DNA of 63,278 nucleotides, filler included, from Lenisia limosa (lineage: Eukaryota > Protista > Breviatea), in the NCBI GenBank assembly GCA_001655205.1. It is 9 parts of 9 records of this genome, joined end to end, with 100 filler letters (N's around TTAATTAATTAA, not from the genome) between each part and the next. Parts side by side here need not be neighbours in the genome. Positions count along the whole stretch, not along the records: positions 1 to 26,832 come from LPNZ01009748.1; 8 more parts are not named here. One strand, 5' to 3'. Within the stretch, counting starts at the first letter, position 1. Every line of letters begins with the position of its first letter. The notes beneath the pieces were generated by a model. That model worked only from the letters and a program-made list of their open reading frames with translations. It was not told the DNA's origin and searched no databases. The translations under genes and the position numbers were made by a program. Of the stretch, positions 1 to 63,278 are shown piece after piece.

Positions 1-1716
1 CTTGCGAATACCGTGGTCTTTTCCACTGCTTTTAGACTGTTTGGTTCTTTTTCTTTCCCAGTTATTCTTTTTAGATGAAATGGTTGACTAAAGAGCTCCG
101 ACACTTGACAACATGAGACAGACTTACAGATTGTGAAAAGGTTTCTAGCACCTTCAACATCGCCCATAACCTCAAANNNNNNNNNNCATTTTCCTGCTCC
201 TCTCTCAGCTCACCTTTCGTCTTTCTTATCGTTAATATTAAAATAAAATGTGGAAAACTATTATCTTACGCTGGAGTTGTCATATAAAGAGCTGCTTTTC
301 GAGGTTTCCTTCATTTTTCAATCCCAATCTTGAAATGGACAATTTCTGTCCTATTTCTTGCGAATACCGTGGTCTTTTCCACTGCTTTTAGACTTTTTGG
401 TTCTTTTTCTTTCCCAATTATTCTTTTAAGATGAAATGGTTGACTAAAGAGCTCCGACACTTGACAACATGGGACAGACTTACAGATTGTGAAAAGGTTT
501 CTAGCACCTTCAACATCGCCCATAACCTCAAAAAACCTATCATTGTAAGAGCTGCAACTGAATTTCTGAATGTAAGTTGGTAATTTCATTGATCATTATT
601 TAGTTTGAAACAGAACATGAAAGCAAATAACATTTGTAGACGAAACGTGGTTTCGTGCAAAAGTACAAGAATGGTGGATCTCCTCAGTCGATTAGTGGCG
701 GNNNNNNNNNNCTCTTTTTAGATGAAATGGTTGACTAAAGAGCTCCGACACTTGACAACATGGGACAGACTTNNNNNNNNNNAAATACCGTGGTCTTTTC
801 CACTGCTTTTAGACTGTTTGGTTCTTTTTCTTTCCCAATTATTNNNNNNNNNNTTTTCTTATCGTTAATATTAAAGTAAAATGTGGAAAACTATTATCTT
901 ACGCTGGAGTTGTCATAAAAAGAGCTGCTTTTCGAGGTTTCCTTCATTTTTTCAATCCCAATCTTGAAATGGACAATTTCTGTCTTATTTCTTGCAAACA
1001 CCGTGGTCTTTTCCACTGCTTTTAGACTGTTTGGTTCTTTTTCTTTCCCAATTATTCTTTTTAGATGAAATGGTTGACTAAAGAGCTCCGACACTTGACA
1101 ACATGGGACAGACTTACAGATTGTGAAAAGGTTTCTAGCACCTTCAACATCGCCCATAACCTCAAAAAACCTATCACTGTAAGAGCTGCAGCTGAATTTC
1201 TGAATGTAAGCTGGTAATTTCATTGATCATTGATCATTGTTTAGTTTGAAACAGAACATGAAAGCAAATAACATTTGTAGATGAAACGTGGTTTTGTGCA
1301 AAAGTACAAGAATGGTGGATCTCCTCAGTCGATTAGTGGCGGTAGACCTCCTAAANNNNNNNNNNTTACAGATTGTGAAAAGGTTTCTAGCACCTTCAAC
1401 ATCGCCCATAACCTCAAAAAAACCTATCACTGTAAGAGCTGCAGCTGAATTTCTGAATGTAAGCTGGTAATTTCATTGATCATTGATCATTTTTTAGTTT
1501 GAAACATTGATCATTTTTTAGTTTGAAACAGAACATGAAAGCAAATAACATTTGTAGATGAAACGTGGTTTCGTGCAAAAGTACAAGAATGGTGGATCTC
1601 CTCAGTCGATTAGTGGCGGTAGACCTCCTAAATTTGACCCAGAACTTGAGCCTAACCTGCTCAAAAAGATTTTTGAAGAGATTTTTGACAGAACTATGCA
1701 TTTATTTTGTTCGTGA
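1..1716 (+). repeat. Tandem near-identical copies (broken by 10-N gaps) of a spliced HTH-domain gene fragment, probably the N-terminus of a pogo/Tc1-like transposase
   Basis: The same blocks recur several times with a few SNPs. On the + strand, exon 1065-1205 (MKWLTKELRH...ITVRAAAEFLN), a GT-AG intron 1206-1280 and the next exon (MKRGFVQKYKNGGSPQSISGGRPPKFDPELE, complete in the copy at 1558-1716) give an HTH followed by GRPPK, typical of psq/Tc5-type DNA-binding domains. Confidence 0.55.
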
Positions 1717-2044
1717 CTGTACATAATAAACTTATCTCGTATAAATCCGTGAAAACATTTATTGTCCGATTTCAAGAACCCACACGCTTGAGAAGTGAGA
1801 ACGCCAAAATGGTGCTCTTTATTTGATGAAACTCAATGGTTTATTATCCCCTTTTACACCACCTATCACTGTCCAATCTTACTACAAACTAATTTAGAAC
1901 CATAAAATATGAGTTATAGTCACCCACTAGGTACTTGCATAATTTGGGTCCAAAAGTGAGTCATGATAAAACTTTTTGATAAAACCTTTTGATAAAACCT
2001 CTAATTTCCTCCCTAGCCTTCTAGCGGTGTCATGCTCTTTCAAA

Positions 2045-2515
2045 TCAAGAAAGACTTTGAGTAAACGTACAAATATTCAAATCATCCTTGCAATAAAACT
2101 AAAAATATACATGAATTTGAAATGGGGAATTGGAGTTAATAATAACAGTTTTCCTGCTTAATAGCGACTCTACTTGAATAGCAGAATCATTTTTAAGGGA
2201 TATTATTACAAAGGGCATCTCAAGACTTGGAACTGGATGCATTCTTGTTAAACAATAAAAATACTCATCACCATTTAAAAATTGATAAGCAGCGCTATAT
2301 TTTGCAGAGTTATTCCAGGATAAAAGTGTCCCATCCTTTTTTACAAAACCTACCGACTGCAAAACATTAATGGCATCATAGAGACGGCGTTTTGCATTTT
2401 GTGAAGAACAAGAAGGAATCTTTCCAGATATTGATAAAAATAATTCGTGGCTTGTCATTGATTGTTTTTGTAAATCCAGCTTAACATAATACGAAAACAA
2501 TTTCAATCCTTTCAT
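2045..2515 (-). CDS. Minimal E2F-partner DP-like transcription factor (141 aa spliced), two ultra-short introns
   Basis: KGLKLFSYYV, KRRLYDAINVL and LEMPFVII...FQIH match DP-family motifs (KGLRHFSMKV, RRRVYDALNVL, LPFII...FEIHDD). Removing the GT-AG 24-nt intron 2087-2110 restores FQIH|DD and ends at TGA 2045-2047. A second GT-AG 21-nt in-frame intron is likely at 2244-2264. Confidence 0.8.
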
Positions 2516-3700
2516 TTACCAAGAGGTATGAAGATGTTCACTGACAAAACTGTACTTTATCCCCTGTCAAAACTCTTTCTGAACTAAATCTTCACTTCAA
2601 TCCCACCGGTGTCTCACACATCCAAGAGTTGTGCTTCGCAAGCGTCGCCAAGGGCCGCTGAGTGGGTTGGTGCTAAATCTGACTAAATCAACGGGGCCCC
2701 CCATATAGAGTCCATTGGACCAGTGTATAATTGGGCTTATTTGGCTGATTCACCTTCTTGCCATCTGTACAAGTTTAGCGGATTTTGATATATTGTTTAA
2801 AGAGTTGTGTTATTGAATAAAAAGGTTATTGAATAAAAAAAATGTTGTAGAATTTTAGAATTTCTTCTCATCAACTGAGGGTGATCATTGTCTCAATGGT
2901 GTGGTTAATAGTGTCACAGATCATCCCAGTTTATCTCTATGCATATGTATAGTGCCTATTTCAAAAAGAAAGCAAGCGAAGGTGTCGTTAGTCCCAATCT
3001 TTTGCGACTCTTGCCCTTGTTGCATTCCAAGAATATACAAACAACTATGCTGTTGACCCCCCCCCCCCCNNNNNNNNNNNNNNNNNNNNNNNNNNNNNNN
3101 NNNNNNNNNNNNNNNNNNNNNNNNNNNNNNNNNNNNNNNNNNNTATATCACCCAAATATGTGTCAGACGCCATTATTTGGTAGAATAAGAACATTTATCC
3201 ATAGAAAGGCACGACGGTTGTTAACTTATTCTTCTTTCCCACAACTGACCTCATACGTCCCAAATTGAATTCCATTGTCTGGCTACAGAAAAGCCAACGC
3301 GTTCAGCAATGTTGTCTGGAACAACATATCCCTGTGCGATTGTCAGAACATTAAAAAACAAAGTAGACAGAAAGAACTAGTGTCACAAGCAAACATTGTT
3401 CATGATGGTTGGCTTTGCCCTAGAAAGGGGTAAATAAAAATAACGAAAAAGGAAAACAAGAAGATTGCGACGAGAAACATAGCGGATTCACGAACAGGAG
3501 AACAGGGTAAAAGCCGATCAGCCTGGTGATCTGTTGGAGAGTAGTGGGGTCAGGGGGTCAAGGAGGTGTGGAAGCACGTAGTGGGGTGGGTATGGCGCGG
3601 GCTGTACTGCCAAGCTTCATGAGATGCCCAAACGGGGCTGTGAAAGGGGAGAACAGCGCTCAGGGAGTGGGACATGCCTTCTTAATTTGGGAAAGAGACC

Positions 3701-5530
3701 ATGTTTGACAGAAACCTCCGCCAAAACGCCAGCCAAGCTGCTAGAAACACTTTCCGGAGGGAGGGGGGCGGCGGTTTGGGGGGTCAACCAAATCGTGACG
3801 ACGGATCCGGGAAGGTTGTTTCCCTCCGACTTTTTCAACTCAAGCTGATCGGGTCCATTATGGGCATAAGAAGCCTTATGGTTGTAGCCCCTCCAGGCTC
3901 AGGAAAGTCCCTCCCCTTCCTTGTGGCCGCATATGTCTTGAAGAAAGTCACCTTTGTGAGTGCTCCCCTGGAAGCAATCTGCCTCTTCCAGGTGAAGGAG
4001 TGGACTTCAAGAGGTTTCCCATTCTGTCTCTTCGAGAACCTTCAAGACCATATCCGCCAGTACCACTCCCTCCCTTTTGTTTGTACATGGGTGTGTTTAA
4101 AACTGTATCAAGCTTCGCCTTGGTACGATGTAGGCTACCTGTCTCCTGAGGATATGGTAATGACCGGCCCCAACTGCCGTGGCCCTCTCCTCCACTCCGT
4201 CATTAACATGTACCTTGAGCAGGACAAGATTGCTCTCTTTGTTGTTGACGAGGGTCACCTCACCCCGGCTTGGTTTGTGAAGTATTGATAAGTTTCATGA
4301 TTTAAGACTTCTTTTCGCCCCGCAATGGCTTGTTTACTCTTTTGTTTATTCCCTGAAAGTAAAAGTTCCCGCCTCTGTTGGCCTGGGGATTAATTGGTGT
4401 ATTTTTTTCAGTTTTGTTATTTACTAAATACAAACATAGATTAGGGTTGAATTGTGGGTGATATTATATTATTTGGTTGGTTGTGAGGTTTTCATTCCCA
4501 TGAATTGGGGCAACACATAAGCGATATATGTGGGTCTTCACCCCGGTTCAAAAAAGCCCGGTATAGTATCAAAATTATATTTCTACTACATACCATATAC
4601 TATCATATGTGTTAACGGTTCAGGTGACATTTGCTACCCTCACCAAACGTGAACAGAAGGATATCTGCCACCAATTTGGAATCGACCCAGCTGCATACTA
4701 TGAGAAAGACTCTCGTAGGTCTAACTTGTATGTTGATCTCCGTATTGGCGCAGACAAGAAGCCCTTCTCCGCTTCCACTGTCGTATGCGATTTTGATCAT
4801 TTTTTTTGGCCTTGAATATTATTATGGTGGATACCTTTGTATTTCATCCCCTCACGAATTAGATTGACATGATCCTTGAGTTCACCAAAGGAATACTCAA
4901 GATTTATTTGTGTCCTCTCCCTTGCGTACATCGACATCCTCAAGGAACATTTCCAATTCCACAATCATTTTTGATGATATAATATACATACATAGTACGT
5001 ATCATATCATATTATAAGTCATATACTACATAGTAAGTCTTGACCGATTTCCACACGGTCAATCCATAGAATATCGGTCAAGACTTTTCCCAGTCAGTGT
5101 ATATATATCATATGATATTTAAAAAATAATATTAGTACATATGAAATATCATACTATTGTATATTTTATATTACTACTCTTTGTAGTATCATATACTACC
5201 TGTATACACTGTGTATATAACCTTAGAACAATAAATGTAAAAAATCTGCATTTGACTATGTTCCAACTCATCATTGTTGCTGGTGGCACAGACGCCGAAA
5301 TGAAGATGTTATTCGGCTGGTTGAATCAAACAATAAACTACGCATCATCATTGGGACTGGCGTCCTAGCAACTGTGAGGCATGAACCAAGCTTTGCTAAT
5401 ATTCACTATTATTATCACTTTTTCTCATGTTTTAGGGAGTCAACATCGCATTCCTCGTCAACCTTTTTCTGGTTTTGTGTCTCAGAGACATGGTTTACAA
5501 GGTCACTCATGTGAGCAGGTCGTATTTCTT
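3701..5530 (+). pseudogene. RecQ-like SF2 helicase, spliced and disrupted
   Basis: Motif I APPGSGKS, Ia FVSAPLEAICLFQV and II VVDEGHLTPAW lie in ORF 3701-4288. Downstream are VTFATLT...SRRSNLYV (about 4625-4740), RIIIGTGVLAT (about 5340-5375), GVNI (about 5437) and a motif VI remnant *AGR with TGA at 5512-5514. Frameshifts separate the segments. Confidence 0.7.
5035..5086. mobile_element. Hairpin core of a mini-MITE (family E)
   Basis: Perfect 14-bp inverted repeat AAGTCTTGACCGAT / ATCGGTCAAGACTT, related to copies at 27400-27468 and 52169-52233. Confidence 0.6.
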
Positions 5531-5887
5531 CAATCTTTCATTGGCTCCTAACGACTTCTGGCACAGGGAGCAGATGCTAGATGACCCCACTATCATATTC
5601 ACTAAATTACTGATGGTTCTAACATCCCATTTTCTGTTAAATCTCAAATCTTGAATCTCTCTTGAATCACTTTTAAGGCAACAGAAGCATACATTAGAGT
5701 AGTAAACAAAAAGCAAAAACTAGCAAGGATGTGTCCACCCCAGGCCTAAATCGTATAAATAAGGTTACAAAAATTAATTGGACTCCCGCTTCAAACCCAA
5801 AGATGACACCCTCTTCAGTTGCAGTGTCGACACTAGAAAGGAATTAGGGGAAACTGTTAATGAAAAACACAAAACCAAATCAGCTAC

Positions 5888-6440
5888 TTAGCCCACTAAC
5901 TGTCCAACCGTTTGGTGCAGCAATTGCAAGTGCCTCACTCTCTTTAAACACTGGTCGAATTGTCCAATGTCTTTCAGTAGTTTCAGCATCACCATCGGCG
6001 ATCTCTCGGTTAGGCTGAGCCAAACGCCATGAAGTTGATCTTCCCAATGTAGTACCTTATGTCGGTACTGCGCTGGTACTGTGAATACAATATACCGTAA
6101 AGTCACCTGAGACAAAATTACAGAAGAAAAGCCCGAAAAACCGCTTAGACTTGGTCCGACCACCAAAACCCTGACCAAATTGTCGAGATATACCTGTCAC
6201 GATGCTGCAGAGTTGCCAACAATTATTCCCAGATCACCTCTGAATTTTTTCCGCGATCTTTCGATCTCTTCTTAAGACCCAGACAGGACTCGTTTAGCTG
6301 TTTCGAGCGTATTCTCAAGTTTATAGTTGAAAATACTAAATGAAGGTCTGTGAAGTTCTAACTCACTTCTATCCTCCCAATGACCTTTAAATACATCAAA
6401 AACCTTAAATAATCTTTTTCCAGTCCAACTGTGGGTCCAG
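5888..6440 (-). pseudogene. Decayed P-loop GTPase-like fragment (possibly IFI44/TRAFAC-like)
   Basis: VRVLVVGPSLSGFSGF resembles a degenerate Walker A (RILLxGPxGSGKSSF); in-frame stops lie upstream. Family assignment is weak. Confidence 0.25.
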
Positions 6441-9400
6441 TCCAAGTCGCCCGGCTCGGGGAATAATAATCTTGTGGATTGGTGCTGTTTCGTTTATTTC
6501 CTCTTTTTTCTAAACAGTCTCCTTGCATTCAGTTGAAAACCATGTTCTTATTTTACAGATGTCACCTAAGAAGCCAACAAAGAACGCCATTGAACGAACA
6601 GGTAATAGGGAAGTTGTTTCGATTAAGAAGCCGAAAAAGCTGGTACTCAAAATGAAGACATGTATGAGAGAACAGGGCATGATAGGCTGAATAAGAATAT
6701 CATCCTTTTTTCACCTCTTTAGATTTGAATCCATTTCCAAGAAGGTTTCTGATGTTTCTTGTCGTTCGCTTGATGGAAGACGGGGAAGTCAGATTGGTTT
6801 TTAAAATGTTATTTGCACGTAGAATGAAACGAGAAAATCAAAAAACCGAGGCTCATGGGTTTGGGATTGACGCCACAAACAAACGCAATAATTCAGCCCA
6901 AATAATCACCTGGTTGTTTATAATTTCTTCTTCAAATTGTTTTCCAACTTCTTCAATATCGGCAATGATGGCGTCTTGGCGGACAATCTGATTATGTCAG
7001 AGCACTGTCAGAGAAATGAGGCGCAATTAATTGACAAATAGAGCACAGTATCCCAGGCAAAAAGAGCAAAGTATCAATGACAATAGAATACAGACAAATG
7101 GAGCAAAGTACCCCTCATTAAATGGACCACAATAATACGGATGTCCTCAACAAACCAGCGGTTTCAGAAGTTCTCTTCAGCAACAAAGGCAGCAACATCA
7201 GGGAAGATGACCATGTTGAGACTTCATTGTTGTTTCGGTTAGCTTAATAAGTAAGTGACGAACAGAGATATAATAACCAACTTTTTCATCTTTTCTTTCA
7301 GCTTTGGTTCGTTGATAAGGACTGACAATTTTTTCCAGAGGTTCAAGACGGAAAGACGGAATTTGCAAATGCTTGCCTCAATTTTGAATTGAAGGTTGAC
7401 TAATATAATGTAAATACAGAAGTAATTATCTTACCAATTCGCTGTCTGATGGGGAGCTGGACCCTCTCGGCAAAACAAACGCGGTGGTATTGATGTGGTA
7501 GCGTGACCTCATCGGAGGGAAATCGTGCTGATGGTTGTTAGCGATAGATATGTTATACATCTCTTGGAAAAAGTTAGAGCTCCAGCTCAACGATATCCCG
7601 TTCCATACCGTTGAATAATTCACTTGAGAAGAAAATGTGTCGTATCGTATCCAGGGAAAGAGGGTCCCTACTAAATGAGTAAATGCGTTAAACAATAAAT
7701 AACACACAGAACTCACGGAATATTTTTCAATGCAAGAATGCAAGAAAAAGGAATAACACAATAGAAACAGAAAAATAGCTTAGTCAACCCTAAGAAGCAC
7801 ATGTGCGCGAAAAAGAGGTCAGGACAAATAGGAAAAACTGAGAAATGTTGTGTGGAGGAAAGATAGTAGAATAAAAGTGCGGAAATATCTTTTTTTATTT
7901 GAATACAGACTTGTTTACTGGAAAGGAATTTCTCTGGACGCCGGCGGGTATATTCTCGGAAAATAAGTCCCTTCCTTATACCCTGGAAGCTTTCAACTTT
8001 TTCGCTCTAGTTACTCATTTCGTAGTTTTTTACACTCTATATTTCTAATTCCCTTCTCAGTTAGTTCTCTGGGCTTGTCATAAAAGACATGGTTGGTTGA
8101 GGAAACCCTCTTCATGACTTCCCTATCGTATTCTGTTGTTAATTATCAACACTTACGTCAAGTCATTGAGGGACCTCAATTTGAGGACCAGGTCCCCATA
8201 TGCTTCGATGGAGGTTGTTTAAGGCCTAGACTTTCAGGACTGCATTCTAGACCACGAAGGCAAGGTGCAAGGGGGAGGGGGGTATAAACAACGCACATCA
8301 TATATTATCGTATATCATATTTATGCGATGGTGTAGNNNNNNNNNNGTGCCCAGCATTAACAACACTTCCGACATAGATCCAAGACGGTGATCTGTGCGA
8401 TGCTTTGCCTAGATATTTAAACAAAAGCCGCGTACAACAAACTTGTGACCAGGAGGTCTCACTGCATTGTGAAGCTTTTTTTGTGATCTCTCGGAAGCAC
8501 ATTGCCCATTGGCTCTTGGTATCCTTTGGTATTTCAGAAATGTATTTAATCACCAACCATAGCCTCAGATAGCGTCTTTTGTTTCTTTGGAGCCGTTGAG
8601 AATGCATTCTTTAATTTGGACGAAAGAAGATGGAACTAGAGATAATTTAACCATGGAAGATTATGAAAATTTATTAGATAGTAAAGCACGAACTTGTATT
8701 TATCAATCCGTTGTAAAGTCTCATAAAAAAGGAATGACTAGAGCAATTGAAGTTAAAGACATCACACACTTTGGAAACCATTAAAACTTTAGTTTTAGGA
8801 AATCAATTAAAAAAATTTTATGTGTTATGTTTATTTAAATAAGAGAAGGATAAGAAAGTTTGGATAATATATTTAATTTAATCAGCGAACGTATTCCATC
8901 TCATGGTTGTAATTCTTTTCAGAAATTTGACCATGTAAGTACAAATGTACCAATCTCTCAGAAAGATCTTTAAAGGCTTGAAAGTGCGTTATTCATAACA
9001 GATCTTCGATAAGCCTCAAGTCCGGATCTGGTCATTGATATTTTAATACAAACTCATTACTTGTGCAAGAAGATTTCTTCTTAGAAGCAACGGTAACTTT
9101 CTTCAGTTGGAAAGGTTTATCGATCTTGACCTTTGACATTGAGTCGATTAGTTCAGAGAATCTTTACCAACAGAAACCATTGTGGTATTGATTAAAAAGA
9201 TTGACCATTCTAAAAAAATATTTTTTGTACCCAGGAAAAAATACGGATATTATCTTCTTTATTTTTTGAAAATAAATTAGTAAAATTTTTTGAAAAATAC
9301 AATTAAAATTTGTAAAATGAATTTCTTGTTTTCCTCAATAATAGGTCAAATATCACCTGTTTTTAAGATTTAGTAAAATAGTCAACTTACTATAGGGGTA

Positions 9401-9577
9401 CCACATAGAAAATCAAAATCATTTGATGAAAAAATATGTAATATTTCAACACTGTTGACCATGACTTTGCTAGAATAGCCAAAAAAAGACGAATATCGTT
9501 GATTCTAAATAATATTTTTCTTGACATTTGGCAATTAATAATATGATATATATTAACTACCTGAATAGTTAACTATA

Positions 9578-10392
9578 TGGAGTCTGTTGCTGCTGTTCTG
9601 TCATCAGGAAGTGGTAAATCGCTGACCCGTCATTGTTGCGCTTCAGTTTCAGGTTTGTTGTCTTTATTGTTTGAGCATTGTTGCAGTGATCGGGACGGAG
9701 GGGGGGTAGATTTTCGGTCATTTTATTGACTTTTCTGTTTCCCATACACTGAGGTTGTGTACTTCGTCTGTCTCCCTCTTGTCCCAAATTGAAGAACAGA
9801 TCATTCGGATCGAGGATGCCGGCGCCATTAAGGTTCCGCAGCTGAAAGATGTAACCGATAAGACCGAAACATCAAAGCTCCTTTGTCGTTATTGACAACT
9901 TAGTCTTCTTCCCCCCAGAACAGACAAAGAAAGCAATTGCGGTTTTCAAGCGCGCCAGCAAAGCCGATCTTGCAGCAGGTCTTGTACTGGATGAAGCCCA
10001 CAGCTTTAAACAATGGCCGTAAGTGTGGTTTAGCTTTTTTTGTTGGTATAATATAATCTTTTTTATTTTTTTTTATTTATGATGTTTCAATGTGTTTCAC
10101 TCTGCAATGATTGAGCCGCTGAAGTTCTCGATGGACAAAGGATTGGCTCGTTATCTTGGTTGGTTGTGACTAATAAGATCTTTCGAAAAGTTGTGTTTCA
10201 AGAATTTGATTCCCACGGACCCCAAATTTTTCGAGATGCGTTTGCTGAGCTCTTCCCTGTGGTGGTCAACCCACGCATGAACTTGCGGATGGTATACCAC
10301 TTGGAAGATGGCGAGCGGACATACCTCAAGGACACAGAGACCGTTTGTTGGTGCAGTCCTATTAGCATCATATGTTCTTTTGTTATTGTTAT
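9578..10392 (+). pseudogene. RecQ-like helicase fragment, copy A (5'-truncated direct repeat of 12808-13731)
   Basis: VLSSGSGKSL, LVLDEAHSFKQW and NPRMNLRMVY motifs, with frameshifts. Collinear nucleotide similarity to copy B includes the introns. Confidence 0.7.
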
Positions 10393-10503
10393 TTAGTTTC
10401 AGGCTTAGTAGGAAGATAATCTAAACTTCACTTCGGTTCCAAAAAAAGCCTAGTTCATTTACTTTAAAATTTTGAACGAGTGCGAAAGATATGTTATTTA
10501 CAA

Positions 10504-11883
10504 TTAACCCAGAGTAGCCATTACAGCCTTCTGAGCACCATCATCCAGGGATGAAGCTGTAATGATAGGAATTCCAGACTGCTCCAAAATTTGTTTTCCC
10601 TCTTCAACATTCGTTCCCTCAAGCCTAACAATAAGTGGGATTTCAAGTTCAAGATTAGATAGTGCGTTCACAATGCCTCTTGCAATAATGTCGCATTTCA
10701 TTATTCCACCGAAAATATTCACGAAAACAGTTTTAACATTAGTATCAGACAATATAAGTTCAAAAGATTTTGCAATAACTTCCTCAGTTGCTCCTCCACC
10801 AACATCCAAAAAATTAGCAGGACTAACATCTTTGGAATATTGATTTAGAGCAAAAAATAAATAATAATAAAATACCATCCATTGTAGCCATTGCAAGACC
10901 AGCACCATTTACCATATTACCAATCTGTCCATCAAGACCAACATAATTGATTCCAAACTTTTGTGCTTCCACTTCCCTTGGATCCTCCTCTGTTGGGTCA
11001 AACATTCCAAAGACTTCCTTTTGGCGAAACTCAGCAAAATCATCAAAATTCATTTTGGCATCAAAGCAAACAACTTGGCCATCAGGGGTCTCTCCAAAAG
11101 GATTAATTTCCACCTGTGTGGCATCAACCCCCAAAAATAGTTCATATAAGCTGAATATCTATTAAGCCAAAAACAAATAAACTTGTTCTGCAGCAACAAT
11201 AGCCTTCTTCCCTTCAAAACCAAGATGGTCAACCATTTGCTTTGCTTGCTCCTTAGTCACTCCAACATCAATATCAACTGGAATCTGGTCACAAAAGGAG
11301 AATACAGAAAGAATTAGCTCTGGTGTTGCCTCAGCAACCTCTTCAATTTCAACACCACCAGCAGGTGATCCAACAATAACAGGTCCTTGACTTTCCCTAT
11401 CATAAAGAATGGCAAGGTAAGTCTCCCTTTCAATATCAAGAGAGTGTGCAATCATACAATTTTTTACCGCAACTCCCTCCGGAGGTGTTTGCTTTGTAAT
11501 AAGTGATGCTCCAATCATTTTCGAGGCAATTTCTCCAGCTTCCTGTGGACCAATAAAAAACACTAAGAAACTTTTTTGGGAAATGAACTCCTCCTTCAAA
11601 GCCATTAGTGAAGTGACCTTTTCCCCGGCCTCCAGCATGTATTTGGGCCTTCAACACTAGCTCATCGACGTCAAGCTTCAACGCCCCAGCTTCAATCTCT
11701 TCAGGCGAAGAGCCCACCTCAAATTTTTGAATATTGACCCCATACTTGTCCATAAGAACCTTGGATTGAAATTCATGGAGGTTTAAAAAGCGAGTTGCCC
11801 AAGCTGCTGACCTAAAAACACTGCCCTAATAAAAAAAAAAACAGCACTTTGGAAGCCCCGTTAAACAGTTTCAAGCAATTCAT
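10504..11883 (-). CDS. sucC: Succinyl-CoA ligase beta subunit (closest by motif to the GDP-forming SUCLG2 type), 421 aa after removing five 21-25 nt introns
   Basis: [76 protein letters not shown] and VRLEGTN are all present. ATG at 11883, TAA at 10504-10506. Introns: 11826-11847, 11550-11571, 11285-11305, 11159-11182, 10851-10875. 1380-114=1266 nt = 422 codons with no internal stop. Confidence 0.93.
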
Positions 11884-12379
11884 TTCAAAATTTGCCCAAT
11901 AGTCGCCTTGATACCCAAATTTACCAGTTTATACCCAAATTGAGATTTAGGCGGGGGTGACCCCCCCTGCGGCCGGGCGTACCCGACAAGAATGAAGAAC
12001 CAAAATGATAATGGGGGGTTTATATATATATTTAGAGTAAAAGCATTATACCTACCAAACGATAGCTACGAGTTATAGAATGTTGTTTCCGCTATGTAAA
12101 CTCCCTAAAGTCGAAACCTGTCAAAGATGTTATTACCATTTTTTGAAATTTTCTGTTGTTGTGACAAAAATTTGAAAAACTCAAAACAACCCAGAAATAG
12201 AATGTGGTATGAAAACTGGGCGAAAAATTGGGTTCTGCGGCTTTAAAACTCAAAATAACAATTAATGACCTAATTTAGGACCGCGAGCCATGTAGCGATG
12301 TATTATACTATTTGATATCGATTTAGTTATAAATATATATGACCTCCTGAATCTGTGGCATACGACGGATTTAGGAGTG

Positions 12380-12538
12380 GGTTATTATGCAGGGGCTCTT
12401 GTCCTTATTCATGAATCTCCTTGTATGTATGCTGGGGAAGCACGCAGAAAGTTCTGTGCACAGAGTTGTAAGGCAAATGATTGGGTGAATTAATATTACA
12501 CTATAATCCCATATCTCTTTTAGCGTGATTGTGTGGAC
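12380..12538 (+). repeat. Dispersed interspersed repeat family C (about 150-300 bp)
   Basis: Homologous to 58565-58715 (reverse), 33860-33962, 40815-40900, 46020-46070, 51595-51645, 52860-52930, and to fragments at 29805-29835, 30910-31030, 37410-37437, 39290-39330 and 47335-47380. Hallmarks are GATTGGGTGAATTAA and GCGTGATxGTGTGGACGGCTTCGGCCAGATACAACCTT. Confidence 0.8.
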
Positions 12539-12702
12539 NNNNNNNNNNCTTTCTTTATTAAAGGATCAATAAAATCAAAATTAATTTGAGAAATGTCTTT
12601 ATGGAACTGTTGTTGGGAATCAAAGCATTTTTATTGAAGTGCACAGTGTTGATTTGAAAGGTAGTAAAACCCTTGTTGCTGGAAACTTGTAAACACAAGG
12701 TC

Positions 12703-13830
12703 ATGTCCCTGGAAGAAACTTTTCGCGCAAACCCTGGTGCTCCCTCTGTTTCCTCTCCAGATCAGCTGAGTCCTCATCAGATCGAGGTTGCCACTCTTCT
12801 TCTGCGATGGGAGTCTGTTGCTGCTGTTCTTCCAACAGGAAGTGGTAAATCGCTGCTTCCTGTCATCGTTGCGCTTCAGTTTCAGGTTTGTTGTCTTTAT
12901 TGTATGGGCATTGTTGCAGTGATCGGGACGGACGGAGGGGGGGGTAGTTTTTCAGTCATTTTATTGGCTTTTCTGTTTCCCATACACTTAAGGTGTGTAC
13001 TTCGTCTGCCTCCCTCTCGTCCCAACAGTTGAAGAACAGATCATGCGGATCGAGGCTGCCGGCGCCGTCAAGGTTCTGCAGCTGAGAGATGTAACCGCCA
13101 AGACCGACCTCAGCGACGTCACTCTCAGTTTACATCAAATCTCCTTTGTCGTTATTGACAACTTAGTCTTCTTCCCCCCAGAACAGACAAAGAAAGCAAT
13201 TGCGGTTTTCAAGCGAGCCAGCAAAGCCGGTGTTGCAGCAGGTCTTGTACTGGATGAAGCCCACAGCTTTAGACAATGGCCGTAAGTGGGGGGAGGGTAT
13301 GGGTTAGCTTTTTTTGTTGGTATATATGTATGTTTAGGTTACCATTTTTTATTTTATAATATGATGTCTCAGTGTTTCGCTCTGCAATGAATGAGCCGCT
13401 GAAGTTCTCGACGGACGAAGGATTAGCTCTCATGAAGCCTGTTATCTTGGTTGGTGGTGACTCATAAATATCTTTCGAGAAGTTATGTTTCAAGTAACTG
13501 ATATTCACTTAAGCTCTCATCTGCCACAATGACCAAATCGGACCTCAAATTTTTCCGAGATGCGTTTGCTGAGCCCTTCCCTGAAGTTTATAGATAGTTG
13601 GTCAACCCACACATGAACTTGCGGATGGTATACCACTTGGAGGATGGCGAGCGGACATACCTCAAGGACACAGAGGCCATTTGTTGGGGCAGTCCTATTA
13701 TCATCATATGTTCTTTTGTTTTGTTATTATTGGACAAAGTTGAGTTACACTGCCGAAAATAAGAAAAATGTGATCGGTACACCACTTTATGGAAAAGATG
13801 ACAGTCCTGTTTTGCTGAGACCCAAGGTAA
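12703..13830 (+). pseudogene. RecQ-like helicase fragment, copy B
   Basis: Q-motif-like LSPHQIEV, VLPTGSGKS, CLPLVPTVEEQ and LVLDEAHSFRQW. A 1-nt deletion at the exon 2 start (about 12993) relative to copy A breaks the frame. Confidence 0.72.
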
Positions 13831-14529
13831 TCATAAAATAGTATATATCATCAAATAATATTAACTATTACAATACTACATATGTACTACGTACATAATA
13901 TAAAAACAGTATGATATATATAGCTATATACATATGATGTGTGTACTGTATTTATCATATAAAACATCAGATAATATATCATATGTGGTCGTTCAAAATT
14001 CTAAATATTTTAATAATTCTGGTTTTCTCGAAAAAACAAGTCTCCAGTTAAATATTGTGTTTAATTAGAAGTATAATGATCTTGACTTTGTTTTTCCTTC
14101 ATTTTAGGGGTGATTTGTTTTCTAATGTATTTCAAAAAGTCTGTTTAAAGTAATATTTGAGATAAATATATATAGCTCACAAAGAAGTCCAAATTTTTAA
14201 CTTTGAATACCATTTGAAGCCTAGTTGTTGAATAATTGGAAGGGAATTAGAGAAAAAAACAGAATTATGAACGGCCGCATGCAAAGGAATAAAAAAACCG
14301 ATGTTCATCTTGTACATATCGTATACTGAGGAGACAAAACCGTGTCGTTTTGATTGTGGCTTCTTCTCTGAAAAAAAAAAATATAAAAATCACTTTTCGA
14401 CTCTTCAAAAATGAACATAAAAGGGAGATAATCAATCAATTATTTACATTATAGTCTCATAAACATCAATGACATAAAGAGTAAGTCGGAAAATAATGAA
14501 AATGCTATAAAGATACATTACTATTTTAC

Positions 14530-14611
14530 AAGGGCTTCACTTGGGCTCAAAAAAAGACAAATCTTCGAACACTATCGATATTTTACTGTACTTGTTCGAA
14601 GTGAAGCCCTC
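14530..14611. mobile_element. MITE family A copy (TIR TAGGGCTTCACTTCGGTTCG)
   Basis: AGGGCTTCACTT...GAAGTGAAGCCCT. Other copies: 33756-33853, 36040-36123, 38054-38117, 50774-50854, 52021-52120, 56604-56702, 59809-59887. Partial copies: 10421-10453, 27240-27277, 34638-34812, 57500-57541. Confidence 0.85.
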
Positions 14612-15124
14612 CAATCTTTTTCAATTTATTGTGTGGTGTTTGTGGGTGAAATGTCGATCAATAAGTGAATCGGTCTTCAATATGGCTCCTTGAAGAAACA
14701 ATTGTCTGGTTCAGTATCCAACAAATTCCTGCAATAATAATGGGAAAGGCTGATAAAGAGGTTGACTTCAACCATACATTTCTTTACTTTTTAATGGTAT
14801 AATACGATAAAAACCAAAACACAAGATAGAAAAAATTGGCTAATATAGCCAATATAAACAGGAAATATATAAAAATTATGTCTAGATTGCAAAAAACAAA
14901 ATGGGTAGGAAGCGGGGAGGGGTACAACAAGATAATCACATATATCAAGATATATATATATTAGATATATATATTTATAATATCATTGTCATATTTTTTT
15001 TAAAACAATATAGATATCATATGCATAGTACAGGTCTTATTTCTAGTTAAACTTTATCCATATTCAGATCGTTTTACTCTCGGAAAATATCAGTCAGTAT
15101 CTTGTTTCTACTCAGATCCTCAGG

Positions 15125-15900
15125 TTTGAGCTGCTATGTGACTCGCTGCTACAGGCAATGGCCCCCTTTGGTATTTGGCTCTTGCGATTTATTGTTCGGA
15201 CAACGATGGTTGTTGACGCTTTAGGTTTTACGTTTGAAGCGAACATCAATGGCGCAAAGGTAATATTAAGGATCAAATCACAACTATAGAAATTGTTTTC
15301 TCTTTTTGGAAGGTTTTCTCCTTATTCAATGGATGGCAGTACTAGCAGATATTGAGTGCAAAGATTATGTAAGAATATATTTAACCGTGTGTTGACAAGT
15401 CATATTTTTTTGCATGTTTCCATCAAATTCCACACGACAATGAAAGCGAACTATGACATGCTCTAATTGTGGACAATCAAGCTCTCAAAAAGTGATTAAA
15501 ACTACGATCATGTTGCCGTAGAAGCACCTAGAAGGAACTGAGTTTGTCATGTTTACATATTTGACTTCATTAGCTCAATTGCCAACAGCGCCAAGAATTT
15601 GTTGATTACTGATGATGTAAGGCGACTCTTGCTTTGTTTCACGTTTTCAATACAGAAATCAAGAAATTGTCAAGCATCCCCGAACCTGATATTGTCTGGT
15701 AGTGAATATGAACTTCAAAGGGTAGAATGCAATTGAAAGACGGTTTCTTATTGTATAGCGCTATTTATCACCGAGGACCTGATTTCAGTTCAGGTCACTT
15801 CATTGCAACAGTCAAGGGTGGAGATAATGTGAGATAATAATTCCAATTTTTTACTTTACTTTGTAGTGGTATACCTGCGATGATGCCACAGTCCGCCCCA
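15125..15900 (+). pseudogene. Ubiquitin-specific protease (peptidase C19) relic
   Basis: Cys-box SCY(x)DSLLQAM with a frameshift near 15135. His-box YSAIYHRGPDFSSGHFIATVKGGDN|WYTCDDATV spans a 38-nt GT-AG intron at 15829-15866. Stops lie between the two boxes. Confidence 0.7.
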
Positions 15901-16189
15901 GAAAACACCATTCTGGCTTCCAGCTGCACACAGTGGGGATGATAACATTTCTTCCATCAGCTTCAGTTTATAATTTCTTCCTTATGACTCTGCTGCAGTG
16001 CTTCTACAAAAAGTTGGCCACTGTCTTTGACAAAGATGGAAACTTTATTGTAAAATGGGCTTTGTGTGTTCCATGCTATTCTCTGGGAGGCAGACTAAGC
16101 CTTTCCTCTTAATAGTATATATATATATACGTTTTATGAAAAATAGTGTTGAAATTTTCCAACAATAAATTGCAGAACAAATCGTATTA

Positions 16190-17330
16190 AGACGTTAGAA
16201 GAGCCAAGTTATCTGCTTGATAGATTTTCAACGAGGCTTCGTCAGCAGTCAGAGGTTCACTGACAATTTTCTTCAGTCTTTTCAATGTAACACTAAAAAA
16301 TACAAATTTTTTTACCGTATACATTATATCATATTTACAACTTCAATATATACATTTGAAGTTACCCTCTGACCTATCCTACCTAGCCAAAAAAGCGTAT
16401 ACTATATGTATACTATATGTACTATATTATATTTTATAATCAATTGATTCAATACTCTTTGTTCAGGGCGGCTTCAAGAATGCCCATCACCTTCCCCCGA
16501 CTTTCGACGTCAGCCTGGTATGAAGGTCAACAAAAATAAACACAAACGGGATAGAAGTCAGGATGAAGTTGACGAAGGAATACGACTTGTTGGCCAAGCG
16601 GCACAGAGTTGTAAACGCGACCCGGGTGGCCCTCTGAGACTCTCTCCCCATGTCATATGTCAAAATATCGACATCCTCAACTCCTTCTACTATCTACATT
16701 TTCTTTAATAAGCAAATAGAAAATTGAACTGCAAACAGTCTGAGACTTGCGTGGGGTAGTTTTCTCAATCCGAGAGATAGCCCGGAGTGTCTTCTTTGGG
16801 GTGTCAGCTTGAGTAAAGATGACCTAAAAATTAGTTGCGATTTTTGATGAAATATCAGAAGTATCACCACTACTTACACTGGTACTGGGAGGAGAGCTCC
16901 CTAATTGCACACTCATCTTTCTCTACAATGGCTACTCTGTCATCATCAAGCAGAATTCAGTACGCATAATTCTGTTGCCATGTCCAATTAATGCACAGGA
17001 GCTCTTGGTCTTATCGCATTTGGAGTTTATGTACAAGGAATGCAATATTGTGATACTACTTGACGCCTCCCCCCCAGCCAAACCTTTCTCTCCAACGAAA
17101 ATTTTTAACTGGCTTATTACTGAGCTGTTAACTGCCTTGATGTGTTCAAGAAAATCGGTTCCGAAGGTTTGCTCTGATCCAATCATTAACCATCCAAGGA
17201 CTTTCTTTCGAGGATCTTGCCACCATGGCTGTGCTGGTGGGGGTAAGATCTGTATTTTCAATATATTCTGCTTTTCTTGATTCTATAGGAACTAAACCCT
17301 TGCTCCCCGTATTTTTTTTGTCATGCAAGC
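16190..17330 (-). pseudogene. Multi-exon decayed gene, possibly GTPase-like; second partial copy at 27500-27810 (-)
   Basis: AEYIENTDLTPTSTAMVARSSKESPW recurs as AGYIEDTDLTTTSLALTRSSKESPW at about 27720-27810. IFTQAD (G4-like) is seen here and FFLDGCG (G3-like) in the second copy. Stops and frameshifts are present. Confidence 0.3.
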
Positions 17331-18362
17331 AATGGACAAGGGCCTTTGTGACCTGATTGAGAGAGTAGAAGAGTAGAAGATTAGAGATGGGGAATGATGT
17401 ATTACGTGTGATTGTTATCTTCAAATGGGCACACAGCAATTCCATTCACACTATTGGTTTCATATTTATAAATTGATTGATTTTTATGATTAAATGCTTC
17501 TATAACCAGCCAAAAGCCAACCATTCTGAATTTCAATATATGATATCAAATGATATGTATTATAACTTGTTATTGTCTTTTCTTTGTCTATTTGTGATGC
17601 AACTGCTACTTTGGGCAAAATCATAAAATTGAGAAACTTGAACAATAAGGAGTTATTGAATATGATTCATGTCTAATTCTGAAGTCTCAGCTCAGATGAG
17701 AATGTGTTCCTTTTCCAGGCATCAGGTTTTTCGCGTTTAATTGTGTGGTTGAAATGGAGAAAGACAAAAGGTAAGCAATCAATGTCCCATTATCGTATCA
17801 TCAAACTAGCAAGTCAACGTTCATAAGTGTAAATTTGCACCTCTTTCAGTTTTGTTCTTCCCAGCCCGCCTTGCTTGGGCCGCTTCCTGTCATAGTGAAA
17901 CGGGTGCTGACCCGGGTGCTCTGGGAATTTTTTTTCTTCTTGCGTAATTATGTGTTTGTGAATGTACATCTCCTCGAAGACACACATCACACTACTGCAT
18001 AACATAGAAAGTTACAACCCTATGATGAAAACGAACATTAGGCTTTGTTGCGCACAGGTGGCACAGAGTATTAATCGATAAATCGATATGCATAGTAATA
18101 AATATTATTGCTTCAAAACTATTTTAAGAGGTAAAAATGTTAAAAGTATACAAGAGGGTGGCTTGGTGTCACTGCGCAATTATTGTGCGCGAATATAATC
18201 GGCCACCCGAACCCCCCATATATAATATCTATACACCTCCTAGGCTTGATTAGAGGAACAGGTTAGAGGATTAGAGAGTTGGATTAGAGCTCTTCTAAGT
18301 TTGTTGAACGTCCAATATTTCCAATCATTGTCCAATGTTGTATTGTATTTTGTAATTCAAAG

Positions 18363-18900
18363 GAGCGCAATAGTTGTTCCTATTGATGATACTGAAGTAA
18401 AGTCAACATTAAGAGGGTACAAACAACCCATATGCTTGTTTGGAGAGGGGGTTTTTCTTTTAATTCTTACGTTGCCATTTGATAGAAGAGCGAGGTTATC
18501 AGCATTCTTATTACAAGGTGATATCAAAGTTTTTAAAAGCAACAATGAATCAGTTCAAGAAGTGCATTCAGCAGTTATTTCTTTTTTGTTTAATTTTTGA
18601 AAGCTTTTTTATCACAAGGTTCAAAGTTACTGGAGAGTTGTAGGCATTATTTAACAGCCGTTTCTCTTAAAAGGTTTGATATTTTGGGATATTTTTTTCA
18701 AACAAAACAGTTTATCAGTTTATTAACTTTCAAAAAGGATCAAATTGTAATTTTTAGAAATTCTAGACCATCTTACCTGTCTCTTTTATCTCAAACTGTT
18801 TTGTTATGCAAATGAGCCCGAAATTAGAAGTGTATCGCTACCTCCATTGTTTTATCTCTGTTTCAGGTGGTAGTAGTAGTACTGTCAAAAATATTTATAC
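18363..18900 (+). pseudogene. PRP4: U4/U6 snRNP Prp4 (PRPF4)-like N-terminal fragment with short introns
   Basis: IVVPIDDTEVKSTLRGYKQPICLFGEG..PFDRRARL matches the Prp4/SFM motif ([33 protein letters not shown]). It is followed by (F)..GSKLLESCRHYLTAVSLKR, matching [23 protein letters not shown]. The WD40 part is largely absent. Confidence 0.7.
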
Positions 18901-20693
18901 AATATAAAGCCACAATTACAAAACTCCGGACAAACCATCATTTTCATCACAAAAAACGATGGAATGAGGACTTTTTAGCCTTCTTGGAAGCAGATTGACC
19001 GGCTGAAATTCGCCACTTAGAAGTGGCCTTTTTTGCCTTGCGACAAATGAATGAATCATCATTACTATTGGTCCGAAAACAAACTGAAATTCTCAATAAA
19101 TTCTTGATGAATATCGATAATTTCAGTTGCCTATTAGCAGCTTTCATAATTAGAAAACCACTAGTCAACCCAGTAAGTGGAGAAGGTGATGGTCTCCAAG
19201 GTGGCGGTCAAGGAAGCCGCCTGGAAACGATTAGGAAGAGAAAAGCTGCCCAGCATCAGACGTATCTCTTTCTTGGTGGGGAAGTCACCGTCCAGATCTT
19301 CTTGGAAGACCCAAGATAGAGTTCCCTCCCCCTATATCAGGCAAAGCTTGGCCAGTGTGAACCTTCTCTTTAATTCTCTTAGCACCCAATCAACTCTGAT
19401 AAATCTCTAACGGTTAAGTCAAAGGAGTGACGATTCCTTGTTGGGAAATCACTTTCTCCTACACTGTAAGCATCTTCCACAGCAAGAGCTTCGTTTTTCT
19501 CAGGTTTTCGGTGTTCGTTGCTTCATCCTTTTTCATGAGCACCGTTTTACTGATAGAAATGTAAACTATTAACAAGGTGATAAACACTTGGTTGCAGGAT
19601 GGTTTTGTGAATTTTTTTTTGAAAACTATTTTCGGTGTAGTAATCTTGAAAATTGACTGGTTTTTTTTATATAAAACAAAATATTCAGTTAATCTTACAC
19701 CCCCAACCATACGTTGCGGTTAATTTTTTTTTAATGCCCATTTTTACTGACGTTCCAATATTGGAGGAAAACTACCCAACGGGGTGTTTTTAAAACTGCG
19801 CACATGGTTTCAAATAAAAAAACGACTGAACCTTCTTTTAATGAGTGGTTCCAAAATCGTGTTATTCTTGGTGTATCGGAAATAATTCAACACGCCAACT
19901 TCTTTTGACAATATTACAAGCTCCTTACACACAGTTTAAAGGTTTAAGGAGGAAAATACTTATTGTTTAATTTATCCCAATATATTTTTTTGATTGCACA
20001 ACTACATTTTATTATTTTTACCAGTTAAATGCGCATTAAATACGGTTACTCTTTTTCCATTCTTGTGGTTTCATTTTTTAGATCCCAATTGAGGCTACTT
20101 GGAGCTAAAGAAGCACTTGGCAATGGGGAAGCAACAATTGAGAGTTTGTTTTCTTAGTACTCCCCCCCCNNNNNNNNNNNNNNNNNNNNNNNNNNNNNNN
20201 NNNNNNNNNNNNNNNNNNNNNNNNNNNNNNNNNNNNNNNNNNNNNNNNNNNNNNNNNNNNNNNNNNNNNNNNNNNNNNNNNNNNNNNNNNNNNNNNNNAA
20301 ATTTAACGAGTACTGCCTGTCGTCTCTTACACAAATTAGTAAAATATATCATATACCGTAGGGAAATTGGAAATGTCAAATTATTCGGGAAATTTATCAT
20401 ATTTTTTCAAAACGACCATGTTTTCAAACAAATATCATATTTTATTTTCGGGACAAAGGGGGACAGAGGGGGTAGGTAATAAGGAAGGGGGAAAGAAAGG
20501 AAACTTTGAGGACACGTCATCGGAATGTCAAAAATATGACACATATGACGCCAACATATTGCGAAAATCATATAAATATGGCATTTTTTTCATAAAATAT
20601 GAGAATTGTCATTGACTTGTGCCATATTTTTCTCTTCTCTAAATAAACGTTTCCCTCGCGTTTTCTCCCAAATATGACAGTTTTGAACCATAT

Positions 20694-22150
20694 ATGACAG
20701 AATATATCACCAATAAACGGAAATACGTTAACTACACAGTAGGTCAAAAGTTCATCATTTTAGACACATTTACCAGTACCTCCATCCCCAAGAAGCTTCT
20801 TAAAAAGGCAGAAGCAGACAGGTCTAAAGAGATCGTTCAGCCTTTGAGAGAGATCTTACGAGAAGATCCTGAAAAGGTTAATTTCTTCATCAAAATCTTA
20901 TCTATGCCAAAAGATACGACCAAAAAGAAGGAAAAGAGGAGCAGAAGGAAGCAAATATAGCACAGCAAAATCTTTAGATCAGCTGAGGTTCCTCGGAGTG
21001 GCATGGGGAATTTTCTCGGTTGTTTTGCGGTGGTTCCTCGATTCTCACTCGGGGACGCTAACCTTCTTAAACCAACCTCAAAAATTCACCAATGCCATAT
21101 TGTATAAAAAANNNNNNNNNNNNNNNNNNNNNNNNNNNNNNNNNNNNNNNNNNNNNNNNNNNNNNNNNNNNNNNNNNNNNNNNNNNNNNNNNNNNNNNNN
21201 NNNNNNNNNNNNNNNNNNNNNNNNNNNNNNNNNNNNNNNNNNCGCAATTAAATTGAATGATGCATGGAATACACCTTCAAAAATAATGGGCACAGTTTAA
21301 GACACCATGTGCATACATTGGGCCTATCCTTATGAGGACCAAGGGGGTGGACCATATTGGTCATGGTATCAGATTCCTCTCATTTCGAAAAAGTTATAAT
21401 ACTTATTTTGTTGAAAATGAGAATTATTGTTCAAGTTTACCATTTAGATAAGATGGTCTAAGCAACTTGTATTATTAACATTGCTTTGCTCTCCCCTACC
21501 ATCCTGTTGGTAGTATTGACCAAGTAGGCCAAGGCCTCAATCTTGGGAGCGACTACCTCTTGAATTGAGTCACAACAGAGCTGGAGATAGCGTCACTGAG
21601 AACAGCTGTGGGATTGGGCGAGATGACTGCGATCCGGGGGCTTCACCACCTAGTCTTGGGGGCCTTTGACGAATCACTTTCGCTATCTTCAAGGCTATCC
21701 ATTGCTCCACTCTCACATCCCTCCTCAAGAAGTCCCCCAGGTTGTCGAAGGATGTTCTTCTTTCCACCCTGAAGGCCTACAACCAGGCTGCTGAACCCAC
21801 CAACACTCTCAATGCCTTCAAAAACTCCGGTATCCAGGTCAAGCTGCTTCTCTCCGTCACCATCACCCCATCCACACTTGCCTTCCATTTCACAGACTCC
21901 TCTTTAGCATTCTCCGCTCCTCTCCTCTCTCCCCACCGTACTGCCCTTTATGCAGAATACCCAAGAGCTTATCGACCTTATTAAGGTGGCTAAAGGGGGT
22001 AACGCCGAGGCTGCAAAGGTTGCTTGGTTGGCTATTGCCAATTATCACCAAGCTCTCACCGATGCTGAGGTCGAGGCTCAAGGTGAGAAGGGGTTGGCTT
22101 TAATAACTCCTCCTCTTAAACCTTATACCCCTACATACCTTATTGAATAA
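20694..22150 (+). mobile_element. Decayed pogo/Tigger-like (DDE_1) transposase relic 1
   Basis: N-terminal KYVNYTVGQK (psq/CENP-B-like start). C-terminal (PLD)RITFAIFKAIH...KDVLLSTLKAYNQAAEPTNTLNAFKNSGI matches the DDE_1 tail. Stops and frameshifts are present. Confidence 0.55.
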
Positions 22151-22539
22151 AAACCTCTCCCTGAAAATTTGCAAAATATAAAACAAATAATTCTGGGGAC
22201 AGCAAACTTATTCTTTGTATTTTTACCTGGGCACAAGGATAACTTTTTAAGTTAGTCATTCTGTTGTTCTAATTTGATTTTTTGTAGTTGAGACAATGGT
22301 TTGACTCCTACATTGATGGGCCTTTATTCCAGTGTTTCTTGAACATTCCAAAAATAGGTATTTTTAGTTTGGTGTATTTTTCAAAAAATGCATCAACTAG
22401 AGATGTCCACAATATGGTATGTTGCGCTTGTTCGGGGGTGGTGTTGCTGTGATTTATAACATTCAAAAATTAGCGACTATTGTATCTGTGGAAAAACCAA
22501 AATTACATTACATCCCCAAACAAAAAAAAGACAAATAAA

Positions 22540-23210
22540 TGTTAGGCTGCTCAAGAGGTTTACCGCCATCAAGCTCAAAAGGTTCAAGAACATGACATTG
22601 GGCTTTATCAATAATCACCCCACATCAAGAAAGTGGAAGGCTACGGGAATTGTTCATGCGATTGACTTTAAGTTTCTTATAATTTTTCTTAAGCACTATT
22701 GCCATCTCTTATTTATCAACTTAGACTCCCAACTTACCTGAGAAGTGCCGACATGATGCCACCATCACTCCTGATCGCATGTTGCAACACCTCTCTGTAC
22801 TCTCCCATGCCATCAAGAAATGCCACCCATCTTTGATCACCAATATGAATGAGGCTATGGTTCAAATCTCAGGAATGAAGCAGAGTCCCATCATTCCCTT
22901 CTCCTTCTCAATCAGAAGACTATTAGAGAAGAATCCGAGATTCTGTCCAGATATGCCGCTGCTTCAATTCACACACCTAATGATGTTAGGTTAGTAAACG
23001 ATATTGTTTTTATGCATAGTATATACATTCCGGCGGTGGAGGCTCACCGCAAGGCTCAAGGACTTCCTCGTGCTCTGCTTATTACTGATGGACACTCGTC
23101 CTGATACTCAGCTTTTCCCTTACTCTTCTCAAGGCACATAACATTGACCTTTCCCTGCTCCCCTCCCATACCTCTCAAGTTACTCAAGCACATAGCCGCT
23201 TGACCAGTCT
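22540..23210 (+). mobile_element. Decayed pogo-like transposase relic 2
   Basis: ITNMNEAMV (first catalytic D region), YIPAVEAHRKAQGLPRALLITDGHSS (second D), and LPxHTSQVTQ...PLD remnants. Confidence 0.7.
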
Positions 23211-23609
23211 GGGGGGTAGGGAAAAAATATTATTGAATAATATAATTTCAAAGGTGGGGGGGGGNNNNNNNNNNNNNNNNNNNNNNNNNNNNNNNNNNNN
23301 NNNNNNNNNNNNNNNNNNNTATGTATAATACAGATATGATTAAAACCACGAACCGAACAAGCCTTTTGTTTTTGTAATACCCCTTTTAATCAAGCTAATC
23401 ATGACAAAGCTGTTTTCCCATAACAAGACATAACACTTTGAGGTCTTTTCTCATTCACGCATTGAAAACATGTGTATTAGAAGATGGAAGCTGAAAATAA
23501 TATAGAATAATGTAGATATCAGAAAGAACGGGAAACAGAAATGGCTTCAGTGACCCAATAAAAGAGTTAATGCATACAATAACATGATCAGAGGTATCAA
23601 CATATGTAC

Positions 23610-24310
23610 ATATATGTATAGTCAAAGCTCCGGACATCATTCAAAATTCCCGGACACATCAAAACTCCCGGACAGCTTGAGTTTTTCATACAAAATCACC
23701 ATAAACCACCTAGAAACCCTATTTCCCTTCTGTTTTTGAAAGTAATCTCAATCTTAATCAAATAATGAAACCCCAATTTAACATATTATCGGGTCAAAAC
23801 CAAATTAAGTCCCTAAGCTCTCTATTTACGGTCCAAAAACGGTCAAAAACAAGCAAAAACCGTTATAAAAGGCCACATTCAAGGAATAAATGGCAACTAT
23901 CCGGGAAAGTTTACCCCTGTAGACAGTGCTATTTTTAGCATTTTTTCCTCAAAATTCACCATTACATAGCCAAAGCAAATGGGAACCCGGAACCAATTAC
24001 TCCGAGGGGTACAAATTTTTGTTTCTTAACACTAAAAGAGGGTAAGATTCAGAAAATAATCCAGTGAAAAGGCAAAAGGGGGGCCCCCGGGAGACCAAAT
24101 TCACGGATTTATGACATTTGCTCAAAATTGAAAAAAAAAAGGTAGGAAACATTAGAAGGTCCATTTCTCTATGTAATCTGTCGAAGCATTTTTTCAAAAA
24201 ACACTAGCAATGGCCTATACAAGGTGTCAACTTCANNNNNNNNNNCTCTGGGAGTTTTGATGTGTCCTGGAATTTTGAATGATGTCCGGAGCTTTGAGGA
24301 CCCACATACA
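23610..24310. mobile_element. Non-autonomous DNA element, about 700 bp, with long TIRs (family D)
   Basis: TCAAAGCTCCGGACATCATTCAAAATTCCxGGACACATCAAAACTCCC at about 23622-23669 is inverted at about 24248-24296. The left end is also present at about 52575-52705. Confidence 0.7.
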
Positions 24311-24336
24311 TACTATGCATATGTAAATGCAAAGTA

Positions 24337-24669
24337 CTACCATCGTAGTACTTCATTGTTTTCTTGAAAATACAGGATTTCAGCGATTGTTTTAAGGAGG
24401 TTTTGAGAGACGAACGGGGCATAGCCTTGTGAGAACCGAGGAACCTCCGCAAAACAACCAAGGAAATCCCAAATGCTATCTCCGAGGATCTGCGTCGAGG
24501 GGATATGAGCTTCCAACCCCCAATGAAATATGAGAAATGTTATATTTTGAGTGATCTCAAGAAAAAGGTCGAATTTTGTCAAATAATGAACATTTATTTC
24601 TGCCAATCTGGCTACCATTCTCTGTCTGAACAACGCAAAATCTAAAAAAAGTGGGGAACAATGAGTCAA
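24337..24669 (-). pseudogene. Inverted fragment of the same pogo-like element family
   Basis: WDFLGCFAEVPRFSQG matches GNFLGCFAVVPRFSLG at about 21005-21050 (+). Confidence 0.5.
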
Positions 24670-24829
24670 AATATTGTCACTAATAAGTATTTATTGGTAA
24701 AGAACCAAACATATACTAGTACATTGAAGTATACTCAATACCTTTAGGAAGTTAAAAATGTCATATTTTTAAAAACGACCACAAAACAAAAATCATATTT
24801 TATGCTAATACCATGATCCATTACGAGAC

Positions 24830-26640
24830 AAGGGGGACAGGGGTAATAAGGGAGAGGCAATGAAAAGAAACATTGGTGACACGTCATTGGAATGTCAAAA
24901 TATGCGCCCGAATATGGAAAATGTTTTAATATAGCTATATATTTGGCATTTTTTCATAAAAAATCATATGAATATGACTGTGCAATATTTTTCTCTCCTC
25001 TTGTGTCTGGCTCTCTACAAAATGGTGAATATGAGAGATGTAACCTGTGCAGACGGGGAGGGGGGAGCATCGTTGATAACCTTCTCATCTTTTAGATCTC
25101 ACTTTGAAGGAAAGTAAATTACGGGAAGATATACAGGTTGTTTCTGTTTACAATTAAGTTGAATGTTGAGCATGACAAATCTATTCTTGCAGACACACGT
25201 CCTATAAGTTCAGTCCATTTTTTTAAAGAAGAAAAGGTAGTATTTTGATGGTTTATTGGTCTTGCACACATAATCATTAACTTCCTTCTATGCTAAGGAT
25301 GATTTAAGAGTGTAATCATTTTTGATTGAGTATATCGATATGTGATTTAGTATAGTAGGTGGGGGTGGAAAACCTCGACAGGTCACAAAGAAAATAAATG
25401 ATGGTATTTTTTTTGTTGAAAAAGATTTTTCTCTGTCCTTAAATGAAGTCTGACACGTTTTTACTTTTCATTATTGAAGCGATACGTCAAAACAAAGCAA
25501 TAAGTTGGACTAAAAAGCAACATATAACTTACTCTTTAATTTTGTAACTTTTTCAGATACTGGCATGTGTAGTGTTTACATGGTTCTATATATCATCACA
25601 ATGTTTAAAGAAGAAAAGGAATGGAAAGCCATGTGAAAATGGGCCAAATAGGAGACGAAAAGTTGAGAAAAATCTTGAAGATCAGATCTCCTGGAGTGCG
25701 CCTCCTGATGTCTTTATCCTGTTTTATAGAACAACTAAAGTGTAATAAGAGTTTCAGTCAAATACAATCGCCCAATCTTACTTATCTTGATGTCACCGTT
25801 ATGAACCCGAGCTTTACCAATCATTGGAATCCTCCTCATTATCAAGGTACAAAATGAATTGCAGCATTTAAGGCTTGCCGTCAGAAGCTTTCCTGACTTT
25901 GGCTCACTCGCTATTGAGGAGAAAATCTATGTTCTCTTGCTGAGGACAAAGGCGTTCTACGTTATCTTTCTGAGTCCAACGCAGCTTATCTTGTTAACGT
26001 AAGAAGGCAACTATTTTGTATTCACTGTTACTGAGTACCCTTTTTGGCTTTTCATGTTCACTAATTGATTAGGTGAAACGTAACCAAGTTTCAAATTATA
26101 AGCATGTGGCAGTGAAGCGAAGACCTGGGCGTGCAACATACCTCCATCCTGATAGTGACAACCATTTTCTGAGACTTGTCTTGGAGTGTATTGTCCGTGG
26201 CGAGATCCCGAACACCACCGAGTTGAGACAGATGGTGGGGGGGGGGTAAATTTACATGTTCATTCTGTTTTTCTCTTTGAAATTCAATTTATTAAATCCA
26301 TCAATAACTCTATGAGGCCTTTATTACTGCCAAGAAATTTGGCAGCACAGCCCCTGCACATCCTCCCAGCAAAGACTGCTGCAGAGAGAAGGCTTTGACC
26401 GAAGGCCGTCTGATGCAGCATGCAGCTTCCCTTGCCTCTGTTATCGATGACAAGGCCTTCCATCCAGACATGGTCTGGAACATGGATGAGTCCATGGTTG
26501 ACGTCTCCGCCAATGTTTATAGAGCTCAAGGATGCTAAGAAGACCTACGGCAGACCCCCACTCCCCCAAGCCACATCACCTTCATTGGAACCATTGCGTT
26601 TGTGGGATCAACATAAACTGCATTTATACTTAAGGAAAAT
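24830..26640 (+). mobile_element. Decayed pogo-like transposase relic 3 with upstream terminal region
   Basis: 24830-25010 resembles 20450-20640. HPDMVWNMDESMV (about 26460-26500) and HITFIGTIAFVG match DDE_1 conserved blocks. Confidence 0.65.
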
Positions 26641-26832
26641 GGGAAGGGTAATAATAAAGCAGTTGGAGTGATATTTTGGGGGAGGGGGGGGTGGGTAAGT
26701 ATATTTATCATGATCCCTACGATCCCAAAAAAAGACTGAAATCTCGTAAAATCCTCGATAAATATCAATATTATACCGGCAGTCTTTTTGGACTGTAGGG
26801 AATCCTTATTCACGATACTTCTTAGAGAGGGG

Positions 26833-26932
26833 NNNNNNNNNNNNNNNNNNNNNNNNNNNNNNNNNNNNNNNNNNNNTTAATTAATTAANNNNNNNNNNNN
26901 NNNNNNNNNNNNNNNNNNNNNNNNNNNNNNNN
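26833..26932. other. Artificial 100-bp scaffold spacer N44-TTAATTAATTAA-N44 (first of eight)
   Basis: The identical six-frame-stop 12-mer lies at 26877, 29109, 34007, 37482, 41163, 47264, 50192 and 57888, each with 44 N on both sides. Confidence 0.98.
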
Positions 26933-28990
26933 TGGGTAGCACCCTGCGGAGCTTTGAAGGCGGTTCGGCCTCGGCAGTAACGGTGGTGGATGCTAAGGCC
27001 CGGGGTCCGACCGGCCCGGGGACGGATTCCGTCTGGGGAGTGTAAAATTGGATAATTTATAAACTATATATGATATGATATGCCATATTATATCATATAA
27101 AAAAATGTCCAAAATCAACACCGGGAGATATTATTGTAATATTAAATGTCATGTATAGAGATAAGAAGAAAAACACAACCTCGTATATATCCCAACCTGA
27201 TGATTTATAGTTCAATTCATATTTATTGAGGATTTATCGAGAATTCAGTCTTTTTTTGGAACCAAAGTGAAGCTCTATATTATCATATTTACATAATGCA
27301 CATGCATATAATCCATACTAGTATCACATAAAACTTAGAGAATAGGTTTTATTGATATCGTATCGTATAGCTTCATATGATATGTATGATATATATGTAC
27401 AGTGACCGGGATAAGTCCTGACAACCGATTTATTCTACGATTCGGTCAAGACTTATCACACTCACTGAATATACTCCTTATCATTTTTCATTCACCTACC
27501 ATGGTGCGGTATGGTTTGAGTCGAAGGTTGATAGGGTCGCGGACTGAGGGAGGCATTTTTGCTGAATGGTATGAATACAGACATTGTGTAGAAAAGGAGA
27601 AAAACAACGGGAAGGCTGAAGCTTTCCACACCCATCAAGAAAAAATGTTCTAAATAGAGATATTTTATGTCAATGACACTTTATCTCTTTGTTTCGAAGG
27701 TTTGCTCAGATTCGATCATTACCAATCCAAGGACTTTCTTTCGAGGATCTTGTCAACGCTAAGCTGGTGGTGGTAAGATCTGTATCTTCAATATATCCTG
27801 CATTTTCTCCAATGTAATGGACTGTTCAGCACCTCTCTTTATGAAGCTCCCACCGGGTTTTACCCTCGGCTGCTTTCTGGGACTGTTTAGTACTACATAA
27901 ATTTTGAATTTTATTGTTGATATTTACAGGGGAGGAAGTTAACCGCCAATCCCCCCCGTCGCTGTGGGCTTTACAAACCCTTGTAACCATTTCCTTGGCC
28001 TTTTGTTTGTGATAGTTTGGTGTTTTGGACTAAAGATTGCGCTCAAGCGACCGTAACCATTATTCCTTGACCTTTTATTGTGGTTTATTTTTAACTGCCC
28101 TAATCATTTGAAGAGGAAAAAACAAAACAAAATAAAAAAAGGAAGAGCAAGAGCAATACCTAGGGCTTCCCTACGGTCCGAAAAAGACCGGTAAAATATC
28201 GATATTTATCGTGGATTTTCTGATAAAAGCAGTCTTTTTTGGGGCAATAGGGAAGCCCTAGCAATAATTAAAATTGGAATGACCAACCAAAAATACACCC
28301 TACTATTACCCAGTGTATGAAGAATTAATCCCATAATAAATACTACCCTGCACCATTAACCAATATCCCTCCACCCCCGTACCATTATCCAGAGTATGAA
28401 GGATCAATTCGGTCTGTGCCCGTGCCGCCGCCTCCAAAACTTCGAGGGCCTTTGGCCGAAGTTGCCCGGTAGTAACGCGCGCCACGGGGAGTACTAGGCG
28501 TGATAATGTTCCGACTGAATCTTCGTGGTCCATGACAAGACGGAGTATAACCTGGGGGGGGGGGTGACATTTTATGAAANNNNNNNNNNNNNNNNNNNNN
28601 NNNNNNNNNNNNNNNNNNNNNNNNNNNNNNNNNNNNNNNNNNNNNNNNNNNNNNNNNNNNNNNNNNNNNNNNNNNNNNNNNNNNNNNNNNNNNNNNNNNN
28701 NNGTGCGCCCGACTGTTTTTGAGTTTCAGCCCTTCTAGTGATGCCGCCATGAGAAGTTCGTAGGAAGAAACCTGGAGTATAACGAGGGAATTGAATAAAA
28801 CTACAAACAGCCAACAACAAAAAACACCATTTTAGCGAAAGAAATAGAGTGTTACTACCCTCTCTCACTGGTTCGTAACAGTTTGATAAGTTGTGTTATC
28901 TCCGGGTGTTCTTTCTCTCTTTACCCTCCCTCCCCCACCTTTGCAATGCTGAAAGCAGCACAGATCGCCTTAAGTCGAACAGTGTCCTGT
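26933..28990 (-). CDS. Multi-exon host gene of unknown function (partial)
   Basis: GC-rich exon-like segments with GT/AG borders, e.g. 28306-28533 (RLVLPVARVTTGQLRPKALEVLEAAARAQTELIL), about 26935-27035 and about 28935-28990. No family recognised. Confidence 0.45.
27400..27468. mobile_element. Mini-MITE family E (TA|CAGTGACCGGGATAAGTC...GACTTATC...CACTG)
   Basis: 69-bp element with CAGTG/CACTG termini and inner inverted repeats. The copy at 52169-52233 is flanked by TA on both sides. Confidence 0.7.
28161..28260. mobile_element. MITE subfamily A' (TIR TAGGGCTTCCCTA) with degenerate 8-bp TSD
   Basis: Perfect 13-bp TIR with flanks GCAATACC / GCAATAAT. The copy at 38973-39070 has flanks TTGATATT / TTTATATT. 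Related copies: 26712-26806, 34415-34495, 37738-37783, 47657-47730, 51310-51395. Confidence 0.8.
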
Positions 28991-29194
28991 GAGGTGAGGA
29001 GGAGAGTAATGAAAATGTTTATCTTGGGGGAGTGCGAAGGGGAATAATTGTAACCCCCCCCCCCNNNNNNNNNNNNNNNNNNNNNNNNNNNNNNNNNNNN
29101 NNNNNNNNTTAATTAATTAANNNNNNNNNNNNNNNNNNNNNNNNNNNNNNNNNNNNNNNNNNNNCAACCCCCCCCCCCTCTCCCGCACACACCC

Positions 29195-31797
29195 ATCCCA
29201 CCTCTTCCCATTCCGAGTTAGTCTGGTAGAACAGCACGTCTCTGATGGTAATGCAAGGGCGCGGCGGAGTCCTGGAGAAGGGAGTAAAACGAAGGAAATC
29301 CCCATGAAGAATACTTGCATAAAGGCACTAATCATGAACCGATTGAGGGGGGGGGGGTGAAAAACGAAGGAAATATCGATGATGGGGTATAAAGCATCAA
29401 NNNNNNNNNNNNNNNNNNNNNNNNNNNNNNNNNNNNNNNNNNNNNNNNNNNNNNNNNNNNNNNNNNNNNNNNNNNNNNNNNNNNNNNNNNNNNNNNNNNN
29501 NNNNNNNNNNNNNNNNNNNNNNNNNNNNNNNNNNNNNNNNNNNNNNNNNNNNNNNNNNNNNNNNNNNNNNNNNNNNNNNNNNNNNNNNNNNNNNNNNNNN
29601 NNNNNNNNNNNNNNNNTATTCGGCCAAGTGTGTCAACACTTTAACCTCATTATCACGATCCAATACTCCCCTCTCAACATTAGTATTATCATATCGTATT
29701 ATATTTTAATCAATACCATACATTGTATATGATAGGTATATGATATACAATGATAACCCACCCAATCAATATATATAATATTAAAATGCAATGAGAAATA
29801 AAAATAAGGTTGTATCTGGAAGAAGCCGTTAACATAATAGACAATGATAACCCCCCCCCCCCAGGGNNNNNNNNNNNNNNNNNNNNNNNNNNNNNNNNNN
29901 NNNNNNNNNNNNNNNNNNNTAAAGTACACATCAATCTTGCGGATTGAAATCTTAACTCCATCAACGATCTTTGGAACCAGGCCGTATTTCTCGTCTTTGT
30001 CATCATCGTCCTTCTTCTTCTTCTCTTCTTTCTCTTTCATTTCTTCATCATCTTGTTGACTAGGTATTGTGAATAAGAGGATTAGGGGGGGGGGGGGNNN
30101 NNNNNNNNNNNNNNNNNNNNNNNNNNNNNNNNNNNNNNNNNNNNNNNNNNNNNNNNNNNNNNNNNNNNNNNNNNNNNNNNNNNNNNNNNNNNNNNNNNNN
30201 NNNNNNNNNNNNNNNNNNNNNNNNNNNNNNNNNNNNNNNNNNNNNNNNNNNNNNNNNNNNNNNNNNNNNNNNNNNNNNNNNNNNNNNNNNNNNNNNNNNN
30301 NNNNNNNNNNNNNNNNNNNNNNNNNNNNNNNNNNNNNNNNCTCAAAGAGTCATTTCCCTAATCATTTACCTTCGGACTCGGTGCAACCCTCCTGGAATAA
30401 TGGTGGTAGACTTATCCCGTGACCGGGATAAGTCTGTCCGAAGAGTATCGATATATAAAAACTCTATGAAAAATCGATATTTACTGGCCTTATGGATATC
30501 CCTTTGATGTACCTATGTTTTTTGTGTATCTATAATAGTATTCAGTATACAAAGATTGATTTTAGCGTGCTATCAGAAAAAAAACTTCTAGCGAAACCCA
30601 GCATACCCCAGGAGAGTTTTCATAACCTTCGGTACAGGTTCAATCTCATGCGGCTCAACCATTTCAACCTGTTGGGGTGAGGAAAGAGGCATAATTGCAG
30701 TTGTGAAGTATTAATTGGAACTTGGATCATAAAGATCGGGTGATTCCTGCACAACAAGGAGTACGCCAAATAATACTCCATTTATTTGACTTCCATTTTT
30801 TTAAAATAACCCTCTCATCAATGGTCCTCATAGGAGAAATATAATCACAGCACTATTTTGTTAATTAGTACCCGCTGCCTTATGTGCGTTCCCCTAGATC
30901 ATCACATTAAAAAGGTTGTATCTGACCGAAGCATATTATCATATTAATAAGGTTGTATCTAGCCGAAGCCGTCCACCCCGTCACATCAATCAGGTTTTTT
31001 CTGGCCAAAGCCGTCAACATAATCACATTAATAAAAGCAATACCCCATAAAATGGTGGAAACGTGGCTTCTGCGTATTCGGCCTGATACAGCCATTCATT
31101 GTATTACAATATAATAATAATGTACTCCGACAAGGAGGAGAAGAAAGTTAACAATTAAACGTTGAAACTCTGGAAATTAAAAAGGAATAAAACCATTGAG
31201 CTCATAATAAGGCCAAAATTTAAGCGGAATAAACCCAGGTATAGCCACTCTCTGACAGCTCAAAAAGAATTCCCATTTAAACAAGAAGTTATTTAAGAAC
31301 AGAAGTATTTGTCCGATAAGAGAAGGTAGCAACCTCCCGGAAGAGAATACCCATTTATAAAACTCCATCATAACTCAAAAGAGTCTTTGCTCTTTGAGAG
31401 TCCACCACAGCCCACCATGATTTCATCGATCTGCACACTGACCGGCTCCGACTTCAGCTTGGTGATCGGAATCTATAGCAGTCATCGACGGAGGCTCCAC
31501 GGATCCCTTACTTTAATGCGTAGTTTGTTGATTCTGCAAGTGCGAAGCTCGGGGTTAGCGACACCAATAATTTCCCGGAGAACCAGATCATTCATTTCTG
31601 AAATGTAAGACCGTTATTACCAAAATGAAAGCAAACCAAGGTTCTCAAGAGTGGTTTCTCCCTTGAATGAGGAGAGCTGAAAGTCGCGCTTCTTGTCGAA
31701 GTTCTAAAATGGTCACTCTACCCCTATATTTAAAGTTTATTACCTTGAAGTACACTTCAAAGTACTTGCCCAAGGCTTTACGGACAATACTCTCCAT
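29195..31797 (-). CDS. Chorein-N / BLTP3 (UHRF1BP1/SHIP164)-like lipid transfer protein, 5' part
   Basis: Spliced exons MESIVRKALGKYFEVYFK|NFDKKRDFQLSSFKGETTLENL|EMNDLVLREII...INKLRIK|IPITKLKSEPVSVQIDEIM...KYGLVPKIVDGVKISIRKIDVYF...ITIRDVLFYQTNSEWEE follow the UHRF1BP1 N-terminal pattern. ATG at 31797; truncated by the scaffold end. Confidence 0.75.
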
Positions 31798-32193
31798 TTT
31801 GAAAGATGTTAGGTGGTTTTTCTGTCAAATACCCACAACTATATGAATTCTACTTATCTAAGACGCGCAAAACAACAGCTAAATGCTGGTTTTAGCAGAG
31901 GATTGTCTTCACAAAAAAGACGCCTAGCCTTTTACAAGGTAAGTCATGCCCTCTAATAAAAACACAGCGAAAATTATATAATTATATAACTGAAAGAACA
32001 AGATTAATAAAAATTTGAAAACTTAAATCAATTGCGTTGCGCGTACTACGTGGAATGTCAGGAATTTTTTCATTTTCCATTTTCCCCCGTGCATTTCCGA
32101 GAGGTTAGACTAGGTGTATAATGCATAGATCTACTTAGATAGGTGCTTGATTTGTGTGTTTAAAACCAATACATTGTGGTCTAAGCAATCACT

Positions 32194-33723
32194 ATGTCTA
32201 AAGAAGACAATAGCGAGGTTCTTGACCTCCTTACGCAACAGCGTAATAGCTCCTCATCATTAAGTGGCTTTGTTCACAAGGTTGCTTTCCCATTTTTTGT
32301 TGGCCTTGTTCCTCATCCAACAACTTCGGAAAAGCAGAGCAAAGTCAAAAAATGGTATCAGTTTTTCCTGATAGCGATTGACAGCCTTGTATTGCTCTCT
32401 TTCTTGGCATCTGTTGGACGTTTTCCAAAGTAAGAACAATCATTAAGTGTCACTATGTAGCTCGTTAGCATGGTTTTCCGATTCGGTAGCGCTGTTTCAA
32501 GTCGTATCGCCATCATGGGCCTTCCAGACCTTCGCAATCTGGTTTTATATTCTCTTGACTGCCTGTGGCTCGCTCACATTCCTATTCTTATACGCCCTCT
32601 ACACTGATAATGTTAGTTCCGCCTTGTTTGTTCGTATTTTCTAAAACCGCTGCCCTTTAGCGTTCTCGAAGGATCTACCCGTTGGTCATAACACCTGTCG
32701 CCACTATCGCTGTGTCGGCTCAAGCAGGCCCCCTCTTCGTTCCCGTTCTTAAGACCTTCATCATGGGCCTCCTCCCGTGTCTGACAATAAAGGTGTGCGG
32801 GGCTGATCGCTGCCGAGGAATTCGGACTATGTCCTTTCCACTCCTTATGGCATCTTTCTTGCAAAGCTAGTTGTTGAGTTTTATCACCCCAAGCATCTAA
32901 AAATAAACAAAATAAATCTAATTATGGGGGTTTTTCAACTCACTGTATGTTTTCGTTTTCTCCCTTCACGGATTCAATCCATAGTTTTATTTCCTTATAT
33001 ATCACATTTCATTTTGTCTTATTTTCGCTACTTTTCTCACCAACTTTAAATTTTACATTTTCAAAAACTTTAAATAGTACTGATACTAAAACAAATATCT
33101 CGTAGAAACGTGATGGAGAGGTAAATCATCGAAAAATTGCCTTTTTCCGAACATTGAGCAACACTTCAAATCACCCTTTCAGGAAGAAACGACGGCGTGT
33201 TGGGGCAACAGCGTGATGATGATCCTCCCAGCCCTGGTCGCCTTGTGCTTTCTGTTACTCTCAACTTTCGTCTACACATGCTTGTGGGATGGGGCGATTT
33301 ATGCTTGAAGGGGGCGGGGATATGCTTTGTTGAACTCTCCAATCCAAGCATGCCTGTGAGCTAACCTAATATGTCGATATATCCTCGATAAATATTAATA
33401 AACCTTGGATATACATATATCCTTCTTAAATATTAATAAGACCTCGATAAGCCTCAAAAACCCCGCAATAAATTCAACATTTTCGCTATCTTCTTGGGGG
33501 CCTCCTAACCCCCCAGCGGCTTTAACCCCACTCCCCAAACCCCGGGCTACGGACAGACCTCGTCTCCAATCGTTGCTGTCAGGATGTATCTTTACAAGGT
33601 TGGTTAATAATACAATATTGCTATTGTCAATTTTTGTATTAAACCTGTGTAATTTTACCCGATCTAGCTGATCTCAGTCTGCTTGTTCGTTATTGTCGAG
33701 TACTTTGACGTCACGTGGCTGGA
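32194..33723 (+). CDS. Multi-pass membrane protein, TmcB-N-like, 5' part
   Basis: ATG at 32194. GT-AG introns of 31 and 49 nt, then longer ones, join hydrophobic exons (PLFVPVLKTFIMGLLPCLTIK|EETTACWGNSVMMILPALVALCFLL). The family call is from motif memory only. Confidence 0.5.
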
Positions 33724-34529
33724 GGTAGGTGGGTGATTGTTGTGACAGAAGCTAGTAGGGTTTCACTTCGGAAAAAAAATCCAGTAAAATATTGATAGTT
33801 TTCGAAGATTTATCGAAAATTTAAGTCTTTTTTTGAACCGAAGTGAAGCCCTAGTTCCGAGGTACGCAGAAAGCTGTGTCTGCAGAGTTTTAATGCAAAT
33901 GATTGGGTGAATTAAAATGACACTATAATCCAATAGTATCTCTCTTATAAGCATGGTGTGGANNNNNNNNNNNNNNNNNNNNNNNNNNNNNNNNNNNNNN
34001 NNNNNNTTAATTAATTAANNNNNNNNNNNNNNNNNNNNNNNNNNNNNNNNNNNNNNNNNNNNCTCTTCTCGCCCCCCACGCACCGAATTCAAGCCTTGCC
34101 TTGGCATCTTTACACACCTCACACGTCCTCCCCGAAAAGGTGAACAACTGTGATTCTTTTTAGAAATGAGAAATAAAAAACAAGGTAGTATCTGGCAGAG
34201 ATATTGAATTATTGTACATATCATATACTATATTTACTATACAAAAATGAAGTAAATCAATCAATCATTCTTTAAAACTCTCTGTTTTGCGTGCCTCGGG
34301 CCATTGTACTACTGAAGGGTGATGTACTGCAATAAATATTAATACTGATAATAAGAATGCAAAAGAAATTTATATGCCTGTCTTATTCTTCCCGAAAAGT
34401 CGACAATCTTTTAATTATGGTCCGAAAAAGACCAATACCATATCATATTTATTGAGGATCTCGAGAAATTCAACCTTTTTTTGGGGGACCGTAATACCCA
34501 TAATCTACATACCTCATCTTAATACACCC

Positions 34530-36410
34530 AGGAAGCAGCTGCGTACGAGACGCGTCGACGCGAAAGAAGCGCGCTCAGATGGGAAGCCCGGACCGTTTTC
34601 GGTAATATTGGTGGGGAGGGGGTGTTATGATATATATTGGGTCACTTCGGGTCAAAAAACAAGAATCTGTTTGGGATGCGGTGCTGCAGAAGCGACGGGC
34701 CTGGGCTTTGTTTATCAACCCTTTGTCAGCCCAGTTCAAACAAAGACTGAATTTCTCAAAAAATCCTGGAAAACTATCGATATTTTCCTGGGGTTTTTTG
34801 AACCGAAGTGAACTTTTTTGTTTCATAAATTTGTCTATTTCACTTCCCCTCCTCAACACACACATCCACTCATCTAACNNNNNNNNNNNNNNNNNNNNNN
34901 NNNNNNNNNNNNNNNNNNNNNNNNNNNNNNNNNNNNNNNNNNNNNNNNNNNNNNNNNNNNNNNNNNNNNNNNNNNNNNNNNNNNNNNNNNNNNNNNNNNN
35001 NNNNNNNNNNNNNNNNNNNNNNNNNNNNNNNNNNNNNNNNNNNNNNNNNNNNNNNNNNNNNNNNNNNNTTTGGATATTTTTGAACATATTGAGATACCAA
35101 TGATGTATTATACGTGGGGCTTCACGCAAGCCCCAGTAATACTCACCTCATCTCCTTTTAGCTCTTTAACATCATCGACCTCTCCGAAACCACCCTCAAC
35201 AAGTCCTCTCCCATCACCACGCCACCTCTTTCTAAGTAAGCAGGGGGACTGGTCATTATTGCACTCAGATGCTGGGAAGGCACTAGGACAGTTTTTTTTT
35301 ATTGTCCCCCTTGTTTTTTTTTTTTTTGGTTGTTTCATGAAGTCACCCGCTCCCACAGCCAAGCCAAACCCGTCCCGTCTAGCCCCGACGACTGCCCCCC
35401 NNNNNNNNNNNNNNNNNNNNNNNNNNNNNNNNNNNNNNNNNNNNNNNNNNNNNNNNNNNNNNNNNNNNNNNNNNNNNNNNNNNNNNNNNNNNNNNNNNNN
35501 NNNNNNNNNNNNNNNNNNNNNNNNNNNNNNNNNNNNNNNNNNNNNNGGCTCTTTTAGCCACACCGCGACCCTCCGGCAATCATCTTGTTGTTGTCATGGC
35601 TACTACGGACTTTTTGGAGGTCACGCCTACCATGTGCGAACTTATTCGGTGGAAGGGGTGTCTTTGTCTTTTTCTTCTTCTTCTTATTTTTCTTCGATAG
35701 GTATTTATCCTCACCACCCCCCCCCCCCNNNNNNNNNNNNNNNNNNNNNNNNNNNNNNNNNNNNNNNNNNNNNNNNNNNNNNNNNNNNNNNNNNNNNNNN
35801 NNNNNNNNNNNNNNNNNNNNNNNNNNNNNNACGATAAACAAAAATAATACTTATCATATATAATATAATATTAATAGTAGTATTAATGCTGGAGCTCTAC
35901 TCAAAACTATTGTATACCCTCACGCCACAGATCGCACTCTGACCTGACTGTTCTGATGACGTGTCCGGGTCACGCCAAAATAGTCGCGCGCCAACTCACA
36001 CGCACGCAAGAGGCCCACGCAAAAAGTGAGGGGTATAAGTAAGGCTTCACTTCGGTGTTTTTCGATAGGTCCTCAAAAATTGTCGATATTTGACTTGTAT
36101 TTTTTGAACCGGTGTGAAGCCTAAGGTATAATAAAAGAAAATATTGTATTGTATCCTAAGAGGGGCTTTTAAATGTATACTATATAACATATAGGATATA
36201 GGATACTAAGTTCGGAGGGGGAGGGTGCAAAAGCGACTTTTTTTTACTTGTTTTTAATTATTTTTTTTTATATAATATATATATTTTTATTTTTATTTTT
36301 TTTTTGTTGAGCCTTATCAATTTTCCTCCTCCCTCTGGCCAGGCTCACTTTTTCAGTTGTGCGACAAGTGCACGATATCAAGCATAAACAGAAGGTAGGA
36401 AGGGGTAAGA
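34530..36410 (+). CDS. Multi-exon host gene of unknown function (partial, gapped)
   Basis: Exon-like segments EAAAYETRRRERSALRWEARTVF (about 34531-34600), about 35540-35650, about 35925-36025 and about 36342-36390, with GT/AG borders. Confidence 0.4.
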
Positions 36411-37537
36411 GTAAAGTATACAATTAACTTCCTTCGTTTTCCGATGGGATACGGAGTTGCAGAAGCAACTGGGCTGGGCTTTGTTATCAACCCTCGTGTG
36501 TTNNNNNNNNNNNNNNNNNNNNNNNNNNNNNNNNNNNNNNNNNNNNNNNNNNNNNNNNNNNNNNNNNNNNNNNNNNNNNNNNNNNNNNNNNNNNNNNNNA
36601 GCTTTTGATGAGCACAGTTGCCTCACTTCGAGCAGAAAACGTGTCAGTTAGCGTATATACACCCCCACGTTTTAGTATTTAGAATTTGTTTCATATCAGC
36701 TCTTCGTGTTTTTTAGTTTTGATACATTGCTGTTTTATCTTAATTACGGATTATCAATTCATAAATACTATAGTGGCCTGATTAAAAACATCTCACCTAG
36801 CTGTGGGCTTTTGTGTTCTCTTAAAACAAAAAGTTTTAGGCCCTGGTGTTGTGAGTGGAAAAATATTAGTCACGGTGTAGCAACGGGGGAATTGAGAATG
36901 TGTGTGATTCGTGAAAGCTCTGGACCAGGATGAAAAATAAACCAGTTAGAGTTTGATAAGCTGTCAAGCAAATTATTTAAAAGTTATCAAAATAATATTT
37001 ATTCAAACCGCAATATCTGGCAGCACAGAAGGTTTGGTTATAGTTAAAAATTCCTGATCCGATAGTACTATGTCATATTACTTCCCTCAAAACTCTCTGA
37101 CAACGCTCACTTGGAATAAATAAAAACATAATCTCACATAACTCAACCATCAACCGAAACAGGCAACAAACGAAGTACAAAATTTACTTGGTACAGGGGC
37201 TATTAAAACAAAAAATCGCTCACAAACGACGAGGTGGGTAATCCCCAGGGGCCAAGTCCCCAGGAAGTACATAGACGTTACAGAGCCTTGAGAGTAAATG
37301 TTTTGTTTTTGAACATAAATGATAGACGTACCTATTAGCAATAGAAAAGGCAATACCCTCCACTCCCCACCCCATCAGTATTATATGTAGAGATGAACAA
37401 TAATAAAACAAAGATTGTATCTGGCCAAAGCCGTCCANNNNNNNNNNNNNNNNNNNNNNNNNNNNNNNNNNNNNNNNNNNNTTAATTAATTAANNNNNNN
37501 NNNNNNNNNNNNNNNNNNNNNNNNNNNNNNNNNNNNN

Positions 37538-40400
37538 TGAAGCGAACCGCCGAAATCGAGGCCGTTCTGGGTAGGCTTAGTGATGACCATGTAATTGTGC
37601 TATAGAGTGCCATATACTGTGTGAGTCTTGGCCAGTGTAAATAAGATTTCCCTTCTGGAAAATCTGTTACATCTTACCGATAGTATACATATGTTTTTAA
37701 AATCTGTCACATCTTACCGCGGTCAATGTGTGATAGTTAGGGCTTCCCTACGGTTCGGAAAAGACCGGTAATATCTCGATATGTATTTTTGTTTTTGTTT
37801 GTTTGGAGTTTCAGATTATTCTGTTCGTGATTAATAATACCTTTTTGCTAATATTCTTCATCTTGCACCCCCCCCCCCCNNNNNNNNNNNNNNNNNNNNN
37901 NNNNNNNNNNNNNNNNNNNNNNNNNNNNNNNNNNNNNNNNNNNNNNNNNNNNNNNNNNNNNNNNNNNNNNNNNNNNNNNNNNNNNNNNNNNNNNNNGGCG
38001 TAGAACCTGACTCATCATCTTCGTCAGAAAAGGTTGGAGGGAGGAAGAGGGTCTAGGGCTTCACTAAAATTGTTATCGATATTATACTGGTAATTTTCGA
38101 ACTGAAGTGAAGCCCAAGGTGAGGCAGTCCCTTTGAGAGGGATGATTGGTGATCAGACGTTTGGCCATTATCCAGCTTTTGGAATTACCTTTCTTTGCCT
38201 CACCCTTTTTACCACTCTCATATTCAGCTCCATCATACATGCATTCAACCCACAATCGAGTTGATTTTCGGCCTTTTTTGTTTTATAAATATTCAAATTT
38301 TAACCCCCCCCCCTCAGGCCAAGACAAACGCCGGAGTGCCCGGCCTCTCTGCGCCCTGCCATCCCGGCGTCGCCGTGTGCGGCAAACTGCCTTTTATTAG
38401 GCCGAAGCTCGGCACGGAGCGGTCCACTGTGGTGGAGACGAGCGCCGGATTGGAAGCGGTTTGGGGGACAGGGGTGGTGAAATGATACATATTTTGACTC
38501 TTGACGGGAGGGGGGTAACAATCGACCAAGTGTGTGTTGTTGATCTCGAACCGAAAACCCTAAAACTGCAAGTCCTTCGACTTTATCATTATTTTAACAA
38601 CTCATTTGATGCAACACCAACAGCATCATCCCTGTATATAGATATACATACTTACATTATACTTATGACTTCCGTTCTCAGCAATGTTGGGCTATATTTC
38701 GTCACATGGATCCCCCCCCCCCCTATGACGGNNNNNNNNNNNNNNNNNNNNNNNNNNNNNNNNNNNNNNNNNNNNNNNNNNNNNNNNNNNNNNNNNNNNT
38801 CAGCCAATAGAGTTGATTTTGGGCTTTTTTTTTGTTTCATAAATTTTCCAATAATACCCCCTCACGATATAGCTGTCTACGCTCCTCAAAACCGATGCCA
38901 ATGAGCTGGCAGCCACCTTCAATCCCTCGAAAATGACGGGAAGAACTGTGGGGATTATATATTGTTGATATTTAGTGCTTCCCTACGATCCGAAAAAGAC
39001 CGGTACAATATAGATATTTTCGACAATTTATCAAGAAATCCAGACTTAATTGGGACCATAGGAAGCCCCATTTATATTTATTGTGCCTTAACGCCCCCAA
39101 GCCCGCCTCTCTGTTATCCGAGTCAGAAAGCTCCATCCTGAGAGCCCTTGCCGCCGAGGACTTCGCATTATCAATGCTGTGCTTGCAGGTGGGGTTACTG
39201 TGTTGTATTATATTCTGGGGGGACTATTGCCGAATATCTGAACAAGCACGCTTCACTGAACTCTATAATATAATCCAATATCTATTATAACCGTGATGGT
39301 GTGAACGGCTTCGGTCAGATACAACTTTCTTTTTTTATTTCTCATTGCTATATAATTACTTTGATTGCACATATGACCTTCCCTTTCTTTTTAATTATCC
39401 TCTAAACACTCCACGAACGCTCCTGACCCCTCAGATGCGGCATTTGCTGACTAAGTCTTCGGCTGATGTGGCGATACCCCAGGTTCTAGCAATGTGGCAT
39501 GACTACCCGCGTGCATATGTGGTGCGCGGGGGGGGGNNNNNNNNNNNNNNNNNNNNNNNNNNNNNNNNNNNNNNNNNNNNNNNNNNNNNNNNNNNNNNNN
39601 NNNNNNNNNNNNNNNNNNNNNNNNNNNNNNNNNNNNNNNNNNNNNNNNNNNNNNNNNNNNNNNNNNNNNNNNNNNNNNNNNNNNNNNNNNNNNNNNNNNN
39701 NNNNNNNNNNNNNNNNNNNNNNNNNNNNNNNNNNNNNNNNNNNNNNNNNNNNNNNNNNNNNNNNNNNNNNNNNNNNNNNNNNNNNNNNNNNNNNNNNNNN
39801 NNNNNNNNNNNNNNNNNNNNNGAGCTTGCCACTTCTCTGGGCCCTGCAGTGCGCCAAAGACTAGGATTATCAGGTGAGTGAGGGATGCCAAGAACCATTT
39901 TCAATGATCACCCCTTAATCATGAATCCTTTTTCATTACCTCCCCCAGATCACTAGCAGCAATGTCGGGCCGGGCAATGATCACCTTTCCCCCCTCCCTC
40001 TGCAACTCGCGGGTGGTGATGCGGCTTATCCGAGCCCTATCCGGCGTTGGAGCCTGGGGCCTAATTGAGGATCCAGAAAACGTCGAAGTCGGCCACTTAT
40101 CCGGGCTTTGTCACCTTTTCCGGGCTCTGCTCGAACCGGCATTCCTGAACCAGCCGACATGGAATCCAACAATTGCCTTATCGGGAGGGGAAACATGGCC
40201 GTATATGGCAACTGGCCGGTTACCGGCTAATTTGACCTCTAACCGCACCGGGGATGTTCCGTGTTCCTCCGAGGTTGGCTGGGAGATACACTTACCGATA
40301 TTAAGCAGTGACAAGGATAAGTCTTATTCGATTTGCTATGTGAGTTCCCAAGGAAAATCTGTGAAGACTCATCTCGTTCAGTGTATATTTGTTGTGTAAA
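37538..40400 (+). CDS. Divergent dynein heavy chain-like protein (linker to AAA1 region), degenerate P-loop
   Basis: Exons give WHDYPRAY (cf. WLSQLRFY), FSGPCSAPKTRIIR|SLAAMSGRAMITF (cf. [25 protein letters not shown]), VMRLIRALSGVGAWGLIED (cf. MGRIFKGLAQSGAWGCFDE) and LPANL (cf. LPDNL), in the correct order. Confidence 0.6.
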
Positions 40401-40994
40401 TGTTAAAAAAAAATACATACATGTATTACATGCAGTATGGACCCATACACTGAATTGAGGACAGAAAAGCCTTCACTATTGGTATTCAAGACTATTTTCC
40501 AATAATCCTCGTATCTTTTCCATGATACATATTAACCGAAAATACTGTGTAGCAATGACCCGGTTTGATGCAGCTCAGTACTAACATCATATACTATATA
40601 ACTATTTCAAATCGCATTCACGTATCCAAAACAGGTGGTGCTCTTTGCTGTTTCAAGGAGTAAGAGTGAAACGTTTCCTCGCGGTCCCAGTGATTTCCCT
40701 AGTAAAGACGTGGCCAAAACGCAGCTCTTTGGTATGCTGAGGAATGACTGCTGCTCACATTAATAACCTGAACAATGTGCTTTGGCTTGTCCAAACGTAA
40801 TGATAAGGTAAAAAATTGGGTGAATTAATTTTATACTATTATCCAATTCTTATCAGCGTGATGATATGGGCGGCTTCGGCCAGATACAACCTTATTTTTA
40901 TTTTTCATTTCTACATTCGCTCCAAAACACCATCTCCACTGTATATTATCAATGTACCTTTTTCATCACAGACGAACTTACCCCTCTTCACCCT

Positions 40995-41118
40995 CCTTAT
41001 TTGTTTTGTCATTCTCAATCCTTATTTGTTTTGTCATTCTCAATCCTTATTTGTTTTTTCATTCTCAATCCTTATTTGTTTTGTCATTCTCAATCCTTAT
41101 TTGTTTTGTCATTCTCAA
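40995..41118. repeat. 25-bp minisatellite (CCTTATTTGTTTTGTCATTCTCAAT)x5, running into the scaffold end
   Basis: Five consecutive units, one with a single substitution. Confidence 0.95.
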
Positions 41119-41597
41119 NNNNNNNNNNNNNNNNNNNNNNNNNNNNNNNNNNNNNNNNNNNNTTAATTAATTAANNNNNNNNNNNNNNNNNNNNNNNNNN
41201 NNNNNNNNNNNNNNNNNNACTTAATATCTTTATTGCCTCGTCTTTCTCAAAATGGTAAACTTTCTTCGCAACCCTACATCAGCTTGTCTTTCTTTGAGAT
41301 GGAACAGTCATTCTCGTTGCATACAATTACTGTTGTTCTAACCTTTTCCAGTGTCAGCGGCCATGTGTGTCCTAATGTGCCTCTGTGTATGTGGGGCTAT
41401 ACCTGAAAGTCTTATTCTTTTATCTTGTTCCTGCTGTAATGTTATGCATAACCATTTTAGTACAAGCAGAAGGATTTCGCCCACGCCTATAATAGGGTAG
41501 GGTGTTTATACAGTTTAACTTTGGATAGATAACCGAGCCATTTAGTCGTTGTTTCTCTTTTCTACTCTGATTGTTATTTCATATATTAACTCACCAC

Positions 41598-43750
41598 AGG
41601 CTACTGTGCTGCACCGAGGACCTGAGTTCTTTGAAGTCAGTAATACGGCCACTATCAACGAACTTGCCGACCTTGACGTTCTCCCATACCCTTCAAAAAT
41701 CAAGAAGGAGCTTGGAATGGGTTACCTGCAAGGTTGGACTAAATGATGTGTTTTTATTTCCTGATATAAGATGGTGATAAATAACTTTTGTACAGTATTT
41801 TACCCTTTTAATGTTGAGTTACATTTTGTCAACTTCGCTACCACTCTATGCTGGAGTGATGGGAGCAAAGGGACTAGCCTAGGCATTGTTTTGTTTTTTT
41901 CAACCCAAATATTGAGCCAACAGATTCTGGTTTTTTTGTTTCATAAATTTCTCACTTTTACCCTCATCCCCCCTTTAGGAGTGGTTTGTCCAAGAAGCGG
42001 GGTCGTTTGTAATGGTGACGTTCGCATTAAACCGACTTCAAACCCCTACAAACTCTTGATTGTAAGGGGTTTGGATATTTCTTGACTCTTTGTATGGGCT
42101 GACAATTGGATCCAAGAGAGAGTATTAATTCAAGACCAAAATGTTTGTTCACGCATACTCGCATCACATTTATAGCGAACTCACTATGTTGAGTAATGAT
42201 GTTGATTATATTACTCAGATACAACTATTTGTTCTCACATTTCCACACTTCCATATCAACAGGATCCTTCATATTGGATATATTCTCTTACCCCATCAGC
42301 GAGACCATCGTTTCACAGTCAAAATCTTGGTCAAGTTGATTGTAGTCGCATTTCTCGGGTCTATGGTGGCGGTAGGTGGTTTGTTGATCAAATCATAGAA
42401 GGATGACAACATTAAACTTGATAATACTCGTTTTCACAATTCCAATCTTCCATATTGAATCGAAGCCCTTTATGTTTGATGTTGGTAATGTATTTGTTTC
42501 GTGATAAGAAGGGTTATTCCCTTGGTTTTGCATCTTCTTAAGTGCTTATTCGTATGGATGAATTCCTTAGCTTGTGTATTTCCTTGCATTTTTCACAATT
42601 TAGGCTATCGTACTCAATATGAAATCCTCCAACAAAGGCATCGAGTCCAGCCCCCTAGCCGTAGGTTCTTCAGAATAGGAGTTTGATTTTGTTGTTTCAG
42701 GAGAGAAGGAATGTTCAGCATGAAATATTCATGGGGATAAGACAATGGTAATAGAGTGATAAAATAGTTTTAACTTAAAACTGAAATGTGTGATGTTTGA
42801 CAGCATTTATACATTTTTGTTTTATGTTGAATACGTAGTTGGCAGTTTTATAACATTCCAGTACCCCCCACATCGTCAAGCCGTATTCCAATCAGGCGGG
42901 CAGGTGGTTGTTGTCGACAATATTAAGTTCGGGGCAAACGACGAAGGCTACTATTTCTCTTCCAAACTGGTGTCCCACTCAATGGTAAGGGTCTTGGTGG
43001 TGGTAGAGGGGGTTGGTTGTTCATAGAGCGTTTGCTTTCATTCAAGACACTTTTAGAAGCTACGTTTGTGTTTTCGATGAGTTTGTGTAAATGATTTTGT
43101 TCACTGTTATAGCCAGAAGTTCCCAATGAACGCGTGTACAACTACGGACCAGATTGGTGGGCACCGTGGACTTGGTTTACTCATGTTTAAATTGGTTTGC
43201 AGTCACCATACTGTCATACCAAAGATAAAACAAGTTTTAATACACTAAACGGTTAGTTTCTCATTAGAATACTGGGGTGAGAATGATGAATTGGTTATGT
43301 ATAGTACTGTCTAATCGTGACTGAAGAATCCGGTAAAACTTACTCAGCCAGGCCTGATAAAGAAACTGAAATGGAGGCGAGCTTTATTCTGATTAATTCC
43401 GGATTCAACGTCTTCGCTGTCGTTGGTAAGCCGTTATTATACACTATCTTTTTTGTAGTGGGTTTTCATTGTTATATCCAACAATATCAACTGTCAGTTT
43501 CACACAAGTCTTACGATCTTGAAGTCCCTTTTATGAGTAATGAATATCACCAATCTTTATCCCGAAATAAGCACAGTTCATCAAAGTCATAAAAGTTCCA
43601 TCACACTCTAACTTGGAACAGTTGGAGTCATCGCCATCATCATTATGGTTTGCTGCCACTTTGCCGAGGGAGAATCCGCGCGAACATGCTGTTGTTTTGT
43701 AATCCCTGTTATCCTGATGATCATATCATTTTTCCTCGTTTCTCGGTCAA
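41598..43750 (+). CDS. Multi-exon probable membrane protein of unknown family (partial)
   Basis: Exons ATVLHRGPEFFEV..., GVVCPRSGVVCNGDVRIKP..., YPPHRQAVFQSGGQVVVVDNIKFG..., EVPNERVYNYGPDWWAPWTWFTH, and a hydrophobic GTVGVIAIIIMVCC...TCCCFVIPVILMII. Confidence 0.5.
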
Positions 43751-44149
43751 GCTCCTTACACGTCGACTTACACAGTGGGGGGTACTTTTTGCTCTTTTTA
43801 GGACTGTTTTTTTTAAAAATGATTTGTGAAACACCTCTTATAGGTGATGGTGTGGACGGTTTGGCCACACTTTCCTCTTTATTGATATTCAAGTTTTGTC
43901 CCATTATCAGTGTTCATTTAATTTATATTTAATATGTGATTCTCACATTTTGGCTTCACTTAGATACAAAAGAATAGCCTAAATTCCAAACACACACCCT
44001 ATGTAAGATCATATATCTGGAGATGCTACTAGCCTCTTAATCCCCCGTAAAAAACTGTTCGAGAGAAGGACAGATATCAGGAAATTGTTTGAGAACACCT
44101 AAAAAAGGAAAATGTGAGATCACTTCTTCTTTTTTTATTTCTTCTTTTT

Positions 44150-45910
44150 TTTTAAAAAACAATCAAACTTGTGCAAGACTCGAAGTTCGGTGCACATCTC
44201 GCTTTAATGAGGCAATTGATTCTTGTCGAATGCTAACTTTTCATTTCTTAGGTGATGCGAAGCAGCCAAGTTGGATGCCTGGGGGCATGAAGCAGGTTTT
44301 CCAGAACCAAGGCCTCGCAGACCTCAATTACGTATTGGGTATGGCGTTACCTTGGGGCTTAGAATTTTTAAAAGAGAAAGACGCAAATGATTTGAGGAAT
44401 CACTCTTTTTTCCCGCCCACTTTCAGTTATTTTACTCTCGACAGTGGCGACAGACACTACTGACAATGAGATCAGTGTGGTGTTCGGAGCAATCGTCTTT
44501 ATCAGTGGGAAATGGAGCATTGTTTGTCGTTTGATGGAGCTTTGTGTGTTGTGTGTAACTCTATCAATTGGCATCAAGGCAGTTTTTCTACTTCTACAAT
44601 ACCAATAATTTAATGTAACGCTTTTAGTGTGTTCATTTGGCGTTTGCTTTGCTAACATCGCTGCACATGAAGCTGACACGGTCGGAGGGTTGGTTTTTAT
44701 TTCATGCAAATTTTTCTTAAACCACATGCTAAATTGGTTTTCAAGTCTCATTGATGTTATTTGTGATCTTATGGCTTCTATTTGGCTCCGGAAATGCATT
44801 TATTGTTGCTTTCAGGAAAATCATCAATTTCTCGTAGCTGTTTATGTAACACATATCGGTCACCCATTTCTGACTAATCAGGTGGTAAAGAAGAATGCTG
44901 ATCCCCCAAGTTTGTGGATTGATTGGGGTAGATTATGCTCAATAAAGGTGTAGCCTGACAAAGGATTTTCTCTCAACAAAAAATGATATGATATGATACA
45001 GATGCTGTGTCGTCAACATATAATTACTGTGATGCTCTGGTGACATTTTAGATGTTATTGAGTCTCAAAGATCTGGCATAGATCCTCTGGTAATTCCCGT
45101 AAGCTTGTGTGGACTGTTTTGGCCAGATGCTCTTGTTTCTAAAAAAAGAAACGTATTGGATGCTCGATTTTCATTTGAATGTGATAATCATGCATATAGT
45201 GTACTATGCATGTTTTATTTCCAAACTCCCACAAGTAACATTGATTCAATTCCTTTCATTTTCCTATCACTACCCTCACCCACGCTTTAGATCAAGGGCA
45301 GACCGGACGTTGGGTGTTGGGTCAACTCCCCTCAGGGACGGAGATTGCAAGAGCAACATGATAGGGAGCTTGAGGAGCTGGCTTTGGCCGCGAGAGAACG
45401 CGACAATGAAAGGTTTGTCGCTGTCCGTCGTGGGCTGAATATATATTATTACATAGCATAATAACACTATTAGAATAGTATACTGTTACAGTACTATTTT
45501 TGCATCATTTGCCATTCGCTGCCTTCTTAAAGTTGTTTAATGTTCACCCTCATAGAAGTGAACACAGTGATGATGATAGATCGGAAGGCCTTACTCATGT
45601 GATAGGGTTAAAATTGCTGTGCTTCCATCTGCTGTCTGGAGTAATTATTTAAACAATGACTTTGAACTAGTACATATTTACAATATATCCTCTTCTTTTT
45701 TGTTTTTCAGCGACTAGATAACTTGAAACACTTTATTCCCTTACTGTTTGGATATCCCGTGTAAATCACTTTAAGATTGTTGATGATGAATCCCAATGCC
45801 CTATTCAACACTTCATGACTCACTACAACGCAGGTCAAGGAAGATGAGGCGGAGAAGAGACTTCGCAGGGTTCGTAAGGAAACCGAGGAGGCTGAAGCAC
45901 GCCTACAGGT
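44150..45910 (+). CDS. Multi-exon gene with hydrophobic segments and a coiled-coil tail, unknown function
   Basis: Exon-like segments GDAKQPSWMPGGMKQVFQNQG, NEISVVFGAIVFISGKW, IKGRPDVGCWVNSPQGRRLQEQHDRELEELA and VKEDEAEKRLRRVRKETEEAEARLQ. Confidence 0.45.
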
Positions 45911-46349
45911 GGGTGCTTAGCGCAAGGGTATTTGAATATCAAATACTGTGAATAAGTTAATTAAATATTGTGACATGGGAATATCAATCCCAGGTAAATT
46001 GCATCAGTCAAACCCTCACTATATCAATTCTTTCATAAGCATGGTGTTATGGACGGCTTCGGCCTCTATATTAGTATCTACTGTACTACTTATCCTTTCG
46101 GGCCCTGAAGTGACTTTATAAATTTGATTTCGATCGTTCTCGAGCCCACAGGCATCAAAATTGATGGGAAAAGGGTATTTATCACAAATATAGATGGGCT
46201 TTAGAATTTTTTTTTTTTTTTATGGCACAAGTTTGGCAAAAAAAATACCTTCCTTATATGGTAAGTCAACAATGAAAATTTTCAGTAAATTTATATATAT
46301 TTCACAAAAACAGACAAAATTGAACAGGAAAACCAGAAGAAACCATAAT

Positions 46350-46850
46350 TTACCAAAACCATGAAATGAAGGATAGCACTCTAGACAGAGGATAACATTA
46401 CACTTGGTACATGCAGTTGAAGGGCGTTTTGGGCAATCCACGACAGCAAATTTTGACCATTTCCGACCGGTTGAGGTGGAGGGTTGACCTTTCCAAAGCT
46501 GAGTCTCTTTTTGCGAGCAGAAGGATTACGTTTCGCCAATTTATCAACAACCATTGCTTCTCTACAGCCCGTTACCATTGCAAAAAGTAATTCAAACCTG
46601 AAATGAAATTGCTGTCGCAAGCGTTATTGGGGGCTTGGGCGAGGATGTGGAGGTAGGGAAAGAGCTGAAATGAATGAGAGTGTAATCTTCCAACCTTATG
46701 TCAAACAGAGCACGGTGATGATTAACAACACCAGGTATCACGCGACAAGCTTTTTGGGTGAAACGTGGGCGTTGGAATGTCCATTCTGCAGCATGTCTAC
46801 TGGTGGAAGTTTCATTATTACGAATATTTTGGTTAAGAAGGGCACCCATT
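46350..46850 (-). mobile_element. piggyBac-like transposase C-terminal relic
   Basis: MGALLNQ...SRHAAEW (region of the third D; cf. MGGVDxxDQ...RxxKW), QFHFRFELLFAM, and a terminal Cys-rich CPKRPSTACTKCNVILCLECYPSFH. Frameshifts are present. Confidence 0.6.
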
Positions 46851-47754
46851 TTTTGAAAAAGGATTAAAAAAAAAGAAATTTTCAATTAAGTAGACTCATA
46901 TTGTGGATGATTATGTAGTTTTTACATAATAAAAAAAAAGTGCAGTTAGTAATTTTTAAAATATCTCACAATGTTGTTGTTTTTTTCAAAAAACATCGAT
47001 TTTCAACTTTGAAAACAGCACTTTTTTTTGGCGCGCAGTATAAAACTGACTTGGGTATTTTGTGAAAATGATGTTGGGGAAGATAATACAGCCCATTTCA
47101 CACCAAAACACTATTTTTGTAAAAAAAATCCACTAAAACCATAATAAATGCTGAAATACTATATGCTGCTGCACCAAAACCGTGTCATTAATTCAGAAAC
47201 CGTGTCATTAATTATTTTTNNNNNNNNNNNNNNNNNNNNNNNNNNNNNNNNNNNNNNNNNNNNTTAATTAATTAANNNNNNNNNNNNNNNNNNNNNNNNN
47301 NNNNNNNNNNNNNNNNNNNAAATAAAAATAAAGATGTATCTGGCCTCATATAGCAATGAAAAATAAGGTTGTATCTGGTATAATATGATGTATGACACTA
47401 TCAAGACACCAAAAAAAGTCGCCATCTTACAATTTGAGCAAAGCGGGACTTTAGCGAGGACATCTGGGTTTGGAGTAATGTGTGATGCTCCTTCAATTCC
47501 TCAAACTAAAGCGTAATTGTGTTTAATATTAGCAAAAGGCCCTCATTGCGCTACCTTGAAATAATTCAAAGAAGAAATAAATTCTGAAGTGACATGTAGG
47601 CATCCCCGTCAGCCTTTTTCAGCTTTTGGATACTTACGCTCCCACCCCCCTCTTGGGATGGTCCGAAAAGACAGTTAAATATCGATAATTATTGTGTATT
47701 TCTCGAGAGAATTGGTCTTTTTTGGTACTGCCGGTAAGACTTCGACATAACTCA

Positions 47755-47834
47755 CCCCCTTACCTCAGCTTTTGGTATGGGCCCCCTCACCTCAGCTTTT
47801 GGTATGGGCCCCCTCACCTCAGCTTTTGGTATGG
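47755..47834 (-). repeat. 27-bp tandem repeat spanning an exon/intron junction
   Basis: (CCATACCAAAAGCTGAG|GTRAGGGGG) x3 on the minus strand. Confidence 0.9.
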
Positions 47835-49900
47835 ACGTGACCAGTCGCTGCTTGTACTTGTACACATCCCTCAATGCATCAGCCAAGTCATTTTGGGCCA
47901 ATTCAAGGCGCTGTTTAAATCGGTCGGCGGCCATTGTCGAGTCTGCCGTCTGGCTCTATGATATGTTAGTCTGGCTCTATGAATGAATGATATGAGAACC
48001 GATATTTGTTTTATCATTTCCTGGGGGGGGGGGGCAGGAGCTTGATTGTGTTACTTATAGTGACAAAATATTTCAATAATACAACTGATTGTCCGGCTGG
48101 ATTCCCTGGCAGTGATAATTGTGATGATGGACGCTGATAGTCACGACGGACGCTTCCCATTCCGCGTCAGGATTAGAGATATTCCTGTCAAGGACAAGGC
48201 CGGTAACATATGGGCATCGTTGCCTACAGAATGCATCCCCTGGAATCACGATGCGATCAATACGGAACTATTTGATCTCGCGATGAACAGGAGACTTGAT
48301 GTCAGCTGAGTTAAAGTCAATTATCCATCACACATTGTACATATGTTTTCTGTAAGAATCAAAGTTTCTGAATTTGGAAAACCATTTTGACGAAATTTGA
48401 CCATTTTCCTCCGCTAACCCTCAGCTTTTAGTTTCTGAAATTTGCACCAAAATTGTGGTCCAGGTCTCATTATCATTGACCTAAGAATAATTTCCAACTT
48501 CCTTATCATCCTGAGGTGATAGTAAGTTCCCTTTGTTATGCCCTTTTCTCGCTTAAAAATCAAGGTTTCTGAATTTGGAAACAAAGTTGGCTGGAACAAA
48601 GGTGTGTTGTCTGGTAGTGTGATTTCCATGGTTTGCGTTGATTTTCTCAACTTAGTGTCGTGAACAACGTGCAGAAAAAGGGATCCCAAGTGATCAAAAG
48701 ATCTTAATTCGTACATCTTCGTGGCCAGTCTCTAGTTGAAATTGAGGGTTAGTGTTGTTAGAAAGATGGGGGTAATGGGCACTCAAATCAATACCCTGTG
48801 ATATCATAAGTCCCAGTTCGTACCTCAGACTGGACGTGCAATGATTGGTATCGCTGCACACTGCCAAGGAGGATTCTCTTGCTCTCAAGGCCCTCCTTGT
48901 ACATCTTCTGTGTTGTCGAGAGTTCCTCTCGAAGCATGCTGAGTTCGCCTTGAGACTCCTTTAATGTTAGGTCCCACCAATAATAGTGAGTACTTTCAAC
49001 AAAAATCCCAATTAAAAATAACAAATAGTACATCTTACACCTAGATATCACCCCGCAAACTCTGACTGCGTTTTTGGCCGCTTGGACTTCGCGGGTGAGC
49101 TGTCGGATCCTGAGGAATGAAAGACTTAAAAAGGAACAGAAATAATAATAATAATAATAATAATAAAAACAAAAAAAGTTATTCGAATCAAAAAATTACC
49201 GGTGCCCTTACATAGAACACACACATACACAAAAAAGGGGGGGTCAAGAATTCACCGCTCACTTGCTTTGAAGAATTTCAACTGATCGTTTGTGCTTCTC
49301 TCGCGAGTCTTGCAGTTCCTTGGTGGGTTAACTCATGAAAAAAGGGTGGAGCAAATATTGGATTACACACATGGTTAAAGCTGATCATTCGGTAGAACAG
49401 CATCATAAGTTTATGGTATCCCTATGTACATATTAATTTGTTTCCCTTGACTTCTAATCTATTATAATATTTCTCTTGTTAAAATAAAATTATAAGGTAA
49501 TGAAGAACTTTATGCTTTTTCAGAAAAGGAAAGAATTCCCATGAATATCCACTCACCCTGTTGGTTTCTTCGGATATAGTAGATAGCTTGGCTTTCATAG
49601 TCTCAACATCTGCAGAGGTCTGCCCATAGTACTCCAAAGAGGCCTCGTATTCATGCTACAATCGTCATTTATTCATTTACAGCAATAATATGCAGAAATG
49701 GAAAATGAAATAAGGGAGTATCTGGCTAAAGACGACCACTACGTAATTAATAAGTTTTGAAGCCAAGATGAGTAAATTAGAGTGTGCCCAATTTACATTG
49801 TATATTTTCAAATCACAGCAAATGAATGGTACAGACATACAGTCTCACAAAACGTCCTTCGCTCACCTTGATAGCAGCCAAGATAGGACCGTACGTTTGG
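47760..49900 (-). CDS. Multi-exon coiled-coil protein (partial)
   Basis: Heptad-rich exons HEYEASLEYYGQTSADVETMKAKL, TKELQDSREKHKRSVEILQS, LKESQGELSMLREELSTTQKMY and AADRFKQRLELAQNDLADALRD, with GT donors. Confidence 0.55.
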
Positions 49901-50679
49901 AAGTTTGAAATGATACCCTCGAAGACCTGAAGAACTGTTAGACGTTTTTAATGAAATAGTAGTCAGATATTAATTACTATATCAAGAACTGTTGTGCTCT
50001 ATTTGTGTACCCTTTGAAAGCCCTCCCATACCTCCCTGTGAACGGCTAGTCTCGAGGGGTGCGGCGCCGTATCAGGGCACTGCAAGCGTGTCATTTCAGT
50101 TTGTAGATATTCCTCCAGTGTCGCCAGGAACCTTGGCTTATTGCTCGNNNNNNNNNNNNNNNNNNNNNNNNNNNNNNNNNNNNNNNNNNNNTTAATTAAT
50201 TAANNNNNNNNNNNNNNNNNNNNNNNNNNNNNNNNNNNNNNNNNNNNTTGTTTTATTTCCCTACAGTGGGGTTTCCAGGAAGTTAAAAAATTTCGTATTC
50301 CATATGACTAATTTATTCCTTTGATACTCCCTGAGCTCAATAGTTTTTACCTCAATATACACTGGATCGTGATAAATCATGGCACATACGTGTATATTTG
50401 TCAGGGTTTATCGCGATATTCATATATTTTTCTTTTGGTGAAAAACCATTCTAAGCTTTTTGACTTCTACCGAAAAAGAGAAGTGAATTACTGTTTCTAT
50501 AATCAATGCCTTTCTTATTTGTCAAATTTTTATCTTAGGTCATTTAACACGTTTATTTATTTCTGTTATTCACGTTCGTTCTTCAAATCTCTTGATTTGA
50601 AGATTACAAAATGATCCCTTATCATCGAATGACAATTCCCATTTCTTCATATGATGTCCAGATAAATAACCCATATTTA

Positions 50680-53600
50680 GGAAGCAGTAGGTCCCGAAAC
50701 ATGCACTGTGCTGCCAGCCCTCCCAACTCTCTCCATCCCCGCTATCGGTTTGCTGGATCGCTAAAAATTTACATAGGGCTTCATTTCGATTCGAAAAAAA
50801 ACTGAATTCTCGATAATATTTTCACGGTCTTTTTCGAACCGAAGTGAAGCGCTAGTATCGCTAATTTGCCAAACACACCATTTTACTTTTACATCTCTTT
50901 CTGGCCTCAACTCCCCTTCAATACCTCTGCTTCCAAACGGAGATATTCACCATTTTGCACAAATTTGACAATACAACATTAAATAATAGGCCATCCTAAA
51001 TTCAGCTTATTCACGAACCTATGTTGCTTACCTATTCAAATTCAGCAAGCTTCAACTGTGTTGCTAACCTTAATTCAGCTTTTTAACCCAAATTTAGCTT
51101 TTTAACTCAAATCCAGCAAGCCTCAATTCTACGCTCACTTTTACGCCTTCGGTGGCACTAGACCCATTAATCACCAGTTTGACGATGATGATTATCAAGG
51201 AGGTATGCTACCTCTCTATGACAACACCTTGTAAAAATCTAAATTAGGGATACTTGTGAAATACAAACTATGTTTATATTTCCAATGTATCTCCAACACA
51301 AATATAGCTACTGTCTGAAAAAGACCAGTAAAATATCGATATTTATCAAGGATTCATCGATAAAAACAGTGTTTTTTGGAACCTGACGGAGGCCAAATAC
51401 TGACGATGTAGACCCCCGGTCAGCCCCTGGAGTACCAGTCTAAAACCAGCCTTGTCGGCCAGCCCTTGTCGTTTGACTTCACTTTAGAGTAAGCCTTAAA
51501 TTGAAACATCTCATATTAGCATGATGGCATGTTCCTACGTATTCCCTCAAATTTGTAACTTTACTTCTGTTTTTTGAGTAAATTTCACCAGTATCTTATA
51601 TGCGTGATTGTGTTGATGGCTTCGGACAAGATACTACCTTTTGGATTTATCATTTCAGCCTAATTNNNNNNNNNNNNNNNNNNNNNNNNNNNNNNNNNNN
51701 NNNNNNNNNNNNNNNNNNNNNNNNNNNNNNNNNNNAACTCTTAAAAAAACTTAAAATACTCTAATATCCAACCAGTATTCTTCGCAAAAATATATTCTCC
51801 CAAGATATAATATCAAAATTTCCAAAATTCACCAATCTAGTAATGTGGAACATGGAGATGAGCTGGTTTTGCGGGTGTCAGCTTTACCCTATATCCACAC
51901 CCAATTCCAGGAAATGAATGTGACTGTTGGCGGGCGGGCTTGATTTATCGACATATGTTCACCACCAAACAGCANNNNNNNNNNTTCTTTTTGGTCTTGA
52001 ATATTTGTATATACTCCATCAAGGGCTTCACTTCGGTTCGAAAAAAACCGGGTAAAATATCGATAGTTTTCGAGAATTTCTCGAGATATTCATTCTTTTT
52101 TCGAACCAAAGTGAAGCCCTTTTTTCAAGTAGTACTCTTGTAATCAAGATTATGATGTTTACATTATACAGTAACCGCAATAAGTCCTGACACAGAGATT
52201 TATCAATCGTGTCAGGACTTATCATGGTCAGTCTATCTGCAGAACATTGACTACTATATGTGATTTTACCATTTTAGGCGTCATATCCCCCGGAGTTTTC
52301 AACTGTGATCCCAAGCTCCTTCTTTATCAAGGATAGGTATGAGAACATTTACTAAACTCCGGCGCATCGACTTGTGAAAAAGTTGGATTCTCATATTTTA
52401 CATGGTGTAATTTTATAGAAATTTAAAGAAATTTATGGGATTTCCAAATAATGCAAGGAATCCCAAGTCATTTTTATCGCATTCTTATAATATTATATTA
52501 TTTACCTCTGTTCCCTCTTTACGAATCAATCCTAATCCTAATCCTTGTATTATATACATGTGTATATGTATGTGTAGTCAAAGCTCTGGACATCATGTAG
52601 ACACATCAAAACTCCCCAACAGCTTGAGTTTTCCATATAATATCATCATAAACCCTATTTCCCTTTTGTTTTCGAAAGTAATTTCAATCTTCAATTCGAA
52701 TCTATCTTAATCCTCCTTATAGCATGGGGCCTTTCGCAGTCACCTTCACTGGTGAGTACTTCCCTGTTGGTGCCACCCCCTCTTGGAAGCTCAACGACAA
52801 CTCCACTGGTATACTGGCGGGAGGGGGGGCTATTGTGAATAAATGGTTGGGTGTATTAGTATTATAGAATAATCCAATCTCTCTTATAAGCGTGATACTG
52901 TGGATGGCCTCCACTGGATACAATCTTGTTTTATTTCTCATCACTAATATTTGTATTATTTTGTATTTTTATTTTTGTGGAGATATACTATAATGTATGA
53001 ACCAATATTGCTAATCTCTGACTGGAATTAAATGTTTGTTAAACACACACCTGCATTTAAGCTGTTTTTATTATCGTAGGACAATGTGGTACTGCAGCGG
53101 AGAACAAGGTCACGTGTGCATTTGTACCAACTGCCGAAGGCTCCTATTCCATCCAGGTATGGTTTGGTGTGGTTGGCTATGGTTGACTATGGTTGGGTAT
53201 ATTTGCCGATATAGTGAGACTTTTTACCGATAATTGTTCCGAAATTATTCTGATAAGATTAGTTGCCCTTTTTTGTTTAACCTTTTTTCAGATTACGTTT
53301 GATGATGCTACGTGGTCTCCGCTCCACTCGTTCATGATTTACTCGGCCAAAACTCTCACGGTTCGCACGGATTATACTTAGGTTTCAAATAAAAATTTTG
53401 ACTACAACTACAACATTAAGGCGTATCAACTTGGAATTTTTATGTAATCCTATAATTTTCTTCAGATTGACAATCTTTTTAGATCGGAAAGTTTCCCAGG
53501 GAATGAACGTAATATTATTTTTGATTTTCTTATCTCTACCCCAAGGTCATCCCGAGTGCAGCGGTCACAGAGTTTTCGAACGAACCACTCCCGAGTTTCA

Positions 53601-56600
53601 CTGCAGAAGTGCGGCTTCATTTCGACAGTTCTCTCGTGACGCTACCAATCTCCGTTTTTGCTATGATCAACCCTCCTACTGCCATTAGTAATACGGTCAA
53701 AGAGAGCACATCCGGCATTGTCACATTCGATGATTTGACTGTGCGGGGTGGGGGATAAAGGGTTACCAACTTATTTTTTGGGGTGTGGAAGCAATAACTG
53801 GGGAAGCGGTGCTGCAGATGTGACTGGACTGGGCTTTGTTTTGTATTTAATCCCTTTATTTTCCTCAATTGCTTACCAACAGCAGAGTCTATTCTGTCAT
53901 AAATGTTCAATCTTTACTCCTCCCCACTCTTGCCCCCAGGTCCAAGCAGAGCAGAATACCGCATATAACCTGTCCATCGTTTTCGAGGATATTGTAGTGC
54001 AGCAATGGGTTGGTTGGTTTTTCATCGGACATTTGTATATCATGCCTAGATTTTCTCACGAAATGAAACCGTACCGACCAAAATCGTGATTTTTGTTTAG
54101 CGACTGGCCTGGGCTCTGTTTATTTTGTTGTCATCAACCCTCGTGTTTTGTCAGCCAACAGAGTTGATTTGGGTTTTTTTGTTTCACAAATTATCCAATT
54201 ATGCTCTTCCCCCCAGACCAACGTCATTGCAGCGCCATGCCCAATCCTCAAGCCCAACAGTGAGGTTCTTGGTACCGTGTGTGTCTGCTCAGTTGGCTAT
54301 TTTGAAGACGGACAAGGCGACTGTGCACCCTGTCCGGAAGGTGGGGGTGATGATGATGATGACGATGATGATAATGGTGATGATTATGAAATAGATGATG
54401 ATTGTGCTGATTCTGGTAATAATGATGATGCTGATTAGGATGGGGGGGGGGGNNNNNNNNNNNNNNNNNNNNNNNNNNNNNNNNNNNNNNNNNNNNNNNN
54501 NNNNNNNNNNNNNNNNNNNNNNNNNNNNNNNNNNNNNNNNNNNNNNNNNNNNNNNNNNNNNNNNNNNNNNNNNNNNNNNNNNNNNNNTGAAATTTTCCAA
54601 CATTTCAAGCCCCCAGCCTTCCACTAACAATGGCAGGGACCTTCAGCAATGTCACAAATATGAACACCTGCTTCTCGTGCCCCGAACTCAAAACAACTTC
54701 TGCTAACGCCTCAACTTCTATTGGTGCCTGTCATTGCATTGAGACATACTCTCTTATGAGTGATGGTAAGCAGGAAGAAAGGCTTCTTTCAATACGATAA
54801 TATCCTCAAAAACTCCTCGTTAAATCATCGATATACATGTGTTTTCATATTTTAATTGTCTTTTTCTAAACATGGGAAAGCCTTTGGTATAAGGGTATGC
54901 ATATGATTGAGAGGGAGTTATGGACGATAAAATGATGGGAAGAGATGATAGTCGATGAGTAAGATTACTCTTCAGGGTGAGAGTAGACCACTCTATATTA
55001 GGCTACTCCCTACGAGTGAGGGTAGACTACTGTCTATGATTTTTTTGTCACTACTCTTTTTTCCTATAGTTCCTTCTTATTTCGCAGATACCTGTGGCTG
55101 TGCTGCCAATACTACCGAAATCAACGAAATCTGTGTCCCCTGCCCCCCTTATATGATGACGGTAGACTGAGAATTGTCGTTAGAGCTCATTTCTATTAAA
55201 TATTGTTTATTTCTATGTATTTCTCATGTTTTTAAAAAACTACTTCTTATCTATTATTAGAATTATTCCTATCTAATTAGTATAATATATATTTTTCTTT
55301 TCATTCTACATAAGATATTATTACTATTTCTCTTTTCTATATAGTTCGCATTTCTAAGCAATTCTCCCTTTCACTCCTCAGACTGATGCGTCGCCAGATT
55401 CATGTGTCTGCTTCCCTGGTATGTTTAATTCAACTGCTCATGATAGCTGGCTAACAGAAATACATTGTGTTTTCCTAATAATTACCTTTTCTGATGATGG
55501 GTTTTCCTAATGATGAGTTTTTCTATTGATGAGTTTTCACGCAGCATTGAAGAGTATAAAATACCCTTCCGGATGCATATTTTATTGGATTATCCAATCC
55601 TTCTGGAATATGAACAAAAAGAGTCTCCACTAATCCTCCACAGGGGCCGGCTTCCGCGCACATGATCAACACTGTCTGCCATGTGACACTAAGTCCTTTA
55701 ACGTCGGACATAACTTGCTCCAATGCTCGTCTTGCCCTCCAGATGCGGAAACTGCCACGGTGGGGTGGGTAGAACTGTTTTTTTTTTTGTTTTATGACAC
55801 CAATGAATTAGAAGTGTTTTTTATTACAATTTTATTAAGATAAATGTTTTTATTTTTTAAAAAAAAACAAGTGTGTGCATAGTAAATAATATGAGTGCGT
55901 GGTGTGTTTTGAGATTGGCTTCATTCCAACCGTTCTCAATTTCAATAGGAGGGCTCCCTTTCTATAAGCAACTGTCAGTGTCGTGACGGTTTCGAGCGAA
56001 CGGACTTGGGAGGAGGAGACTTCGAGTGTAACTGTCCGGACGGCGAGATCACTCTCACGTTTAATGGTGGGTCAAGGGCTTAGGAAGTTAGGATTGACCA
56101 AATAAAATGCTCAAAATATTACATAACAAATTCGTATTTTATACAAACTAACTATATTTCGTCTATTTACTATGCCTTCTCTTGTGATTTTGTTCCTACT
56201 ATGATCTGAGCTTCAATAGAGTCTTGACTGAAAAAAATTATACGCCAGGGGTGGACCGCTGTGGCCAATGCCCTTCAAACTCCTTCCAAAACGGAAACGC
56301 TACCGACTGCATCTGCGTGGCCGGCTACGAAAACCTTGCAGGAGAGTGTCTCAGCTGTTCAAAGGGCAGCATCAAACCGGACAACGGCAACCATGTGGGG
56401 GTTGTTTCGGCTTCCTTTTTGGGGTTCACTGTGATTATACCAAAACTTGATGGTTTTGTTTTATAAATTTCCAATTTCACTCCACCCACCCCAGGGATGT
56501 ACCCCGTGTGAAGGACTGTACAGTGAAAGCAACGCAAATCGTACTGAATGTGTCTGCCTAAATACGTTCGTTCATGTGAGAGAGTTTTCCCCATCATTGT

Positions 56601-57790
56601 TACAAGGGCTTCACTTCGGTTCGAAAATGAAAGGAAAATATTGGTAGTTTTCGAGGATTTCTTGAGAAATCCCGTCTTTTTTTGAACCGAAGTGAAGCCC
56701 TAGGCGTTTAATATATAATTGTGTGACCGGAGTGAAGCCCAGGTTACGAGTGTCTTCTTTTACCATTCAGAAGGCTGGCAGTATTGACTGTGAGTGTATT
56801 ACAGGTAAGATAGTTTCTCCTCCCCCCCCCCCCNNNNNNNNNNNNNNNNNNNNNNNNNNNNNNNNNNNNNNNNNNNNNNNNNNNNNNNNNNNNNNNNNNN
56901 NNNNNNNNNNNNNNNNNNNNNNNNNNNNNTTTTAGTTGCAAAATAGACATTTAATAAAATAACCTTGGTGTTTTTATTGAACTCTTCAGGCATGGAGGTA
57001 GAAGTGATCAGTCAATCCAGTGTCTGTGTATACTGCCCCATTGGTGAGAGGTAAAACCCTAATTAATCCAATAGCAATAGCAACTCTAACTCATCCCAGT
57101 CATCACTATCATCATCATTATCATCACCATCATCCCACACCATCCTAAAACCCCTTATTAGGACACTGTGCAAAGATATTAATTAACAAAATTTGAAATA
57201 AAAGTGTCTCAAATGGGGTTCCCATAACAATACTTCAAATTTTGGGGGGAAAAAAATTCAATTAATTGCACGGAGCCCTAATATTTCTTCACAAATCCTC
57301 ACGCGGAAGAAACATATACATGTATATTTCTTCATAACCCCTAACACTCAAGGAACATATCGCTCTGTTGCCGATTCGTCATGTCAGTCATGCCCGGATA
57401 CAAGAACAACAATTAGCCCTGGAGCTACGGACGTTACCGAGTGCGTTTGTGAACCCGGCTATTACCAGGTTTGTGGGTAACATAGATTATATATATATCG
57501 ATATTTTTGAGGATTTTTTTTTTGAACGAAGTGAAGCCCTACTCTGACAAAACTGATACTATCACCCAAACATGATACAAACTGCCACTCTCCCTCATCC
57601 AGTAAAAATTGCCACACAACATATCGCACTTCAAATTTTGCAATTGTTTTTCCACGGAGCCCTACTAATAATCAATTAGAACGAGGTCGACGCGGAGACG
57701 TGCCAAGATTGCCCTGTCGGCGCTATTTGCTCGGGTAGGGGAGGGGGTGTGAACAAACAATACAAAATAAAACATGGGGTAGGGAGGGAA
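50680..57790 (+). CDS. Large surface/secreted protein with Ig/filamin-like and Cys-rich (Ephrin_rec_like/GCC2_GCC3-type) repeats, partial
   Basis: Exons VTCAFVPTAEGSYSIQ, GIVTFDDLT|VQAEQNTAYNL, CVCSVGYFEDGQGDCAPCPEG, CGQCPSNSFQNGNATDCICVAGYENLAGECLSCSKGSIK and CQSCPDTRTTISPGATDVTECVCEPGYY. Confidence 0.7.
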
Positions 57791-57966
57791 CAAAAAATAC
57801 AAAGTAAAACATAGGGATATTTGCTCGGTACGGGTGGGGGTGGNNNNNNNNNNNNNNNNNNNNNNNNNNNNNNNNNNNNNNNNNNNNTTAATTAATTAAN
57901 NNNNNNNNNNNNNNNNNNNNNNNNNNNNNNNNNNNNNNNNNNNTATCAGTTTGTCCAGGGCTTTAA

Positions 57967-61496
<3,530 letters not shown>

Positions 61497-61689
61497 TTCT
61501 GGCAGTACCCCTTTCGTAATTGTTCGCATGTTTCCCCTTTCTTATTTATTATTCGGTTCAATGAGGGTTCTGGCCCATGTTCATAGCTGATACTTCAACG
61601 ATAGTACACACAAGCTTGAAATTGAACCAGAAAGCGATGAAAAGAAAAAGATATATGATATGATAATAGACCGAAAAAGGGGCGACAGT

Positions 61690-63278
61690 TTAGTCGAGTT
61701 TGACTGACCATTCCACGCCGTCGTCACCAACGAACTGCTCGCGACCGTACTGAAATGTTAATGTTGCGAGAGGCGGTCCATTATACGGGTGGAACATAGG
61801 CTAGACTAGCCCCCTCCCCCAGGCTTTAGATTTTGCTCAATCTACACCCCGGCAGCGTACCTGGACATCCTGAATGGCGTTAAGGAGGCGCTCGGTGAGC
61901 TCTCCGGCCTGGCTTTCGGGCTTCTTGGGGTTGAGGGGGACGGCGTAGTCGACACCTGTGGGGGTAAGAGGGAAGGGTGGCACAAAAGAAACTCATAAAT
62001 ACGGAATACCACAGATATCGAGACGTGTCAACATTATCAGCCAAATATGGACAAATCAAGGTGGACGCACCTTGGTAGTTGATGTTCTTGATGGGGGTGA
62101 CGATGCAGGCGGTTCCGCAGCCGAAAGCTTCAATGACACGACCCTCTTCAATGGCCTCGGCAAGGTCCTTCATGGTGAAGACCTTCTCGGTGACCTTGAA
62201 ATCGCCCCACTTGCGGGTCATCTGGAGCACAGACTGCAGCGTGAGAAGGGCTTCGAGACGACATTGCATCATTAGATGAAAGAGTGTAATATCATGAAGA
62301 TAAAGAAAAGAACAGAGTTGTAGTAAGTGCTGAAATCATGCAATTAGGCCTACGTCGCGGGTGACACCAGGGAGAATGATGCCGTCAAGAGGAGCAGTGA
62401 TGAGCTCCTTTTCGCCCTCCTTGTTGATCCAGTACACCATCATGTTCATAGTGCCGACCTCAGTTACGTTGTGTTCCTCACCTTGGAGCCAGAGAATCTG
62501 GATGGTCAGTTAAGTCTTGAAGTCTGGCGATTACAGAGCGTATGCGCAAGAAGGAGGCAAGATTGCCTTGATCAAACGATCGGCCCATTGCAAAGACAAC
62601 AATGAGGGTTTCGGCGACGTACCTGGGCGAATCCCTGCTGGTTGGCCTCAACCTGGGGCATGATGGTCATGGCGTAGTTGCCTAATGAGGTTATTAACTT
62701 CCAAAACAGGAAAGCAAAACAAGAGTAAGAAAAGAGCCTACCGCCGAGCTTATAGCAGCCGGTACCTCCGGGCCAGGCGCGAGCGTAGGTGGTGGAGGCA
62801 AGGAGTGACACGGCCTGGAATCGTGATTCAAAATGGGAGAAATATGTCGAACAGTGATAACAGGCCCATATCTGTCACGAAAAAACTGCGATATCAATTT
62901 CCCGTTCCAAAAAAGAAGGCAAGTCTCGATATTTCCACAGTATTCCGATATTTGGTCCGCTCTCATCAAGGAGATGACGTGGCCAACCTTGAAGCCGTCC
63001 TTGAAGTAGGGGCCGACGGGAGAGGTGATCACAAAGAGCTTCATGGCCTCGGAGCAGCCAACACCAAGGGTGGACTGTGGCGTGAGAATCAATCAGGCAA
63101 TCATTAACCTCAGTATGACTCTTTGACATGATAGTATTTGACATTTGAGTGACAGTGAGAGAACGGGACCCGGGGCTAACCTGGGTGCCAAGTCCGGTGG
63201 GGCGGAGGTAGAGGGAGTAGCCGTCCTTGTTGGGGATCCACTTCTTGTCGAGAACAACAAGGTCCTTCATGCACTTGA
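61690..63278 (-). CDS. BCAT: Branched-chain amino acid aminotransferase (class IV PLP), 5'-partial
   Basis: [40 protein letters not shown] and [15 protein letters not shown] introns: 63075-63180, 62815-62987, 62682-62741, 62498-62622, 62234-62353, 61956-62070, 61750-61860. TAA at 61690-61692. Confidence 0.95.

Follow-up and report, generated by a model that had tools for sequence, protein, structure and literature searches.

Few signals of eukaryotic gene expression are as conserved as the AG that closes an intron at its 3' end, and exceptions to it are normally isolated curiosities. Non-canonical introns are nevertheless widespread in Fritillaria, Oikopleura, Amoebophrya and the euglenids, where the GT-AG rule is relaxed lineage-wide; in these cases mostly the 5' end or both ends are altered, or the introns depend on base-pairing of their ends. 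The introns described here differ from them in keeping a 5' GT and a terminal G, with only position -2 varying. They come from Lenisia limosa, an anaerobic, free-living protist close to the animal-fungal lineage.

Ultra-short introns are known from ciliates (Paramecium, Stentor), chlorarachniophyte nucleomorphs, Babesia microti, microsporidia, dicyemids and myxobolid myxozoans, with AG as the only remaining 3' signal, and breviates are absent from the lineages named as having such short introns (PMC13644364). Like the introns of Lenisia, they have a narrow length distribution (15-27 nt), a 5' signal reduced to GT(a), a T/A-rich composition and, a few bases short of the 3' end, an A that is weakly conserved; unlike them, they are reported to be AG-ended, whereas two of the seven transcript-supported Lenisia introns end in GG or TG (PMC13644364).

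The terminal dinucleotides seen in Lenisia are the same as those of rare U2-like mammalian introns, namely GT-TG in GNAS, TSPYL2 and ARS2 and GT-GG in BANP, which are efficiently removed despite their non-AG ends; in BANP, GG replaced an ancestral AG (PMC4176328, PMC1557818). These mammalian introns are long and carry strong polypyrimidine tracts, whereas the non-AG introns of Lenisia measure 22-25 nt, and they make up a few dozen out of several hundred thousand introns, as against two of the five in a single Lenisia gene (PMC4176328, PMC1557818). Non-canonical 3' ends also occur among U12-type introns (eight cases of GT-GG and one of GT-TG; PMC1557818, Table 2), in which, as proposed below for Lenisia, distance to the branch point decides on the 3' site and different terminal dinucleotides are tolerated (PMC1557818). 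U12-type introns are far longer, however, and neither the U12 5' motif (RTATCCTT) nor the branch motif (TCCTTRAY, 10-15 nt from the 3' end) is present in the Lenisia intron sequences. Full-text searches, outside which lies the description of Lenisia (Nature 2016), turned up no publication on the ends of breviate introns, those of Lenisia included.

Structure and surroundings of the gene

The window, i.e. the whole stretch of Lenisia limosa DNA that was analysed, is 63,278 nt long. A database look-up places the organism among the breviates, and the gene-bearing DNA is nuclear. The gene lies on the minus strand, with its ATG at 11883 and its TAA at 10504, and is organised as follows:

10504..11883, minus strand: succinyl-CoA ligase beta subunit gene (SUCLG2-like, GDP-type), ATG to TAA, six exons and five introns
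11826..11847, minus strand: intron i1, 22 nt, GT..AG (GTGCTG..TATTAG)
11550..11571, minus strand: intron iA, 22 nt, GT..GG (GTTTCTTAGTGTTTTTTATTGG), non-AG 3' end
11285..11305, minus strand: intron i3, 21 nt, GT..AG, in frame and stop-free
11159..11182, minus strand: intron i4, 24 nt, GT..AG, with an in-frame TAA and TAG inside
10851..10875, minus strand: intron iB, 25 nt, GT..TG (GTATTTTATTATTATTTATTTTTTG), non-AG 3' end

Beyond the three canonical GT-AG introns, the frame shifts at two sites, A and B, which correspond to iA and iB. Excision of all five introns (22, 22, 21, 24 and 25 nt) yields a spliced coding sequence of 421 codons plus stop in a single open frame. Coordinates, lengths and intron sequences had been given in a preliminary description of the locus, together with the 421 restored codons, and all were reproduced when recomputed. 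Translations of the exons matched the pig and human GDP-forming beta chain in a PDB search (E 2e-29), and precomputed Pfam assignments place PF08442 and PF00549 on P0274, a near-identical isoform of the product. The predicted protein has the ATP-grasp_2 and CoA-ligase domains at full length and in an uninterrupted frame, and its alignment with full-length homologues supports assignment to the SUCLG2/SucC family.

The surroundings of the gene are rich in repeats. Direct repeats of about 0.8 kb flank it at 9579-10384 and 12810-13720; they are 80-96% identical and lie about 3.25 kb apart. In them are ORFs resembling helicases (Pfam DEAD), with the motifs GSGKS and DEAH, and a third such ORF is found at 3686-4285. 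A repeated element or a gene family is the probable source of these copies. The segment 12162-12537 reaches a depth of up to about 87,000 in the contigs of DNA run X2, compared with about 40 for the gene, and borders on the N run at 12539-12548; either it is a repeat of very high copy number or something abundant in the culture shares its sequence. Twelve N runs of 10 to 131 bases between 177 and 24245 show that short contigs were joined into a scaffold here. Coding sequence is sparse, three genes being recognisable in 26.8 kb, unlike the compact genomes that are usually tied to tiny introns. Rfam and tRNA scans of the window revealed no ncRNA.

Transcript evidence for the intron borders

Two Lenisia limosa proteins in EukProt (EP01086), P0274 and P0390, derive from the Trinity de novo contigs TRINITY_DN81_c0_g1_i1 and i2. 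P0274 was retrieved with a profile built from exon pieces and full-length homologues, and its sibling P0390 was then obtained by exact look-up. Over all 421 amino acids P0390 is 100% identical to the product of the five excisions proposed in the preliminary description, whose claim that the gene is intact is supported. It reads ..GGVHFPKNPQEAGE.. across site A. Excision of i1 is needed to reach this protein, and the seven residues that i3 could encode are missing from it. Both isoforms carry the non-AG junctions and are without all five introns. As de novo assembly by Trinity assumes no splice sites, the contigs constitute independent evidence that mature mRNA is without exactly these bases. 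All five introns are precisely removed from mature poly(A) mRNA, a result obtained at the protein level, the junctions being read through the protein predicted from the transcript and not as nucleotides; an exact look-up of contigs encoding P0390 found none on record.

Every excision within +/-30 nt of each border was tried against the transcript protein, which at site A is reproduced by the 22-nt GT..GG excision (11571-11550) and by no other. For the 25-nt deletion at site B there are three equivalent notations, GT..TG, GG..TT and TG..TT, and none of the AG-ended excisions within 30 nt of the borders yields the transcript protein. The introns are removed at these borders, at GG and TG ends as had been claimed. 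The residues at the junctions fit the family, K-N-P at site A matching K-D-P of pig SUCLG2 and ALNQY at site B matching IINLY of an aphelid homologue.

Three GT-AG options were considered at the two sites. At site A, a 29-nt option (11571-11543) is out of frame and is rejected by the transcript protein; a 19-nt option (11561-11543) is in frame and is likewise rejected. The latter would read HFPKKFLS directly followed by EAGE, exceeding the family length by one residue and dropping the conserved Pro aligned with pig and human SUCLG2. At site B, a 46-nt option (10875-10830) is in frame, is rejected by the transcript protein and deletes five residues of the MATMD-to-PANF segment that are present in every homologue. 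Real AGs lie unused 7 nt beyond the end of iA and 21 nt beyond the end of iB. The preliminary description had been right about the frame of the 29-nt option and the loss of family residues from the 46-nt one, and had missed the in-frame 19-nt possibility.

That the 19-nt and 46-nt options should be the main products, and the transcript forms minor or artefactual, is made conceivable by both options being in frame, but the non-AG junctions occur in both Trinity isoforms and the options would cost the protein conserved residues (the Pro of K-N-P and five of the MATMD-to-PANF segment). Microhomology at the borders, 0 and 2 nt, is too little for template switching to have produced a transcript artefact. 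We regard this explanation as very improbable.

Sampled 31-mers of the gene were also looked up in a k-mer index of X1, a poly(A) RNA run from the same study, where 0.75 of them are present; the ceiling is 0.80 if the gene is fully spliced and would be 0.88 if iA and iB were retained (p about 1e-5).

Two further observations concern other transcripts. P0274 (isoform i1) ends in ..SSLDEGADRRAHV, its last 12 or so residues differing from the product of 10504-10545, and no part of the window encodes this ending, which could reflect chimerism at the end of the contig, an allele, or an alternative 3' end that escaped notice. A 227-nt RNA contig of X1 matches 10877-10916 (40 nt) with two mismatches and continues as ..MATMD-IIKLSGGNPA... 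It is the transcript of a different SCS-beta gene with the loop typical of the family, which belongs either to a Lenisia paralogue or to another eukaryote in the culture. Among the X1 records that passed a filter, this 40-nt match was the sole one along the gene, and none represented the gene itself. Scans of JGI metagenomes for the junction pattern and for related loci returned nothing closer than 59% identity.

DNA accuracy and copy number

The DNA sequence of the gene is accurate. A Logan contig from X2 (1802 nt, depth 40) equals window positions 10310-12111 with 0 differences, and the SPAdes contig L001 of ENA (coverage 36) agrees at every base over 8347-12538, all DNA assemblies having probably been built from the same reads. 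No variant letters and no joints occur within the gene in X2, as judged from contigs, in which rare forms could be missed.

An assembly or sequencing error, with AG at both sites in the true genome (TATTAG and TTTTAG), would be favoured by the T-rich, low-complexity sequence of the two sites and by the fact that one base change at -2 would make each intron canonical. Against this, two assemblers gave the same bases at 36-40x depth. Substitutions that survive a 40x Illumina consensus are very rare, and two of them falling exactly at -2 in one gene are implausible. A third GT..TG candidate, supported by homology, lies 7 kb away. An error at both sites is extremely unlikely in our view.

Another possibility is that the mRNA comes from a second, near-identical copy or allele with AG ends, the copy in the window being mutated and not productively spliced. 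The existence of two Trinity isoforms, the C-terminus of P0274 that the window does not encode, and the ability of Trinity to combine reads of different copies where their exons are identical would be in keeping with this, but several observations speak against it. The X2 contig that spans the gene stands alone and bears no variant letters, and the X2 comparison would have placed on this stretch, and listed, every copy with a likeness of 95% or more. At a depth of 40, the gene is covered as deeply as the unique sequence on its flanks (38-46), not twice as deeply. In the protein collection the ORF of exon 4 is found on one contig only, the next-best relative being 73% identical; a protein search with exon 4 only had this genomic ORF as its sole find and missed the transcript protein. 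P0390, moreover, bears the window's own C-terminus together with both odd junctions. Neither the X2 contigs nor the protein collection revealed a second copy or variant of the gene, and we hold its existence to be very unlikely.

Since the assemblies are identical, the depth is that of a single copy and exon 4 lies on a lone contig, neither a consensus error nor a second AG-bearing copy is a likely source of the non-AG ends. The gene is also distinct from a pseudogene or decaying copy, in that an exact transcript product exists and no second copy was seen. The preliminary description had named decay and consensus error as alternatives that would refute it, and these gained no support from the X2 and SPAdes contigs or from the copy search.

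A shared intron pattern and its putative mechanism

Two other genes in the window contain introns of the same class:

2045..2515, minus strand: DP/E2F-family gene used for comparison (Pfam E2F_TDP), spliced product P0392
2264-2244, minus strand: DP intron 1, 21 nt, GT-AG, transcript-supported
2110-2087, minus strand: DP intron 2, 24 nt, GT-AG, transcript-supported
18451..18474, plus strand: candidate third non-AG intron, 24 nt, GT..TG, proposed from homology

P0392, the EukProt Lenisia limosa protein TRINITY_DN1662, maps exactly to the DP-like gene. The candidate intron interrupts an SFM/PRP4-like motif in an ORF at 18385-18597 (plus strand). The score of PF08799 is 41.4 bits after the 24-nt GT..TG excision (18451-18474), compared with 31.2 bits after a 21-nt GT..CG excision, 29.2 bits for the unspliced sequence and 27.8 bits after a 35-nt GT-AG excision. 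Apart from the PF08799 motif, this ORF has a weak match to human Prp4, and no WD40 or Prp18 domain was found downstream of it. Pfam searches of the other ORFs in the window gave no further recognisable genes for the intron survey.

The eight introns of these three genes measure 21, 21, 22, 22, 24, 24, 24 and 25 nt and form an ultra-short class, all below 30 nt and narrowly distributed across genes. All are T-rich, start with GT, as U2-type introns do, and end in G, and all carry an A at position 16-20, 4-7 nt ahead of the cut; this A is presumed from its placement to be the branch point. Of the seven that are transcript-supported, five end in AG, and iA (GG) and iB (TG) do not. Any AG that one of the eight introns has at 21-24 nt serves as its 3' site. 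In the three non-AG introns, positions 10 to 28 are free of AG, and their later AGs, at 29 nt in iA, 46 nt in iB and 35 nt in the SFM/PRP4-like ORF, are unused. Early AGs are skipped as well: internal TAGs lie 9 nt from the 5' GT in iA (11563-11571) and 12 nt from it in DP intron 2 (2099-2110), which points to a minimum distance for use of a 3' site.

Our preferred reading, which we consider highly probable, is that of an intact and expressed succinyl-CoA ligase beta gene from which all five introns of 21-25 nt are removed, two of them at GG and TG ends, the 3' cut plausibly being set mainly by geometry and a G. With two introns cut at GG and TG, and lengths confined to 21-25 nt, Lenisia seems to choose the intron end by distance plus a final G. 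A 3' site set by length and terminal G is consistent with the eight introns, a small set of which seven are transcript-supported.

A non-spliceosomal route, such as non-conventional excision of the euglenid type or DNA elimination similar to that of ciliates, might be suggested by the fact that iA and iB lack the AG by which spliceosomal 3' ends are defined. Both, however, agree with the gene's AG-ended introns in length, in T-richness, in starting with GT and in where the A lies, and no joined form at iA or iB, as expected of ciliate IES-like excision at the DNA level, is present in the contigs of DNA run X2. This is the least probable of the explanations weighed here.

The spliceosome would be the agent in our preferred reading, and the introns would be ordinary major-spliceosome introns, so shortened that geometry mainly sets the 3' cut. 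Cleavage would take place 21-25 nt from the 5' GT, 4-7 nt past the only suitably placed A, and at a G. An AG within the 21-25-nt reach would be used, being preferred without being required; with no AG in reach, the cut would be made after a G there and not at a more distant AG. Structures of the second catalytic step of splicing have established that the last G of the intron pairs with its first G and that the A at -2 contacts the branch A. The contact between first and last G may have been retained in Lenisia, and that between the -2 A and the branch A relaxed to the point of being dispensable.

How far this extends beyond the window can be suggested with some reserve. It is possible, if somewhat doubtful, that Lenisia limosa, and perhaps breviates generally, have a relaxed 3' splice-site recognition, in which a substantial share, roughly a tenth to a third, of the 21-25-nt introns end in NG and the distance to the cut is counted from either the branch point or the 5' site, the terminal G alone being required.

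The GG and TG ends described here, on introns of 22 and 25 nt, sit in a central energy gene, and with them breviates join the short list of lineages with introns below 30 nt. If such ends are frequent, Lenisia would offer a natural system for studying how the second splicing step finds its site in introns whose length barely exceeds what the catalytic core can span, and one in which the terminal G and the -2 A can be told apart in their roles. If the proposal is true, gene finders that assume GT-AG would mis-annotate many Lenisia genes, and models that are agnostic to splice sites would be needed for this organism and for its relatives too.
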